Assembly (NCBI GenBank): GCA_963804955.1 | Contig: CAWDSQ010000001.1 | Span: 114,905 to 178,904, forward strand | DNA: 64,000 nucleotides | DNA from: an uncultured delta proteobacterium | GTDB taxonomy: Bacteria; Desulfobacterota; WTBG01; CAIYCZ01; CAIRTM01 | Reading direction: 5' to 3' | Part shown: positions 1 through 64,000 of the stretch, piece by piece | How positions within the stretch are numbered: the first letter of the stretch is position 1 | Layout: each line of letters starts with the position of its first letter | Notes under the pieces: generated by a model | Seen by the model: the letters and a program-made list of their open reading frames with translations, nothing else | What the model was told of the DNA's origin: nothing | Databases searched by the model: none | Program-made: the position numbers and the translations under genes

Positions 1-201
1 GGCCACCGCGGCGGGGAACTGGGCCTGATTCTTGAGGGAAAAGGCGAGCTGCGGTTCGGCACCGAGATATATGAGCTGAACGCGGGCGACAGCATTTCAT
101 TTGCCGCGGATATTCCCCATGAGCTGAACAATACGGGCAAAAAAACACTAAAGGCTGTCTGGGTTACAACGCCGCCGAAGATATTTTTCAAACAGACATA
201 G
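1..201 (+). CDS. C-terminal cupin domain of a probable XRE/cupin transcriptional regulator (5' end outside window)
   Basis: Frame 1 from base 1 reads GHRGGELGLILEGKGELRFGTEIYELNAGDSISFAADIPHELNNTGKKTLKAVWVTTPP to TAG at 199-201; cupin motifs (GDS..F...PH...N.G). Confidence 0.75.
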   Translation, partial: GHRGGELGLILEGKGELRFGTEIYELNAGDSISFAADIPHELNNTGKKTLKAVWVTTPPKIFFKQT

Positions 202-444
202 CAGGCTGTTGAAAAACGCTCATCTGCCGCCGGTTGCACTCATCATGCTTCACTGCGGCGTACGAAACAGTACGCCTCATTGTCTGCCTGAAGGCAGAAG
301 ACAACAGGGCACTTCGTGCTTTGTCTTCCCCTTGTAGGGTAATCCAAGCTATCCGCTATGCGGATGGCTGTGGCTCGCAAGATTGCCTGCAAGCAGGTGT
401 CAGAGACACGCGCGTCTTGCATCTGAGCATTTTTGAACAGCCTG
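202..444. mobile_element. MITE-like non-autonomous element with imperfect ~26-bp terminal inverted repeats
   Basis: Left end CAGGCTGTTGAAAAACGCTCATCTGC; reverse complement of right end CAGGCTGTTCAAAAATGCTCAGATGC; several internal hairpins; no credible ORF. Confidence 0.65.
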
Positions 445-498
445 TATACAATAACTTTTTCAACCACCTGCTAGAGCCACACAAGAGAGGATAGACAT

Positions 499-1792
499 AT
501 GGGAAAAACAATTGCAGAGAAAATTTTTGACAGCCACCAGGTGGATGAGCCGTATCCGGGCACTCAGGTCATACGGCTTGACGCCGTGTTCTGCCATGAA
601 ATCACCACGCCCACGGCCATCACCGATCTCATGGCCCGCGGCAAAGACCGGGTGTTTGACCCGGCAAAAATAAAGGCCGTTATCGACCACGTATCGCCTG
701 CCAAGGACTCAAAGACCGCCGAGCAGGGCAAGGTGCTGCGGGACTGGGCGCGCCGTCACGGCATTCAGGATTTTTTCGACATCGGCCGCAACGGTGTCTG
801 CCATGCTATTTTCCCGGAAAAGGGTTTTGTGCGGCCGGGCTACACCATCATCATGGGCGATTCGCATACCTGCACGCATGGCGCTTTTGGCGCTTTTGCC
901 GCGGGCGTGGGCACGACCGATCTTGAGGTGGGCATACTCAAGGGCGTGTGCGCGTTCAAGCCCCCGAAAACCATGAAGTTCGAGCTGAGCGGCAAGCTGC
1001 CTGAAGGTGTCTATGCCAAGGACGTGATTCTTTTTATCATCGGCAAAATCGGGGTCAACGGCGCCACCAATATGATTATGGAATTCACCGGCCCGGTCAT
1101 TGACGCCATGGGCATGGACAGCCGCATGACCCTGTGCAATATGGCCATTGAGGCCGGAGCCACCTGCGGCATCTGCAATCCTGACGTGACAACGGTTGAG
1201 TATCTCTGGCCGTTCATTAAAAAAGATTTCGCATCGAAGAAGGAAGCGCTTGCTGCCTATGCAGCCATAGCCTCGGATGCTGACGCGCAGTATGAAAAAA
1301 TTTACGAGTTTGATTTAAGCAGTCTTGAGCCCATGGCGACTTTCGACTACCGGCCCGACAATGTTAAGCCCGTGCGCGAGCTTGCAGGCGCGCCGGTCGA
1401 CCAGGTCTATATCGGCTCCTGCACCAATGGCAGGATCGAGGATCTGCGCATTGCTGCCGCCGTGCTCAAGGGCGGCAAAATCCATGACCGCGTGCGGGGC
1501 ATTCTGTCGCCTGCCACACCGCAGATATACCGGCAGGCCCTTGATGAAGGCCTCATCAACATATTTCATGGATGCCGGGTTCTGCGTGACCAATCCCACC
1601 TGCGGGGCATGTCTCGGCATGAGCAACGGGGTGCTGGCCCCGGGCGAGGTATGCGCTTCAACCACCAACCGTAATTTTTACGGGCGCATGGGCAAGGGCG
1701 GCATGGTGCATCTCATGAGCCCGGCAACAGCCGCTGCTACGGCTCTTGCCGGCTGCATTACCAATTCAGCGCTCTATAAAGGAGGCAAGTGA
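499..1792 (+). CDS. leuC: 3-isopropylmalate dehydratase large subunit (one +1 frameshift near 1565)
   Basis: MGKTIAEKI start, [18 protein letters not shown] and [12 protein letters not shown] motifs; the C-terminal CGACLG...[13 protein letters not shown] is in another frame after an extra T in ATATTTCATG. Confidence 0.93.
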
Positions 1793-1793
1793 T

Positions 1794-2318
1794 ATGAAGA
1801 CATTCGGCGGAAAAGTACTGTTTCTTGACCGGGCTGATATAAATACCGATGAAATAATTCCGGCAAAATATTTGACCGAAATCACCAAGGAAGCGATGAA
1901 GCCCAATCTGCTTGAAGATTTGAAGCTTGCGGGTTTTGACCGCCGGCGCGACATTGCGGGCAAGCGGGTCGTTGTAACGCGGGAGAATTTCGGCTGCGGC
2001 TCCTCCCGTGAGCATGCGCCCTGGGCTTTCGAGGTGAATGACATCACCGCCGTCATCGCCCCGAGCTTTGCCCGCATTTTCCGGCAAAACATGTACAATT
2101 GCGGCATGCTCGCCCTTGAACTGCCGGCAGCAACCATAGAGCATCTGTTTGAAGCCTATGCGGGCAAAGAAACTGCCATGGCCATCGATGTTGCAGCCGG
2201 CGCCATTCGCGTGGAGGCCGCAGGCAGCAGCGAGACCATATCTTTTTCTCTGCAGGGGTTTGATGCCGCCCTGGTGCAGGCCGGCGGCTGGGTGGACTAT
2301 GCAGACAGCAAGTACTGA
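1794..2318 (+). CDS. leuD: 3-isopropylmalate dehydratase small subunit
   Basis: DINTDEIIPA, NFGCGSSREHAPWA and SFARIFRQN motifs; GGAGG RBS; directly after leuC. Confidence 0.93.
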   Translation: MKTFGGKVLFLDRADINTDEIIPAKYLTEITKEAMKPNLLEDLKLAGFDRRRDIAGKRVVVTRENFGCGSSREHAPWAFEVNDITAVIAPSFARIFRQNMYNCGMLALELPAATIEHLFEAYAGKETAMAIDVAAGAIRVEAAGSSETISFSLQGFDAALVQAGGWVDYADSKY

Positions 2319-2392
2319 TGCGGAAGGCTAACTGCTTTTGTTTCGCGACAGTGGAGCCGACATGCCGGCGCCGTGAAACAAAATACCGTGTA

Positions 2393-2437
2393 AAGAAGAA
2401 CAGGGGCTGCCCGCTGGCAGCCCCTGTTCTTCTTTTT
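2393..2437. terminator. Bidirectional intrinsic terminator between convergent leuD and hsp20
   Basis: AAGAAGAACAGGGGCTGCC-CGCT-GGCAGCCCCTGTTCTTCTT perfect stem followed by a T-run. Confidence 0.8.
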
Positions 2438-2451
2438 AGGCCGGTTAAAGG

Positions 2452-2871
2452 TTATTCAACCTTTATTTCTATGGCCTTAGGCTCTTTTGCCGCCGGAGCC
2501 GGAATGCTCAGTTCCAGGACTCCGTCCGTGTATTTTGCATGTATGTCTTTTTCGGTAACTCCCTCGGGAACCCTTAAGCTCCGCTCAAAACTGCCGAAAG
2601 TCCGCTCGACTCTGTGATAGCCGTCTTTTTTCTCCTCATGTTCATCACGGCGCTCGCCTCGCAGGGTCAGCACGCTGTTGCGCAGCTCAATGTGAATGTC
2701 GTCTTTCTTGAGTCCGGGCAGATCGGCTTTAACCAGATATGTTCCGTCTTTCTCCTTCACATCAATTGCCGGAGTCCAAACCCTATCTGCGTCAGCAGAA
2801 AAAAAATCATCGTCGAACAGGCGTAAAAGTCCCTCGAAAGGGGTCCTTGTTTTCCATAGTGTGATTGCCAT
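2452..2871 (-). CDS. Hsp20/alpha-crystallin small heat-shock protein
   Basis: WTPAIDVKE...KADLPG...HRVERTFGSFERS...AKYTDGVLELSIP; AAGGAGG RBS before ATG at 2871. Confidence 0.93.
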   Translation of the reverse strand: MAITLWKTRTPFEGLLRLFDDDFFSADADRVWTPAIDVKEKDGTYLVKADLPGLKKDDIHIELRNSVLTLRGERRDEHEEKKDGYHRVERTFGSFERSLRVPEGVTEKDIHAKYTDGVLELSIPAPAAKEPKAIEIKVE

Positions 2872-3115
2872 AATAAACACCTCCTTTGATCCTTGAGGTT
2901 TATCTTACTGCATCCGCTAAAAATATAAGCATTTGCGCACCGCGGTCAAGTGAATACCGGTCAAAAATTTTTATGATAGCACGTGCTCAAAAAAAGGCGA
3001 TCTGAGAGGACTCTCATTCAATACCCTGGTGGGGCAGGAGGATGGCGACACAGCTCTTTGCGGGAATGCACCGTCAGGGAGGCATCACAATAAAAAGGCC
3101 CCCCTTTTATGCTCT

Positions 3116-3137
3116 TACTCAGGGATATCCTTGAGTA
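3116..3137. promoter_or_regulatory. 22-bp near-perfect palindrome, candidate operator
   Basis: TACTCAGGGAT/ATCCTTGAGTA (1 mismatch) in the divergent intergenic region between hsp20 and the gene at 3261. Confidence 0.4.
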
Positions 3138-3260
3138 TACAGGTAAAAATATAAGAATAAATGAATTGCACATTATATATATTGCAGGATATTATTTCGC
3201 CGTCGGACAGCCAGGATAGACTGGTACAGTTAGAACCCATGACGCAGAGGAGAAGAGAAT

Positions 3261-3848
3261 ATGAAAAAAACATCAGGAGCTTTTTTATCTGTGCTAAGCT
3301 TGATCATGTTTATACTGCTGGCTGCCTCCCCGCAATCCGGCTATGCTGCCGGGCAGGATACCCCCACTATTGCCCAGGCGGGCACACAGGAGACCACCCC
3401 GCCGGCTACCGCCGAAAAACAGGAGCAGGTTGGCAAAAGCGATAAAGAAAGAACCAAACACCCGATTCTCATGTATCTCCCGAACAGGATTTTCGACCTG
3501 ATGGATATATTCCGCGTCCGTGTCAGGGTCGGGCCCGGCATATCTGCCGGCGTACGGGCAACCAGGCCGGTTTCGGCTTTTGTGGGCTTTCACAGTTCTG
3601 TGTTTGCAGGGCTTCCCGGGCCGCGCGGCACGGCTGAAATCCCCTGGCCGGCGGGGATTGAAAACCGCGGCGGCGCGCAGGTCAGCGTAGTTGATCTGTC
3701 AACGAAAGAAACGTATTATGATCCGCTTGAAATCGGCCTTGAAGCCCACCCGCTTATAGTGGGCTTTAATATCGGCATCGGCGTTTTTGAAGTGCTTGAT
3801 TTTGCGACAGGCTTTTTGTTTATAGACCTGCAGAGAGATGATTTTTAG
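3261..3848 (+). CDS. Exported hypothetical protein
   Basis: 195-aa ORF with a signal-peptide-like N-terminus and GAGGAG RBS; amphipathic C-terminal region. Confidence 0.7.
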   Translation: MKKTSGAFLSVLSLIMFILLAASPQSGYAAGQDTPTIAQAGTQETTPPATAEKQEQVGKSDKERTKHPILMYLPNRIFDLMDIFRVRVRVGPGISAGVRATRPVSAFVGFHSSVFAGLPGPRGTAEIPWPAGIENRGGAQVSVVDLSTKETYYDPLEIGLEAHPLIVGFNIGIGVFEVLDFATGFLFIDLQRDDF

Positions 3849-3990
3849 CCAGTGGATTTGTTGGGTTCTTCGCCGCGGCGGATTAACACAACCTGTAAAA
3901 AATGACTTTTCGTTCAGGTGCCGCTTAAAACGCCAGAGGGAAATTATAAGAATAAAGCCTGTAAGAATCTAATACCCGAGACATAGGTCA

Positions 3991-5874
3991 ATGATGCCTA
4001 AAATAAAGACGCTGACAGCTGTTGGCCTGGTGCTGGTATGGGCCCTGGCTGTGTCCGGCTGCGCGACCCCCGTAGGGGTGAGAAATATCACACCCCGCAC
4101 GGCCTATCAGGATACGTTTGAAAACTCTTTGAGCGATGGGGCTTTCAGCGATAATACGAAGATTGTCCTGGATCGCTTCGACCTGCAGCAAACATTCAAA
4201 AAAAATCCCGCTGCTGTTATCGAAACACTTCATAAAAAAGCGCTCAGCGACGGCCGCAGGGATATGCTCTATGCCCTGGCAGAGCTTTGCTATGAGCATG
4301 GCGAACAGCTGCACAAAAGTTTTTTTTCGAGCACCAGCAAGAGCGCTTCCGACTATTTCCTGCTTTCGGCTGTCTATGCCTATCTCTATATACTGGCCGA
4401 CATGCGGGAGCCTCCTCCCTCTGCCTTTGATCAGAGGTTTCGCGCAGCATGCGATCTGTATAATTTTTCCTTATGGCGGGCACTGTCAACCGGCAATGGC
4501 GGCAGGCTGGTTTTGCAGGAAGGGCCACGCAAACTTCCTGTCGGCGGCATTTCCATTGCCCTTAAACGGGCACAGTTCCCCTGGGCCCTGGAGGATTTTG
4601 AAGAGTTTCTGCCTGCGTATAAATATGCCGTGCGCGGCATTACCGTGCGCAACCGGACCCGGGGGATGGGGCTTCCGCTGATAGGTCTTAAAAAACAGGC
4701 GGAAGATGGCCTGTCTGCCTACCAGCCGGTACCTGTTACCGCATTTCTTGATATACAGGGAGGCCTTGCGGAGCTGACCGACGGCAGCGCCGCTGCTTCA
4801 CTTAAGCTTTACTCGGCCTATGATGATGCCGAGGTGTTTGTAGACAATCGGGTGGTTCCCCTTGAAACCGATACCACAACCCCGACCGCCTACCAGCTCG
4901 AACATGAATCCATTCTCTGGGACTACGGGCTCAAGTCTTTTCTTGGCAAGCTCGCGGCAGTTCCCAATAAACTGCATCTCATGCAGCCATACCAGCCCGG
5001 CAGAATACCCGTCGTCTTTGTCCATGGCACCATGAGCAGCCCGGTGTGGTGGACGGAGATGTGGAATACCCTGCGGGCCGATCCGGAGCTGCGCCGGACG
5101 TATCAGTTCTGGTTCTTTATGTATAACAGCAATGCGCTGGTCACGCTGTCGGCTGCTGATCTGCGGGACAAGTTGCGCAGCCAGGTCGCCCAGCTTGATC
5201 CGGAGGGAAAAGATCCGGCGCTCAGCAGATGGTCGTGGTCGGTCACAGCCAGGGAGGTCTTCTGGCAAATCTCACGGCTGTTACTACCGGAGACCGCCTT
5301 GTGCGGTCCCTGACCGATAAGGATATCGATTCCCTGGACATTTCGGATGAGCATGAAAGCCCTGATGCGCCGCGCCCTGATTGTCGAGCCGCTGCCGTTT
5401 GTGAAGCGCGTGGTGTTTATCTCGACGCCCCACCGGGGAAGTTTCCGGAGCAGCAGATGGATACGAAAAATAGCCCAAAAAATAATCAGCCTGCCGTCAA
5501 CTATTGTCACCTTCCCCCTGAGCGCATACACATTTCTCAGGGATGATGTTAAAAACCTGTTCGGTGACAGGCTTCCCGTCACGAGCCTTGACAGCATGTC
5601 GCCCGCCAATCCGGTCATGAAGACTCTGGCCGATATTCCCTTGGCGCCGGGGGTAAAAGGCAATTCGATCATAGCGGTGCAAAATCCCGATGACCCTAAG
5701 GAGCAGTGGAATGACGGCGTTGTCCAGTACTCAAGCGCGCATATCGAAGGCATGGAATCGGAATTCATCGTCCATGCCGGCCATTCCTGCCAGGGGCACC
5801 CGCTTACCATCGAGGAGGTGCGCAGGATACTGATTGAACATGCTGTCTCTATAGGGGCAATTCCAAATCCCTGA
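3991..5874 (+). CDS. Lipoprotein alpha/beta hydrolase (esterase/lipase family), two frameshifts near 5225 and 5350
   Basis: Lipobox VSGC; PVVFVHG, GHSQGG nucleophile elbow, STPHRGS, DGVV and a C-terminal His distributed over three consecutive frames. Confidence 0.8.
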
Positions 5875-6007
5875 AGTGAAATTAAAAAATGTGCTATATA
5901 TTTTATATTCGTATTGATGTGCAGCTGGGATAAAAATGTACAGAGAAGTCGGCAGGGATGCCTTTAAGATCATCTTTATAACCCATTAATCCAAGGAGGT
6001 CAGAGCT

Positions 6008-6697
6008 ATGAGGATACAAAGCAAACGGATGTTACAGGTACTGACAGGTTTGTGTGTGCTCATGCTTTTTGGGGCCTGCGCGACGATGCAGGCCCGCAGC
6101 ACGAAAACAACGGGGTTTCTGGGCGACTATTCGCAGCTTAAAGCGGGCGGCGAGGGCAAGGCGCTGCTTGTGTATATCGACCCGGCCGCCGATATCAAAT
6201 CCTATACCCGCATTCTCATGGATCCTGTCAAGCTGTATGCCTCACAGGAGAACAGCATGGAGAATGTTCCCCTGGACGAACGCAAAAAGCTCCTGAATTA
6301 TGCTGATGCGGCTATTCGCGCAAAGCTTGCCAAAGAGTATGTTTTCGTGCGCGAGCCGGGCCCCGGGGTCATGCGCCTGCGCGTTGCCCTTACCGAGGCA
6401 GAAGATGCCAATGTTACCATGGATACCATATCGACGGTTTTGCCCATAGGCCTTGCTCTTGCCGGCCTGCAGACCGTTGCAACGGGATCAAGTTCCTTTG
6501 TCGGCTCCGCTGGGGTGGAAGCCGAGCTGCTGGACAGTCAGACCGGCAAGCGCCTTATGGCGGCGGTTGACCGCCGGGTGGGCGGCAAAATGACCGGACA
6601 GGGCGACAAGTTTGACGAATGGCGCACGGTGAAGAATGCTATCGACTACTGGGCCGAGCGGCTGCAGACCCGCCTTGCCGAACAGCGGGCGCAATAA
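6008..6697 (+). CDS. DUF3313-like lipoprotein (copy 1 of 3)
   Basis: Lipobox FGAC; TGFLGDYSQL, GPGVMRLRVALT and EAELLDSQTG motifs; AAGGAGG RBS. Confidence 0.8.
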   Translation: MRIQSKRMLQVLTGLCVLMLFGACATMQARSTKTTGFLGDYSQLKAGGEGKALLVYIDPAADIKSYTRILMDPVKLYASQENSMENVPLDERKKLLNYADAAIRAKLAKEYVFVREPGPGVMRLRVALTEAEDANVTMDTISTVLPIGLALAGLQTVATGSSSFVGSAGVEAELLDSQTGKRLMAAVDRRVGGKMTGQGDKFDEWRTVKNAIDYWAERLQTRLAEQRAQ

Positions 6698-6832
6698 AAG
6701 TTCACCGGAGTGAGTGAGGCATAACAGGGCTTAGACCGGAACCGTAACCCCGGCAGGTGTTTGTGCATGCTCTCAGGTGAAGGCTTCTCAACAGAAGCGA
6801 ACCATTTCAATTTTTCGACAAAAGGAGGAAGT

Positions 6833-7087
6833 ATGGCGGACAAAGGCGTTTTATCGGTTTATTACACCAACGGCAAAGTTCAGTGGTTTGAGTTCACGCG
6901 TGCCGAGGATACGACAAATATCGGAAGCCGCATTCAGGAAATCATGAAAAGCAAGCAGCTTCTTCTCGACCTGGAAGACAAAACACTTATCATTCCCTTT
7001 GCCAGCATTCAGCACATTGAAATATCGCCCCCGATGCAGAAGCTGCCCCTGACAGCCATCAAAAATATTCGCCAGATTCAGGAGTAG
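6833..7087 (+). CDS. Small hypothetical protein (84 aa)
   Basis: AAAGGAGG RBS before ATG at 6833; globular-looking sequence. Confidence 0.65.
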   Translation: MADKGVLSVYYTNGKVQWFEFTRAEDTTNIGSRIQEIMKSKQLLLDLEDKTLIIPFASIQHIEISPPMQKLPLTAIKNIRQIQE

Positions 7088-7213
7088 CCTTTTCGGTTCA
7101 TTGGCGGGCTGCATTGCATGGGCTGAAAAATTTTACCGGAATCCTGCCTTGAAAGTCCTGTTTTGTAAGAGGGGAGCAGCACTCATAATTTTTAGCGATA
7201 AAGGAGAATACTT

Positions 7214-8233
7214 GTGCAGTTGGCGATGATTGGTCTCGGAAGGATGGGCGGAGCCATGGCCCGCCGGCTGATGCGCGCAGGCCACGAAGTCCTGGTGTAT
7301 TCCGCCACAGCCAAAACACGGGAAACCTTTGCCCGCGAGACCGGGGCGCGAGCGGCATCTTCCATCCGGGAACTGATGGCACTGCTGAAGCCGCCACGAA
7401 TTGTCTGGCTCATGGTGCCGGCGGCCGTGGTCGATTCGACACTGAGCGAGCTGGCAGGCTTTGTTGAAAAGGACGATATCATCGTCGACGGAGGCAATTC
7501 AGCCTATGTTGACGATATCAGGCGGGCAAGCGAGCTTGCAGCCCGTGGTGTGCACTATGTCGATTGCGGCACCAGCGGCGGCGTCTGGGGCTTGGAGCGG
7601 GGATACTGCCTGATGATCGGCGGTGAAGACGCGGCAGTCAGGCGGCTTGACCCCATCTTTTCGGCGCTCGCGCCCGGCGCGGGCTCCATATCGCGCACAG
7701 CGGGCCGTGGATGCGCAGGCTCTACGGCCGAGCAGGGCTATCTGCACTGCGGGCCCAGCGGCGCAGGCCACTTCGTGAAGATGGTTCACAACGGCATCGA
7801 GTACGGCATCATGGCAGCCTATGCCGAGGGTCTCAATATACTGCATCATGCCGATGCGGGAATGAAACCGCAGCCGACTGACGCCGAGACAGCCCCGCTG
7901 CGCAATCCTGAACAGTACCGGTATGCATTCAATACAGCCGACATCGCCGAGCTCTGGCGGCGCGGCAGCGTTATCTCCTCGTGGCTTCTGGACCTGACAG
8001 CCGCTGCCCTGCTGGAAGATCCCGGCCTTGCTGATTTTGCGGGCCGTGTATCTGATTCCGGCGAAGGCCGCTGGACTATCAAGGCCGCCATTGATGAGGC
8101 AGTGCCCGCCCCGGTGCTCACGGCGGCTCTGTATGCGCGCTTCAGCTCCCGCGGCGAGGCGGATTTTGCCGACAGGCTTCTGTCTGCCATGCGCTATAAA
8201 TTCGGCGGCCATCTTGAAAAGCCGAAAAAATGA
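7214..8233 (+). CDS. gnd: 6-phosphogluconate dehydrogenase, decarboxylating (short NAD-type)
   Basis: GLGRMG Rossmann motif, DGGNS, DCGTSGGVWG, GAGHFVKMVHNGIEYG, DSGEGRWT and AMRYKFGGH. Confidence 0.93.
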   Translation: MQLAMIGLGRMGGAMARRLMRAGHEVLVYSATAKTRETFARETGARAASSIRELMALLKPPRIVWLMVPAAVVDSTLSELAGFVEKDDIIVDGGNSAYVDDIRRASELAARGVHYVDCGTSGGVWGLERGYCLMIGGEDAAVRRLDPIFSALAPGAGSISRTAGRGCAGSTAEQGYLHCGPSGAGHFVKMVHNGIEYGIMAAYAEGLNILHHADAGMKPQPTDAETAPLRNPEQYRYAFNTADIAELWRRGSVISSWLLDLTAAALLEDPGLADFAGRVSDSGEGRWTIKAAIDEAVPAPVLTAALYARFSSRGEADFADRLLSAMRYKFGGHLEKPKK

Positions 8234-8374
8234 GGAGGCAGGGGCTTACTGCCCGGCGCATTACCCTGACAGTGCGCCTACTGTAAGCAAGGCAGGAAAG
8301 GGCGGCTTTGGACAGGAAGTTGTCCGCTCACCGGAGGGAGATACTTCAGGCAGTGAAAGGAACAGCAGGCTTGT

Positions 8375-9061
8375 ATGGAGATTAAACTGCTGGCCGATGC
8401 CGGTGCGGCAGCGCTGGCAGCCGCCGGGCTTATCGCCGCAGATGCGCGGGCAGCCGTGGCCGCACGAGGGAGCTTCATTGCGGCCTTCAGCGGCGGGCAT
8501 ACGCCGCGGGCCATGCTGCGGGCCCTGGCAGATGAACATATCCCCTGGGATTGCGTGCATATCGTGCAGGTGGATGAACGCGTGGCGCCTGCGGAAGATC
8601 CGGATCGAAACCTCACGGGCTTGCGCGAATGCCTTCTTGAGCATGCCCCGCTGAGGCCGGAGCAGCTCTATGCCATGCCGGTTGAAGACCCTGACCTTGA
8701 TGCAGCCGCTGCAGCCTATGCCGCTACCCTCAGCAGCATCGCCGGATCGCCGCCGGTGCTCGACCTTGTTCATCTGGGCCTGGGGACCGACGGGCACACC
8801 GCATCGCTGGTTCCCGGAGACCCGGTCCTTCTTGTCGCCGACGCCGACGTCGCTCTGACCGGAGTATATCAGCAGCACCGCCGCATGACCCTGACCTACC
8901 CCATGCTCAATCGCTCCAGACGCATTTTGTGGCTCGTGACCGGGGCTGAAAAGTCAGGCATGCTGGGGCGCCTGCGCGACGGAGACGCATCGATTCCGGC
9001 GGGGTTGGTGAGCCGCGACCGTGCAATTGTGTTTGCCGATCAGGCGGCGGATTTTCTGTGA
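8375..9061 (+). CDS. pgl: 6-phosphogluconolactonase
   Basis: SGGHTP, DERV, DLVHLGLGTDGHTASL and RMTLT motifs; adjacent to gnd. Confidence 0.9.
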   Translation: MEIKLLADAGAAALAAAGLIAADARAAVAARGSFIAAFSGGHTPRAMLRALADEHIPWDCVHIVQVDERVAPAEDPDRNLTGLRECLLEHAPLRPEQLYAMPVEDPDLDAAAAAYAATLSSIAGSPPVLDLVHLGLGTDGHTASLVPGDPVLLVADADVALTGVYQQHRRMTLTYPMLNRSRRILWLVTGAEKSGMLGRLRDGDASIPAGLVSRDRAIVFADQAADFL

Positions 9062-9120
9062 CGCATCAATGCCGGGCTGTTTGATTGCTGACGGAAATGA
9101 CATACAAGAACAGAGGAACT

Positions 9121-9840
9121 ATGAAGCACATCGAATCACCTGATCGGCAGAACACCACCCCTGAATGCGAAGCGAGAACTTCTGCTAAAGAAAGAGTCAG
9201 GCGCTACTCCGCCATCGAGTTTCTTATTGCGCTCGTACTGCTGATTGTATCCATGCCGCTGCTGGATACTATGCGGCATGGCGTTATGCTCCAAACGGTA
9301 CTGCTGACGGTCGTGATGCTTTCAGCGCTGGTGGTTGTAGGGGCAAACCGCAGAGTGCTGATACCGGCATGTATTCTGGCAGTTCCTGCAGTAGCCAGCA
9401 GATGGGTCAATTTTTATAGGCCCGATCTGCTGCATGCGGATATCCATCTGGCTGCAGCCATACTGTTTATTGGCTTTATTATTGTGCGGCTCCTCGGGTT
9501 TGTGCTCAGGGCGCCGAAAGTGAATGAAGAGGTTCTCAGCGCAGCGGTTTCCACCTATCTTTTGCTGGGTCTTCTCTGGATGTTTGCCTTCCTGCTTACG
9601 GCCAGCATTGATCCCGGCTCGTTTGCTTTCAGCTCAGGGCCTGCCGCCGAACGCGGTATAAGCGGCTTCAATGCTCTGTACTTCAGCTTCGTCACCCTCT
9701 GCACCGTCGGGTACGGTGACATCACGCCGGTGTCCCCCGTTGCGCGTATGCTGGCCTTTACCGAGGCCGTAGCGGGTCTGTTTTATATGGCCATGATTGT
9801 CGCCCGTCTGGTGGCGCTGTATTCCTCGGAAAAACACTAG
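9121..9840 (+). CDS. Potassium channel family membrane protein
   Basis: Multiple TM helices and LYFSFVTLCTVGYGDITP selectivity filter. Confidence 0.88.
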   Translation: MKHIESPDRQNTTPECEARTSAKERVRRYSAIEFLIALVLLIVSMPLLDTMRHGVMLQTVLLTVVMLSALVVVGANRRVLIPACILAVPAVASRWVNFYRPDLLHADIHLAAAILFIGFIIVRLLGFVLRAPKVNEEVLSAAVSTYLLLGLLWMFAFLLTASIDPGSFAFSSGPAAERGISGFNALYFSFVTLCTVGYGDITPVSPVARMLAFTEAVAGLFYMAMIVARLVALYSSEKH

Positions 9841-9950
9841 AGGGCGGGTTGTATTTTGAACTGAGGCTGTTTACAGAATACTTCCCGCGAGCTTGTGATC
9901 CCGCACTTTCAGTCAGCTATCAAGCCAACCCCCCTGCCTTGGCTGCGGGC

Positions 9951-11174
9951 TTAAATTTTTTGATGCTCCGGTGATGCAGGAGGAAGCGCTGCGATTTTGG
10001 CGGCATAGAGGTTAATGCCGGGCATGGCGCTCAGGCCGTGGGCAAAAATGCTCAGCAGCACCGTTGCCATAACGGCGATCCGTATGGTCTCCTCGCCGGG
10101 GTTGTGCAGCTCCTGCTCCAAATAGACCAGCCCCAGCACGATTGAGGCAAGGCCCCGGGGGCCGAACCAGCCCATGAACAACACTGTTGTCCGCGAAAGG
10201 CCCGTGCCCGCAAGCGCCAGCCAGACCGGCAGCATGCGCACTGCGGTGAGGCTCAGGGCGGCATACAGAAGTGCTGCAGGCGTAAACTGCGTCCATGCAC
10301 GTGCCACCAGGAGGCCGAAAAGAAAAAACACGGCAAGGTTGAACAGCTGGCCCCAATCTTCGGCAAACTCAACGCTGTGCCTGCCCGCCTCCTTAAATCC
10401 AACCTGCACGGCAAGGCCTGCGATGAACGCGGCGATGAACATGCTGGCCCCGACGGCTTCCGAAGCCAGTATGCACAGCAGCGGCAGCGCTATGACACCG
10501 AGTTTCTGGAGCGGCCCCGCCATCCACTGCTTGCGATGCGCCAGCCCCAATAGCAGCCCTCCGGCAAGGCCGACGCCGATGCCGATGAGCGCCCCGTACC
10601 CGAGCTGCTCCATGATAAACCGGCCGAGCACCCCCTTCTGGCCTGCAGCCCCGGATTCAGCAAGGGCAATAAAGAACAGCATGAACGGAACGGACAGCCC
10701 GTCGTTCAAGCCGGCCTCCACATTAAGCGCCTGGCGGATGCGCATGGGCACGCGCGGGCTGTTGACGATGATCTGCCCAAGGCCCGCGTCCGTGGGGGCA
10801 AGAATGGCCCCGAGTATGCCCGCCTCCCAGATGGTAAGGTTCGGGAACACGCCCACGGCAGCAAGGGCTCCGAGCACGATGGTAAGAAGCATGCCCGTGC
10901 TTAAAAGCCGCAGGGGAAGGTTGCGGATGCTTTTTAAAATGGCGAGATCGGTTTTGCTGGCATCGGTGAAGAGCAGCAGCACCAGGCCGATTTCAGCCAC
11001 CTGCAGCAGCAGCTTGAAATTATAGTCGCGGCCGCGCAGCTCCGGTATAAGCAGTAGCGCCACCCCGCCCGCAGCGGTGAAAAGAATGGGGGCTGTGATG
11101 ACGGTGCGCTCAAGGCGCTTTGAAACAAGGCTGTATAAAAAGATAAGCGTACAGTAGATGGCAATGAGTGTCAT
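9951..11174 (-). CDS. Cation:proton antiporter (CPA1/NhaP-like)
   Basis: About 12 TM helices; LAPTDA, EAGLNDG and WFGPRGLAS motifs. Confidence 0.88.
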   Translation of the reverse strand: MTLIAIYCTLIFLYSLVSKRLERTVITAPILFTAAGGVALLLIPELRGRDYNFKLLLQVAEIGLVLLLFTDASKTDLAILKSIRNLPLRLLSTGMLLTIVLGALAAVGVFPNLTIWEAGILGAILAPTDAGLGQIIVNSPRVPMRIRQALNVEAGLNDGLSVPFMLFFIALAESGAAGQKGVLGRFIMEQLGYGALIGIGVGLAGGLLLGLAHRKQWMAGPLQKLGVIALPLLCILASEAVGASMFIAAFIAGLAVQVGFKEAGRHSVEFAEDWGQLFNLAVFFLFGLLVARAWTQFTPAALLYAALSLTAVRMLPVWLALAGTGLSRTTVLFMGWFGPRGLASIVLGLVYLEQELHNPGEETIRIAVMATVLLSIFAHGLSAMPGINLYAAKIAALPPASPEHQKI

Positions 11175-11293
11175 GGATGATTGCGCCTCTCACGCACAGG
11201 GTTCGGGATGGGCACACTATAAAGGGGTACTGCGGCTGTGTCAAATAGTAATGCAGCACAAGAAAAGCTCATTACAGCCGGGACCGATCAGCG

Positions 11294-12779
11294 TTATTGA
11301 TGTATCTGCGTATGCCCCACCGGCTGTCCCCCACAGCCGTTCTTCATAAGGCAGAGCAGTATTTCTTCATATACTGCCCAAATCTTTTTTCTGTCATCTG
11401 CGTGATTGGCAAGAAAAGAAAAAACGGCCTCACCTTTTTCAGTCCCGGCAAAGCCGGATAATGTCAAAGCATCATCCAGTGTTCCTGATTTCGCGTGAAT
11501 CCTGCCTGTTAATTCCGGCGCGCTGAATTTATCTTTTATCGTACCTGTCAGCCCTGAAACAGCCAGGGAATTTTTAAAGGCCTCACGGTTTTTATTTGTA
11601 TTCATAAACCTGAGAAGCCGTGTAAGATTTGTGGCGCTGATTCTATTCTCCCGGCTGAGTCCGGTGCCGTCCGCGATACTGCCGCCATCGGGCAGAATGC
11701 TGTTTTTCTTCAACAGGGCTTTACATGCGGCACGTGCGTTGTCATAGTTTGCCTTCCCGTACAGGCTATAGCCCAGATTCAAAAAAAGCAGTTCCGCCCG
11801 CAGATTATCACTGTCGGTAAACATCCGGTACACATACTCGGAAAGGGGTATCCCTTCCAGCTCGAAAAGCAGTTCTTCACGGGCTTCATTGCTTAAATCA
11901 TTACCGGTAATTGTAATGCCGCGCTGCAGCAAGTGCATGAACAATGTTTTTCCGGTAATAGTCTTCCGCCGATATCGTATCGATCCTCCAGTGATCCGTG
12001 CTGTCGGCAGCGGTATTGATGAGTATTTTATCGGTCGGCTTTCCATTCTCCGGAAATTTTTCCTGATGCCCTGTTTTTTTCCGGGCAAGCAGCTCAAAGT
12101 GAAACAGGGTTTCGGGAATGGTAGTTATTTTTGAATGTACAACCTGTATCTCGACGGCATTTTCATTGAATGTCACCGAACCGGCAGCCGGATACTGTAT
12201 ATTGTATTTCAGGTCACTCCAGGCGCTGCCGTCAACGACTACATTTCCCTCAATGCGGGTAATACCGGCGCTTTTTATTCTATTGGCGAATTCATCAAGC
12301 TGGTTACCCAGAATTTCTTTTTTTCTGTCAAAATCATCGGTATAGCGTGCCGTAAATTCAATTGCCCCGGTGCCGCGGACCACCAGGTTACCCCGCAACA
12401 TGCCGTTTTCAACGCGCCCTTTTTTGTAAAAGCGCGTTTTAAACCGGTAGTCAGGGCCGAAATGCAAAAGACCGCAGGCGCCGGTCAGCAGTTTCTGATT
12501 TGATGCCGGAATAAGGCTTGCATTTTCATTGAATGAGAAAAGTTTTCCCCCTCCTGCATCCGTGATGGAAATGCCGAACTGCACATTGGAGAATTCTTTT
12601 TGCGCGAGAAGCGCTTCAATCTTTTGCTGCATGCCCGCCGTTTCGCCAAAGCAGGCAGACGAGAAGGCAAGCAGCAGGAAACAGGGAAGAAAATGCGTCA
12701 GTATGTGCCGTATCCCGCAATCCCCGCAATTGGTTTCAGGAAGAATGTTTTTATAAATATCAGGGCCGGTTAATGCCAT
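11294..12779 (-). CDS. dacB: D-alanyl-D-alanine carboxypeptidase/endopeptidase (peptidase S13, PBP4-like), frameshift near 11930
   Basis: PASNQK (SxxK), SDN (SxN), DGTGLSREN and AKSGTL (KTG) motifs across two frames; signal peptide begins after about residue 23. Confidence 0.82.
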
Positions 12780-12833
12780 AGTTCTCTTTTTTGCTTAAAG
12801 CGCACATGTCCGTTTGGAGATTCAGGTGCTGTC

Positions 12834-13028
12834 TTACTCCTCGATGGTAATAGCCTCCGTATCACATTTCGCAGCAGTCTGCCTGACACGCTCTTCCAGT
12901 TCAGGCGGAACAACATCAACACGCACGCGCGCTTCAGTCTTTCCTTCATCATATTCAAATACTTCAGGACACATATCACTGCACTGCCTGTCTCCCATGC
13001 AACGATCATAATCTATAGTAACTTTCAT
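12834..13028 (-). CDS. Monocluster ferredoxin
   Basis: MKVTIDYDRCMGDRQCSDMCPEVF...CDTEAITIEE; C-x2-D-x2-C-x3-CP plus a distal Cys; AAGGGAG RBS. Confidence 0.88.
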   Translation of the reverse strand: MKVTIDYDRCMGDRQCSDMCPEVFEYDEGKTEARVRVDVVPPELEERVRQTAAKCDTEAITIEE

Positions 13029-13410
13029 AGACACTCCCTTCTGTTGAAAAATTATATAACCGCGTTTTTATCTTTCCTGCCAAAAGATTAAGGGCGACGC
13101 TGTTGACAATTTGCACAAAGTCCTTCGGTCCCTCTCGATTTCGTTTTCACCTGACTGCTTTTTTGAATAAAGCATCACGCATATACATGCACGCAACGCA
13201 GCCTGTGTTTTAGATGCCGGGGTTCGGGGTTCAGGTATCAATGATAAGTTGCCTGCAGCAGTGGAGGAGATGGTAAACCCACTTTTCACGAGGCCCCAGG
13301 GTAAGTTTAAAAGGTTTGAATATCAAAGCATTGTTTTGTGTTTTATTCAATGGATTTTTTAATTAAAATGGGTAACATGTGGAGGGATCAGGGGGGCAAA
13401 AGTCAGAAAC

Positions 13411-13688
13411 AAGAAAGGCTGTTAGCCTGTAGGCGGTAGGAAAAGTGAAAGACGATGCACCGCAGAGGCACAGAGGCCGCAGAGAAGAAATTTCTTTTTA
13501 TGTTTCGCTGAGAGGGCGAAATATAAAAGGCTTCTGTCTTTTAAACGAGCTGCTGTTTCCGCTTTCTGCCCGCTCAGCAGAAAAGGGAAACCGTACTCTC
13601 CGGCATCTCTGCGTTTTCAGCGTCTCGAGCGAAGCGGGCGGTTAGAAGAAAGGCTGGTAGACTGCAGGCTGTAGGAAAAGCGAAAGAC
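13411..13688. repeat. Pair of 43-bp direct repeats enclosing a palindromic MITE/REP-like element
   Basis: 13411-13453 and 13646-13688 match at 38/43 nt. The interior 13459-13642 has imperfect inverted ends ACCGCAGAGGCACAGAGGCCGCAGAG / CTCTGCG...GCGGT. Confidence 0.65.
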
Positions 13689-13718
13689 ATTGCGCACCCT
13701 GCCAGCTTTGGTCCTTAA

Positions 13719-13759
13719 GTACAGGAGGGATAAACCCCTACGGCTAATCCCTCCTGTAC
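13719..13759 (-). terminator. 13-bp stem hairpin after the gene ending at 13782
   Basis: GTACAGGAGGGAT...ATCCCTCCTGTAC; only a short U-tract on the minus strand. Confidence 0.45.
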
Positions 13760-13781
13760 AAAAAAATCCGCTAAGCCATGC

Positions 13782-14264
13782 CTATTTAACCAGCGGTATT
13801 TCCGCGGCAAGATCATAGCGCACGATGGCGGTGATCTTGTTTTCAAGCTGCATGTACCGCGCGGCCTTCCTGGCGCCCACTGCCTCGACCACTCTCGGTA
13901 TGCAGGCCCGAAGCTGCTTGACCCGCTCAGCCTCAAGCTCAAGGTACTTGTTGGTCAGCTCGAGGGCTTTTTTATCGGTCATCGTGTCATAATTTTTCCC
14001 GTAATCGTCGATCAGCTTCAAAAGCCGCTCATTGACCTTGCCGAGCTCTTTCTGGTAGTTGTCATACAGCGGCCAGAACACTTTTGCGTCTTTTTTCGTG
14101 AGCTGCATGTTGTCGGCGATCAGCAGCTTTTTATCAGCCTTCAGCTTGTCTTTCACCATCTGCATCGTGTCTGCCGGCTTTTCCTGTGCCGCTGCGGGCA
14201 TGGCCGCAGCCAGCAGAAAAACCGCTGCCGCCAGAATAACAACTGTTTTTGCTACTACGCGCAT
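13782..14264 (-). CDS. Exported alpha-helical hypothetical protein
   Basis: AAAAGGAG RBS; signal peptide ending PAAAQ; MQLTKKDAKVFWPLYDNYQ motif. Confidence 0.75.
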   Translation of the reverse strand: MRVVAKTVVILAAAVFLLAAAMPAAAQEKPADTMQMVKDKLKADKKLLIADNMQLTKKDAKVFWPLYDNYQKELGKVNERLLKLIDDYGKNYDTMTDKKALELTNKYLELEAERVKQLRACIPRVVEAVGARKAARYMQLENKITAIVRYDLAAEIPLVK

Positions 14265-14761
14265 GACAATCTCCTTTTCAAGTACGGCTAGTAGTTTTTT
14301 GCCCCACCATAATGCATAGCTCTCGTACCGGTCAAGCTGTTTGTTGCTCCGGCTCACAGGTTAAACATTTTGACATTTCTATCCGTTATTCATATAGTCC
14401 AGCCATATGGACAACATATCCCGGCCTTCGCTTAGTGCTTGATGAACAGATGCGGTTTGAAACTCTGCTGCTTGAAATTTCGACATACTTTGGATAAGAC
14501 AAAGCTTGAAGAATACAAGTATCAACCGCGAAACTAATTTTGCTGGCCACGACATCGCGAAATGCATCGCATGAAAGCTTTGAATAAACGATGTCGTGAC
14601 CATTTTTTAAGCAAACGATGACCTGAACGTTAGCAGCTATGGACTTTCAGATGCGCTACGGGAGATGACGGGCTGCCCCTTGCCAGTGAACATCAATGCC
14701 CGGCGGCACGGCTGATCCAGCAAGAAAACAGCAACCGCCTGCTTGAAGCAATCCAAACAGG

Positions 14762-16006
14762 ATGCGGGTGAACATGACCAAGCCCGAGCGTGCGCAGGAG
14801 GCACTTGAAGAGCGGCTGGAATTTGAGACGCTGCTGGCCAACCTGTCTGCGCATTTTATCAATCTGCCAACCGACCGGATAGACAGCGAGATCGTCGACG
14901 CTCAGCGCCAGATCTGCCAATGCCTTGATATTGACCGCTCCACCCTGTGGCAAATCCCTGAGGATGAGCCAGGGGAAATGCTGCTGACGCACGTGCATCA
15001 GCCCCCGGGAAGCACGCCGCCCCCGGATCGGATGAGCTTGGGGGAGCTGTTTCCCTGGGCAATGCGGCAGGTCATGAGCGGAAGCGTTTTTACCTTCTCG
15101 AAAATTTCAGATTTTCCGCCGCAGGCAGCAATCGACAGGGAGAACCTCCGCCGCTACGGCACCAAGGCCGATGTGCTGGTCCCGCTTTCAAGCGGGGAAG
15201 GGCCGGTCTTCGGCCTGTTGACCTTTGCGGTTTTGCGGGAGGAGCGCGTCTGGACCGAGGCGGTTGTGACGGGGTTCAAGCTTATCGCGCATGTTTTTGC
15301 CGGCGCGCTTGTCCGCAAGCGGGCCGATGAGGAACTGCGGCGCCACGAGCAGGAGCTCGGCAGGCTCACCGGACGCATTATCAATGCCCAGGAAGAGGAG
15401 CTTCGGCGGCTTTCCCGGGAGCTGCATGATGATCTGACGCAGCGGCTTGCGGCCCTGGCGCTTGATGCGGCGCTGATTGAAAAAGAGCTGCATCCCGCGC
15501 AGCCGCGGGCTGTTAACGCCCTCAGGGACATGCGGGCCAGGCTGACCGAGCTTGCCGGGGAAGTCCACAACCTCTCCCGCCAGCTGCACCCCTCCATTCT
15601 CGACGATCTGGGCCTGGCGCAGGCGGTACAGGCTGAATGCGCCGCCTTTGTCAGGAAAACCGGCATTGACCTGTCCTTTACGCCCCAGGACCTGCCGGAT
15701 ACACTGCCCCAGAACATCGCCCTGTGCCTGTACCGCATAATCCGGGAAGGGCTCCAGAACATTGCAAAACACTCGGGGGCCGCCGCGGCCGCTATCGCGC
15801 TGCACGGGCTCCCGGACGGCATTCGTTTGGTTGTCAAGGACAACGGGAGCGGATTTGACCCGGAAACGGCAAAGCAGAAGGCCGGCATCGGCCTGTCCAG
15901 CATGCGGGAGCGGGTGCGGCTCGTAAACGGCGCCATAGCCATTGCCGCAAAGCCGGGACAGGGTGCTGAAATTCAGGTCTTTATTCCATTAGGGGACGCC
16001 CCATGA
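14762..16006 (+). CDS. GAF-domain sensor histidine kinase (HisKA_3, NarX/UhpB type)
   Basis: QEEELRRLSRELHDD H-box, LHPSILDDLGL, EGLQNIAKHS N-box, DNGSGF and GIGLSSMRERV. Confidence 0.92.
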   Translation: MRVNMTKPERAQEALEERLEFETLLANLSAHFINLPTDRIDSEIVDAQRQICQCLDIDRSTLWQIPEDEPGEMLLTHVHQPPGSTPPPDRMSLGELFPWAMRQVMSGSVFTFSKISDFPPQAAIDRENLRRYGTKADVLVPLSSGEGPVFGLLTFAVLREERVWTEAVVTGFKLIAHVFAGALVRKRADEELRRHEQELGRLTGRIINAQEEELRRLSRELHDDLTQRLAALALDAALIEKELHPAQPRAVNALRDMRARLTELAGEVHNLSRQLHPSILDDLGLAQAVQAECAAFVRKTGIDLSFTPQDLPDTLPQNIALCLYRIIREGLQNIAKHSGAAAAAIALHGLPDGIRLVVKDNGSGFDPETAKQKAGIGLSSMRERVRLVNGAIAIAAKPGQGAEIQVFIPLGDAP

Positions 16007-16644
16007 CCAAGCCGCGGCTGCTCATAGCAGACGACCACAAAATTTTTGTTGAGGGTATGAAAAGGCTGCTCAGCTCTGACTTTGACATCGCCGGTGTGGC
16101 CGAAAACGGCCGTGAGCTGGTAGCGGCCGCGGAAAAGCTTCGGCCAGATGTCATCGTTGCCGACATTTCCATGCCCATGCTCAATGGCATAGACGCCGTG
16201 CGGCAGATCAAAAAAGCGCATCCTGAAATCACGGTGGTATTTCTCACCATGCACCCCGATGCAGCCTATGCGTCAAGCGCCCTGCAGGCGGGCGGGTCGG
16301 GCTATGTGCTGAAAAGCTCCGCCCCCGATGAACTCATTACCGCCATCCGCAGGGGCCTTAAGGGAAAAACCTATGTAACGCCCCAGATTGCCGGAAAGCT
16401 CCGGCATGCCGCCGAGCCCGGTTCCCGGGCCGCCAACGGGACTGGCAGCAGCCTTTCTTCCCGGCAGCACGAAGTGCTGCAGCTGCTGGCGGAAGGACAT
16501 GCCGCAAAAGCCATCGCCAGTATTTTGAATATATCCATAAAAACCGTTGAGTATCACAAGTACCGGATGATGGAGGACCTGGGCATCAAGACAACGGCGG
16601 AGCTGATCCGGTATGCCGTGAAGCACGGCATTGCAGGGCCCTGA
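16003..16644 (+). CDS. NarL/LuxR-family response regulator
   Basis: IADDH, DISMP and GYVLK receiver motifs; LSSRQHEVL...SIKTVEYH HTH; ATGA overlap with the kinase. Confidence 0.93.
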   Translation: MTKPRLLIADDHKIFVEGMKRLLSSDFDIAGVAENGRELVAAAEKLRPDVIVADISMPMLNGIDAVRQIKKAHPEITVVFLTMHPDAAYASSALQAGGSGYVLKSSAPDELITAIRRGLKGKTYVTPQIAGKLRHAAEPGSRAANGTGSSLSSRQHEVLQLLAEGHAAKAIASILNISIKTVEYHKYRMMEDLGIKTTAELIRYAVKHGIAGP

Positions 16645-16678
16645 TTACCCCCCCCCCAGGAAAAGCATTCCGCAAAAC

Positions 16679-16721
16679 TAGGATTTCTCCTAATTGACGT
16701 TTCACCGCATTGTTCTATATA
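16679..16721 (+). promoter_or_regulatory. Palindromic operator abutting a sigma70-like promoter
   Basis: TAGGA-TTTC-TCCTA (16679-16692), then TTGACG (16694) and TATATA 16 nt later. Confidence 0.45.
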
Positions 16722-16797
16722 TATCAATAACTCAGTAGACAGTCCCGATCCATCCATCAACGGCGGTCCGCCGGTACCGGCACAGACGAGGTGATTC

Positions 16798-17202
16798 ATG
16801 GCAGCCGAAAGAATAATTCTTGCGGAGTCCCATCAAACCTTTGTGGGCGTGGTTCGCCTGATTCTCGAGGAAACGATGAGCGCCCTGTTCATAGTCGCCG
16901 ACGAGCGCTCTCTTATCGAAGCCGTTGCAGGCACACAATTCGACCTGGTCATTGCGGACCTGTCATTTCCGGCATGTTCGGGGGGGAATGTCGTCAGACT
17001 GCTGCAAAAACTGAAGCCGGAACTCAAGTCCATCATTCTGAGCGTCCATGACGAGCAGACGGTGGTGAATGAATGCCTTGCCGCGGGGGCGAAGGGCTTC
17101 GTGCTCAAGAGAGCGGCAGCCACCGACCTGCTTCCGGCCGTGGAGGCGGTTTTAAAGGGCGGAATGTATGTTTCACCCTATTGCCGCGAACAGGGCGCAT
17201 GA
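16798..17202 (+). CDS. Single-domain response regulator (NarL-type receiver without HTH)
   Basis: DLVIADLSFP, ILSVHDE, GAKGFVLK and GGMYVSP; the first acidic pair is degenerate (AESH). Confidence 0.8.
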   Translation: MAAERIILAESHQTFVGVVRLILEETMSALFIVADERSLIEAVAGTQFDLVIADLSFPACSGGNVVRLLQKLKPELKSIILSVHDEQTVVNECLAAGAKGFVLKRAAATDLLPAVEAVLKGGMYVSPYCREQGA

Positions 17203-17340
17203 CTATACAGAAGCCCGACGGAAGAGCCGGCAGGGAGCCTTGAAAAATTCAGGCAATGAAGGCGCCGCTGTGCGGGCATAGCAAATAGATTTGACGTGAA
17301 CCATAACGTTTTTTTACAACAACCACGGAAAGGGCGGCGT

Positions 17341-18045
17341 ATGAAAATGCAGGGAACAAAATGGGCAGGCATGTTTGCGGTACTGGCGGGCGTATGTCTT
17401 TTGGCGGGGGCCTGCGCGACGATGCAGGCGCGCAGCACGACAACAGCGGGATTTCTGGGCGACTATTCCCAGCTCAAGGAGGGCGGGGAGGGCAAGGCCC
17501 TGCTCGTCTATGTCGACCCGGCGGCGGATTTCAAGGCATATCCCCGTATTATGATGGACCCGGTCAAGCTCTATGCTTCATCGGAGCACAGCATGCAGAA
17601 TGTTTCTTCGGAAGACCGGCAGAAACTTTTAAACTATGCCGATGCCACCATTCGTGAACATCTTGCCAAATATTATACCTTCGTGAAGAGCCCGGGCCCC
17701 GGCGTCATGCGCCTGCGCGTAGCGATAACCGAGGCCGAGAGCTCCTCTGTCGTGCTTGATACCGTCTCCACCATCCTGCCGGTGGGCCTTGCCCTGGCCG
17801 GCCTTCAGACGGCTGCGACGGGCTCGTGCTCTTTTGTGGGCTCTGCCGGGCTTGAAGTCGAGATGCTGGACAGCCAGACCGGCAAGCGCCTGGCTGCGGC
17901 TGTCGATCGCCGGGTAGGCGGCAAGGTGAGCGGAGAGGGCGATAAATTTGACGAATGGCGCACGGTGAAGAGCGCTGTCGATTACTGGGCCGGCCGGCTA
18001 GAGCTTCGCCTGGGCGAAAAACTCGGCAGAATAGCCACACAGTAA
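17341..18045 (+). CDS. DUF3313-like lipoprotein (copy 2 of 3)
   Basis: Lipobox AGAC; near-identical blocks to 6008-6697 and 33476-34165. Confidence 0.8.
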   Translation: MKMQGTKWAGMFAVLAGVCLLAGACATMQARSTTTAGFLGDYSQLKEGGEGKALLVYVDPAADFKAYPRIMMDPVKLYASSEHSMQNVSSEDRQKLLNYADATIREHLAKYYTFVKSPGPGVMRLRVAITEAESSSVVLDTVSTILPVGLALAGLQTAATGSCSFVGSAGLEVEMLDSQTGKRLAAAVDRRVGGKVSGEGDKFDEWRTVKSAVDYWAGRLELRLGEKLGRIATQ

Positions 18046-18135
18046 GCGTACAAGAACCACCGGCGCGAAGGCCCAGGCCGCACTACAGAGGCGCGGGGCG
18101 GGTTCGCGGGGTCATTAGCAGGAAAGGCGCACGGC

Positions 18136-19623
18136 ATGAAACAGCGATCCTTCAGGATGTTTTCCAGTATGCTCTCGCTTACCGGCCTGTTCATTGCGGT
18201 TTTCAATATCGCACTGATAGTCGTTCTGTCGATTGCCGATGCCCTGTCCGCGGGCACACACCCGTATGCCGACCTGGTGATCTGGATCATGCTGCCGTGC
18301 GGCGTTTTGTTCGGCGCGGCCCTGATCATTGCCGGCATCCGGCGGCAGCGACGCACGAAAGGCGGGAGCCGCTTCCCGGTCATCGACCTTAACGATACCG
18401 GGCTGCGCAAAAAAGCGCTCGGCCTGCTGACGGTCCTGGTGCTGCTGTCGGTGCTCTATGCCTTTTCCGGGTATAAGGCCTATGAGTTTTCCGAATCAAA
18501 TACATTCTGCGGAGCCTGCCACACCGTGATGGGGCCTGAAACCAGGTCCAACGCCTACTCGCCACACGCACAGCTCCTGTGCACCAACTGCCACGTGGGG
18601 CCCGGGGCAAAGTACTATTTCATCTCCCATCTGAAAGGAGCCCGGGAGGGCTTCAATTACCTGCTCGACAGATACAGCCGGCCCCTTCATACGCCGATTG
18701 CGGCCCTGCGTCCATCCGAGCATATATGCGAAAACTGTCACGGCCCCAAGTACCAGTTAAACGAGCGGCTTGAAAGCCGCACCTATTTCATGTCCGACAA
18801 GGAGAATTCACGCAAGAAGATCAACCTGCTGTTTAAGCCGGGTAAAACGGACACCACGCTTGAGCAGCCGCCGAAAATGCACTGGCACTCAAGCACCACG
18901 GCTGAAATCGAGTACGCCGATACTGACCCGAAGCGGATCGAGATTCCGTGGATTCGCGTCAAGCGGCTCGACGGAACCGTGCGCACCTACCGCCGCGACG
19001 ACTCGAAGCTCTCGGACGACGACGCGGCAAAGGCCGGGACGAGGCGCATGGACTGCATGGACTGCCACAACCGGACGGGCCATCCCTTTAACCCCCCGGC
19101 GGCTATTCTGAACGCCATGCTCGGGGCGGGGTTCATTGATACGGGCCTGCCGGAGATTAAGCATGTCGGAGTCCAGACACTTGAAGCCTCCTATGCTTCC
19201 CAGGAGGAGGCAGCCAAAGGCATAGAAACGGCAATTCGTGACTTCTATCGCAAGGCCTATCCTGCTGTTGCAAAGGACAAGGAGGCGGCAATCACCTCAG
19301 CGATCACGGCGCTGCAGGGCGCCTACAGCCGCAACTACGACCCGCATATGAAGGTGAGCTGGCGCAGCTTTGGCAGCAATCAGGGGCATATGTATTCGCC
19401 GGGCTGCTTCCGCTGCCATGACGGCAAACACCGAAGCGATGACGGCGCTGTTCTGTCGCAGGACTGCAGCCTGTGCCACCTGCTGATCGAGCGTGTCCCC
19501 GGCCAGGATACTGCCGGAAGCAATCAGGCCGAGATCCGCGTGATGGATTATCCGCACCCCGTTGATATCGGCGACAGGTTGCAGACAATGATGTGTACGA
19601 AATGCCACGGCCCATCATCGTGA
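18136..19623 (+). CDS. Membrane-anchored NapC/NirT-like multiheme cytochrome c (7 CxxCH)
   Basis: Three N-terminal TM helices; ESNTFCGACHTVM.PE...SPH...CTNCHVGPG NapC/NirT signature; heme motifs CGACH, CTNCH, CENCH, CMDCH, CFRCH, CSLCH, CTKCH. Confidence 0.88.
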   Translation: MKQRSFRMFSSMLSLTGLFIAVFNIALIVVLSIADALSAGTHPYADLVIWIMLPCGVLFGAALIIAGIRRQRRTKGGSRFPVIDLNDTGLRKKALGLLTVLVLLSVLYAFSGYKAYEFSESNTFCGACHTVMGPETRSNAYSPHAQLLCTNCHVGPGAKYYFISHLKGAREGFNYLLDRYSRPLHTPIAALRPSEHICENCHGPKYQLNERLESRTYFMSDKENSRKKINLLFKPGKTDTTLEQPPKMHWHSSTTAEIEYADTDPKRIEIPWIRVKRLDGTVRTYRRDDSKLSDDDAAKAGTRRMDCMDCHNRTGHPFNPPAAILNAMLGAGFIDTGLPEIKHVGVQTLEASYASQEEAAKGIETAIRDFYRKAYPAVAKDKEAAITSAITALQGAYSRNYDPHMKVSWRSFGSNQGHMYSPGCFRCHDGKHRSDDGAVLSQDCSLCHLLIERVPGQDTAGSNQAEIRVMDYPHPVDIGDRLQTMMCTKCHGPSS

Positions 19624-19687
19624 CCGGCTGCGACAGGGTAATAGACACAGGCCTGACCCTTCTTGATACATACAGGAAACAAGGGAT

Positions 19688-21876
19688 ATGAAAAAAAGCA
19701 TACAACTTTGCATCATTGCCGCCGCAACACTGGCGAGCCTCCTTGCATGCTTCTTCGCCCCGGCGCCAGCCCCGGCTGAGGAGTCAAGCTGCTTAACCTG
19801 CCACCTGTGCGGTCCCATGCTCGTCAAAAACCGCGGCGTGGCCACGCCCATAGTCTCGGCCATGCAGTCAGGGGCCGGCTGAGGCGGTGCCGTGGCTCAG
19901 TTGGAGCCGCACATAAAAGTGCTTGTTTCCCGGGAGTTTCTTGCCACCGCCCATGGTCAAATCGCGTGCGGAACCTGCCACGGCGGCGACGCTGCCAGCA
20001 TGAGCAAAGCAGCCGCTCACAAGGGGATGGATGCATTTCCCTCCATAACCAATCCGCAGAATACCTGCGGCGCCTGCAAGGACCCGAAAGCGGCACAGCA
20101 CCGTGACATCGCCGCCTCGGCCAAAGATTCCCTGCACGCCAGCCTTGCCACCTTTACCGGGGTGCTCAAGAGCCGCGCGAATATGGAAAAATGGGAAACA
20201 ATCGACGAGGCTCGCAAGAACCACTGCGCCGCCTGTCACACGAGCTGCGGCGGCTGTCATGTGAGCCGTCCCAAATCAGCGCAGAAGGGCTTTATTGCGG
20301 GGCATATCTTTAAAAAGACCCCCGATCAGGTCAATCAGTGCACCGCCTGCCACGGCAGCCGCGTGGGCTATGAATTTTCAGGCCAGCGCGGCAGGGGTGA
20401 TATCCATGCGTCACAAGAGAGTATGACCTGCTCCTCCTGCCACAAGGCAAAAGAGATGCATGCTGCGGCAGCCAAAGACCTGCCGGGCCGCTATCACCTG
20501 CCGGAGGCGGCGCGCTGCGATGATTGTCACAAAGATATGGAGAAAAAGGCCGTGCGGCAGCACGCCGATCATATCGGCAAGGTGCAATGCCAGGTGTGCC
20601 ATTCGCAGACGTATGTCAACTGCTACAGTTGCCATGTGGGCAAAGACAGCCAGAACACGGCCTATTTCCAGAACCGTCTTGAAGTTGAAACCATGAAAAT
20701 CGGGCTCAACTATGACGCTGCAGCTCCGGGCGCCGGCTACCGCTTCATGCTGGTGCGCCACGAGCCGTCGTATCCGGAGATGTTCGATTTCTACGGCAAG
20801 GATCTCTTCACGAACTTCGGCAAGGTGCCCACCTGGAAGCGGACCTCGCCTCACAACATCCAGAAACTCACCTGGCAGGCCGCCAGCTGCAACCACTGCC
20901 ACGCTAATCGCGAGCTGTTCCTTGCAAACGCCGATCTTGCAGACTATGAAATAGGCAGCAAACAAGGCGGTTGTTGTTCCCGACGCCGACATGCCGAAAG
21001 CGGTGCAAGACAGCAGCAAGCTTGACATCGACATATCCCGGGTCAGAACCGGCATGGTGGTTGACGCCCGGTGGCTGCATGACAACAGCAGGCAGAAGGA
21101 TCTGGTCGTCATCGATGCCCGCAGCCGCGCTGCCTACGACAAGGGCCATATCGAAGGCGCCATTTCGCTGGACCCCCTGGTGAGCGGCCTGCGCACCGGC
21201 CCCAAAGCGAAGAACCCCTTCTCGCTTGAAGACCATGCCAAGATTGCCGGCATTTTCGGCAGCAGGGGAATAGCAGCCGAAGATCATATCGTGGTGTATG
21301 ACCAGAACGGCACCATGGCGGCAGGTCTGCTGTCTGTTCTGCAATGGGCCGGCGCTGCCAATGTCTCCTATTTGAACGGCGGCATTGAGGGGTGGCATCT
21401 GGCCGGCTTCCACACGAGCACTGAGCCGTATACCCGTGAAGCGCGCACCTTCGGAGGAACCGTCAGGCCGGAGCTGGTCGTCAGCAGCGCAGAGCTTACC
21501 GGGCTTCTGAAAAAGAACACGGTGGTGCTTATCGATACTCGCGCCATTGATCGGGCCAGGGGACTGACACAACATGAGCTGGCCGGCCGTGCAGGCGCTA
21601 TTGCCGGATCGGTCAATATCCCGCTCGGGGCTTTCTACATGGAAAACGGCTTTTTGAAGCAGCCGGTCCGAGCTGCTGTGGATGCTAGCCACCTATGGCG
21701 TCACGCCGGACAAGACCGTCATCACCACCTGCGACACCGGCATTGCTGCCGCAGATGCCTTTTTCGTCCTTCGGTATCTTGGATTTTCCAACGCCCGGGT
21801 GCATGAAGAAGCCTGGGTGGTGTGGTCTAACACAGTGGATATGACGCCGCTTCAGTGCGGCAGTGGTATTTTTTAG
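19688..21876 (+). CDS. Candidate selenocysteine-containing multiheme cytochrome c fused to tandem rhodanese domains (UGA at 19880-19882; +1 frameshifts near 20955 and 21666)
   Basis: ORFs 19688-19882 and 19892-21025 are in the same frame, separated only by TGA and GGC GGT GCC. There are 10 CxxCH and 1 CxxCK. Removing one G at each of two GG sites joins the rhodanese pieces (IDAR...YDKGHIEGAI; IDTR...GSVNIP; ITTCDTGIAA). Confidence 0.75.
19883..19912 (+). promoter_or_regulatory. Putative bacterial SECIS element
   Basis: Stem GUGGCUC (19892-19898) / GAGCCGC (19904-19910) with loop AGUUG; the loop starts 16 nt after UGA and has G at position 2 followed by U. Confidence 0.65.
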
Positions 21877-21903
21877 TATAGTAATTGATGTGTGCGTAAT
21901 AAG

Positions 21904-22001
21904 TCGTCACCCCCGGTGAAAACCGGGGCACAGGGTAGGGGCACGAAGCATCGTGCCCCCCACATAAGAATCCTGGATACCGGCTTTCGCCGGTATGACG
22001 A
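21904..22001. repeat. CGTC-type REP doublet with a nested GTAG-type REP
   Basis: TCGTCACCCCCGGTGAAAACCGGGG...CTGGATACCGGCTTTCGCCGGTATGACGA encloses GTAGGGGCACGAAGCATCGTGCCCCC (starts 21935). Confidence 0.65.
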
Positions 22002-22139
22002 ATTCGTTGAACTTTCGATTTTTTACGAGAGGGTCTTAAGTAATTGCAGTTGTAAGAATATGGATTCAATTATATAAACATATACATAATGTTACACCAA
22101 TGCTCACTTGGGGAAAAGAATACTTTTCAGGAGATACCG

Positions 22140-23328
22140 ATGAAAACGAGCGTCGCAAAGACCGTGAGGACCACCCCTTTAAAATTATTACCCTTTTTCC
22201 TGATCGCAAGCCTGTTTACTAGTGCTTCCTTCGGGGTGCTCGAAAGAGCAGAAGGCGCCGGCCCTGCCGCCGCCGGACGTTGAGGTTATCGATGTGGTGC
22301 AGAAAGATGTGCCCATCCAGTCCGAGTGGATCGGCACGATCGACGGCATGGTGAACGCCACTATCAGGGCGCAGGTATCGGGCTATCTCATCAAGCAGAA
22401 TTACAAGGAAGGCTCGCTGGTAAAAAAAGATGATGTGCTGTTTGAAATAGACCCCCGGCCGTTTCAGGCTGCCTTTGACCAGGCGCAGGCCGAGCTTGCG
22501 CAGCGGCAGGCCCTCTGGGGCACGTCAAAGGCCAATCTTGCGCGCATCCGGCCTCTGGCAAAGAAAAATGCCGTGAGCCAGAAAGACCTCGACGATGCCG
22601 TGGGCGCTGAGCAGTCGCTGCAGGCCGGCGTTCTTGCGGCCAAAGCAGCTTTCGAAAAAGCGGCGCTTGATCTTGAATTTACAAAAATAAAATCACCCAT
22701 CGACGGCATTGCAGGCCTTGCCGCCGCACAGATCGGCAACCTCGTGGGGCCGCAAACCGCCGACCTCACCACGGTTTCCACGGTTGACCCGGTGAAGGTC
22801 TATGTGGCGATCAGCGAGCAGGAATACATGCGGTTCATGCAGGATAGCGCCCCGCACAGAACCCCTGGCGCTGGACCTTGTGCTGTGCCGACGGCAGCCT
22901 GTTTCCGCATAAGGGGAAAGTCGCTTTTGCCGACCGGCAGGTTGATGTGAAGACCGGGTCGATTCGCGTTGCCACCGAGTTTCCCAATCCCGGCAATGTG
23001 CTGCGGCCGGGCCAGTATGCGAAGGTCAGGGCGTCCGTCAAAACGCGCACCGGCGCGCTGCTGGTGCCGCAGCGGGCGGTTGCCGACATGCAGGGCAGCT
23101 ATCAGCTGGCCGTCGTCGGCAAGGACAATAAGGTGAGCGTGCGTCGCCGTGAAGGTGGCCGAGCGCATCGGCTCGCTCTGGATCATCAGCGAAGGCCTGC
23201 AGCCCGGCGACCGCGTGATCGTGGAAGGCATTCAGAAGGTCAAGGACGGCATGACGGTTGTGCCGAAACTTTCAGGCGACAGCCCTGCACCAGCGCCGGC
23301 GCCTGCGCCGGCACCCGACAAGAGGTAG
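22140..23328 (+). CDS. RND efflux periplasmic adaptor (membrane fusion protein), at least three frameshifts
   Basis: PSGC lipobox-like motif, IRAQVSGYL, LFEIDPRPFQA, IKSPIDGIAG, FPNPGNVLRPGQY and GLQPGDRVIVEG in successive frames. Confidence 0.85.
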
Positions 23329-23334
23329 CCAGCC

Positions 23335-26300
23335 ATGTCAAAATTCTTCATCAATCGCCCTATTGTGGCCATGGTTATCTCGATCTTCATGGTCATCCTC
23401 GGCGCTGTGGCCATGTCGGGACTTCCCATCGCCCAGTTTCCCAACATTGTTCCGCCGGCTATCCAGGTGAATGCCGTCTACACCGGCGCCGACGCCGTCA
23501 CCGTGGAGCAGTCGGTGGCTACCCCGATCGAGCAGCAGATGTCCGGCGTTGACAATCTGGACTACATGTACTCCGTCAATGCCAACGACGGTTCCATGAC
23601 CCTCTATAACTACTTCGAACTGGGGACCAACGCCAACACCGACCAGATCCTCTCCCAGATGCGCCAGAACCAGGCGTCATCGCAACTGCCGGCCGATGTC
23701 AACAACTACGGTGTTACGGTGGCGAAATCGACCTCGGCGCCGTACCTCATGTTCGCTCTCTCTTCTCCCAACAACACCTACGACAACGTCTTTCTGGCCA
23801 ACTACTCCTACATCAACATCAACGACCAGATGACCCGCATCAAGGGGGTCGCCAGCGTCTCGGTCTTCGGCGCCGGCCAGTACGCCATGCGGTATCTGGG
23901 TCCGGCCGGACCAGCTTGCCAAGCTCAACATCACCATCCCGGAGATCATGAACGCGGTCAAGGCCCAGAATACCGTCAACCCGGCCGGACAGGTCGGGAG
24001 CCAGCCGGTGCCGAAGGGGCAGGAGTTCACCTACACGGTTCGCGCCCAGGGGCGTCTGCAGAGCGAGGCCGAGTTCGGCAATATCGTGCTGCGGGCCAAT
24101 CCGGACGGTTCCATCGTGCGGGTGAAGGACGTGGCCCGCATCGAGCTTGGGGCACAGAACTACAAACAGGAAGGGCGCCTCAACGGCAAGCCCTGCGCCC
24201 TGGTCGCCCTGTACCAGATGCCGGGAACCAACGCCATGGAATCGGCCAACGGCGCCAAGAAACTGATGGATGGAGTTGAAGAAGAGCTTCCCGCCTGACC
24301 TGGACTACACGGTGGCGCTGGACACCACCCTGGCGGTCTCCGAAGGGATAAAGGAAATCAAGAGCACCTTCTTCGAGGCGCTGATTCTGGTCATCCTGGT
24401 GGTCTTTATCTTCCTCCAGGGGTGGCGGGCCACGCTGATCCCGCTCCTGGCGGTGCCGGTGTCGCTGGTGGGAACCTTCGCGCTCTTCCCGCTGCTCGGC
24501 TTTTCCATCAACACCCTCTCGCTTTTCGGGATGGTCCTTGCCATCGGCCTGGTCGTGGATGACGCCATTGTCGTGGTCGAGGCGGTGGAGCATCATATCG
24601 AAAAAGGCCTGAGCCCGAAGGATGCCACGTTCAAGGCCATGGAGGAGGTGTCCGGCCCGGTCATCGCCATCGCCATCATCCTGGCGGCGGTCTTCGTGCC
24701 GACGGCCTTCATCCCCGGCATTACCGGCCAGCTTTACCAGCAGTTCGCCGTGACCATCGCCGTCTCGGTCATCATTTCGGCCTTCAACGCCCTCACCCTT
24801 TCTCCGGCGCTCTGTGCACTGCTGCTGAAGCCGAAGGTCAAGGGAACCGGCCCGCTGCAGAAGTTCTACGACTGGTTCAACCGGGTCTTCGGCCGGGCCA
24901 CCGACGGCTACGTGTCAATCTGCGGCGCCGCCATCAGGAAAAGCAAGACCAGTCTGCTCCTGCTGCTCGGGGTGACCGTCCTGGCCGGGGTAGCGGGTAA
25001 GAGCCATTCCGACCGGCTTCCTCCCCGACGAGGACCAGGGCTTTATCTTCGCCAATATCCAGCTCCCCAATTCCGCTTCGCTGCAGCGGACCAGTGAAGT
25101 GGCCCGTCAGGCCGAAGAGATCATCATGAAAACCCCGGGCGTCCAGTACTGTTCGACGATTCTCGGCTACAGCCTGCTGAGCCAGGTCAGCTAACACCTA
25201 CAGCGCCTTTTTCTTCATCTCCCTGAAAGAGTGGAAGGAGCGGAAAGCTCCGGAAGAGCAGTACGAGGCGATCAAGGCCTCCCTGACGAAAAAGATGGGC
25301 GGGCTGCCGGGCGCCATCGGCTTCCCGTTCCCGCCACCGGCCATCATGGGGATCGGCACCTCGGGCGGGGCCACCTTCATGCTGCAGGACAAGGCCGGCA
25401 AGGATGTCGCCTTCCTGGCCGAGAACACGCAGAAATTCATCGAAGCGGCCAGGAAAAGGCCTGAACTGGCCCGGGTCACCACCACCTTCATCCCCACCGT
25501 GCCGCAGCTGTTCGTGGATGTGGACCGGGACAAGGTGCTGAAGCAGGGGGTTGAGATCAGCGACGTCTACAAGGTCCTGCAGAGCTTCATGGGGAGCGGT
25601 TTCATCAACTACTTCAACAAATTCGGCCGCCAGTGGCAGACCTATATCCAGGCCGAGGGGGACTACCGGACCAATATCGAGAATATCGGCCAGTTCTATG
25701 TGCGCAACAAGGACGGGCAATCAGTGCCCCTCTCGGCGCTGACTTCGGTTCGCAGCATCACCGGCCCGGAATTCACCATGCGCTTCAACCTCTACCGCTC
25801 GGCCCAGATCAACGCCACCGCGGCCCCCGGCTTCAGTTCGGCCCAGGCCATGAAGGCGCTGGAAGAGACCTTTGCCCAGACCATGCCGCGGGAGATGGGG
25901 TACGACTACAGCGGCATGTCGTTCCAGGAGAAGAAGGCCCAGAAGGGGGTCTCGCCGATGGCGATCTTCGCCTTCTCGTTCCTGTGCGTCTTCCTGATCC
26001 TGGCGGCCCAGTACGAAAGCTGGTCGCTGCCGTTCTCGGTCCTGCTGGGAACGCCGGTGGCCGTGGCCGGAGCCTTCGCCGGCCTGCTCTTCGGAAAATT
26101 CGAGAACAACATCTACGCCCAGATCGGTCTGGTCATGCTGATCGGCCTGGCGGCCAAGAACGCCATCCTCATCGTCGAATTCGCCAAGATGGAGTATGAG
26201 AAGGGCAAACCGCTGGTGGAAGCGACCCTGGAGGGCGCCAGGCTGCGCTTGCGGCCGATCCTGATGACCTCCTTCGCCTTCATCCTCGGCTGCGTGCCGC

Positions 26301-26476
26301 TGGCCATCGCCAGCGGGGCCGGCGCCATCTCGCGGCAGGTCATGGGGTACACCGTCATCTTCGGGATGCTGGCCGCCTCCTTCATCGCCATCTTCCTGAT
26401 ACCGGTTACCTATTATGTCGTGGAGAAGCTGTCTCACGGTGGCGCAAAGGCAAAAACAGAAGCGGAGGTAGTGTAA
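23335..26476 (+). CDS. HAE1-family multidrug efflux RND permease (AcrB/MexB-like), about four frameshifts
   Basis: MSKFFINRPIVA, GLVVDDAIVVVE, ALTLSPALCA, GLAAKNAILIVEFA and RLRPILMTS motifs. Confidence 0.9.
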
Positions 26477-26477
26477 T

Positions 26478-28058
26478 ATGCTGAGACGAATGTTATATTT
26501 GCTTCGAGGTCACTATCTCGCGGCTTTCTGCGCATCCCGTCATTCCGGCGAAAGCCGGAATCCAGAAAACAAGCTGTCTGGATGCCGGATCAAGTCCGGC
26601 ATGACGAAACAGCTTCAATTCCTCGGAGCTTTTGGCGGTGCGATCTGTTTGGTTATTGTTGTTTCCGGCTGCGCCATCGGCCCTGATTATTTGCGGCCGA
26701 AGGTTGATGTGCCGCAGGCATGGATTACCAAAGATGGCGTTTCACCGGATGTTATCAATACGGCCTGGTGGAAGCAGTTTCAGGACCCCGTGCTTGACGG
26801 ACTCATCGAGACCGCGCTGCGCGAAAACAAAGACCTGCTCATCGCGGCGGCCCGGGTTGAAGAGTTCCTGGGGCTCTATGCCGAAACGCGCTCAGCCCTG
26901 TTTCCGCAGATCGGCGCAGGCGCAGCAGGCGGCAGGCAGCGGGTGACGAAAGAAACCCCCAATGACCTTTCCCCCGGTACGCGCACGGCCTTTAATAACT
27001 ATACCGCCATACTCAATGCCAGCTGGGAGCTTGATATCTGGGGCCGCATCCGCCGCTCCACCGAAGCGGCGCGGGCCGATCTTGTGGCCACAGAGGAGGG
27101 CAGGAGAACGGTTGTTTTGAGCCTTGTCGCGGCAGTGGCAACCACCTATATCGATCTGCGCTCCCTTGACCGGCAGCTTGAAATAGCCATCGACACCGCA
27201 GCCTCCCGCAAGGCAAGCTATGAGCTTTTCCAAATGCGCTTTCAGGGCGGCATCATATCGGACCTGCAGCTCTCGCAGGTGCTGTCGCAGTATGAAGAAT
27301 CCCTGGCGGTTATTCCCTCTATCGAAAAAAGCATAGCTTTCACCGAGCATAGCCTGAGCCTGCTTCTCGGTCGCAATCCCGGGGCCATTACCCGGGGCCG
27401 GACAATAGCCAAGCTTGCGCTGCCTGAGGTTCCCGAAGGCCTTCCTTCAACGCTTCTCGAACGGCGGCCTGATATCCTGCAGGCCGAGCAGAACCTCGTT
27501 GCAGCAAATGCCCGCATCGGCGTTGCCCGTTCACTGTATTTTCCGACCATATCGCTGACAGGGTACCGGGGGTCTGAAAGCTCCCATCTGTCTGACCTGT
27601 TTTCCGGGCCTGCGCGTATCTGGAGCTATGCAGGGCAGGCGACCATGCCCATTTTTACCGCCGGCAGGATCGCAGGGATTGTGCGGGCTTCGGAAGCCGT
27701 GCGGCAGCAGGCGCTTTTGCAGTATGAGCAGGCGATCCAAAACGCCTTTCGCGATGTTGAAGACAGCCTTATCGACCGCATGAAATCAGGCGAGCGCCTT
27801 GATGCGCAGGCTCGCCAGCTTGATGCGCTGCGCACCTATGCCCGCGTTGCCCGCGAGCGCTTTGATGAAGGCTATACCAGCTATATTGAAGTGCTTGACG
27901 CCGAGCGGTCGTTGTTTAATGTGGAGCTTGACTATACGCAAACGCAGGCCGTGCTGCTCACATCACTGGTCAATATGTACAAAGCCATGGGCGGCGGATG
28001 GGTCAGTGAGGCTGACAGCATGACGGCAGCAGGATCTGCGGAGGGCGATAAAAAATAA
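26478..28058 (+). CDS. NodT/OprM-family outer-membrane efflux lipoprotein (start may be ATG 26601)
   Basis: VSGCAIGPDY.RP lipobox, WWKQFQDPVL, SWELDIWGRIRR, LLERRPDI and YKAMGGGW. Confidence 0.9.
   Translation: MLRRMLYLLRGHYLAAFCASRHSGESRNPENKLSGCRIKSGMTKQLQFLGAFGGAICLVIVVSGCAIGPDYLRPKVDVPQAWITKDGVSPDVINTAWWKQFQDPVLDGLIETALRENKDLLIAAARVEEFLGLYAETRSALFPQIGAGAAGGRQRVTKETPNDLSPGTRTAFNNYTAILNASWELDIWGRIRRSTEAARADLVATEEGRRTVVLSLVAAVATTYIDLRSLDRQLEIAIDTAASRKASYELFQMRFQGGIISDLQLSQVLSQYEESLAVIPSIEKSIAFTEHSLSLLLGRNPGAITRGRTIAKLALPEVPEGLPSTLLERRPDILQAEQNLVAANARIGVARSLYFPTISLTGYRGSESSHLSDLFSGPARIWSYAGQATMPIFTAGRIAGIVRASEAVRQQALLQYEQAIQNAFRDVEDSLIDRMKSGERLDAQARQLDALRTYARVARERFDEGYTSYIEVLDAERSLFNVELDYTQTQAVLLTSLVNMYKAMGGGWVSEADSMTAAGSAEGDKK
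26538..26606. repeat. 69-bp CGTC-type REP doublet within the 5' end of the OM efflux gene
   Basis: CGTCATTCCGGCGAAAGCCGGAATCCAG...CTGGATGCCGGATCAAGTCCGGCATGACG. Confidence 0.75.
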
Positions 28059-28229
28059 AGCGCCTGGAACAATCAAAACAGATTTTTCAGCCAGCGGCCT
28101 CGCAGGCACTATAAGACCCCTTTTCTATGGGTAGTTCCAAGGTCTGCTGTGCCGCGGGAGACTGTTTAGCTTCTGGCGGGGTAGCTAAACGATGCCCGGC
28201 TATAAACACCTGTGGAAAGGAAAACAGCA

Positions 28230-28586
28230 ATGGCTTGTGAAATTACACGAATCGATGGCGAAGTCATTTGTATCAGACTCACGGGCATCATGAAATCAAC
28301 CGACCAGCAGTCAATGCAGGATGCCGGCAAAAAGCTGATCGACCAGGGCATCAAGCCGAGGCTTCTGGTCACCTTTCATGCTTTTGAGGGCTGGGAGAAG
28401 GGCGCTGACTGGGGCGATGTCGGATTTATGCTGACTGCAGGCAAAAACATCACCAAAATAGCCCTTGTTGGCGATGAGCAATGGAAGGATGATGCCTTTG
28501 CCTTTGTCGGCAAGGGGCTCAGGCCGACGGAGATCGAGTTTTTTGCCCCCGCGGCAAAGGACGCCGAGACATGGGTGCGGTCATAA
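28230..28586 (+). CDS. SpoIIAA-like (STAS/SEC14) domain protein
   Basis: FEGWE...W.D, KIALVGDEQW, EIEFF and AETWV motifs. Confidence 0.75.
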   Translation: MACEITRIDGEVICIRLTGIMKSTDQQSMQDAGKKLIDQGIKPRLLVTFHAFEGWEKGADWGDVGFMLTAGKNITKIALVGDEQWKDDAFAFVGKGLRPTEIEFFAPAAKDAETWVRS

Positions 28587-28634
28587 ACACAATTTAAAGC
28601 CTAAAAAAATGCTAAAATTCTTGAGGAGAGAAAA

Positions 28635-29872
28635 ATGAGCAAAGAGGCAATTGCGTATAATTGTTTTGCTGTACATGGCGCTGCATGTTTCGGCCTTGAG
28701 CGCCAGGGCTCAGCTTCCTGAGTATCAGCAGCCGCCGATCATGCTGAAGAGCGCGGATTTCTGCCGCGACGCTCCTGAAGGGGTTTGGCAGGATTGCCGG
28801 CCGAGCGGAAAACGACGGACTGGTGAACAGGTATCTCGTCACCTGTTCCGACGGCGCGCCAGCATAGAAAGCACGGAGGCTGTGCTGATCTATCCAGGAG
28901 CGGGAGGCGCTGAACAATATAGAGAAGATCTCTAAAACCGACGAGTTTAAAGAGGCGTTTAAAAAAGCCGGCCTGGGGCCCTATCACACAGCCAAGGGCC
29001 TGGTGACCGAGCCTGTGGATACGGTGAAAAAAATCGGCACCGGCATAGGCCGCTGGTTCAGTGATGTGGGCAGCTCGATTGCCAGCAAGGACCCGAATCA
29101 ACCCGGTGTCGCCAAGACGGCGCTGGGGCAGGCTGCGGCAAAGCGCATGTTCGCGTACCGGCTCAACGTGAACCCCTATACGGACAACAGGCAGCTGCAG
29201 GACAAGCTCGACAGCCTGGCTTGGGTGGCTTTTTCCGGTGGTTTGACGGTGAAAGTCGCTTTTGCCGCCATTCCCAATGTGCCGGGCACGGTGATAAGCT
29301 TTTCAAGCACCTCTGATTCTATGAAACAAAAGGTGCGCGATAAGTCGCCTGCCGAGCTGCATGACAGTAACAAAAAAGCCCTGCAGAATATGGGGATAAC
29401 GCCGCAACTGGCTGATGAATTCCTCAATAATTATGTGTTTGACCCCTATGAAAAGACTTTGATCACCGGGGCGCTTGAGAGCATGCCGGGGGTGGAGAAC
29501 CGCGCTTTTTTTATATGGAATACAATAGGCATCACCGATCCGTCGGTGTCCCTTTTTGTGCGTTTGCAGGTTGAATATATGGCCGCCTATGCTGCACGCC
29601 ATACTGATATGGTCTCCCTGGTCGATGTCTGCGGCAAAACATTTTTTAAAAGTAAAGACAATATCGTAGTGGGCATTTTCCCGCTTGATTATGTCGCCTG
29701 GACGCAGAATCTTGATGAAAAGGAGCGCATGATTTCCCGTGCCATCGGCACGATACAAGGCGTTACGGGTAAAAAGCTCATAGTCTACGGTACCATCGAC
29801 CCGCAGGCGCGTCAGGTGCTGGAGCAGCGCGGCTGGAGCATTATGGAAGAGAAGCCGACCGGTGCACTGTAG
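28635..29872 (+). CDS. Exported hypothetical protein (several frameshifts in the 5' third)
   Basis: GAGGAG RBS at about 28623; signal-peptide-like segment in the 28651 frame; clean 289-aa C-terminal ORF 29003-29872. Confidence 0.55.
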
Positions 29873-30004
29873 CACGTGAACGCTCATCCGGCAAAAGCAG
29901 TGCGCCGGAAGGGGATAATAACCCCCGCTCCTTCCTTTGAAGAAACCCTCTAAAAAGGTTTCTAAAAAAGCTTCGCCTCTTTTTTTACATGCCAGGGGAC
30001 AGCC

Positions 30005-30946
30005 ATGAAATACTTTCTTCCTCAAGCTGTGTTAGTGCTGGCCGGCATGGTTGTTTTCTGCCTTGCCTGTGATGCTGATGCCCGCGGTGTGGGCCGTGGC
30101 GGAGGCGGTCGGGGGGGCTTTGGCGGTGGAGGGTCGTATGGCTCGGTCAGGCAGTCGGGCGGCTATGGCAGCAGACCCGTAAACAGGCCTGAGCGTCCCT
30201 CGTCCGACTCATGGGAAAACCGCCGCGATATGCAGCGCGGTCAGTACGGATCAGTGCGGCAGAATGCAGAGACAGAGGAGCTGCAAAACTGGGGAGAAGA
30301 ACGCATTGATGACAGGAACTCGCGCCAGGAGAGGCGCCAGGAGCGCCGCCAGAGGATAGAGGACTCCAGGCTGGGGGAGTATGCCGCACTGCGGGAGGTA
30401 CGGGAAAACCGGGATGATTTTATCTATTATGCCTATGATGACTACTGGTATGGCTGGGACGACTGGTATCTTGACAACTATGATTATTATGATCACTGGT
30501 ATTACCCGGCAACCGAATTTGCTGTTGCTTCAAACCCTGTTGTGATCGGCGTAAACACCTACTATTACACAAGCGAGGGTTATTGGTATATTCAGGTTTC
30601 AGACGAGGGTGAGACCGGGTATGTAAGGATTTCGACTCCTGCCGGGCATGAAGCAGCTGAGCTGCCGTCAGGATACAAGACCATCACAGCCGACGGCAGA
30701 ACCTACTATGTCAGCAACGGAACATTTTACATAAGCATCCAGAGTGATAGTGAAAACGCATATCTTGTGGTTACCCCACCTTTCGGGGTCGAGGTGCCCG
30801 AACTGCCCCGGGATGCGGTGGCCGTGAACGAGGAAGGCTGCACCTATTACCAGCATGATCTGACCTGGTACCGAAAAATAACGGATGACGGCAAAACAAG
30901 CAGCAAAAGAGCCTATATGATTGTCGCCTCTCCTTTTAAAAAATAG
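30005..30946 (+). CDS. Exported Gly/Arg-rich protein with DUF6515-like C-terminal domain (paralog of 32149-33390)
   Basis: Signal peptide ending ADA, RGG tract, Y/D/W-rich tract and repeated LP.GY..I...G.TYY..NG.FY units. Confidence 0.7.
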   Translation: MKYFLPQAVLVLAGMVVFCLACDADARGVGRGGGGRGGFGGGGSYGSVRQSGGYGSRPVNRPERPSSDSWENRRDMQRGQYGSVRQNAETEELQNWGEERIDDRNSRQERRQERRQRIEDSRLGEYAALREVRENRDDFIYYAYDDYWYGWDDWYLDNYDYYDHWYYPATEFAVASNPVVIGVNTYYYTSEGYWYIQVSDEGETGYVRISTPAGHEAAELPSGYKTITADGRTYYVSNGTFYISIQSDSENAYLVVTPPFGVEVPELPRDAVAVNEEGCTYYQHDLTWYRKITDDGKTSSKRAYMIVASPFKK

Positions 30947-30974
30947 AGCATTTTTCTAAATAGTGTAGCCCTAT

Positions 30975-31090
30975 TGTCATTTCGAATCCCGCAGCAGGCG
31001 GGATGAGAAATCTTAACAACTTGATTATACTGCAGCCTAAGATCTCTCCCGGAGCCTGCCATGAGCGAAGTCGAAGGGGTCGAGATGACA
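30975..31090. repeat. REP-like palindromic element
   Basis: TGTCATTTCGA...GAGAAATCTTA...TAAGATCTCTC...TCGAGATGACA nested inverted repeats. Confidence 0.55.
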
Positions 31091-31357
31091 GATAGATAGA
31101 CCGTCTATAGTAAAAAGAAAAATGCTCTAGTGCTGCAGAAACGGTAGGTCTCTGCAAGCATGAGCAATCGATCGCATGTCCGGATACCCCGGGCTGCGTG
31201 CCGGGTGGGGCAGCATGAAGAGGTTGCGGCCTATTCTGTAATCAATTTTTAATTTATTTTGTATTGGATTTTCTGAGCTGTGCTAAAATAACTTGAAAGA
31301 GCAGTGCTTCCGCATTTTGTGAAACAGGGAATTTAATAACTTTATGAGGAGACAGCC

Positions 31358-32125
31358 ATGAAGTACATGCTGCAGCTGGTGTTTTTTTCTGCATTTTTTG
31401 TATCGCTGACGGCAGGTTTCGGTTGGGGTGCTTCTGCCGCCTCGATTGATCCGCAGGCCGAGAAAATTATGCAGGCCATGAACGCTCAGAAAAAAAAGAA
31501 TATCATGGCCAGCCTGGAAATTGTTGACACCATGGATGAAGTGTCCGAAGCCGGGCAGATGATCCAGTACTCCCATATGCGCAGGCTGGTGGTCAGCGAG
31601 CCGAAGCGGTTCTGGATCGAATCGACAGGCGACATTACCAACACCACCATGTGGAAAGACAATACGACGATTACCCTGCTTGACCGCAGGGCCAATGCCT
31701 ATGCGCAGGCAGCGGCTCCCGGCACCATTGACGAGACCATGGACATGCTGCTTGACACCTACGGAGTTACAACGCCCCTTGCCGACCTGCTGAGCGATGA
31801 CCTGTTCGCGGTTTTGATGAAAAACGTCATAGCCTGCCGCTACGTGGGGCTCCACTCTGCCGACGGCATTACGTGCCACCATATCGCGGCGACGCAGAAA
31901 AATATCGACTGGCAGATATGGATTGACGCCGGAGGTACACCTCAGTTGCGCAAAATCATCATAACCTATAAACAGAAGCCCGGTGCGCCGCAGTACACCG
32001 CGGTTTTGAAAAGTTTTAATGAGATTAAGCAGCTGCCCGGGGACACTTTTACCTTCAAGGCGCCGGAAAAAGTCGAAAAGATACCACTTCTCCCAGTAAA
32101 AAAACGCTCTAAAAAACAGCCGTAA
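31358..32125 (+). CDS. DUF2092-like periplasmic protein
   Basis: Signal peptide; PLADLL, CHHIA..Q.NIDWQIWID.G..P.LRKIIITYK..PGAPQY and FTFKAP motifs. Confidence 0.8.
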   Translation: MKYMLQLVFFSAFFVSLTAGFGWGASAASIDPQAEKIMQAMNAQKKKNIMASLEIVDTMDEVSEAGQMIQYSHMRRLVVSEPKRFWIESTGDITNTTMWKDNTTITLLDRRANAYAQAAAPGTIDETMDMLLDTYGVTTPLADLLSDDLFAVLMKNVIACRYVGLHSADGITCHHIAATQKNIDWQIWIDAGGTPQLRKIIITYKQKPGAPQYTAVLKSFNEIKQLPGDTFTFKAPEKVEKIPLLPVKKRSKKQP

Positions 32126-32148
32126 CTTTTGCCGGGAAGGAGGCGGGT

Positions 32149-33390
32149 ATGAAACGAGTAAGCAGTATTGCAGCAGTAATTTTTGCAGGTATTTTTGTTT
32201 TCTGCCTTACCTATGACGCTGATGCCCGCGGCGGCGGCAGAGGGGGTGGCGGCGGTGGCCGTGGCGGTGGTGGTGGCGGCGGAGGATTCAGTCGGGGGGG
32301 CGGGGGATTCGGCGGCGGAGGTTCCTACGGCTCGGTGCGTCAATCAAGCGGCTCCGGCCGTTCAGCAAGCCGGTCCAGCGATTATGGCCGATCATCCAGT
32401 CGGTCCGGCGACTCCAGCCGTTCATCAGGGCGATCATACGATAGATCGAGCGATTATGGCTCGGGGCGCACCAGCGGCAAGGATTACAGCTCGCTGATGA
32501 GCGGCAGCCAGAGCAGCAGCCGCGATGTGCAGCGAGGGCAGTACGGATCAGTGCGCCAGAGCCCGGACACGGCACGGGCGGAAAGCCAGCGCACAAGCAG
32601 CAGCACTGACAGGACTGCGCGGCAGGATTCGCGCACCGACGGAGCGCGACCGACACGTCAGGACACGCGAACAACGGAGCGCACCACCAGGCAGGATGAG
32701 CGAACAACCGAGCGCACCGGCCGGCAGGATGAGCGGAGTACGAACCGAACCGAGCGGCAGGATGGCCGGGCGGAAGGCAGCACGGATCGTCAGGCAAATC
32801 GCAGCGAGCGCCGGCAGAACATACAGGACTCGAAGCTTGGAGAGTATGCCGGCATGCGGGGGCTGCAGGAAAACAGGCAGGATTTTCTGGAAGATTCCTA
32901 TGATGATTACTGGGATGACTGGGATGACTATTATCATGACAACCATTATTATTACGACCACCACTATTACCCGGCAGCAGCCTTTATCATCATACCCACA
33001 GCCGTTATAGTCGGCACCACCACCTATTACACAAGCGAGGGTCAATATTACAGCCAGGTTTCAAATCAGGGTGAGACCGGCTATGTAAAGGTTTCGACTC
33101 CCGCCGGCTATGAAACAGCCACGCTGCCCGCAGGATATAAGACCATTATTGCCGACGGCAAAACCTATTATGTCAGCAATGGGACATTTTACATAAAGCC
33201 CCAGGGCAAAAGCACCTATATCGTGGTTACCCCGCCCTTTGGGATCGAAGTGCCAGAGCTGCCCAAAGATGCCGTGCCGGTTAAAGTAGAGGGCAAAACC
33301 TATTACCAGTATGATCTGGTGTATTACCGCAAAGTCGTAGATGAAGGCAAAACGAGCTATGTGATTGTCGCCTCTCCGTTTAAAAAATAG
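32149..33390 (+). CDS. Exported Gly/Ser/Arg-rich repeat protein with DUF6515-like C-terminal domain
   Basis: Signal peptide, poly-Gly/RGG, S/R-rich tract and ~11-aa RQD repeats; C-terminus highly similar to 30005-30946, both ending VASPFKK. Confidence 0.72.
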   Translation: MKRVSSIAAVIFAGIFVFCLTYDADARGGGRGGGGGGRGGGGGGGGFSRGGGGFGGGGSYGSVRQSSGSGRSASRSSDYGRSSSRSGDSSRSSGRSYDRSSDYGSGRTSGKDYSSLMSGSQSSSRDVQRGQYGSVRQSPDTARAESQRTSSSTDRTARQDSRTDGARPTRQDTRTTERTTRQDERTTERTGRQDERSTNRTERQDGRAEGSTDRQANRSERRQNIQDSKLGEYAGMRGLQENRQDFLEDSYDDYWDDWDDYYHDNHYYYDHHYYPAAAFIIIPTAVIVGTTTYYTSEGQYYSQVSNQGETGYVKVSTPAGYETATLPAGYKTIIADGKTYYVSNGTFYIKPQGKSTYIVVTPPFGIEVPELPKDAVPVKVEGKTYYQYDLVYYRKVVDEGKTSYVIVASPFKK

Positions 33391-33475
33391 CAGTGCCCGC
33401 TCACCATAAACAGCGGCATACATAACAGCGTGTGCTTTTACAATGTTCTTCAAACATTAATAAAAGGGAGAAAAC

Positions 33476-34165
33476 ATGAAAATTCAAAAAAGAAACGGTA
33501 CGGGAATCTGTCTGCTGGCAGCCATTGTTTGTCTGCTCGGGGCCTGCGCGACGATGCAGGCCCGCAGCACGAATACAACGGGATTTCTGGGTGACTATTC
33601 GCAGCTTAAAGAGGGCGGCGACGGCAAGGCCCTGCTGGTGTATATCGACCCGCAGGCTGATATCAAATCCTACAAGCGTATTCTCATGGACCCGGTCAAG
33701 CTGTATGCCTCGAAGGAGAACAGCATGGAGAATGTTTCCCTGGAAGACCGGCAGAAGCTCCTGAATTATGCTGATGCCTCCATTCGCGAACATCTTGCAA
33801 AAGATTATGTATTCGTGCAGCAGCCCGGCCCCGGTGTCATGCGCCTGCGCTTTGCACTTACCGAGACCGATAGCTCCTATGTGGTTCTTGATACGGTCTC
33901 CACCATTCTGCCCATAGGCCTTGCTTTGGCCGGCCTTCAGACGGCTGCAACGGGCTCATGCTCCTTTGTCGGCTCCGCGGGCGCCGAAATCGAGCTGCAG
34001 GACAGCCAGACCGGCAAGCGCCTTGTGGCGGCGGTTGACCGCCAGGTAGGGGGCAAAGTGACCGGCAAGGGCGACAAGTTTGACGAATGGCACACGGTGA
34101 AGAATGCCATCGACTTCTGGGCTGAGCGCCTGCAGACCCGCCTTGCCGAGCAGCGGGCGAAGTAA
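33476..34165 (+). CDS. DUF3313-like lipoprotein (copy 3 of 3)
   Basis: Lipobox LGAC; near-identical blocks to copies 1 and 2. Confidence 0.8.
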   Translation: MKIQKRNGTGICLLAAIVCLLGACATMQARSTNTTGFLGDYSQLKEGGDGKALLVYIDPQADIKSYKRILMDPVKLYASKENSMENVSLEDRQKLLNYADASIREHLAKDYVFVQQPGPGVMRLRFALTETDSSYVVLDTVSTILPIGLALAGLQTAATGSCSFVGSAGAEIELQDSQTGKRLVAAVDRQVGGKVTGKGDKFDEWHTVKNAIDFWAERLQTRLAEQRAK

Positions 34166-34273
34166 GGAAAGGAGAAAGGCTTTTGAACGAAAAAGCTGCC
34201 CGTAGTATTTCGCAGCTTGAAGGGGGCTCGCTGCGCACCTGTAACCATAAACAGTAAAAAGGAGAAAAAAGGC

Positions 34274-34891
34274 ATGAAAAAGACGTATGCGACTCTGATG
34301 GCAATAACTCTGATGGCGGTACTGTCTGCCTGCGCAACCGCGAAGCAGGAGGCTCCTGCAGCGCCTGAAGTATCAGTAGCGGCGGCAAAATCAGCTGACC
34401 AGCCCGGCGGCATTATCGGCCAAAAGGTGGTGACCAGGGTCGTAGTCGATTCAATAGATTACAAAGAGCGCACCGCGGTGCTGCGCGACAGCGAGAACAA
34501 GCTGCACTATTTCAAGGCGGGGCCTGAAATTCGCAATTTCCCCCAGCTGAAAGTCGGCGACGAGGTTATCACGGAGCAAACGGAATCAGTTGCCATTCTT
34601 GTGGACAAGCCTCAGGGCAAGCCTGCCGGAGGCGGCGCCCAGGTTGTGAAGCGCGCTCCCCTTGGCGCAAAACCCGGCATGGAAGCCGTAAATGTATACG
34701 AGGTTACAGCCACCGTGGAGAAAATCGACTATAAAAACCGTATGATAACGCTCAAGGGCCCGGAGGGGAAGTTCATCACAACGCAAGTTGATCCGAGCCT
34801 CACCAGATTCAATGAGGTTAAAAAAGGCGATATGATTTATATGCAGTTCACCGAGGGGCTGGCGATCCGCGTTGAAACGCCGCAAAAATAA
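34274..34891 (+). CDS. Hypothetical lipoprotein with two OB-fold-like repeats
   Basis: Lipobox LSAC; repeated V..IDYK.R...L....K.GD pattern. Confidence 0.7.
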   Translation: MKKTYATLMAITLMAVLSACATAKQEAPAAPEVSVAAAKSADQPGGIIGQKVVTRVVVDSIDYKERTAVLRDSENKLHYFKAGPEIRNFPQLKVGDEVITEQTESVAILVDKPQGKPAGGGAQVVKRAPLGAKPGMEAVNVYEVTATVEKIDYKNRMITLKGPEGKFITTQVDPSLTRFNEVKKGDMIYMQFTEGLAIRVETPQK

Positions 34892-35165
34892 TGGTAGTTC
34901 AGCCCGGGGCTGAGCAGCGCAATGAAAAGAATGCTTTTTGCAGGCCGGGTTAATCCGCCGCGGCGGATGCCCGGCCCTGCTTGTATCGGGCAGAACCACA
35001 GTATGACGCAGCGTAAAATCTGTGTAGGCCGGCCGGCTCGATTGTATTGACAGAAACGGAAAAATAGGGAAAATATCCATGCAGGCTGGCGATGGAGGCT
35101 TCTGACGAGCCGCCTGGCTATTGAAAAAGTTTCGAGGATAATTTTATACATGGAGAAATGCGGGC

Positions 35166-35387
35166 ATGAAATACGACTGGGTTAAGAAAAGGAGAAAAGT
35201 GCTGCGCAATATCTGGCACTCACTCAAAATAGAAGAAAAAGAGCTGGCATCTAAAGGCATTTTTGTAAGCTATGCAAATGCCCAGCAGGAGCTTGAGAAG
35301 CTTACAGCTGAAATTGATAAAATTCCAGTGGATGATCCGCCGGAAATATCGCCCCATAAGGCGGCCCGGAAGGCTATAACCGGTTAG
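35166..35387 (+). CDS. Small basic hypothetical protein
   Basis: 73-aa ORF with GGAG upstream; coiled-coil-like. Confidence 0.45.
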   Translation: MKYDWVKKRRKVLRNIWHSLKIEEKELASKGIFVSYANAQQELEKLTAEIDKIPVDDPPEISPHKAARKAITG

Positions 35388-35591
35388 CCCGCTACGCAAG
35401 ACGGCAGGGTGCGGCAGTGCGGACTTTCTTTTTATTGACGCACAAACGAAATCCATATACAATGGATTTTAAATGAAGGCATCTACGCTCGGAGACTTCC
35501 CCCCCTCTTGTCTCCGGGCAGCCTTCATTTTTTTTTGTCTTCAGGGAACCAGAGCCCTAAATCTGAAAACAGGTAAAAATACGAGGGTTCC

Positions 35592-36924
35592 ATGCGCACA
35601 TTTTTCAGAGAGACGCAACAGCCGGGTTTGCGGACCCCACTTGTTTTTTGCTTCATTGCCCTCATGCTCTCCGGCTGCACGCATATGGGCGGTTATCTCG
35701 GCTTTTGGCAGCATCAGCATGAGCTGAAGAAAGCCTTTCATGAAGACCCCCGCGCCGACCTGCTTCGGCAGCTTGACCCGCAAGACTGCTTTCTGCTTGC
35801 GGGTGCCTTTGCTTTCACGAGTGATTATAATAAGCCGGTGCTGGTTGTTGCTGTCACCGACAGGTTCAAGAAGCGCGAGATCGTTGCCCAAAGAATTCTG
35901 CAGCCGGGCGTCTTTCTCTATCAGGCCTACCTTCCCGAAGGCCACTATGACCTGTATTTTTTCGCGGACCTTGATGAAAACGATTTCTTCGACGCCCATG
36001 AGATGATCGGCCAAACAGCCGGTGAGCCGATACGGGTAAACAGGGCGGAAGTTAAAGACGGCCTGACGGTTCTCGGCCCTTCCTTCATTTTCGATCTCAG
36101 CCGCCCGGCAACAACCGCTTTGCCGGTGAGAGTCAGGGTTCGTGACCAGGCGTATGCCTTTGATTCTCTTGATGACGGGTTTTTTGATCCGCACTACGGC
36201 GACCTTGGACTGTATAAACCCATGGCCTTCATGGCCCATACGCAGCGCTATGTATTTTCCCTTGAGAAACTGGATCCAGGGAAAACGATGGTGCTTTTTG
36301 TCCATGGGGTTGGGGGCACACCCCGGGATTTTAAATATCTGGTTGCCGGCCTTGATACAAAACGCTATCAGCCGTGGTTTTACTTTTATCCGTCGGGCAT
36401 GCCGCTGCAAAAACTCGGCTCCTTGCTTGCGCGGATCATCAGGTATCTTACCGCGGCTCAATATTTTCATGTGCAGCGCGTTATTGTCGTGGCGCACAGC
36501 ATGGGCGGGCTGGTGGCGCTGTCCGCCTTGAATGAGCTTTACCGCGACGGCGCGCCGCCATATTTGCAAGGATATGTCTCCTTTGATTCTCCCTATGGCG
36601 GGGTTGAAGCAGCCAAAAAGGGCGTGGAAAAAGCCCCTGCGGTAGTGCCGTCATGGCGTGATGTGGCAACCGGAAGTCCCTTTCTTGAACAGCTCTACCA
36701 GGGGCCTGCACTGGCCGCACTTCCTTTTTATCTTTTTCGGCTACACAACCGGCGACAGCAGCGACGGAACCATAACCCTGCAGAGCCAGCTGGAGGCAAA
36801 GGTGCATTTTTCGGCTTCTAAAAGCTACGGCTTCAATGCCACCCATGTGGGCATCCTGAATGACGATGCGGCCCGGCAGCAATTCTACCGGGTGCTTGCA
36901 GGTCTTGACGGTAACGGGAATTGA
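35592..36924 (+). CDS. Lipoprotein alpha/beta hydrolase, frameshift near 36735
   Basis: LSGC lipobox, VLFVHGVGG, AHSMGG elbow and SPYGG; SDGTI and THVGIL are in the next frame. Confidence 0.8.
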
Positions 36925-37010
36925 CCGGAAATCCAGCATGCTGAGAAATTAAAAAGCGGCCAGGCGTAATGCCTTGGCCGCTTTTAGTTGCATAGTATGG
37001 ATGGAGTTTC

Positions 37011-39133
37011 TTACCTTCTGCCTCTGCCTCCGCCACCGAAACCGCCGACCTCCATAGCGGCTGCCGCCGCCACCATACCCCCCGCCAGAGCTGAAAGTTG
37101 AGTACCGTTGCGCGCCTTCCGAGCGCGAGCGGGCTGCTTCATTAAGTTCGCGCGTGCGGTCCTGTGTGCTGCCGGCGTCGCGGTTGCCGAACCGGCCCTG
37201 GCTGCTGTCGGTGTTTGCCGCCTGGTCAGTGCCGGTGGTGCTGGAATTTTTAGCGCGACTGGTTGCCGCCGGCTGTGTGGTGTCTCCCGCACGATGGTCC
37301 TGGATTTTTTTGATGTCCTTTGCCTTTGAATAGTTGGTCAGCTCCCACTCGCCGGAGTCGGCATCATACTGCTTCCAGCCGCCTGCTTCCCGCTTGTATA
37401 CTTCGCCGTCTGCGGGTGGCATAATGGCCGTCTTCGGTGCGGGCAAACGTGGTATCGCCCACCTTGGTATAATTGCCGTACTCATTATAGCCGCGCTCTA
37501 CGAATCTGCCGTCGTAGGTCTCGTGAATTTTAAAATAATCATCATTGTAATAATAATAATTCGGGGGCGGGTACCAGTAAGCGCCTGCCCAGCCCGGGTA
37601 CACATAGCCGGTCGAGTACACCACGGTGTTAGACGATGTTACAACCGCGCCGTTATAGCCGGAGGTATAGCCCGTATAGACGGCAGTGGGCGTTGTGCCG
37701 TAGACATAGACATAGGTCACATAATGCATGGGCGAGCTTGGCGGTATGGTGTAGATGACCTGCGGAACGCTGGTTGCCACGGCCCAGGGCCCGATGGGTG
37801 ATGTGCCGCAAAACCAGACGCCGTTCTGCACCAGGTAATAGGTTCTTGTCGTCGACGCGGATGACCGGCAGCGAAGCGTTTACCGCATAGCGCAGCGGGG
37901 TGCCCTCGATGGGATTGAACTGCGGCTGGCCGTCATAGGCAACCTTTGCGGTTGTCGATTTGCTGGTGGTCTGTGTGTGGGGCGTGGTTGCCTCGACAAC
38001 CGCCTGCCTGTGCCTGCGGCGTGCCGGGAACGGCGTATAAAGCGCGGCCTGCAGGGCTTTGCGGTGGGATGCGGGCAAAATCAGGCGGCAGGTCCTTGCC
38101 GTCGACAAAAGTCCAGGGTCCCTGTCGGGACTCTGAGCGATACCAGCGGCCATCGATCAAAATATAATACCTGAGGCTGTTCATATCAAAAAGAATTATA
38201 TCATTTGAGTTTGCCGCATAGCGCAGTGCTGTGCCGGGAATGTCTTCAAGATCAGGGTTGCCTTTTGTCTGAATAAGCCGTGCAGGAACGGTAGACACAT
38301 AAATATCCGGCAACTGCCCGGCCTTCATGCTTTTTTTGATCTCGGGAGAAATGTTTTCAAGCAGATCAACCTTTTTGCCTGCTGTCAGCTCTTTCTTTAC
38401 AGCCTCCAGGCCTGCCGTAGTGCCCGGTGCAGCCGACCATGGCCCGTCAAGAGAAGGCGCCTGCACCCAGCGGTCTGACAGCCACAGGTAAAAGGGGCTG
38501 CCGGATTTGCCTGCCAGCAGCAGCACGCCTGTATTGATGACTTGTTTGTACTCTGAATTTTTTATCTCGTGCAGCACGGGCTTGCCGTCAACCAGCGCCA
38601 GCACGGAGAGCTTTGTTGTAAAAATAATCAGGGGCGGCGTGTTCTTGACCTGAGCCGTTTTCTTTGGCATGGCTGAACCCGATACTTCATGGCTTGCCTG
38701 CAGCCGGTCAAGAGCGATCTGCACCGGGTGTCTGGGCAGCGCGGTCTTGAGTGCAGCGAGGTAGCTCTGACCTTTGTCAGGTATCCCCTGAAAATTTATT
38801 TTCGTAATGGCAAAATCCTGCAGCAGCACCATGCGGGTTTCTTTATTTACCTCGGTGCGCGCCGTGAACCAGACCGCGCCATAGCGCTGCTTCTGCTCCC
38901 CTGTAGCCTGTGCGCCGACGGCAGCCCTGGCGGTCAGTTTATTGCCCTCCCAGGTTTCAACCTGCGGCTGGCTGACCTGAGAAGGTCACAGCGCCTTCAA
39001 CAATCTGCCGGGGCCAGTCGTCGCGAACCATTTGCGTATCCTGCGGAAATGGCGCGGGAGGATTGTTTGCGCTCGCGCAGGACAGCAGCAGCATAAGCGA
39101 GAATATGACGTGCATTTTCTTGAGGGTTTTCAT
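37011..39133 (-). CDS. Large exported hypothetical protein with Gly/Arg-rich tail (several frameshifts)
   Basis: Consecutive minus-strand ORF pieces with WPR, QPQVETW.GN, repeated GPW motifs, IYTIPPSSP.HYVTYV.VY and a GGGRGRR end; AAAGGA RBS before ATG at 39133. Confidence 0.65.
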
Positions 39134-39184
39134 GGGTAGTATCCTTTCTTAACAGGCTTGCGGGAGACGGCTCCCGGGGACATA

Positions 39185-39974
39185 TTAAAAAGCATTGGGC
39201 ATCCAGCGCTTAAGCAGTTCCCTCAGGCGTCCGTTCTGTTTCCAGGCCTCGATGAAGCGATTGGCTGAAGCCAGAAGCATGGTATTGTCTTTGCGGACGC
39301 CCCAGGCGATCTCTTCACGGGTGAGAAAAAACGGCAATGTGGTTATGCCCTTGGTTTCGTAGGTCGCGGCAAGCCACCAGATGATCGGAGCGTCATCCAC
39401 AAAAAGGTCTATCTTGCCATCGATAAGAGCCTCAGCGCCTTTTGTAGGGTTGGCGAACGGCTCTTTTTTAGCCAGTGTCAAATTCTGCTGCACGAGAAAG
39501 TCGCCGGTGGTGCCCTTCCTCGTGCCTACCCGCATGGTCGTGAATCGAACGGCTGCAGTTGTGGGGTATCTGTTGCGCAGCTCATTGCGCACAAGGCACA
39601 TCTGACCTGCCGTGAGATAGGGGCTGGTGAAAGCAATGCGTACCGAGCGCTGCTCGGTTTTGGTCATGCCCGACATGATGATATCGAATTTGCCGTCGAG
39701 CAGCGCCGGTATCAGCTCGTTCCATGGGCAGTCGACAAACTGTATATTCATGCCCAGAGGCATCGCCAAGGCCCCTGGCAAGCTCGGCCTCAATCCCGGC
39801 ATAATCACCGGCCTGCTTGAAGATCATGGGCGGGGAATTGGCGCACACGCCCACGCGCAAAAGAGGCTGTGCAGGCGATGATTCTTTCGGCTGTTGAGCA
39901 GCACAGCCAAGGCAGAGGCAGATAAGAGCGCAGCCAAAAGCTGTCGCCAGTGATTTGAAAGCAGTACGATTCAT
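39185..39974 (-). CDS. Amino-acid ABC transporter substrate-binding lipoprotein (family 3), frameshift near 39790
   Basis: LGC lipobox, LRVGV....PP, W.ELIPALLDGKFDIIMSGMT.T..R and FT.PY. Confidence 0.85.
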
Positions 39975-40116
39975 AGTGGCATCCTTTCATGCAGTGTTTG
40001 CTGCGCCATTGCAGCTTCTTTAAAGAGCTTCAGGAAAGCATTTTAAGGTTGGGCTTTACGAAAAAGTAATGTATATAAAAACAATATAAAGTCAATCATT
40101 TCAGGGGCATGAGGCA

Positions 40117-41256
40117 ATGATTTCTCCTCCCGGCAGCACATTCCAGATGACAAGCTCGCCAGACGGCGCATGTACGCTGGTGCTTGCAGGGGCGTGGAGC
40201 ATATATCAGAGCCGGCCGTCAGTTGACGAGGCCCTCGGCAGGCTCAAGGCAGAGGAGGGCATAAAAAAAGTTTCCTTTGACTGTACGGCCCTCACCGGCT
40301 GGGACAGCGGCCTGCTGATCCTGCTTGCCAAAATAGCCGACATCTGCGCCTCCCGCGATATAGCCCTTGATAAAAGCGGCCTGCCCGACGGGCTGCAGCG
40401 GCTGCTGACGCTGGCCACGGCAATTCCCGAGCGCGCAGGCGCCCGCAAAACCGACATCCGCGATCCGTTTCTCGTCCGCGTTGCCGACGCAACATTCAAT
40501 CTGCAGGCCGGCGCCCGTGATGCCCTCGCTTTTATTGGCGATGTAACTCTTGCCCTCGGGCGGCTGTTGTCGGGCAAGGCACGCTTCCGCAAGGCCGAGC
40601 TGTTCTTCCTCATGCAGAGCTGCGGCGCCGAGGCTTTGCCCATCGTGTGCCTGATCAGCCTTCTTGTGGGCCTCATTCTTGCCTTTGTGGGCGCTGTGCA
40701 GCTCCAGATGTTCGGCGCCCAGATCTATGTGGCAAGCCTTGTGGGCATCGGCATGGTGCGCGTCATGGGCGCCATCATGACCGGCATCATCATGGCGGGC
40801 CGAACGGGCGCGGCCTTTGCCGCCGAGCTGGGCACCATGCAGGTAAACGAGGAGATCGATGCGCTGCAGACCATGGGCATCTCTCCCATGGAGTTTCTGG
40901 TGCTGCCGCGCATGATAGCCCTTACCGTCATGATGCCGCTGCTGTGCGTGTATGCCGATCTCATGGGCATACTGGGCGGCCTGATCGTCGGCGTCGGCAT
41001 GCTTGATCTCGGGGTCATGGAATACTATAACCAGACCGTCATATCGCTCAGCCTGACGCATTTCTGGATCGGCCTTTTTTACAGCACGGTTTTCGGCGTG
41101 CTGGTGGCGCTGTGCGGGTGCCTGCGGGGCATGCAGTGCGGCAGAAGCGCCTCTGCCGTGGGCACGGCAACCACCTCTGCCGTGGTGACATCGATAGTGT
41201 GCATCATTGTGGCAACAGCCATTATAACCGTGATCTGCAATGTGCTGGGGATATAA
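40117..41256 (+). CDS. mlaE: MlaE-family ABC permease with N-terminal STAS domain
   Basis: WDSG STAS motif; AGRTGAAFAAELGTMQVNEEIDAL, FLVLPR and VGTATTSAVV. Confidence 0.88.
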   Translation: MISPPGSTFQMTSSPDGACTLVLAGAWSIYQSRPSVDEALGRLKAEEGIKKVSFDCTALTGWDSGLLILLAKIADICASRDIALDKSGLPDGLQRLLTLATAIPERAGARKTDIRDPFLVRVADATFNLQAGARDALAFIGDVTLALGRLLSGKARFRKAELFFLMQSCGAEALPIVCLISLLVGLILAFVGAVQLQMFGAQIYVASLVGIGMVRVMGAIMTGIIMAGRTGAAFAAELGTMQVNEEIDALQTMGISPMEFLVLPRMIALTVMMPLLCVYADLMGILGGLIVGVGMLDLGVMEYYNQTVISLSLTHFWIGLFYSTVFGVLVALCGCLRGMQCGRSASAVGTATTSAVVTSIVCIIVATAIITVICNVLGI

Positions 41257-41264
41257 AGAATAGA

Positions 41265-41341
41265 AGTCAGGAGCCAGGAGTCAGAAGCCGGAAGTCAGAA
41301 GCCAGGAGTCAGAAGTCAGGATTCAGAATTCAGAAGCCAGA
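41265..41341 (+). repeat. Eleven tandem heptamers A(G/T)(T/C)C(A/G)G(A/G)
   Basis: AGTCAGG AGCCAGG AGTCAGA AGCCGGA AGTCAGA AGCCAGG AGTCAGA AGTCAGG ATTCAGA ATTCAGA AGCCAGA. Confidence 0.9.
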
Positions 41342-41369
41342 ATAAAGAAGGTAGAATACAAAACTCCGC

Positions 41370-41738
41370 ATGGAAAAGAAAACGGCGAAAACATTTCAGG
41401 ATCTGATTGTCTGGCAAAAAGCGCATTCCTTTGTTTTAAAGGCATATTCTTTCAGCCGCACATTCCCCAGGGAAGAAATGTTCGGACTGACAGCTCAATT
41501 CAGAAGAGCAGCGATATCCATAGCGGCAAATATCGCCGAAGGGTTTAAGAAGAGATCGAATAAAGACAAAGCTCGTTTCTACAACATAGCACAAGGCTCC
41601 ATTGAGGAATGTCGATACTATTTGATTCTGTCAGATGACATAGGCTACGGGAGCAACCCTGCGTTGTATGCACTGTTGGAAGAAACGAGTAAACTTCTGG
41701 AGTCCTATGTGGCTTCCATACAAAAAACTGAATTCTGA
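41370..41738 (+). CDS. Four-helix-bundle protein (23S rRNA IVS protein family)
   Basis: FQDLIVWQKAH, FP.EE.FGLT.Q.RRAA.SI.ANIAEG and F.NIAQGS.EE signature. Confidence 0.92.
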   Translation: MEKKTAKTFQDLIVWQKAHSFVLKAYSFSRTFPREEMFGLTAQFRRAAISIAANIAEGFKKRSNKDKARFYNIAQGSIEECRYYLILSDDIGYGSNPALYALLEETSKLLESYVASIQKTEF

Positions 41739-41788
41739 ATCCTTGTTGTTTGTTCTGCATACGGGCTGAATTCTGGATTCTGACTTCT
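41728..41788 (-). repeat. Reverse-complement heptamers matching the 41265-41341 array
   Basis: ACTGAAT TCTGAAT...GCTGAAT TCTGGAT TCTGACT; TCTGAAT and TCTGACT are reverse complements of ATTCAGA and AGTCAGA. Confidence 0.75.
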
Positions 41789-41809
41789 TTTTCAAAGGTT
41801 ATTTATTAC

Positions 41810-42576
41810 ATGTCCCAACCTGAACCCCATATCACCGTTACCGATCTGACCATGGCCTATGGCAGCTATGTGCTGCAGCATGACCTCACCTTCACGGTCA
41901 ACCGCGGCGATATTTTTATTATAATGGGCGGCAGCGGCTGCGGCAAAAGCACGCTGCTGCGGCATCTTGTGGGCCTGAAAGAACCGGCCAAAGGAAAAGT
42001 TGAGTACGGGTCCACAAACTTCTGGGATGCCGAGCCGGAGGAGCGCGACCGGCTCATGCGGGGCGTGGGCATACTCTATCAGAGCGGCGCTCTCTGGAGC
42101 TCCATGACTCTGGCGGAAAACATCGCCATGCCTCTTAAGGAATATACCGGCCTGAGCACTGTCTGAAATAGGCGAGATCGTGTCGCTCAAGCTCGCGCTC
42201 GTGGGCCTTGCAGGGTTTGACGACTACTACCCATCGGAAATCAGCGGCGGCATGAAAAAGCGCGCAGGCCTGGCCCGGGCCATGGCCCTTGACCCCGATA
42301 TTTTATTTTTCGACGAGCCTTCGGCAGGGCTTGGACCCGGTAAGCGCCAAGCAGCTCGATGATCTCATTCTCCAGCTGCGCGACAGCCTCGGGTCGACCA
42401 TCGTTGTGGTGACCCATGAGCTTGCGAGCATTTTCGCCATCGGCAATAACTCGGTATTTCTTGACCCTGATTCCAAGACCATGATCGCCGGGGGCGATCC
42501 CAAAAAGATGCTCAAGGAATGCCCCGACCCCAAGGTGCAGACTTTTTTGACCCGCGGGGCTACGTTTCATACATAA
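41810..42576 (+). CDS. mlaF: MlaF-family ABC ATP-binding protein, frameshifts near 42160 and 42330
   Basis: GGSGCGKST Walker [15 protein letters not shown] signature, [11 protein letters not shown] and VVTHEL. Confidence 0.88.
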
Positions 42577-42603
42577 CAGCTCTCTGGCAGGAGGAATTAT
42601 ACG

Positions 42604-43556
42604 GTGAGCAAACAGGTGAATAAAACGCTCATAGGCGGATTCGTCGTCGGCGCGATCGCACTGCTGGTTGTGGCGCTGGTGATTTTCGGCTCCGGCGAAT
42701 TTTTTCAAAGCGCGCGCCGACGTTTGTCATGTACTTTGAACGCTCGGTCAAGGGGCTCGAATGTGGGCTCGCCGGTGAACTTCAAAGGCGTTCCCATCGG
42801 GGCGGTGACCGACGTGCAGCTGCAGTTCAACGTCAAGGATCTGACGTCAAGATACCCGTGTTTGTTGAGCTGTATCCCGAGCGCATGTCGAGTGATAGGA
42901 GGGGAGCGCAATATCAGGAATAGTCATACAGCGGCTGATCGACAAGGGATTGCGGGCGCAGCTCAAGATGCAGAGCCTGATTACCGGCCAGCTCATGATC
43001 GAGCTTGATTTTTATGAACAACAAGCCCGCCGTGTTCGCGGGCGACGGCAAAATTCCTGAAATCCCCACGATTCCCGTCAAGCCTGAAGAGCTTATCCCG
43101 GACGCTGGCAAATATTCCGTTCGACAAGATCGCCGAGAAGCTGACGAAATCCATTGAAGGCATCGAGCGCATCATCAACTCGCCCGAGACTCGGCACGAC
43201 GCTTACATCGCTTGCTGCGGCCATCAAGGATATACAGACCCTGGTGCGCAATGTGGACGAAAAGATCGGGCCCTTGACCAGGGAGTATGGCGCTGCTGGC
43301 CACTAATGCCAACGAAGAGCTCGACAAGGTCAGCGCCGCCGTGGCAAAGATGCTGGAAGCAGCTGAAAAGGCCTCCGATCAGGCAAACAGGCTTATGGTA
43401 AAAACCGCCGATGTCACGTCGGCAAACTCGCCCGTCGTGTACGAACTCACCCGCAGCCTGCAGGATCTCTCGTCTGCGGCCCGGTCGCTGCGCACCATGT
43501 CGGATACTATTGCGCAGCACCCGGAATCGCTTTTATACGGCAAAGGAGGAAAATAA
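42604..43556 (+). CDS. mlaD: MlaD/MCE-family protein (several frameshifts)
   Basis: N-terminal TM, G.PVNFKGV.IG.V MCE motif, LRAQL..QSLITGQL and C-terminal HPESLLYGK. Confidence 0.78.
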
Positions 43557-43557
43557 T

Positions 43558-44159
43558 ATGAAAAGAAGAACATCAGCGCTTTTTGTTTTCGGTACTTTGT
43601 CTTGCTTGTCTGCGCGGGATGCGCGCGCTCGGCGCCGACACATTTTTATCTGCTGCAGCCGCTGAGCGGCCAGGAAGCGCAGGTGCGGACGCCGGACAGG
43701 TATTTGTTCGGGATCGGGCCTGTCGAAATTGCGGACTATCTCAAGCGCCAGCAGATCGCCAATCGCATCGATGCAGAATGAAATTTTATTTTCCGATTTC
43801 AACAGCTGGGCAGAGCCCCTGGACAGATGCGTGACTACGCGTGCTTTCGGAAAACCTCTCCGTGCTGCTGAACACCGACACATGTCGAGACCTATCCCGT
43901 GGCTCCCGTCGCTTCCCGTTGACTACCAGGTGCGGATGCGTATTGTCCGTTTTGACGGTACAACGGATGAAGAGGCGGTTCTGGTCGCGTACTGGAGCAT
44001 TTATGGCAGGGATGAGCGCCATGCTTGCAGATCGCAAATCCGTTGATCAGCGAAAAGATCGATGCGGGAGGCTTCGACGGGCTGGTGCAGGCTCAGAACA
44101 GGGCCCTTGAAAAGCTGAGCCGCGAAATAGCCGCGGCGCTGCAGAAAATCGCCCGATAA
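43558..44159 (+). CDS. PqiC-family membrane integrity lipoprotein (several frameshifts)
   Basis: THFYLL, GIGPVEI.DYL.RQQI, WAEPL, I.RFDG and LSREIAAAL across frames; follows mlaD. Confidence 0.72.
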
Positions 44160-44359
44160 ATTTACTGACGATATATGCACACTTAGTTCAAATCCCCACA
44201 AAAGAGGGAGCGAAAAAATTCCCCTTTTTCAAAGGGGGATTAAACAGCCAACTTATTTTTTTCGTATAAAATTAATAGTGCCCCCTTGTTTGCGGGGCGC
44301 TGTACTGAGAGGCTTGCGTCTATCAAGAGCGCCTGACGTGGAGCAGGGGGTATCGTGCC

Positions 44360-45376
44360 ATGAGGAGTATGAAATCATTTTCCGAAATCTGCGCCCGCGC
44401 TGCTGCCGCCCTTCTTGTGGCGGTCATGACGCTGTGGTGTATGAGCGCCATCTACTATGCCGACTTTCAAAGCAGCACGGTGCGGGCGGCAGCGGCAGGC
44501 CTGTTCGGACTTGCAACCGTCTGCGGCTTTGCCTTTGTGCCGAACCGGCGCCGCACGCTGGCCTGTTTCCTCGTCGCCTTTGCCGTTACTGTGGCCTGGT
44601 GGACAACGATACAGCCCTCCAACCGCCGCGACTGGCAGCAGGATGTTGCCGTACTGCCCTGGGCTACGATACAGGGGCCTCTGGTCACGCTGCACAATAT
44701 CCGCAACTTTACCTACCGCACCGAGATTGATTGTACTCCCCGTTATTATGACAAAACTTTTGACACTGCAAAGCTCAGCGCGGTAGATCTCATCGCCGTG
44801 TACTGGATGGGGGATGCCATCGCCCATATCATGCTCAGCTTCGGCTTTGGCGGCTCGGACTATGTGGTCTTTTCCATAGAAACCCGTAAGGAAAAGCACG
44901 AGGCATATTCCTCTATCAAGGGGTTTTTCAAGCAGTATGAGCTTATCTATGTAGTGGGCGACGAGCGCGACCTGATACGGGTGCGCACCGACTACCGCAG
45001 TCCGCAGGAAGATGTGTACCTGTACCGCCTGCGCATTGCGCCGGAGGGAGCGAGGCAGCTTTTTCTGGAATATGTGAAAAAGATCAACCAGCTCCGCGGC
45101 GAGCCTGAATTTTACAATACCCTGACCACCAACTGCACGACCGATGTGGTTGCCCTGGCACGGGCCCTTGGCGGCGCTGTCAGGTACAACTGGAAAGTGC
45201 TGCTGAGCGGCTATGCTCCCGAGTATGTCTATGAGCTCGGCAAGCTCGACACCCGGCTGCCGTTCCCCGAACTCAGGCGGCAAAGCCTCATCAACCGGCG
45301 GGCTCACGAAGCAGGCGACGACCCGGCTTTTTCAGAAAAGATCAGGCAGGGGCTTCCCGGGGCTGACGGGCGGTAA
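44360..45376 (+). CDS. DUF4105 / Lnb N-terminal-domain membrane protein
   Basis: PSN.RDW, HNIRNF.YR, AHIMLSFGF, SIETRKE and FYNTLTTNCTT. Confidence 0.82.
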   Translation: MRSMKSFSEICARAAAALLVAVMTLWCMSAIYYADFQSSTVRAAAAGLFGLATVCGFAFVPNRRRTLACFLVAFAVTVAWWTTIQPSNRRDWQQDVAVLPWATIQGPLVTLHNIRNFTYRTEIDCTPRYYDKTFDTAKLSAVDLIAVYWMGDAIAHIMLSFGFGGSDYVVFSIETRKEKHEAYSSIKGFFKQYELIYVVGDERDLIRVRTDYRSPQEDVYLYRLRIAPEGARQLFLEYVKKINQLRGEPEFYNTLTTNCTTDVVALARALGGAVRYNWKVLLSGYAPEYVYELGKLDTRLPFPELRRQSLINRRAHEAGDDPAFSEKIRQGLPGADGR

Positions 45377-45411
45377 AAGCGCAGCTTCGCAGCTGTTTTT
45401 AAGGCGATTAT

Positions 45412-48400
45412 ATGATCATGAAGAAAAAAAGCCTGATCGTCATCCTTGCCTGCGTCCTGGCTTTCACAGGCCTTGCAGTGTGCGTGCCGCTGCTTTTTGA
45501 TCATGCCGTTCTAAAAAATAAAATCTCCCGCGAGCTTTCACGCGCTCTCCATGCCGATGTGCGAATAGAACGCCTTGGCCTTTCGCTGCTTATGCGCCCC
45601 CATCTTTCTCTGCATGGGGTGACGTGCAGTGTTCAGAAAAGCTACTCCCTTGCCATACAGGAGGCTTATATATATCCATCGCTGCAGGCCCTGCTTGCCG
45701 GAAAACTGGAGCCCGGGCTTATCAGCCTTGAGGCGCCGGAACTTCATTTTCAACTGCCCCGGCAGCAGGCTGCGGACAAGCCCGGCGCCTCCCCTGAAGA
45801 AAAACAAAAAAAAGCAGCCGCTTTCATTGAGGCAGCGATGCAGAGCATGCCTGCCTGCGAGCTTGAAATAAGCGACGGCACTGCAGGCATTGCAGCTGCC
45901 TGACGGCACGGAGTTTGTTTTGAATGCTTTTGACGGTGAGATGGCTCTCTTGGCAGGCGGGTGTGCATCTTTCTGTCAGCTGCGTATCGCAACTCTGGGA
46001 AAAACTGGCTTTTACGGCTCAGTATCGCCCTGCCACTGCATCCGGTGCTGAGGCTGAGGGCAGCGCGCCTGCAGTTCGTCTGGCTCTTGAGGCCCGGGCC
46101 ATAGATATCCCCGCGAGCAGGGACATGCTCCGTGCCTTTGCAGGAACATATCCTCTGGTCAGCAGCATCTGCGAAAAAATACACGGCGGAGAAATTCGCT
46201 CTGTTTCCCTGACGGCACAGCTTCTTCGTATTTCCGATCCCCTGGCAAGCGCCGTTATCAGCGGTCGCGGCAGATTTGAGAATATGCATGTGGCTTTTCC
46301 GGATATGGGCCTTGATGTGAAAGAGCTGGCCGGTGACTTCGAACTGGACAATGGCAGCATTGCGGCAACCAGTATCAGTGCGCGGCACGGCAAGTCCCGC
46401 ATACAGGAGTCTGTTGTGCGACTGGACAGGGCGCGCGGGTTTACACCATCTCTTTTTACCGCAGAATTCGACCTTGATCTTTCGGAAACCCCCGGCCTGC
46501 TGCATTTGATTCCGGCGCCTGCTGTGCGCAGCGAGATTGAGCGCATCAAAAACCCGCGGGGCACAGCGCGAGGAACATTCACGCTGCGCGCGGAAGGAGA
46601 TGCCTATAGCACGGAGATAGCCGTTAAGGAACTGCTGCTGCAATCAGCCTACCGCAGTTTTCCCCCGGACCTTGAGCTGCGGCGGGGCATGTGCACCTAC
46701 CGCGCCGGCCTGCTGTCATTTTCTGATTTTTCCGGTAAACTCGGCTCCTCAACGCTGCCGGATTTTTCGCTCTCCTTCAGCCTGCGCGATGATAATGATC
46801 AGTTCACTGCCACGGGAAAGGGAGCAACGGTAGCGCTTGGTGATCTGCACAAGATTCTCGCATCGTTTGAGCCCTCACGGGCTCTCATCGAGAACATAAC
46901 GGGCGCAGACGGCAGGGTGCAGATTCAGGATTTCGCCCTGAGCGGGCCGCTGACAAAGACTGCAAAATGGAGCGTGGCGCTTGACGCAACCGTAGACAAC
47001 CTCTCGCTTGCCGCAGCAGGGTTTGACGGCCCGGTAGCGGTGAAAAGCGGAGTTCTCAAGGCCGACCAGCACGCATGCATACTGTCGCAGGCTGATATGA
47101 CCTTTCTTGACGCCACACTTGCAGGCTCCCTTACTCTTGAAGGGTATCTCGCAGGCCTGACCGCGGCAAAGGCCAATGTCCGCGGCACGCTGGGTGAAAA
47201 GGCCCTTGCCTCAGCCCCGGTCTATCTCGGCCTGCATCCTGCTGTGTCGCTGCGCGCCCCGGTAAAAATTGAGCAGTGCCGGCTTATCTGGCATCGCGGC
47301 GGGGTGACGACATGTGCCGCAGACTTTTCACTGGCCCGCAACATCAAGGCAGGCCTGAACCTGCGGGCAGACAACACGACCCTTGAAATAAAAGAGCTCA
47401 AGATCAGCGATTCAGATTCGCAGTGCAGGCTGGGGATGAAAATCCAGGAAGATCTTGTTTCTATTGTCTATGCTGGCATGCTGAAGAAAGCAACTCTTGA
47501 CGGCGCGCTGCTGCAAAATTCGTTTTTGCAGGGGTGGATACAGGGCGACTTCAAAGCAGCATTCAATCAAAAAAACCCACGAGCCTCCTCAGCCCGGGGA
47601 ACGCTGAGCTGGGAGAAGGCCGGGTATCCGGCCTTTGATGCGTCACCCGTCAACATCACCAGCGCCTCGATTATTGCCCGCGGCAGCAAGCTGGTCGTTG
47701 AGTCCGCAGGCCTCACGGCGGGGCAGGATTCTGCCGGCCTGGGCGGCAGCGTCGGCTTTGCTGACGAAGGTTTTGTGATGGACCTTCACCTGTCTGCCGA
47801 CAGCATAGACCTGGATGCGTTTAAGAATCTGTTGCCCGGCGACAATGCATCATCGGGAGGCCCTGCCGATGAATTCTGGGAAACACCCCTTCGGGGAACG
47901 GTCAGGCTGAAGGCCCGTGAACTCAAAAAGAATCCATTTGTGTGCATGCCATTCAATGCCCTTTTTTCCTTTGCCGATAAAGCGGTAACAATAACAACCG
48001 GGGATACGAAAATATGCAGCATTGCGCTTCCCGCCACAGTGCGGATAATACCGGAAGCCATTACGCTTGAGGCCCATCCCCGGGTTGTGAAAAGCCCCAT
48101 GAAAGAGGTGTTCCAGTGCTTAACCGGCGAAAAGGCGATCATAACCGGTACGGTTGATATAGAAGGCTCTGTGCGGTCAGAGGGAAAACCCGATGCTTTG
48201 CTTGACGCCCTTGCGGGAAATTTTTCAATAACAGCTCAGGACGGGCGCATTTACAAGTCGGGCCTGTTTGCCAAAATACTGTCATTTCTGAGCATCTCGA
48301 ACCTGCTCAGCGGCGGCATACGCGATATGGCAAAAGAAGGCTATGCCTACCAGTCATTGCGCATAGAGGGGGCACTACAGGGGCAAACCATGCAGGTGCG

Positions 48401-48731
48401 CAAGGCAGTTCTTATCAGCAGCTCGTTTACCCTGGTCTGCCAGGGAACACTAAACCTTAAAAGCAGGGAGGTGGATCTTGATGCGCTGGCAACGCCGTTT
48501 CAGATTCAGAATCAGGTGCTTTCAAGAATCCCCCTGGTGGGCTCTGCTCTGAGTCAACCGATGCTTGGTGTGCCATTGAAAATAAGGGGCATGCTCGACG
48601 ATCCGCAGATAAGCACCCGGGCAACCGCTGCCGTGACAAAAGGCCTTATGGATATCACCAAAGATGTCATAAAGCTTCCCATTAGAATTATAGACCCCTT
48701 TTTGCTGAAAAAATCGTCTGAAAAGGAATAG
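45412..48731 (+). CDS. AsmA-like/YhdP-type large periplasmic protein (frameshifts at about 45885-45960)
   Basis: N-terminal TM anchor, long beta-rich body and AsmA_2-like C-terminus (RIPLVG...GMLDDPQI). Confidence 0.75.
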
Positions 48732-48920
48732 CCTTGCATGTGTCCGCTTATCACCAAAAGACAGTGGCGAAGTGCGCAGGGGACTTGCGCATCCTGGCAG
48801 CAGGCCCCGGGACAAAGGGCTTAAAATAAAGTAGTGTAATTTCTTTTGTTTTGTACTAGACATGTAGCCTATACCCCATTATGGGGCATGAAGAGCATTC
48901 TGTTATACACGGGAGGAAGT

Positions 48921-51005
48921 ATGCGGCCGCATTTTTTTATCCGCCATAAAAAGATAGCCCAAGCATGCCTTCGACTTTTGGTTTGTTGTCTTTTTCTCCA
49001 GCCAGCCACAAACGTATTGGCCCAAGCTGAAGCCATAAGCAAAGCCGACTTCACCACCTACAGCCTTCAAGAGCTCATGGACATGGAGCTTGTCTCGGCT
49101 GCAAAAAAGCCGCAGACGCCTTATGAAAGCGCTTCGGCTGTTTTCGTGATAACGCAGGAAGACATACGCCGCAGCGGCGCAGTGAACCTGCCCGAGGTGC
49201 TGCGCATGGCGCCGGGCATACAGGTGCTGCGGGCCGGGCCCGGCGTCTTTGCAGTTACCAGCAGAGGCTTTCTGGGTAAATACGCCAATAAGCTGCTGGT
49301 GATGATCGACGGCAGAAGCATTTATTCTTCCACCTATTCCGGCGTGTTCTGGTCATATAATGATATCATGCTGGAGAACATCGAGCGCATTGAAGTGATA
49401 CGGGGCCCGGGCGCAACGCTGTGGGGCGCAAATGCCGTGAACGGCGTCATCAATATCATTACAAAAAGCGCTAAGGATATGCAGGGCGGCCTTGGCGTGG
49501 CCACCGTGAGCAACGGGGAAGGCTATGACGCCCTTCGCTACGGCGTCAGGCTGCAAGAAAAAATGTATCTTACCGCCTACGGCAAGTACATGCATTTCGG
49601 CAATGTCATAAATGAAAAAATCGATGACCGGCGCCAGAAAAATGTCGGCGCCCGGCTCGACTGGGACATGACAGAGAGCGACAAGCTGTTTGTGTCCGCC
49701 CAGTATTTTGACGGTGATGAAAGCGGGAGCCTCAGCCGCCCGATTTTTATTCCCCCGCTGGTAAAAGCAGAAGTTGAAAATGAGGCTGAAACCACAGGCG
49801 GGCATTTTCTGTCACGGTGGGACCACACCTTTTCCCCGACCTCGGCCATGTCGCTGCAGGTCTATTACAATCATACCTTCAACAGGGGCGACAGGTCGAC
49901 CGAGTATCCGCCCGCCCGCGGCAGCAGCGACTTGAAAGATGATGTGGCCCGGGAAAGCGCCTCTGACATTGATTTCCAGCATACCTTTGCTTTGGGCAGC
50001 CGCAACAGTATCGTCTGGGGCCTCAATGCCCGCTACACCAAACTGCACAAGCAGGATAGAAATATATTTTATACGCTTCAGGACGAGACCGCGCGGCAGA
50101 AGCTCTACAGCTTTTTTGTCCAGGATGAGCTTGTGCTGGTTCCGGAGCGGCTTAACCTGATAGTGGGATCAAAATTCGAGTATACTTCCTATACGCAGCT
50201 CGAAATTCAGCCGAGCATCCGTTTGCTCTATACGCCTTCGCAGACGCAGACCTTCTGGGCAGCGGTTTCACGGGCCGCGAGAACGCCGTCTTTTCTTGAA
50301 AATGAGGGCATTCTTCCCGCCGCTTTTGTTAAGCGCGGCAGCCTGTTTCCCCTGTCGCCGCCGGGCAAGGTCGAAATTCAGGGAACGGATGATTTCTCCT
50401 CGGAAGACCTCATCGCCTATGAGCTCGGCCACCGGGTGCAGCTGACGCCCCGCCTCTCCCTTGACACAGCTCTTTTCTATAATGTCTATGACAATCTGCG
50501 GACCTTCGAGCCGGCATCGATGCAGACCCGGCAGGGATATTTCATTGTTCCCCTGGCCGTTGACAACAAGATGGACGGCAGGAGCTACGGGGGGGAACTG
50601 GCCGCAAACTGGCAGGTGCTGCCGCAGTGGCGGCTGCAGACCACCTATTCATATATCAGGATGAATTTAACGCCCGACACGGACAGCCGGGACGGCACAG
50701 CCGAATATGATGAAGATTTGAGCCCTGAGAACACATTCACGCTCAGATCGCTGTACAGCATCACCCCGTCGCTTGAATGCGACATAAGCCTTTATTTTAT
50801 GGATGGGGTTGAGCGCCTGAACAACCCGAGCCATACCGATCTGACCATCCGTCTGGGCTGGAAACCCTTAAAAAATCTCATAATAGAGGGCATCGGCTAC
50901 AACCTGATCGACAATAAGTATAAGGCTTTCAGGGATGACATTTATGCCCGTGGCGACAATAAAGTGCGCAGGGTTTTTTACGGCAGGGTAACCGTTGAAT
51001 TTTAG
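48921..51005 (+). CDS. TonB-dependent receptor
   Basis: Plug motifs VITQEDIRRSG, LRMAPG, LLVMIDGR, IERIEVIRGPGATLWGANAVNGVINIITK; terminal Phe; GGGAGG RBS. Confidence 0.92.
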   Translation: MRPHFFIRHKKIAQACLRLLVCCLFLQPATNVLAQAEAISKADFTTYSLQELMDMELVSAAKKPQTPYESASAVFVITQEDIRRSGAVNLPEVLRMAPGIQVLRAGPGVFAVTSRGFLGKYANKLLVMIDGRSIYSSTYSGVFWSYNDIMLENIERIEVIRGPGATLWGANAVNGVINIITKSAKDMQGGLGVATVSNGEGYDALRYGVRLQEKMYLTAYGKYMHFGNVINEKIDDRRQKNVGARLDWDMTESDKLFVSAQYFDGDESGSLSRPIFIPPLVKAEVENEAETTGGHFLSRWDHTFSPTSAMSLQVYYNHTFNRGDRSTEYPPARGSSDLKDDVARESASDIDFQHTFALGSRNSIVWGLNARYTKLHKQDRNIFYTLQDETARQKLYSFFVQDELVLVPERLNLIVGSKFEYTSYTQLEIQPSIRLLYTPSQTQTFWAAVSRAARTPSFLENEGILPAAFVKRGSLFPLSPPGKVEIQGTDDFSSEDLIAYELGHRVQLTPRLSLDTALFYNVYDNLRTFEPASMQTRQGYFIVPLAVDNKMDGRSYGGELAANWQVLPQWRLQTTYSYIRMNLTPDTDSRDGTAEYDEDLSPENTFTLRSLYSITPSLECDISLYFMDGVERLNNPSHTDLTIRLGWKPLKNLIIEGIGYNLIDNKYKAFRDDIYARGDNKVRRVFYGRVTVEF

Positions 51006-51041
51006 CGCATGTTTATTTAATTTTTTCTGTGACGAAGGCAC

Positions 51042-51617
51042 ATGGCTGAACTGAACACACAACTTAAAAAGCTGCGCCCTGCTCTCGGAGCAGTGCTCTG
51101 TGTGTGTGTATGGCTGTGTTCATGTGAACTCTGGGCTCAATCGGCTGCAGAGCAGGAACAGAACATAAAGGTCGGCTTTATCTATAATTTCGCCCTTTTT
51201 GCCCAATGGCCTGAAAAAGCTTTCAAAGACACTGCCTCTCCCCTTGCACTCTGTATTGCAGGAGACAAGGCTGCGGTACAGGCATTTGAACCGTTGACAA
51301 CAAAAAAGATTCTGGGCCGGCCTGTCAGGGTACATGCCTTTGGCGATAATGCTACGCTCCACTCCTGCCATATTATCTACATTAGCTCAACAAACAAAGC
51401 CGAAGCAGCCGATCTGCTGCGCCGCGCAAGCAGGCCCGGCGCTTTGACTGTGGGCGATCTGGACGGGTTCTGCCAGCTCGGGGGAATTATTAATTTTTAC
51501 CGGGAAAACAACAAGCTGCGCTTTGAAATAAACACGGATGCCGCGGGGCGGGCAGGCTTAAAACTCAGCTCCCAGCTTTTGAAGCTTGCAAAAATCGTCA
51601 GGGAAGAGAAGCCGTAA
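51042..51617 (+). CDS. YfiR-family periplasmic protein (DUF4154)
   Basis: IKVGFIYNFALFAQWP, CHIIYI, LTVGD, LRFEIN and LKLSSQLLKLA. Confidence 0.88.
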   Translation: MAELNTQLKKLRPALGAVLCVCVWLCSCELWAQSAAEQEQNIKVGFIYNFALFAQWPEKAFKDTASPLALCIAGDKAAVQAFEPLTTKKILGRPVRVHAFGDNATLHSCHIIYISSTNKAEAADLLRRASRPGALTVGDLDGFCQLGGIINFYRENNKLRFEINTDAAGRAGLKLSSQLLKLAKIVREEKP

Positions 51618-51618
51618 T

Positions 51619-52645
51619 ATGAAGCTGTGGCGCAATTTATCCATAATATGGAAGCTCAATGTTCTGATCGTGACGATCAGCGCCGCGGTTCTTTTGCTTG
51701 CAACCATAATTTTTGTTGTTCAAAACAGAAATGAGTTTGAAGATGCGATGGTTTTGGAAATGGAGGCCCTTGCAGAGGTTATAGGGTTCAGCACTGCGCC
51801 GGCGCTGCTTTTTGATGATCGTGCGGCGGCAGCCCAGAGCCTGGCGGCCCTGGAGGCAAAGAAGCATGTTGTCGCGGCCTGTATCTATGACCGGAGCGGA
51901 GCCCTGTTTTGCGCCTTTACCCCGAAGAGCAAGCGGCAGGATATTCCGGTAAGCCCCTCCCCCGATGACGAGCATTATTTTGATGCCGGGCATCTGCATC
52001 TTTTCCGGAAAATAAAAATCAACAACGATGCGGTCGGCACCATTTATATACGCCACGATCTTCAACTGCTCCGCCAGAAGCGAGTTCAATATCTGATCAT
52101 TGCCGTCACTGTTTTCATCGTGTGCCTTTTCATTATTGCTGCGCTGTCATTTCTGTTTGCAGAACATTATTTCAAAGCCCATTGTTTCACTTATACAGGC
52201 AGTGAAAAAAATCAGCAGTGAAAAAGATTATTCAGTCAGGGTTGAAAAAAAACACGGCGATGAAGTCGGCATGCTCATTGACGGGTTTAATGAGATGATT
52301 CATGAAATTCAGTATCGCGACCTGCATCTTGAGCAGCAGGTTGAAAAACGCACTGCCGAGCTTCAGGTCGCTAATGCAAGCCTTACGGAAGAGATGCAGG
52401 AGCGCAGGCTGGTAGAGCTGGAAAGAGAAAAGCTCATTGCTGATCTCAAAACCGCTCTGGCGGAGGTGAAAACACTCAGCGGCCTGCTGCCGATCTGCTG
52501 CTCCTGCAAGAAAATCAGGGATGACGGCGGGTACTGGCGGCAAATAGAAATGTATGTTGCAGAGCGTTCAAATGCTGAATTCACACATGGCATTTGCCCG
52601 GATTGCGCAAAAAAGCTGTACCCGGATTTTTTTGATGAAGCATAG
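51619..52645 (+). CDS. Membrane sensor: CHASE8-like periplasmic domain, HAMP, coiled coil and Cys4 C-terminal domain (frameshift near 52158)
   Basis: ALLFDD..AA.Q.L periplasmic motif; HAMP DYSVRV...DEVG.LIDGFNEM; ends LLPICCSCKKIRDD.GYW...FTHGICPDC; no kinase or GGDEF domain. Confidence 0.8.
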
Positions 52646-52738
52646 CGCGGTTTGTATGCTGCGGCACACTGCGAAAAAGTATACGGGCATATGCTCCGGG
52701 CGTCTTTTTTAGCGGACAGGAGAGGGGTTGGTACAACA

Positions 52739-52781
52739 AAAGCAAAAAGCCGGTTCTGCAGCAGATCCGGCTTTTTGCTTT
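52739..52781. terminator. Bidirectional intrinsic terminator
   Basis: AAAGCAAAAAGCCGG...CCGGCTTTTTGCTTT between convergent genes. Confidence 0.75.
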
Positions 52782-52806
52782 AGAGCCCGGGGTGCTGGCA
52801 AATCGG

Positions 52807-53442
52807 CTATATGAATTTTTTGCTTACTGCGGCGCATGCTTTGAACAATTGTCTGATGCCGTTTTTGAGTGCCGGACTGCTGTCCATGGATGTGATAAGA
52901 GCTGGAGAATATGTGTAGAACAACTGCACCAGCTGCCGGCCGAAGTTGTTTGTATTCAGCGCCCGGTCTCTGAATATGCGGAGTGCATGGAGGCTTTCGG
53001 GATCATCACCCAGCGCAGCTAAAGCCGCACAGGAAGATTTTTCCAGGTAAAAAGGAAGTTCTGCAAACAGTTCACCATTGTAATAATATGCAACTTTCCA
53101 ATTACCGGTTAAATCCGCGGCGACAGTATTTTTTATATCCATTGAAGAAAGAGTACAGTAATTGCCAGCTTCAGCAAAAGTTCCTATAAGGTTTTCCGCA
53201 TAAAACTGACCTTCATAATACCATTTGGCTTGACGGGTATCCCCGGCTTTAACAGTATTTATTTTAACAAACAAATAGACAGCCGCATCGTTTGTAGAAA
53301 AAGTAGTCACTGCTAGCGGAACGTCATCGCAGTCTGTTGAAGCAACAGTGCTCAGGAAGGCTTGTGTGACATAAGCAGAATAGGCAGTATTGGTTAAAAA
53401 AAGAAACAGAATCCCCGCAAGCAAAAATGTGTATCTCCGCAT
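52807..53442 (-). CDS. Exported protein with CFI-box-CTERM-like C-terminal domain
   Basis: Signal peptide, Ig-like beta region, then C...ALG...LR.FRD..L.....G..LV..FY.YSP; AAAGGAGG RBS; AT-richer than flanks. Confidence 0.65.
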   Translation of the reverse strand: MRRYTFLLAGILFLFLTNTAYSAYVTQAFLSTVASTDCDDVPLAVTTFSTNDAAVYLFVKINTVKAGDTRQAKWYYEGQFYAENLIGTFAEAGNYCTLSSMDIKNTVAADLTGNWKVAYYYNGELFAELPFYLEKSSCAALAALGDDPESLHALRIFRDRALNTNNFGRQLVQLFYTYSPALITSMDSSPALKNGIRQLFKACAAVSKKFI

Positions 53443-53901
53443 TCAACCCTCCTTTAGGCTCTTGTGTTTAATTGTATACCATAAAAAACGCGTGCGCTCC
53501 AAGCCTGGATCCTTTTCTACAGAACCGGCTTCCGTGTTTGTTTATATCTCAAGCCCATCTTGATTACTCACCATCTGGGCGACTGTACAGAGGATTTGTT
53601 TATGTATTTTTTTGTGCCATATTTTTAAACACAAAATTATATCGGAAATAAGGCTCCATATGATTAATAAATAAATTCAGGAGATAGTTTGCTCGCAATC
53701 AGCGCATGCTTTTTTCCAGAGAACAGCTTTTGATTGATTGGGTACATGTTTAAAGAAGGTATGCTCGCGGGTATCGTGACGGGCATTCTTTTTAAGGTGT
53801 TTTTGAATGGGATGTCCGCCTCGAATGCGCAAGAGGATCAATAGTCAGGGTAATTATGTGTCAAGGCAAATGTGGGCGCGGGAGTATTTGTCGGCAGGCC
53901 A

Positions 53902-53943
53902 AAAGAAAAGGCACTTAGAATCAATCTAAGTGCCTGTGTTTTC
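53902..53943 (-). terminator. Hairpin downstream of tRNA-Ala
   Basis: AGGCACTTAGA-ATCAA-TCTAAGTGCCT stem with a T-rich tail on the minus strand. Confidence 0.6.
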
Positions 53944-53944
53944 T

Positions 53945-54020
53945 TGGTGGAGATGAAGGGATTCGAACCCTCGACCCCTGCCTTGCGAAGGCAGTGCTCT
54001 CCCAGCTGAGCCACATCCCC
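53945..54020 (-). tRNA. tRNA-Ala (anticodon CGC)
   Basis: GGGGATGTGGCTCAGCTGGGAGAGCACTGCCTTCGCAAGGCAGGGGTCGAGGGTTCGAATCCCTTCATCTCCACCA; 76 nt, G3:U70 pair, encoded CCA. Confidence 0.97.
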
Positions 54021-54083
54021 ATGGGAGTTTTATAATTTTAATGTACACGAAACAGGCTGTTTTCTCAAGCCATTTGTGAGCCC

Positions 54084-55231
54084 CTACAACAGGCTGTCGT
54101 AGATCGTCTCAAGCTTGCCCGCCTGCTTTACGGCATCGTATTCTTCTGCAGGATATGCTCCCGGCCTGCCCGGCCCATGGGCTCCCACAGCTCGGGGTGC
54201 GTCACCAGGTAATCAAGCCGGTCGGTGAGGCCGTCCACATCCTTTTCCGGTACCAGGAGCCCGCTTGTGCCGTCCAGTATAACCTCGGGAATGTCGCAGT
54301 GCAGGGTTGAAATGACCGGCATGCCGTAGCCCGACATTTCGATGAGCGTCACCGGAGCGCCGCCCTCGGTCTCGCCGTCGGAGCCCACGATGCTGTGGGA
54401 GAGAAAAATATCGTGCTTTTTCGCCTCTTCAATAAAAGCAGGATAATCGAGAAAACCGAGCATGTTAACCCTGCCGCCGAGGCGCCGGCGCTCCATAATG
54501 CCGAGTACTTCTTTTTTATACGCCACCTCGCGCTCGCTGTTGCCGGCATCGCCGATAATGGAAAGCTCCACATTTTTGTGCTTTTCAAGCACGTTGGCAT
54601 AGGCCTCAAGGCAGTAGGTGACGCCTTTTTTATCGCGGAACGTGCTTGCCGCAAGCACGCGCACCTTGCGGTCGGACTCGAGGCGGCGCGGGATAAAGGC
54701 GATTTTTTCAAGGTCAACGCCCAGGCGCTGCACCAGCACTGTTTCGGGCCGCGCGCCAAGCTCGATGAGCACGCGGCGCATGTGATTGCCCTCGGCAAGA
54801 AACCGTTCGCACCGGGCAAACAGCTCGCGGTAGCGCTTTTTCCACACATCCTCCTGAGCCATCATAGAGGCATCATGGCCGTAGAACATGGTCACCTGCG
54901 GCACGCCGAGCTTTTCCTTGAGCTTCAGGTCGAAATAGCCCCGGTTGCCGAAATGGGAGTGCACGAGCGCCGCCCCGCGCTTTTTCAAAACCTTGTAAAA
55001 ATACGGGTAGTAGAAGTCGGTGCGCTTGGCATATTCGCGCTGAAAAAACCTGTTGATGCCGGACAGGCGGGAGAGAAAATACGTATCCTCCCAGGGGAAA
55101 ACGTCAAGGTTCTGCCTGCGCGTGGCAATGACCAGGCTTTGATACTTCCGGACATTGACAAGCTGGCTGTAAATCCAGCTGCCCGTGCGGAACAGATAGG
55201 TGTGCAGCGAGTGAGCGATGATTTTTTTCAT
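54084..55231 (-). CDS. GT4-family glycosyltransferase (WcaL-like), frameshift near the 3' end (about 54142)
   Basis: VHSHFG, FYGHDA, DGETEGGAPVTLIE, PVISTLH.DIPE; the natural end YDAVKQAGKLETIYDSLL* is in a shifted frame. Confidence 0.85.
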
Positions 55232-55323
55232 AAGAGTATCCACATGAAAAATGAGGCGCATCCTACCCTATCTGCCTGATTATATCCAGCCCTATAATAA
55301 AAACAGGCTCAGAACGGCGCCGC

Positions 55324-56485
55324 TTAAAAATACCTGCCGATGACCGGCAGCCGCCGGATGACGAAGTTACTGAGCGCGAAGCTCAGCGGCAGGCTCAGGC
55401 CGGCGACAATGCCGAACTTGACCGGCGCGGTGAGCTCTGATGGCAGAACCAAGTACTGCAGCACCACCACGATGGGAATATGGGCCACGTACATGCCGTA
55501 GGCATTGGCAGCGAGCACATTCTTCCAGTTTGCCGGCGCGCTGCACCATGCCTTGAACATGCCCAGCAGCAGCATGGTGATGCACAGCGGCCCGACCGCG
55601 CGCAGCAGCCCAAGGGCAAGCCTCAGCGCGATTGATGTTTCCATGATTTCATGAAAGGCCTGCAGCAGTACCAGGTAAGCCACGCAGCAGATAAGCGCTC
55701 CGGCGCCCCAGCCCGAAAGCGCGCGCCTGCTGTCAGGCTCTTTCATAAAGCGCCAGTCAGCCCTGCATGCCCATATCCCCCAGAGAAAAAAACCGGCATA
55801 CACGGGCAGCCGCGTGGGCTGAAAAATAATAATGCCTTTTTGCCCGAGGCGCACCCAGTAGGAATCCGGCACCAGCAGGTTTATGGCAAAGACGCACAGC
55901 CCGATGACACACTCCCAGCGCCAGAAGCCCTGCAGGCCGCAGCAGCCGGCTCGATCCGCCGTCCGGCTGAGCCTGCAGATACGCTTTGAGGCGGGGGCTT
56001 GCCGCGCAGGCACAGCAGTAGAGCAGCATGATGATCAGCAGGGTTGAGAGAAACCAGAGATAGCCGGCATACATTTTGCCGTGAAAGTATGTGAGCAGCC
56101 AGTAGCTGAAGTAGCCTGCCATGTCTCTGCCTTTGGCAAGGTCACGCACATAGGTCATGACCGGGCACATGACGCACAGCCCGAAAACAAAGGGAATGCC
56201 GAGCCGGTAGAGCCGCGACCGGGCAAAGCGGGCAGGGCCGTTTTTGGCAAGCGACGGCGGCGCGAGATAGCCGGCTATGAAAAAGAGCGCGGCCATGACG
56301 AAAAATTCGCTCAGCAGCACCACATAGTCGCACAGCGGGCTTGTGGCCGTATCGACAACAATCCACTTATACGGGAAAAAAGACAGATAGGGCACCGCGG
56401 CATGCAGCACCACCACCAGCGCGACGATGAACGCGCGCGTATAATCAATGAAATAGATGCGGTTGCCCTGCTGCGTGACCGGCAT
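55324..56485 (-). CDS. Acyltransferase family 3 (OpgC/MdoC-like), frameshift near 55950
   Basis: RIYFIDYTRA...VVVLHA, FFIAGY, RLYRLGIPF, YLWFL and AYGMYVAH; multi-TM. Confidence 0.82.
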
Positions 56486-56723
56486 GCTGCTTTCAGAAAA
56501 ACGATTTTTGTTTTTGCGGCATTCTACAAAAAAACCCGCTCTTTTGAAACAGCTATTATGCTAAGAGGTACTGCACTGCCCGGTGGTGCATCTGGGAAAC
56601 CGCTTCTGCAAAACACGGCCGCTGTGCAGCGGCTGCCCGCTGCAGGATTTTAAAACCTTGCCATTTAAAGGCAATCCTGCTAAAAAATCTTCTTAAAACA
56701 AACAGTTAATAAGCCCATACTCC

Positions 56724-57830
56724 ATGACACCTGCACCCAAACGAATTCTTATCATACGCCTGAGCGCCATTGGCGATGTGCTGCGCGTGCTGCCGGCCTT
56801 CCAGGTGCTCAAGAAAAACTATCCCGGGTGCCATATCGGCTGGGTGGTTGAGGACAGCGCTAAGGACATTCTGCAGGCTCATCCCGGCATTGACGAGGTT
56901 TTCGTTTTCCCGAAGAAGAGCATTACCCGCAAGCTCAAGTCCATTTCCGGCATCGGGGCTGGCCTTTCCGAATTTTTTTCCTTTATGAAAAAGATACGGC
57001 ATGAGCGGTTCGATATGGCCATTGATTTTCACGGGCTGTTCAAAAGCGGCATCATCAGCCTGTTGAGCGGTGCGCCGGAGCGCGTCGGCTTTGAAGCAGG
57101 CGAGTGCAGGGAGGGCAACTTCCTTTGCAACAACCGGCGCTATCCCATTGAAAACAGGCATGTCAGCCGCATCGAACGCAACCTTTCTCTGCTGCGGAGC
57201 ATGGGCCTGGACACGGCCCACGACCCGCCGGCTATTTATGTGCCGGAAGATGATCAGGAAGTAATCCAGCGCTTTTTCAGGCAGCAGCATATCGACCGCA
57301 GGCGGCCCATTGTGGCCATTCATCCCGGCACGAGCCCCACAACGCCGTACAAGCGCTGGGAGCCTCACCGCTATGCCGTGGTGGCGGACAAAGCCATCGA
57401 GGAGAGCGCTGCGCAGGTGATCTTCACCTGGGCGGGCACAGAGCTTGAGATGGTCAACCAGATTGTGGGCATGATGAAGTACAAGGCCATTATCGCGCCT
57501 GAGCTTGAAAACCTCTGCCAGCTTGCCGAAGTGTTCCGCTGCAGCGATGTGTATCTGGGCGGCGACACCGGGCCCATGCACCTGGCGGCATTCGTGGGCA
57601 TTCCCGTGGTGGCCGTATTCGGTCCCACGGATCATGTGGTCAATGAGCCCTATGCCATGACGCCGCATATCATCATCCGCGATGAAATAAAATGCAGCCC
57701 GTGCAGAAAATATACCTGCTCCCGGCGCGAGTGCATGCGCGATATCAGCGAGGAAAACGTGATCAAGGCCGTGCGGATCATGCTCGAAACGGCCCGGGAC
57801 CGCAAGGCGCAGGCAGGCCTGCTGTCGTAG
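56724..57830 (+). CDS. GT9-family LPS heptosyltransferase (WaaF/WaaC-like)
   Basis: ILIIRLSAIGDV, IDFHGLFKS, IHPG, KRW, GDTGPMHLAA and FGPT. Confidence 0.9.
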   Translation: MTPAPKRILIIRLSAIGDVLRVLPAFQVLKKNYPGCHIGWVVEDSAKDILQAHPGIDEVFVFPKKSITRKLKSISGIGAGLSEFFSFMKKIRHERFDMAIDFHGLFKSGIISLLSGAPERVGFEAGECREGNFLCNNRRYPIENRHVSRIERNLSLLRSMGLDTAHDPPAIYVPEDDQEVIQRFFRQQHIDRRRPIVAIHPGTSPTTPYKRWEPHRYAVVADKAIEESAAQVIFTWAGTELEMVNQIVGMMKYKAIIAPELENLCQLAEVFRCSDVYLGGDTGPMHLAAFVGIPVVAVFGPTDHVVNEPYAMTPHIIIRDEIKCSPCRKYTCSRRECMRDISEENVIKAVRIMLETARDRKAQAGLLS

Positions 57831-57852
57831 GCAGCTTGTCAACTGTCCAGCC

Positions 57853-57881
57853 GCAGGTTGGGTTGAGGAACGAAACCCAAC
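57853..57881. repeat. GTAG-like REP palindrome
   Basis: GCAGGTTGGGTTGAGGAACGAAACCCAAC with stem GTTGGGTT/AACCCAAC. Confidence 0.45.
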
Positions 57882-57943
57882 AACACAGACTCTCTGCTCA
57901 CTCTGCGTCTCTGTTGTGAACTATATATTAAAAGCCTGCATCT

Positions 57944-58711
57944 ATGGCCATACCAAAACTTTCCGCCGCCATCATTACCTTCAACGAAGAAAAAAATATC
58001 TGCCGCTGCCTTGAAAGCGTTCGGTGGATGGACGAGTGCATTGTGGTTGATTCCTACAGCACCGACCACACCGTGGAGCTTGCGCGGCGGTATACCGACA
58101 AGGTTGTGCAGCGGCAGTGGCCCGGCCATGTGCTGCAGAAGCAGTTTGCCCTTGAGCAGGCAACAGGTGACTGGATTATCTCCCTTGATGCCGATGAAGA
58201 GCTGTCACCCGAGGCTGCGGCAGAAATAAAATCCGCACTTGCGGCTGCTCCTGCCGATGTTAATGGCTACAGCTTTCCCCGGCAGTCATTTTATCTCGGC
58301 CGCTGGATCAGACACGGCGGCTGGTATCCCGACCGCAAGGTGCGCCTGGTGCGCCGCGGCCATGCCCGCTGGGGCGGAGAAGATCCGCATGACAAGCTTG
58401 TGGCCGACGGCCAGACACGCGATCTGCGCGGAAAAATCAATCACTATGTGTATGCCGATATCAGCCATCAGCTGCGGACGGTTGACAGCTTTTCCCGCAT
58501 TACCGCGCTGCAGTGGTTCGCGCAGGGCAGGCGTGCCGGCGCCGGGGCCATGTTTTTCAAGACCGTCGGTAAATTTTTCGAGACCTATGTCTGGAAGCTC
58601 GGCATGCTCGACGGCATGCCGGGGTTCATCATTTCGGTCATCTCGTCGTATTATGTGTTTTTAAAATACGCCAAGCTGTGGGAGCTGCAGAAGGGCCGGT
58701 CTTCGGACTGA
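57944..58711 (+). CDS. GT2-family glycosyltransferase (WaaE/KdtX-like, LPS core)
   Basis: IITFNEE, VVDSYSTD, LDADE, GWYPD and FLKYAKLWE. Confidence 0.88.
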   Translation: MAIPKLSAAIITFNEEKNICRCLESVRWMDECIVVDSYSTDHTVELARRYTDKVVQRQWPGHVLQKQFALEQATGDWIISLDADEELSPEAAAEIKSALAAAPADVNGYSFPRQSFYLGRWIRHGGWYPDRKVRLVRRGHARWGGEDPHDKLVADGQTRDLRGKINHYVYADISHQLRTVDSFSRITALQWFAQGRRAGAGAMFFKTVGKFFETYVWKLGMLDGMPGFIISVISSYYVFLKYAKLWELQKGRSSD

Positions 58712-58778
58712 ACGCTGCAGCCGTAAAAGTTCATATGCCTGAAGCATAGTTAGACAGAACTTACGAGGAGGCAGAAAA

Positions 58779-60273
58779 ATGGCCGAGCAGTTGCTGATCG
58801 CTAAAAACGACAAAACCGAACTGCATATCCTTCCGCAGATGGCCAACCGCCACGGGCTTATCACAGGCGCCACCGGCACCGGCAAGACCGTCACCCTGCA
58901 AACCCTTGCCGAGCATTTTTCCGGCATCGGGGTTCCGTGTTTTATGTCGGACGTGAAGGGCGACCTGTCAGGCATTTCGCAGGCCGGCGGCAATAATCCA
59001 AAGGTGGCCGAGCGGGTGGAGCAACTCAGGCTCGAAGATTTCGAGTACCGGGGCTGCCCTGTCACGCTGTGGGATCCTTTCGGCGAGTCGGGCCATCCGG
59101 TGCGCGCCACGGTTTCCGACATGGGGCCGCTCCTGCTCTCCCGCATGCTCGATCTGAATGAAACCCAGGCCGGTGTGCTTAACCTGGTATTCAAGGTGGC
59201 GGATGACAATGGCCTGCTGCTTCTGGACCTGAAAGACCTGCGCGCCATGCTGGCTTTTGTCGGTGAAAATACCAAAGAATTCACCACCGACTATGGCAAT
59301 GTCTCAGCCGCTTCGATAGGAGCCATTCAGCGGGGGCTCCTGGCACTGGAGTCGCAGGGCGGCGAAAAGATTTTCGGAGAGCCAATGCTCAACATCGCCG
59401 ATCTCATGCAGACCGATTGCGGCAAGGGCGTCATCAACATCCTCTCCGCCGACAGACTCATGCAGTCGCCCAAGATGTACGCCACTCTGCTGCTGTGGCT
59501 GCTTTCCGAACTTTTCGAGAACCTGCCCGAAGCGGGCGACCTGGACAAGCCGAAACTGGTGTTCTTCTTCGACGAGGCGCACCTGCTTTTTACCGATGCG
59601 CCTGCTGCGCTGGTGGAAAAAATCGAGCAGGTAGTGCGGCTTATCCGTTCCAAGGCCGTGGGCGTGTATTTCGTCACCCAGAATCCCGCCGACGTGCCTG
59701 ACAAGGTTCTCTCCCAGCTGGGCAACCGCGTGCAGCATGCGCTGCGCGCTTTCAGCCCGCGCGATCAGAAAGCAGTGAAAGCCGCCGCTCAAACCATGCG
59801 CGACAACGTGGCGCTGGACGAGGAGGCCGCAATCACCGAGCTGGGCGTGGGTGAGGCTCTGGTATCATTCCTGGATGCGAAAGGGCGACCCGGCATCGTG
59901 GAGCGTGCCTTCATCGTGCCGCCTGCCGGCCGGATCGGACCCGTCACGCCGCAACAGCGTCCAGCAGCTGATTGGCAGTTCGCTGGTTGCCGGTGTGTAT
60001 GAAAGAAGCGTGGATCGCGAGTCGGCTTATGAAAAGCTCAAGGCGCGCGCCGGGGAGTTGGCTGCGCAACCGGCCGCCAAAGTCCCGCCGGCCGGCAGCG
60101 GCAAAGCTGGCGGCGGCGTACTGGACACGCTGGGCGACGTGCTTGGCGGAAGCAGCCGGCGTCAGGGCGTAGTCGAGGCCATGGTAAAAAGCGCTGCGCG
60201 CACGATCGGCAGCCAGCTGGGCCGGCAGATTCTGCGCGGCGTGCTGGGCGGTATCCTGGGCGGAAAAAAGTAA
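58779..60273 (+). CDS. HerA-like ATPase (DUF853/YjgR family), frameshift near 59955
   Basis: [53 protein letters not shown] and RGVLGGIL in the next frame. Confidence 0.88.
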
Positions 60274-60448
60274 TTCAGTTGTCAAAGTTTTATCCTTCCC
60301 CGAGGAACATTGATGAAACGTTTTCAGCGTTTCCCGGGAACAGCGGCTAAAATCTGCAAGCAGGCTTTGGGCATAACCGACCGCTGCCGGCTTCGAACAG
60401 GGATATCGGCGCTGTTACTTTTTTATCCCCCCAGCCTTTTTTTCTCCA

Positions 60449-60495
60449 TTGACAGCACGGCATTTAAAAGTAATACTATTAAAAGTATTACTTTT
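60449..60495 (+). promoter_or_regulatory. TA promoter with overlapping operator palindrome
   Basis: TTGACA at 60449; perfect inverted repeat AAAAGTAATACT-N6-AGTATTACTTTT (60466-60495) over the -10 region. Confidence 0.7.
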
Positions 60496-60515
60496 TGATT
60501 CAGGGAGGCATGCAT

Positions 60516-60740
60516 ATGCGGGTTACCGTTAAAGGCCAGGTCACTATTCCACGGCATGTCCGGGAAATGCTGGGTATCGTTCCCAACAGCGAAATCGATT
60601 TCAAGGAAGAAAATAACCGCGTCTACCTTTTAAAAAAAACAGGCAGTGGCGCCAAACAGGAAAACAAGTTTCGCAGATTCAGAGGTGCTGCCACGGTTAA
60701 GATGACCACCGATGAAATCATGGCACTTACCCGGGGCTGA
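60516..60740 (+). CDS. AbrB/MazE-family antitoxin (VapB-like)
   Basis: MRVTVKGQVTIP...R..LGI and MTTDEIMALTRG. Confidence 0.88.
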   Translation: MRVTVKGQVTIPRHVREMLGIVPNSEIDFKEENNRVYLLKKTGSGAKQENKFRRFRGAATVKMTTDEIMALTRG

Positions 60741-60742
60741 CC

Positions 60743-61147
60743 ATGAGTGGCGTTCTTGTCGACTCAAGCGTTATTCTGGATGTTTTTGAAAACGATCCGG
60801 TCTGGGCAGACTGTTCTGAAGCCGCCCTTGCTACGTATGCAAACCAGCTGCCCCTATTTATAAATCCGGTCATCTACGCAGAGGTTTCCATCGGCTTTCA
60901 GCGTATCGAAGAGCTTGAGGAAGCTATCGCCGGATGCGGGCTGCGGATGCTCCCGATGCCCAAAGAGGCGCTTTTTCTGGCAGGCAAAGCCTTTTTAAAA
61001 TACCGCAGGCGCAAGGGCAGCAAGGCCTCGCCCCTGCCGGATTTTTTTATCGGCGCCCATGCGGCGGTCGAGGGTCTGCTGCTGCTGACGCGGGATGTGA
61101 AGCGGATAAAAACCTATTTTCCGACGGTTAAAACAGTATCGCCGTAG
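60743..61147 (+). CDS. vapC: PIN-domain toxin (VapC family)
   Basis: VLVDSSVILD, IYAEVS, PDFFIGAHA and LLTRD. Confidence 0.88.
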   Translation: MSGVLVDSSVILDVFENDPVWADCSEAALATYANQLPLFINPVIYAEVSIGFQRIEELEEAIAGCGLRMLPMPKEALFLAGKAFLKYRRRKGSKASPLPDFFIGAHAAVEGLLLLTRDVKRIKTYFPTVKTVSP

Positions 61148-61235
61148 CGGGCTGGTGAAACCGCCAACAAAGCATTATTTTGTGTTTCCGCGAAGACATA
61201 TAACGGTGGGGTGCACTCACCCGACGGATGAATAC

Positions 61236-62852
61236 ATGCACATGATGTTCACACACCTTCAGCGAAGCGGCATGGACTGGACTATAAAGCCGGGTTTTGA
61301 AAAAAGCCTGCCCGAGGCTATTCCTGCTTCTGTGGATGCCTGCAAGCATGACAGGCAGGCCACGCTTATTCGCGACAACAATGTGCGCATGTCGTTTTTT
61401 TACCGAACCGATGAGGCGGAGCTTTTTATAAAGCGCTACAAGTGCCGCAGCATCTGGGACACGGTAAAATATTTTTTCTTTCCCTCAAAGGCCATGGCGG
61501 AATGGCGTAATCTTCGGCGGTTTGAAGAAAAGGGCATACCGACATCGGCTCCTCTGGCTGTTGCTGAAAAGCGAACACTGCGCCTGCTGCGGGAAAGCTG
61601 CCTCGTGACCGCGTCGCTTGCCCCTGCCGAGGCGCTCAATGACTATCTGCTGAAAACAGCCCTTACCCCGGCCCGCCGGCAGGAGCTGGGTCGCTCGCTT
61701 GGCAGGCTCGTGCGCAAGCTGCATGATGCCAATGTTTTTTTTCGCGACCTGCACGCGGGTAATATTCTTATCCGCTGGAACGATGGACAGAGGCCGGAGC
61801 TGTTTCTGATTGATCTTCATAAGGCGTACTTTGTGCCCGTGCTGCAGCAGTGGATGCAGGTTCGGGACATCGGGCAGCTGTGCAACTCGCTGAAAGCCTC
61901 GCGCACTGACGCCGTCAGGTTTTTAAAGGTATATTGCAAAGGCAAAACCAGAGCCTGTTTCCGTACTCTCCAGCAGGCCATATACAGCAAACAGCTGGCG
62001 CTTGAGGCTGTGCGCATCAAAAGCCGCAGCAAGCGCTGCATCAGGCACAGCACGGTTTTTGAAAAGCACAGAACATGGGCTGAGTCCTATTTCGGGAGAA
62101 AGGACTTCGGAAGGAGTGCAGCCGATGCCGCCATTGCCCTGCACTGCACCGAGCTTGCCGCGGGCACGGCAGAGATTCTTAAGCGCGCATCAAAGTCAGC
62201 CGTTACCATGCACCCGCTTGAGGGCCATGGGCAGGTCTGCGTGAAAGGCTATCGCTATGGCGGACTGTGGTACAGCCTCAAGAACGTGTTCAAAAAGTCC
62301 CGCGCGCTTAAAAGCTGGATTGCCGCACATGGCCTGCTGGTGCGGGGCATCGACACGCCCCTGCCCCTTGCCGTGCTGGAGCGCACCTCGGGGCCCCTGC
62401 GGCGCGAAGCGTTTCTCATTACGCGGCTGCTGCCCGACGCCCGCGAGCTCAATGACTATATTCTCGCAACCGATCTGGGAGAGCGGAAAGGGGCTTTTAT
62501 TGCCGCCCTTGCCGGCATGCTCAGAAACATGCACGAACGGGGCATCTATCATGCCGATCTCAAATCAAACAATGTTCTCGTGCAGGAAGCAGGGCCGGGA
62601 TGGCGCTTTTCACTGATCGACCTTGACCGGACCTACTTCCTCGGCTCCCTCAGCTTTTCACAGCGGGCCAATAACCTTGCGCAGATCAATGCATCTGTGT
62701 CATCGCGCATGACGCTGCGGGATCGCTTGAAATTTTTCCATTTTTACGCTAAAGAAACTAATCTTTTGGCTGAGCGGGGGAAGTACTATCGCAAAATTCT
62801 TTCAATCAGCCGGAAAAAAAATACGGCGCCGTACGGCGTGATCTTTACCTGA
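61236..62852 (+). CDS. Lipopolysaccharide kinase (Kdo/WaaP/InaA family) with two tandem kinase domains; start uncertain
   Basis: Two catalytic loops, FRDLHAGNIL...LIDL and HADLKSNNVL...LIDL, each preceded by GI.T..PLAV.E. Confidence 0.82.
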   Translation: MHMMFTHLQRSGMDWTIKPGFEKSLPEAIPASVDACKHDRQATLIRDNNVRMSFFYRTDEAELFIKRYKCRSIWDTVKYFFFPSKAMAEWRNLRRFEEKGIPTSAPLAVAEKRTLRLLRESCLVTASLAPAEALNDYLLKTALTPARRQELGRSLGRLVRKLHDANVFFRDLHAGNILIRWNDGQRPELFLIDLHKAYFVPVLQQWMQVRDIGQLCNSLKASRTDAVRFLKVYCKGKTRACFRTLQQAIYSKQLALEAVRIKSRSKRCIRHSTVFEKHRTWAESYFGRKDFGRSAADAAIALHCTELAAGTAEILKRASKSAVTMHPLEGHGQVCVKGYRYGGLWYSLKNVFKKSRALKSWIAAHGLLVRGIDTPLPLAVLERTSGPLRREAFLITRLLPDARELNDYILATDLGERKGAFIAALAGMLRNMHERGIYHADLKSNNVLVQEAGPGWRFSLIDLDRTYFLGSLSFSQRANNLAQINASVSSRMTLRDRLKFFHFYAKETNLLAERGKYYRKILSISRKKNTAPYGVIFT

Positions 62853-62863
62853 GAAGGACCTGG

Positions 62864-64000
62864 ATGAAAATTCTGCACATCTTCAGCAACTGGAAATGGA
62901 CCGGGCCGGCCGAGCATGCCCTCAATCTTGCCCTGCAGCTCCGGCAGCACGGGCATGACGTGACTTTTGCCTGCGCGCCGCCCCCTGCGGGAATCACGGA
63001 GTCGATACAGGCGGTTGCCGTCGAGCGCGGCATGGAGCCGGTCACACATTTTCATCTGAGCAAGCACATACATGTTTCCAGGAATTTAAAGGACATTGCA
63101 GCTTTGCGCCGCTTTATTAAGAAAGAGCGCTTCGATATAGTACACACCCATATGCCCAACGATCATCTGGTGGCGGGCATGGCTGCGCGCAGCTTATTTG
63201 CCCGAATACCCGTCATACGCTCATGCTATGAGGGAGACGGCGTGCAGGGCGGCCTGCGCACCCGTATGACTCTGTCCCTTATGACCGACGGGCTTATCAC
63301 GATCTCAGACCTTACCCGCAATCAATTGATAGCGCGGCGCTATCTTCCCGCCGACAGGATATGGAAGGTTGATGTTCCGGTTGATCTCGAGCGGTTCAAC
63401 CCCGACCGCGTCAGAAACAACCGCGCCAAATTCAGCCTTCAGCCGGAGGCTGCCGTGGGCGGTATTGTGGCGCGCGTGCAGAAGCACCGGCGTTTCGAGG
63501 TGATACTTGAGGCCATGCAGATGGTGATGAAAGAGGTTCCATTTTTCAAGTTTATGGTGATCGGCAGGGGCACCAATATACAGGAGATTGCCGTGAAGCC
63601 GTCTCAAAACATGGGCATCCGCACCAACATGATCTTTACGGGCTACAAAAAAGAGGATTACGCGGAGACGCTTTCATGCCTTAATTTTAAGGTGTTTCTC
63701 ATGCCGGGCACCGACGGCGCCTGCAGGGCCGTGCGGGAGGCCATGGCGCTTAAAATTCCCGTTATTGCGGCACGAAGGGGGATGCTGCCGGAAATCATCC
63801 AGAATGAGGTCGACGGCCTTATCATTGATGATACGCCGGAAAACCTCTACCACGCCATCCTGTACATGATCGAGCACCCCGACCACCGGCTGATGATGGG
63901 GGAAAACGCCGCTCGCAAAGCACAGCTGCACTTTAACCTCGGGATTCAGACACAGCGGGTTGAAGAAATTTACCGCGACGTGATCGCACGCAAGAAGGCA
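62864..64000 (+). CDS. GT4-family glycosyltransferase (stop codon beyond window)
   Basis: Frame from ATG 62864 reads MKILHIFSNWKWTGPAEHA...DIVHTH...EAMALKIPVIA...PEII...GLII and is still open at base 64000 (absent from the ORF track). Confidence 0.85.
   Translation, partial: MKILHIFSNWKWTGPAEHALNLALQLRQHGHDVTFACAPPPAGITESIQAVAVERGMEPVTHFHLSKHIHVSRNLKDIAALRRFIKKERFDIVHTHMPNDHLVAGMAARSLFARIPVIRSCYEGDGVQGGLRTRMTLSLMTDGLITISDLTRNQLIARRYLPADRIWKVDVPVDLERFNPDRVRNNRAKFSLQPEAAVGGIVARVQKHRRFEVILEAMQMVMKEVPFFKFMVIGRGTNIQEIAVKPSQNMGIRTNMIFTGYKKEDYAETLSCLNFKVFLMPGTDGACRAVREAMALKIPVIAARRGMLPEIIQNEVDGLIIDDTPENLYHAILYMIEHPDHRLMMGENAARKAQLHFNLGIQTQRVEEIYRDVIARKKA

Follow-up and report, generated by a model that had tools for sequence, protein, structure and literature searches.

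The locus studied here bears on the question of how many anaerobes can reduce or disproportionate elemental sulfur and thiosulfate when they have no Psr/Phs. Two neighbouring genes encode a heptaheme cytochrome (gene A, 18136..19623) and a candidate multiheme selenoprotein ending in a rhodanese (gene B, 19688..21876), which raises the question of whether the two act together, and on what. Both lie on the + strand of a 64-kb window (the whole stretch of DNA analysed), with 64 nt between the end of gene A and the ATG of gene B at 19688. A sequence-only reading had described this anatomy, namely a gene with three transmembrane (TM) segments and seven CxxCH motifs placed 64 nt upstream of a selenoprotein on the same strand, and had proposed a molybdenum-free respiratory module of about 17–18 hemes. 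The anatomy was recovered as described, and the heme estimate agrees with the 18 motifs counted (seven in gene A and eleven in gene B).

Gene A is, by sequence, a derived member of the ImcH family

The ORF of gene A (495 aa) specifies three hydrophobic segments (residues ~8–41, 44–69 and 92–115) and CxxCH motifs at positions 125, 149, 198, 307, 424, 444 and 487. Its N-terminal region matches the NapC/NirT-like region of Pfam (28.7 against a cut-off of 24.1); the tetraheme NapC, NirT and NrfH types were rejected (TIGR03153, 39.7 against 134.2; TIGR02161, 19.8 against 310.6). Over its full length the protein is 37% identical to that of loci L175/L174, with matching heme spacing. The L175 protein (507 aa, starting with MTLRKT) was used as the ImcH reference; it bears all the published ImcH landmarks (E127, H137, K173, Q179 and Y188), and ImcH matches were found in 120 of 151 Geobacterales genomes, mostly as a single copy. 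Gene A has the size and architecture of this family (495–519 aa, three N-terminal TM segments and seven hemes with the ImcH spacing) and is, judging from the alignment, a homolog of ImcH, a known family of Geobacter quinol oxidases. The earlier view of gene A as an unusual NapC/NirT protein with extra hemes, or as a novel NapC type, had to be given up, since three TM segments and seven hemes are standard for ImcH.

The first heme motif of gene A is CX2CH, while that of canonical ImcH is an atypical CX3CH; among the matches listed, CX2CH was shared by 12 of 120 homologs. Because of this motif, gene A is placed as a non-canonical member, a variant that arose within the CX3CH homologs. Equivalents of E127, H137 and Y188 are retained; of the conserved quinone-site residues (E127, K173, Q179 and Y188), K173 is replaced by His (H165) and Q179 by Glu (E171).

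Gene B is almost certainly a selenoprotein

Gene B, all of whose features lie on the + strand, starts with a predicted signal peptide (19688..19777, a hydrophobic stretch ending in Ala-X-Ala, recognised by eye and by hydropathy), followed by a CxxCH motif, an in-frame TGA at codon 65 (19880..19882, within a GxG-U-GG motif), nine further CxxCH motifs and one CxxCK. Its TAG stop codon (21874–21876) is reached after two shifts of frame, into a tandem rhodanese, and the corrected product has ~715–730 aa. Each shift is due to one extra base (20952..20954 and 21665..21667). Contigs from sequencing runs X1, X2 and X3 are each one base shorter at both sites and the alignment with three intact homologs continues through both breaks, so both frameshifts are most likely assembly errors; pseudogenisation was discarded given that the extra bases are absent from three runs. 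The runs were examined as contigs, no run covering half of the words.

The UGA occupies codon 65 in 77 of 80 homologous loci and is present in all of 26 further ones (at least two of which repeat earlier contigs), with conserved homology on both of its sides. Positions +10 to +28 past the UGA (19892..19910) form a bacterial SECIS hairpin; among 64 distinct sequences, its pairs are kept in 57–64, and compensatory changes are seen. Its codons CCG, TTG and GTG are conserved at 99%, 94% and 88%, whereas other conserved degenerate columns have a median of 47% and reach 87% at most. On these comparisons the hairpin is under synonymous constraint; the window copy outscores 97.7% of synonymous shuffles and is similar to the hairpins that follow the UGA in two FDH-like genes of the same genome, which also encodes tRNA-Sec, SelB and SelA. 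Cys occupies the selenocysteine (Sec) column in 10 of 38 representatives. Of these 38 full-length representatives, 25 have no Cys at or near that column, so not every member of the wider gene B family has the residue. The alternative that the UGA is a true stop, leaving a short one-heme peptide and a leaderless decaheme-rhodanese, or a pseudogene, would account for the two frameshifts of the window copy and for database homologs being called as starting past the UGA (120 of 120 among the matches listed, labelled sulfurtransferase, rhodanese-domain or hypothetical protein, or unnamed). It is nevertheless highly improbable: the downstream piece would have no signal peptide, TGA is found at this codon without exception, the frameshifts are absent from three runs, and both the SECIS and the Cys homologs argue for Sec. 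We are thus nearly certain, on sequence grounds, that gene B specifies a selenoprotein, as had been proposed.

The third heme of gene B reads CxxCK-x6-H, with a seven-residue insertion in the motif alignment (20066..20101); among loci with context, CxxCK was found only in the clade paired with ImcH. The His seven residues past CxxCK shares its alignment column with the heme-motif His that all other homologs have, so ligation of this heme by His is at least as likely as by Lys, and an NrfA-type Lys-ligated site was dropped for the same reason. A genome-wide scan for NrfA gave only weak matches, on contig C20.

The rhodanese is the constant partner of the gene B family

The C-terminal region of gene B (21056..21876) is a two-domain rhodanese of the TST/MST type, with Asp at the catalytic position of the N-terminal domain and the predicted catalytic Cys in the C-terminal one (21730..21732, in a TCDTGIA loop). 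A Cys loop of this kind is present in 56 of 57 full-length fusions. A rhodanese is fused to gene B in 61 of 80 loci and is the next gene in eight more, as it also is in five of six loci from order relatives and in 16 of 20 loci from the phylum; by these counts, it is the constant partner of the family. The Sec and the rhodanese Cys were the sole non-heme chalcogen residues in three of four fusions inspected. It is thus reasonably likely that gene B acts on sulfane sulfur.

The model of an intact gene B homolog reached a pLDDT of 90.7. That of the window heme domain, for which the alignment had 12 rows, could not be used (pLDDT 38.9), and the Foldseek and VIA lists for the gene B model were filled by rhodaneses, so that they barely tested the heme-domain fold. 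Searching PDB sequences with a profile of the heme domain yielded generic multiheme matches only. No NCBIfam model matched the family or came near its cut-off, which also excluded the GSU2204 family, and the family is absent from all rows of a 119-family selenoprotein list. No description of it appeared in the literature searched, which left out most subscription journals, and no named Dethiobacter or characterised member was found among 20 representatives looked up.

Genes A and B form a cassette in one clade

The 64-nt spacer (19624..19687) bears a purine-rich, RBS-like stretch and no terminator-like site was found in it; it is crossed by contig X3:27 (19180–19855). RNA run X20 gave pieces on gene A and on gene B, none across the spacer among the pieces listed, and a promoter scan returned two sites against 1.8 expected. 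The hairpin cluster reported earlier behind the pair was found again as three GC-rich hairpins (about 21909..21998), a multicopy repeat with 17 blastn matches within the genome, which we take to be REP-like; these hairpins may also terminate the transcript. Rfam gave no match.

In a sample of the phylum, gene B was present in 44 of 400 genomes (or 45 of 401) and ImcH in 41 of 400. The two occurred together in 4 of 400 genomes, against 4.5 expected. ImcH loci mostly did without gene B (78 of 80), ImcH stood upstream of gene B in 3 of 80 loci, and where 2 kb or more of sequence flanked gene B on either side, 28 of 44 loci had no ImcH nearby; five order relatives carrying gene B gave no ImcH match. 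A general two-gene module, as first conceived, is not supported by these figures. Rare co-occurrence, which the sequence-only reading had named as evidence against its proposal, was indeed seen across the family, and pairing holds within one clade only. There, the conserved gene neighbourhood that it had asked for was found in the closest relatives: in the CX2CH/K173H subclade of gene A, gene B lies directly downstream in all six loci with context (the window, L089–L091, L009 and L010). These paired loci belong to Syntrophorhabdaceae, Syntrophaceae and the present genome, and their flanks differ. DNA similarity between the window and L089–L091 is essentially limited to genes A and B, and a spacer of ~60–70 nt is kept in these loci while the proteins have diverged to 72–76% identity. 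On this sequence evidence, the pair is a conserved cassette of one clade in which both proteins carry derived motifs.

Elsewhere in the family, a second ImcH type, forming a single clade, lies convergent to gene B in 17 loci, hence in no operon with it. A tree with all ImcH adjacent to gene B in one clade was rejected (p-AU 2.8e-5), so ImcH was recruited beside gene B a second time, independently. A cytochrome b561 is fused to gene B in P0003 (identified by Pfam; P0004 is its aligned relative) and lies 8 nt behind it in L161 and L168, and in relatives gene B is placed within large cytochrome clusters. In other lineages gene B is likely to have different partners, in the membrane or the periplasm (cytochrome b561, cytochrome c3 or the second ImcH type).

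These data also bear on the idea that the two genes travel together with separate functions, gene A being an ordinary ImcH that feeds periplasmic cytochromes and a porin conduit (to metal or an electrode), and gene B using the general periplasmic pool. Such an arrangement would agree with the lack of genome-level co-occurrence, the known promiscuity of ImcH towards Ppc cytochromes, a large cluster of multiheme genes on contig C24 of this genome, which includes an MtrB/PioB porin, and the paired loci being one clade and thus one event. It seems unlikely, however, given the retention of the spacer despite protein divergence and changed flanks, the coincidence of the derived motifs of both proteins with pairing, and the independent second recruitment of ImcH. 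That gene A serves gene B in this clade is somewhat favoured, and the earlier reading of a quinone-interacting partner is supported. A complex prediction with residues 90–495 of gene A and the post-UGA heme domain of gene B scored 0.00 in two runs, with no controls folded, and weighs neither for nor against an interaction.

A possible role in sulfane-sulfur metabolism

Our working model, tentative and given a little less than even odds, is that gene B encodes a periplasmic Sec/heme sulfane-sulfur oxidoreductase, which the ImcH variant connects to the quinone pool in this lineage. Genes A and B would be co-transcribed and the gene B product would reside in the periplasm. Polysulfide or thiosulfate would be the source of the sulfane sulfur that its rhodanese would probably load as a Cys persulfide, the S–S bond of which Sec would attack by analogy with MccSep; the heme chain would then reduce the sulfur to sulfide, if flow is reductive. 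In this lineage only, the adjacent ImcH variant would supply electrons from the quinone pool, directly or via a small cytochrome. Support was obtained for the molybdenum-free nature of the heme/Sec/rhodanese protein, and molybdopterin-domain matches were confined to contigs C7 and C13, none falling within the window, as had been noted. Against this model count the lack of a family-wide association, the convergent placement of the second ImcH type, the representatives with no Cys at the Sec column, the properties of characterised ImcH given below, and the C24 cluster, which could offer ImcH an alternative outlet.

Menaquinol has a potential of about –74 mV and polysulfide of about –260 mV, so flow from quinol to sulfur would be uphill for an ordinary menaquinol and polysulfide. 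The reverse flow, in which gene B oxidises sulfide or polysulfide (or serves the oxidative branch of disproportionation) and the altered ImcH passes electrons to menaquinone, would be downhill on the same potentials. ImcH heme potentials (–150 to –358 mV) and the altered heme 1 and quinone site of the paired ImcH (CX2CH, K173H and Q179E) fit it too, as do the many gene B carriers among Desulfobulbaceae and Desulfocapsaceae, families that include sulfur disproportionators. We still consider it a minority reading: ImcH homologs have been reported solely as quinol oxidases, MccSep, the only characterised Sec multiheme, is a reductase (PMC13510729), and no dsrA was found above the cut-off in this 87%-complete genome.

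A non-respiratory role, with gene B detoxifying or trafficking selenite, persulfide or polysulfide in the periplasm and ImcH as an electron source, appears less probable again. Rhodaneses are general chalcogen carriers, and gene B was not found in four genomes of the same genus (76–90% complete), a patchy distribution in keeping with such a role; MccSep also reduces selenite (PMC13510729). Eleven hemes, dedicated quinone-interacting partners and the cytochrome clusters of relatives, however, resemble high-flux metabolism.

The novelty of the locus rests in gene B, gene A being of a known type. A wider proposal, which is speculative, would make gene B the founder of a widespread, unannotated second class of multiheme selenoenzymes, OTR-like, with 11 hemes and a persulfide-loading rhodanese. 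In about one tenth of the sampled phylum genomes, and beyond them, it would fill the place of a missing polysulfide/thiosulfate reductase that needs no molybdenum (or, in disproportionators, act as the sulfane-sulfur oxidase), with interchangeable modules joining it to the quinone pool; here the module would be an ImcH adapted from reducing metals to handling sulfur. Claims on gene B are directly testable in cultured or tractable carriers: Malonomonas rubra DSM 5091 (L149) and possibly Dethiobacter.

Comparison with known systems

ImcH (GSU3259) of the Geobacter inner membrane shares with gene A the three TM segments, the NapC/NirT-like region and seven hemes with matching spacing, and differs from it in heme 1 (CX3CH for CX2CH) and in having neither the K173 to His nor the Q179 to Glu change. 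The ImcH that has been characterised is transcribed on its own, passes electrons to PpcA in an electroneutral reaction and works with acceptors above –100 mV, whereas gene A is followed immediately by a gene for a candidate catalytic enzyme. If the model is true, the cassette would be a first case in which a quinol oxidase of the ImcH type works for one catalytic enzyme and not for extracellular electron transfer.

The C-terminal 265 residues of gene B superpose on the tandem rhodaneses RhdA, SseA/MST and TST (Z ~32, rmsd 1.8–2.2), with the same Asp in domain 1 and Cys in domain 2. Unlike these, the gene B rhodanese is predicted to be exported and is fused to a multiheme Sec domain; its active loop, C[DN]TG, is presumably unlike those of TST and MST. 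In Psr-Sud (Wolinella) and the NADH-dependent persulfide reductase Npsr, a rhodanese hands sulfane sulfur to the reductase, and Sud (1qxn) and Npsr (3nt6) were among the structure matches of the gene B rhodanese. Those systems rely on molybdopterin or FAD/CoA, a role that hemes and Sec would fill in gene B. The heme domain weakly resembles the OTR fold (1sp3; Z 8.8, rmsd 5.0 over 273 residues, from the whole-protein model), although a Z near 8 may reflect just a common arrangement. Gene B is not an OTR: it scored 19.2 bits with TIGR04315 against a cut-off of 375, has 11 hemes instead of eight, and carries Sec and a rhodanese in addition.

A decaheme protein of Dethiobacter alkaliphilus (DealDRAFT_1917/OMD50_RS07060; 39.3 kDa, no signal peptide) is followed by a rhodanese gene, and thiosulfate up-regulated it in strain AHT1; in the comparison made for strain Z-1002, the copy of that strain appeared in the samples other than ferrihydrite (S-labelled) (PMC10376724). 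By its annotation it would fit a post-UGA fragment of the gene B family, and it serves as a lead only. MccSep, the first Sec-heme sulfur reductase, described in 2026, is a periplasmic multiheme polysulfide reductase of Desulfobacterota and Nitrospirota with one Sec and no molybdenum (PMC13510729). Gene B, predicted to be periplasmic, shares with MccSep/ExtKL one Sec in a multiheme protein free of molybdenum, and was excluded from that family: it gave no NF040886 match, has 11 hemes against five and a fused rhodanese, and bears its Sec close to the N-terminal end, where a loop rich in Gly separates hemes 1 and 2, whereas that of MccSep is at position 325. Its heme domain also lacks a conserved free Cys for a His/Cys ligand, while MccSep has the heme-ligating Cys239. 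The gene B family is thus unrelated to MccSep in sequence, and combines the same ingredients with a built-in sulfur carrier.

Anatomy of the gene pair

The ORF of gene A (18136-19623, forward strand) encodes 495 aa, in which three hydrophobic segments and seven CxxCH motifs are seen. After a gap of 64 nt, gene B follows on the same strand and ends at 21876; a signal-peptide-like start and one CxxCH precede an in-frame TGA (codon 65), followed by nine CxxCH and one CxxCK, frame shifts at ~20952-54 and ~21665-67, and two rhodanese domains reaching 21876. Three hairpins (~21909-21998) lie downstream, in a stretch with 17 matches in the same genome. The sequence-only reading had described a 3-TM, 7-CxxCH gene lying 64 nt upstream of a candidate selenoprotein with rhodanese, and hairpins behind the pair; this anatomy was confirmed. 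Contig X3:27 (19180-19855), from a near-identical strain in a public sequencing run, covers the junction of the two genes. At both frameshift sites the contigs of three public runs have one base fewer, and intact homologs can be aligned across both, which makes assembly errors, like those splitting the neighbouring efflux genes, the most likely cause of the breaks. These efflux genes, an RND operon (MFP plus permease, 22222-26476), are broken into several ORFs, probably by further single-base assembly errors, so that gene breaks on this contig should be distrusted. Upstream of the pair, on the same strand (14762-18045), lie a HisKA_3 kinase, a LuxR regulator and a single receiver (a two-component system) together with a DUF3313 protein; near the A-B pair of locus L091 there are likewise a kinase-gene segment and a member of a DUF3313 cluster.

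Gene B is a predicted selenoprotein

Judged from its sequence features, gene B very probably encodes a selenoprotein. The genome encodes tRNA-Sec, SelB and SelA. Among the best 80 of at least 516 confirmed genome loci of gene B, 77 have TGA at the Sec position within GxG-U-GG, the remaining three being truncated or frameshifted there. TGA was also present in all six loci from relatives of the same order and in all 20 phylum loci (hand-picked from 44 B-positive genomes of the phylum sample, at least two of the added loci duplicating earlier contigs), in some cases as G-U-AG or G-U-GV. The base pairs of a hairpin at +10 to +28 past the UGA hold in 57-64 of 64 distinct sequences, compensatory changes being among them, and no synonymous codons in the 118 columns compared are as constrained as three that lie within it. 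Of 2000 synonymous shuffles of the window's hairpin, 97.7% were less stable than the hairpin itself, which is similar to those behind the UGA of two FDH-like genes, out of three such genes in this genome. All 120 database homologs listed (of 576) begin past the UGA. When 38 representatives were aligned (the 40 covering the N-terminus minus two without the motif pair), the Sec column held Cys in 10, had Cys nearby in three, and neither in 25.

Four homologs (P0256, P0261, P0284 and P0310), including a complete rhodanese fusion of 715 aa, carry Tyr, Trp or His in this column; several of these substitutes are able to ligate heme, which hints that the Sec position lies at a heme. In a second subfamily (L207-L210, L217-L219, L222-L225) the motif is GxG-U-AG and the rhodanese is split, and a further 6-9-heme cytochrome often comes next.

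Gene A is a putative variant of ImcH

The sole model passed by gene A was the Pfam NapC/NirT N-terminal region (28.7 bits against a cut-off of 24.1); the NrfH and NapC family models both fell below cut-off. The available parts of PMC4251993, PMC6295460 (including Table S3) and bioRxiv 2023.05.03.539133 describe ImcH with this same anatomy of three TM helices, a NapC-like region and seven hemes. A search of Geobacterales with gene A matched 120 of 151 genomes, mostly with one copy, at ~38% identity. The 507-aa proteins of loci L174 and L175 start with MTLRKT and agree with the published protein in E127, H137, K173, Q179 and Y188; gene A aligns with them at 37% identity along its full length and retains the equivalents of E127, H137 and Y188, but has CX2CH at heme 1 (CX3CH in ImcH), His for K173 and Glu for Q179. 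The CX2CH form, shared with 12 of the 120 homologs listed, 11 of which also have His at K173, delimits a subclade with support 100. By these comparisons gene A is a variant of the known protein ImcH, and not the unusual NapC/NirT-type anchor first proposed.

Rhodanese, and not ImcH, is the constant partner of gene B

Rhodanese is the constant partner of gene B. Within the best 80 of at least 516 loci it was fused to B in 61 and encoded by the next gene in eight; in four it was undetected by profile, and in seven the flank was too short. It was encoded by the next gene in 5/6 order-relative and 16/20 phylum loci. Other lineages have cytochrome c3 beside B (nine loci) or a PhsC-like cytochrome b561 adjoining or fused to it.

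The B gene at L201:5968-10089 is flanked by a class V aminotransferase (cysteine desulfurase/Sec lyase-like), an MBL-fold gene and DUF1847 in place of rhodanese. In the order relatives L199, L200, L202 and L204, B is probably a lipoprotein and the tandem rhodanese is split; the genes lie amid large clusters of 7-20-heme cytochromes, FGE-sulfatase-domain genes, cytochrome b561 and an MtrB porin. Two of the three closest loci, L089 (7526 onward) and L091 (12270 onward), have an Ech-type (group 4) membrane hydrogenase operon that begins ~125 nt past B on the same strand. At L136, on a contig labelled Promethearchaeota archaeon, a B homolog precedes cytochrome c3; it nests among Desulfobacterales sequences and may thus be mis-binned or transferred.

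ImcH lay upstream of B on the same strand in 3/80 of these best loci and convergently downstream in 17; among the 44 loci flanked by 2 kb of sequence on each side, 28 lacked it. Conversely, two of 80 metagenome ImcH loci (53 with at least 1 kb downstream) carried B, namely L009 and L010 (73% identity, the two such extending downstream). Some ImcH was present in 25 of the 50 B-carrying genomes tested (those of 50 of the 80 loci). In the window's order B occurs in 6/21 genomes, and ImcH solely in the window's own. Of 400 further genomes sampled evenly from the phylum, 44 had B, 41 ImcH and four both, against 4.5 expected (kin not being independent). One of these sampled genomes (G305:C28:9464-20494) carries B and, 8.6 kb away on the same strand, a 6-heme-type ImcH.

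Within A's derived subclade, nevertheless, B stands directly behind A in all loci with context. At the DNA level the window resembles L089-L091 essentially over 18129-21833 alone, the flanks differ, and the window's B shares only 36-40% identity with that of relatives in its own order, which suggests that the A-B cassette moved as a unit. In the B tree the upstream-ImcH and convergent-ImcH groups each form one clade, and among loci with context a CxxCK-x6-H heme 3 is confined to the former; a single origin for the ImcH of both groups was rejected (p-AU 2.8e-5; quick tree, 28 rows). The two-gene module is lineage-specific. The quinol-to-sulfur module envisaged in the sequence-only reading finds partial support: the adjacency of A and B stands within A's subclade, a general co-occurrence of the two does not, and the anchor is a known protein, ImcH, in variant form.

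Proposed mechanism and comparison with known systems

No NCBIfam model approached its cut-off with gene B, and ExtKL/MccSep (the multiheme selenoprotein NF040886) gave no match. No fitting row was seen in the accessible part of the 119-family selenoprotein table of PMC13188914, a GenBank-annotated OTR (octaheme tetrathionate reductase) row being judged by its description only, and no description of this Sec family was found in the literature searched. Gene B is a widespread, mis-annotated Sec-multiheme-rhodanese family and the notable object of the locus. A model of the intact L091 homolog (U as C, 139-row alignment) scored pLDDT 90.7 and pTM 0.90, with the Sec-bearing block among its lowest-scoring parts (67; 20 alignment rows). 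Its C-terminus compares as a classical tandem rhodanese (Z ~32); the sole structural match listed for the heme domain, OTR 1sp3 (Z 8.8, rmsd 5.0, 273 residues), gives a hint of likeness only. Gene B has as many conserved histidines outside the heme motifs as it has hemes (11 each), so that its sequence gives no evident sign of an open catalytic heme. Apart from the Sec and the rhodanese Cys, three of the four fusions inspected have no non-heme chalcogen residue.

It is quite possible, if short of probable, that B is a Sec/heme sulfane-sulfur enzyme using a rhodanese persulfide and receiving electrons via the ImcH variant. We infer all its catalytic steps, a comparable scheme having been proposed for MccSep (PMC13510729, in part). 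Most likely, sulfane sulfur would be bound to the rhodanese Cys in persulfide form and be attacked by the Sec of the Gly-rich loop, and the heme chain would reduce the product; quinone-pool electrons would enter B through the ImcH variant. The main difficulty is energetic, as electron transfer from menaquinol to polysulfide is uphill. ImcH, moreover, is described as electroneutral and serving acceptors above -100 mV (bioRxiv 2023.05.03.539133, in part). For this reason tetrathionate or selenite may serve as the acceptor, a low-potential quinone may be involved, or electrons may flow the other way.

Neither dsrA nor MccSep was found above cut-off in the window's genome. A large multiheme cytochrome cluster there (G000:C24:37129-59950; up to 14 CxxCH per ORF, MtrB/PioB porin) is a possible extracellular electron transfer conduit. 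A possible physiological lead for B, likened by description only, is Dethiobacter DealDRAFT_1917, which in the available part of PMC10376724 has ten hemes, no signal peptide and an adjoining rhodanese, is up-regulated on thiosulfate, and has a 39.3 kDa homolog in Z-1002; the accessible parts of PMC13047784, PMC13490349 and PMC11492766 do not mention this protein. For the Sec/heme enzyme proposed here, we infer a mode of action like that of MccSep or of Psr-Sud, the Wolinella sulfur system, in a family belonging to neither.

Follow-up and report, generated by a model that had tools for sequence, protein, structure and literature searches.

Four apparent gene fragments form a single gene for an exported eleven-heme cytochrome with a predicted selenocysteine and a C-terminal tandem rhodanese

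Within the 64,000-nucleotide stretch of DNA analysed here (the window), four apparent gene fragments lie head to tail, raising the question of whether they are separate genes or the remains of a single reading frame. An earlier inspection of the letters and open reading frames (the sequence-only reading) had joined them across an in-frame UGA and two frame breaks, and the positions it gave for the ATG, TGA, hairpin, frame breaks, and stop all check out on the sequence. Our analysis indicates that the four fragments are one gene on the forward strand (19688–21876; ATG at 19688, stop TAG at 21874–21876) for an exported protein of ~728 aa that unites an eleven-heme cytochrome, selenocysteine (Sec), and a C-terminal sulfur-carrier domain. 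From the N-terminus, the product comprises a signal peptide, heme 1, a Gly-rich loop with the Sec, ten c-type heme sites, and a tandem rhodanese (Table 1). A promoter and terminator scan returned two promoter-like sites compared with 1.6 expected.

Table 1 Features of the locus, with coordinates in the window and the evidence for each.
Feature	Position	Strand	Evidence
Upstream 495-aa membrane-anchored heptaheme cytochrome, NapC/NirT/NrfH type	18136..19623	+	Pfam PF03264 1.3e-6, PF14522 1.6e-10
Gene start: Sec-type signal peptide and heme site 1 (CLTCH)	19688..19879	+	Segment conserved in frame upstream of TGA in homologs
In-frame UGA, predicted selenocysteine, residue 65, motif G-x-G-U-G-G	19880..19882	+	TGA in 85/85 site-containing homologous loci
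SECIS-type hairpin, 7-bp stem, loop AGUUG	19892..19910	+	Covariation and near-fixed synonymous sites
Cytochrome body, heme sites 2-11	19883..20953	+	Motifs, AF2 model, OTR 1sp3 fold/profile match
Variant heme site 3, CGACK-x6-H	20066..20101	+	Translation
First +1 frame break, one surplus base relative to related DNA	20952..20955	+	Related contigs; tblastn frame change
Linker, rhodanese domain 1 (inactive, Asp 21300-21302), and first part of rhodanese domain 2	20956..21665	+	Pfam PF00581 5e-22; intact-homolog alignment; tandem-rhodanese profile E 1e-37
Second +1 frame break, one surplus base relative to related DNA	21665..21667	+	Related contigs; tblastn frame change
Remainder of rhodanese domain 2, loop CDTGIAA (Cys codon 21730-21732), stop TAG	21668..21876	+	Pfam PF00581 1e-4; loop C-[DN]-T-G conserved in homologs

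The first interruption is the UGA, which sits in the claimed context S-G-A-G-[TGA]-G-G-A-V-A-Q-L-E-P. The sequence-only reading had asked whether homologs keep TGA or Cys at this GxG-U-GG site, with conservation on both sides, and they do. TGA occupies the exact site, and TAA or TAG never does, in all 85 homologous loci that contain it, comprising 77 of 80 genome_contigs loci (the other three are without the N-terminal region) and 8 of 8 loci from relatives; because the same site has TGA in every one of these loci, the feature is far beyond chance. Across the homologous loci, the heme-1 segment and the cytochrome body share one frame, and protein similarity runs on through the codon. Among 33 distant representatives that span the site, 10 have Cys at the aligned position (14 with the inclusion of four rows shifted by one column), and the distant homologs with Cys have continuous ORFs. 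Other residues also occur in these 33 representatives (Tyr in three, Met in two, and His in one, as well as Trp and others), and one protein with Tyr at the Sec site, P0125, is itself a rhodanese-fused form. Since Tyr, His, Met, Trp, or Pro stands at the site in some distant homologs, Sec or Cys is not required in every member. The Trp forms could in principle be TGA codons mistranslated under another genetic code; L123 (77% identical to P0163), the sole close DNA found for these forms, has CCG (Pro) at the site, and genuine non-Sec residues therefore occur there.

Downstream of the UGA, the hairpin GUGGCUC-AGUUG-GAGCCGC is present as described by the sequence-only reading, with its loop beginning 16 nt past the UGA and G and U at loop positions 2–3. 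It has the features given for bacterial SECIS elements, namely a small apical loop, 16–37 nt downstream of the UGA, in which a G followed by G or U comes early (PMC13188914). Across homologs the loop reads A/C-G-U-U-G, and synonymous sites in the hairpin are nearly fixed. In the stem alignment, 93.4% of cells are paired, compared with 30.8–47.0% when the partner is slid, and compensatory changes on both sides were found in 5 of the 7 stem pairs; none of 500 shuffles attained the observed values. Folding of the isolated 60 nt after the UGA gave a stability no greater than that of shuffled sequences (z 0.21), so the support for the hairpin comes from covariation and not from folding energy. The sequence-only reading had also proposed a check for selA, selB, selC, and selD, and the genome has the full set: selA (383 bits), selB (345 bits), and selD (334 bits, with an in-frame TGA of its own) all score over their cut-offs, and a tRNA-Sec with anticodon tca is present.

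Were the UGA instead a true stop, the locus would comprise two genes, one for an exported heme peptide of 64 aa and another for a cytochrome that has no signal peptide. This is how standard gene callers treat the locus in every database entry inspected among the matches listed, and a GTG is present at 19892. Heme cannot be attached to a c-type cytochrome without a signal peptide, as is established for cytochrome c maturation, and a signal-less product could thus not receive its hemes. Together with the invariable TGA, the frame and similarity that continue past it, the covarying hairpin 3′ of the codon, and the Cys-containing homologs with continuous ORFs, this makes termination at the UGA exceedingly improbable. 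Judged by these sequence comparisons, the codon carries the signature of recoding and is very probably read as Sec.

The other two interruptions are frame changes. A tblastn search of the window with the intact homolog L031 returned colinear pieces at 19688–20950, 20958–21665, and 21646–21834 in frames 2, 3, and 1, which places both +1 shifts where the sequence-only reading had put them when it proposed deleting one G at 20954–20955 and one at 21665–21666. We then compared the window with contigs of related DNA runs from three other studies (X1, X2, and X3); in the run search, the best run held 0.32 of the sampled words of the window. At the first break, one base is missing at 20952 or 20954 in the contigs of all three runs that carry the difference, which in X3 are contigs of part depth only (4.51 and 6.4 of 17.9 summed). 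At the second, one base is missing at 21665 (X1 and X2) or 21667 (X3). No difference is listed at the bases of the TGA in bridging contigs of X1, X2, and X20; the X20 contig that spans the UGA comes from an RNA library, which does not by itself show transcription.

Because related contigs from three studies are without the surplus bases, both frame breaks are most likely assembly errors. Neighbouring genes point the same way: AcrB is split over three frames (profile positions 1–185, 205–312, and 305–540) and the adjacent gene for a membrane-fusion protein is also split by frame changes, indicating indel errors across the assembly. If the shifts were instead real, the gene would be a decaying pseudogene in the source organism, yielding the cytochrome part or nothing. 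Such decay would agree with the window sequence, which carries both shifts, and with the absence of the gene from four same-genus genomes, as for a losable accessory gene; it is very unlikely, however, as related DNA of all three runs is without both extra bases (in part of the depth for the first break in X3), identity to L031 stays at 68–76% from end to end, the correct frames contain no stop codons, and the unrelated AcrB and membrane-fusion genes are broken in the same manner.

The C-terminal 280 aa match tandem sulfurtransferases (SseA, rhodanese) by profile, and the rhodanese part matches 1e0c by structure (TM 0.87). Pfam PF00581 is found in both rhodanese pieces, and the Asp of the first domain and the CDTGIAA loop of the second are as the sequence-only reading had them. 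Known tandem rhodaneses (E. coli SseA, 1urh; bovine rhodanese; Azotobacter RhdA, 1e0c) share this division into an inactive first domain with Asp and a second whose six-residue loop carries the catalytic Cys. The protein in the window differs from them in that its rhodanese is a C-terminal appendage of an exported multiheme selenoprotein, and its loop, C-D/N-T-G-x-x, departs from the familiar motifs CRKGVT and CG[ST]GVT. As a parallel for a periplasmic sulfur carrier, the Sud protein of Wolinella feeds polysulfide reductase. The fusion proposed by the sequence-only reading recurs in ~60 complete loci, which encode proteins of 698–733 aa with a signal peptide, Sec at residue 59–78, 11 heme sites, and the rhodanese loop; because so many intact loci encode the same layout in one protein, we conclude from these sequences that the fusion is real.

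The cytochrome part has 11 heme sites in total: CLTCH before the UGA, followed by nine canonical CxxCH motifs and the variant site after it. The nine CxxCH motifs first counted downstream of the UGA are thus present, although the decaheme (~10-heme) total first assigned to the protein falls short of the 11 reached with CGACK-x6-H. An initial AF2 model of full-length L031 (22 sequences) was unreliable over the cytochrome (pLDDT ~40–75, with the Sec loop below 50), Foldseek with this model returned rhodaneses only, and PDB chains searched with the P0001 sequence gave nothing useful (best E 0.53). A model of the cytochrome domain folded from 97 sequences reached pLDDT 89.2, with the Sec loop as its least confident part (59–68). 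Octaheme tetrathionate reductase (OTR) of Shewanella oneidensis (1sp3) acts as a reductase, as its name says. The nearest solved fold to heme sites 2–11 is chain A of this protein (VIA-align Z 9.1, rmsd 4.6 Å, 265 residues aligned over model positions 86–444; next Z 4.4); OTR was also the top Foldseek match (E 2.2e-3) and was matched by profile (E 1e-11).

Both OTR and the protein described here are periplasmic multiheme proteins of sulfur-oxyanion chemistry, the latter by prediction. Their differences are nonetheless extensive. The OTR model TIGR04315 scores 19.2 bits (E 5e-4) against a cut-off of 375, and a search with it at E ≤ 1e-30 in G000 gave no match. OTR has 8 hemes compared with the 11 heme sites found here, and it has no rhodanese fusion. 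Sec forms of the OTR family have been listed (PMC13188914), and OTR relatives in the same phylum have Sec in place of Cys just before heme 2; the N-N/S-F-C/U motif that precedes heme 2 in OTR loci is absent from our family, in which the Sec lies on an extra N-terminal module of heme 1 and loop, outside the OTR-aligned region.

The sequence-only reading had pointed to ExtKL of Geobacter sulfurreducens (GSU2937-2936), also called MccSep. The parallel holds in that MccSep is another periplasmic multiheme cytochrome c selenoprotein, with an in-frame UGA and a downstream hairpin, that was mis-called as two genes; it does not extend to kinship at the Sec site, and the nearest solved fold is that of OTR. 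P0001 has no match to the family model NF040886 at E ≤ 0.01 (family cut-off 250 bits), and a genome search with this model recovered true members only in G058 and G060, the window locus not being among the matches. Profile alignment with hhalign covers 89 heme-motif columns only (probability 83.5%) and does not bring the two Sec sites together. According to the accessible text of Mihara et al. 2026 (PMC13510729), five heme motifs define the MccSep family and a rhodanese-like protein, ExtH, is encoded separately in its cluster, whereas the rhodanese is fused in the protein described here. MccSep carries its Sec near the C-terminus, in PDGUP on an Ig-like domain (ExtKL members show HR(I/L)PDGUP), while ours has 11 heme sites and the Sec at residue 65 in GxGUGG; in MccSep a separate Cys ligates heme 2, but in our family every conserved Cys belongs to a heme motif. 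A further heme-motif selenoprotein of Desulfobacterota, the GSU2204-family CXXCH selenoprotein (NF041027), is an outer-membrane beta-barrel of the MtrB/PioB type (PMC13188914), and our family has no match to its model at E ≤ 0.01. By these model comparisons, the family matches neither MccSep/ExtKL nor OTR and is a separate one, larger than that of MccSep.

Relatives are numerous: a library clustered at 50% identity contains 433 representatives at E ≤ 1e-3, and a 90% collection gave 962 matches at E ≤ 0.001 when the 7999 candidates with the most shared words were scored. The 13 database homologs that we aligned, chosen from the best 120 of the 962 matches, all begin just past the UGA, which shows that gene callers truncate all 13 alike. 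Entries among the matches listed are N-terminally truncated, look cytoplasmic, and are labelled 'rhodanese-like' or 'SseA'; the family is thus widespread but mis-annotated. Many carriers are titled Desulfocapsa, Desulfofustis, Desulfurivibrionaceae, Desulfobulbaceae, or Nitrospirota, groups that include sulfur disproportionators and sulfide oxidisers. The four same-genus genomes without a match to the gene are 76–90% complete. Our literature search found no description of a family of Sec-containing eleven-heme cytochrome-rhodaneses, and the accessible portions of papers on cable bacteria, MISO, sulfur disproportionation, and Dissulfuribacter proteomics (PMC13047784, PMC12545173, PMC12998232, PMC13490349) do not mention the protein.

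The genomic neighbourhood suggests how such a protein might be supplied with electrons. The upstream cytochrome ends 64 nt before the selenoprotein gene on the same strand, has seven CxxCH motifs and three hydrophobic N-terminal segments in its translation, and matches the NCBIfam NrfH model at 4.4e-10, below the cut-off. A NapC/NirT heptaheme homolog adjoins the selenoprotein gene in 21 of 88 loci and is absent beside it in the other 67, and we regard it as a candidate quinol dehydrogenase feeding the selenoprotein. Some loci have SulP, CysZ, TauE, or YeeE sulfur transporters or sulfate-activation genes as neighbours, while most neighbours are unrelated to sulfur. No dsrA over the cut-off was found in the source genome (87% complete), so sulfur respiration fits better than a Dsr-based metabolism.

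We predict that the protein is a quinol-fed periplasmic reductase of sulfane sulfur, because its rhodanese part matches tandem sulfurtransferases, its fold is nearest that of OTR, and MccSep, likewise a multiheme cytochrome with Sec, has been proven to reduce polysulfide (accessible text of PMC13510729). Electrons would leave the menaquinol pool via the neighbouring heptaheme NapC/NirT-type cytochrome and enter the heme chain. The rhodanese Cys would pick up sulfane sulfur as a persulfide and hand it to the Sec, putatively next to a catalytic heme, where the electrons would cleave the Se-S/S-S bond and sulfide would be released. Taken as a whole, the reading that we prefer, in which one ~728-aa Sec gene, broken by assembly errors, encodes a periplasmic reductase of polysulfide and possibly thiosulfate or tetrathionate, is moderately probable.

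The same components could also run in the opposite direction, with a TsdA-like periplasmic oxidation of thiosulfate, sulfide, or polysulfide delivering electrons through the heme chain to the quinone pool or other cytochromes. Multiheme chains are reversible wires, and the oxidation would fit sulfur disproportionation or sulfide oxidation and the taxa in which many carriers are placed. The sequence itself fixes no direction, but OTR and MccSep, the nearest characterised analogues, act as reductases (for MccSep, the accessible text of PMC13510729) and the source genome has no dsrA over the cut-off, and we accordingly consider oxidation unlikely. Selenium or tellurium oxyanions are a less likely substrate still. 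A periplasmic selenite or tellurite reductase or detoxifier with the rhodanese as selenium carrier would recall the Geobacter ext cluster with its rhodanese-like ExtH, named a selenite/tellurite reduction operon by NCBIfam, and the homolog P0004 has weak sub-threshold matches to ExtN, ExtO, ExtM, and ExtH; these matches, however, reach only 16.9–36.2 bits against cut-offs of 200–800. MccSep does reduce selenite, but less efficiently than polysulfide, its preferred substrate (accessible text of PMC13510729), and near-identical DNA occurs in freshwater and sediment habitats (as given by run labels, small shares only), in most of which selenite is rare.

A more speculative reading concerns the Sec itself. 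An alignment with 22 recoded references shows at most 10 conserved non-motif histidines for the 11 heme sites and no conserved Cys outside the heme motifs and the Sec site, and the residues at the aligned site of Sec-less relatives are mostly ones that can ligate heme iron. For these reasons the Sec might be the distal axial ligand of one heme, an undescribed natural His/Sec-ligated heme c, or might lie directly above a five-coordinate catalytic heme, although we give this proposal a low probability.

Multiheme cytochrome selenoproteins were shown to be sulfur-respiring enzymes only in 2026, with MccSep (accessible text of PMC13510729). The family described here has its Sec in a different module from that of MccSep, and the branch to which the protein belongs includes a fused sulfur-carrier rhodanese. 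Because its database entries are truncated and mislabelled, metabolic reconstructions of Desulfobacterota and Nitrospirota of sediment and groundwater miss an exported selenium-dependent redox enzyme. Should Sec-heme ligation hold, the protein would link sulfur carrier, Se-heme, and 11-heme wire in one self-contained path, and might supply the periplasmic enzyme of sulfur reduction or disproportionation that is missing in many Desulfobulbia, Syntrophia, and Nitrospirota. The family also offers a test case for Sec-heme chemistry. If the protein does reduce or disproportionate sulfane sulfur, this would bear on periplasmic S0 and polysulfide processing in Desulfobacterota and Nitrospirota.

Four independent lines of evidence agree in marking the UGA within this gene as a predicted selenocysteine (Sec) codon. 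The sequence-only reading had described a short ORF interrupted by this UGA and a hairpin just beyond it, with coordinates and context that match the sequence, and it looked to homologs for retention of TGA or Cys at the site. We searched 60 related genomes, together with the window's own genome (G000), in all six frames and found eight homologs with 36-40% identity, each with exactly one in-frame TGA, at the same site and in the motif G-E-G-U-G-G-S-V-x-P-L-E-P-W. A scan of species-representative genomes provided 80 further loci, and TGA was present in all 77 that include the site; the other three (L094, L098, and L107) are without the N-terminal region, because the contig ends or the 5' portion is disrupted, and were left out of the count. 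TGA therefore occurs in 85 of 85 loci containing the site (77 + 8), none of which has TAA, TAG, or a sense codon there. A second copy in one metagenome-assembled genome (L069, in the MAG of L035) keeps the TGA and has an extra in-frame stop nine codons on (LEP*EK); either decay of this second copy or a sequencing error could account for it. Contigs bridging the region in two DNA runs (X1, X2) and an RNA-library run (X20) have no difference at the TGA among the best-supported differences tabulated, beyond which there are 98 further rows.

The RNA downstream of the UGA also appears to be under selection, as expected for the conserved hairpin that had been proposed. When 83 sequences (69 distinct) are aligned without gaps from the UGA onward, 93.4% of cells are paired in the helix joining columns 13-19 to columns 25-31, and pairing drops to 30.8-47.0% when the 3' partner is shifted by 1-3 columns. 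Five of the seven stem pairs have changed on both sides (e.g., GCU/GAG to GUU/GAA, GCC/GGG, GAU/GAU, and ACG/GCG), none of 500 shuffles attains any of five pairing measures, and the synonymous positions of Val-Ala-Pro-Leu-Glu-Pro are nearly fixed, as selection on the RNA would predict. The loop, A/C-G-U-U-G, starts 16 nt past the UGA, and loop and spacing fit the bacterial SECIS model in the form quoted in a review (PMC13188914). Folded alone, the window's 60 nt have no unusual stability (z 0.21). The Sec machinery implied by this reading is present, with selA, selB, selD, and tRNA-Sec (anticodon tca) all encoded in G000. Judged from coordinates, tRNA-Sec (36270-36365 in the aragorn output, which names no contig) appears to adjoin selA (C25:34602-35675). 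The selD gene (C28:1709-2632, L026) has one in-frame TGA of its own, indicating a Sec-type selenophosphate synthetase.

Further from the family core, the site is more variable. Among 33 cluster representatives spanning it, Cys lies opposite Sec in 10, or in 14 when four rows one column off are included, and the remainder have Trp (5), Tyr (3), Met (2), His (1), or single other residues. For the Trp forms, a single DNA relative was examined (L123, ~1600), and it has CCG (Pro), so some distant clades are genuinely without Sec or Cys. Tyr, Trp, His, Met, or Pro replaces Sec/Cys in the distant members P0125, P0131, P0144, P0163, P0185, and L123; P0125, which has Tyr, is rhodanese-fused and 715 aa long. 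By these alignments, Sec/Cys is not universal across the superfamily. In databases, the start is called just past the UGA in all 13 close-family proteins aligned (picked from the best 120 of 962 matches), which indicates systematic truncation of the family; homologs among the matches listed are mostly 632-654 aa, with cytochrome and rhodanese Pfam domains.

Features of the gene and its upstream neighbor.
Feature	Position in window	Strand	Basis or context
Heptaheme NapC/NirT/NrfH-like protein, 495 aa	18136-19623	+	64 nt upstream; three hydrophobic N-terminal segments, seven CxxCH
Signal peptide and first heme motif CLTCH	ORF start ATG 19688	+	Typical signal peptide, translation
In-frame TGA	19880-19882	+	Context SGAG-[TGA]-GGAVAQLEP
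Hairpin GUGGCUC-AGUUG-GAGCCGC	19892-19910	+	3' of TGA
Variant heme site 3, CGACK-DPKAAQ-H (CGACK-x6-H)	20066-20101	+	Plain CxxCH in most relatives (alignment)
Read-through cytochrome frame	up to about 20953	+	Same frame beyond TGA
Two rhodanese-bearing ORFs, other frames	downstream of cytochrome frame	+	Pfam PF00581, 5e-22 and 1e-4
Asp in catalytic position, rhodanese domain 1	21300-21302	+	Sequence
Cys of loop CDTGIAA, rhodanese domain 2	21730-21732	+	Sequence

The proposed fusion of the cytochrome to a rhodanese is borne out by about 60 complete loci, which, with the N-terminus restored, encode proteins of 698-733 aa with a signal peptide, Sec at residue 59-78, 11 heme sites, and a rhodanese loop C-[DN]-T-G. 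The C-terminal 280 aa form a standard tandem rhodanese, as had been read from the sequence, with PF00581 in both pieces, a profile match to E. coli SseA and bovine rhodanese (E 1e-37), and a fold match to Azotobacter RhdA (TM 0.87). The intact homolog L031 (68-76% identity over three matched pieces) is colinear on the window in frames 2, 3, and 1 (residues 1-420 at 19688-20950, 423-658 at 20958-21665, and 652-714 at 21646-21834), so that each break corresponds to one extra base, at the places first suggested. Contigs from DNA runs of three different studies (X1, X2, X3), compared at 90-99% likeness, agree in having one base fewer at 20952/20954 and one at 21665/21667, and in X3 the contigs missing the base at 20952/20954 account for 4.51 and 6.4 of 17.9 summed depth. 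These contigs are related DNA, and the best share of sampled words in any run was 0.32. A strain-specific pseudogene, in which both breaks are real in this organism, is thus conceivable, and we consider it very improbable. The RND efflux operon just downstream (22222-25097) has several frame changes as well: its AcrB-type gene is spread over three ORFs of different frames (profile positions 1-185, 205-312, and 305-540), and the membrane-fusion partner is likewise split. This broken operon points to an indel-prone assembly, and other "split" genes of the window should be read accordingly. The simplest reading is that the assembly carries indel errors and that the organism's gene is intact, encoding about 728 aa. 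At 21846-21873, overlapping the last codons, a GC-rich hairpin precedes a T-run; this terminator-like element suggests where the transcript ends.

The sequence-only reading had estimated about 10 hemes. Its nine further CxxCH motifs after the TGA stand, and CLTCH, these nine, and one variant site give 11 heme sites in all, of which 10 are canonical in the window's own clade. At site 3, the close clade (the window, L031-L033, and P0003-P0005) has Lys directly following the second Cys, and seven inserted residues precede the His, where all other homologs have plain CxxCH. The heme here could be Lys-ligated, of the CxxCK type known from NrfA, or its His ligand could be displaced.

The cytochrome part fits no curated family, with every NCBIfam score well short of the model's cut-off and only generic heme modules from Pfam. 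A model of the cytochrome domain using 97 diverse sequences (pLDDT 89.2, pTM 0.83; Sec loop lower, 59-68) has as its clearly separated top structural match the Shewanella octaheme tetrathionate reductase (OTR) 1sp3 (VIA-align Z 9.1, rmsd 4.6 Å over 265 residues, model 86-444), followed by HAO (Z 4.4); Foldseek also ranks 1sp3 first (E 2.2e-3), and the family profile matches it at E 1e-11. The likeness lies in the heme core, whereas the family's N-terminal heme 1 and Sec-loop module fall outside the aligned region. OTR (TIGR04315) is over cut-off in 43 of 301 phylum genomes, with no match in G000 at E<=1e-30. OTR genes (e.g., L133, L135, L138, and L139) often have one TGA replacing the Cys of N-N/S-F-C, 12-13 residues ahead of heme 2. 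Sec has thus been recruited beside a catalytic heme in the family's closest relatives by structure too, although elsewhere in the sequence. MccSep/ExtKL is an experimentally proven Sec multiheme polysulfide reductase (PMC13510729). Its model (NF040886) matches neither the family protein searched (E<=0.01) nor the window locus, the genuine ExtKL genes examined instead have HR(I/L)PDGUP near the C-terminus, and profile comparison aligns 89 columns, heme motifs only; on these sequence comparisons, it is not homologous to the family at the Sec site.

The architecture had not been recognized as characterized, and a full-text literature search likewise returned no description of a family of 11-heme Sec cytochromes with rhodanese. 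Within the passages covered from the table of a 2026 selenoproteome review (PMC13188914), the cytochrome-type entries comprise ExtKL, the GSU2204 family, and Sec-type OTR, and none of these models matches the window protein. This is a distinct family among multiheme cytochrome selenoproteins, with its own Sec module and, in the window's branch, a built-in sulfur carrier.

We take the architecture of the heptaheme protein to resemble that of inner-membrane quinol dehydrogenases such as ImcH. A homolog of it adjoins the gene for the selenoprotein in 21 of 88 loci, in one of two arrangements: upstream and codirectional, or downstream and convergent. Neighbors are otherwise variable in the 31 loci scanned; many carry unrelated genes, and some have SulP, CysZ, TauE, or YeeE-type transporters, ATP sulfurylase/APS kinase, or a molybdopterin oxidoreductase. 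No dsrA over cut-off occurs in G000 (87% complete), where the sole AprA-like match is sub-threshold. The protein has no match in four same-genus genomes (G001-G004, 76-90% complete), and 5 of 16 same-family genomes have an unfused lipoprotein form instead (36-40% identity). The fused gene appears to be accessory and may have been gained by transfer.

On a bolder reading, Sec may ligate or directly cap one heme, given that the alignment has 11 motif His vs at most 10 other conserved His, that no spare conserved Cys occurs in it, and that the site in Sec-less relatives is mostly occupied by a residue that might bind iron (Cys, Tyr, Met, or His). By analogy, we infer a periplasmic enzyme that reduces sulfane sulfur: OTR is the parallel in fold, MccSep together with ExtH in uniting Sec, heme, and rhodanese, and Sud/Psr in having a rhodanese feed a polysulfide reductase. 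Polysulfide or thiosulfate would pass sulfur to the rhodanese Cys to form a persulfide, which Sec, on its flexible Gly-rich loop, would attack at a catalytic heme; electrons from menaquinol would pass through the heptaheme partner to the heme chain, and sulfide would be set free.
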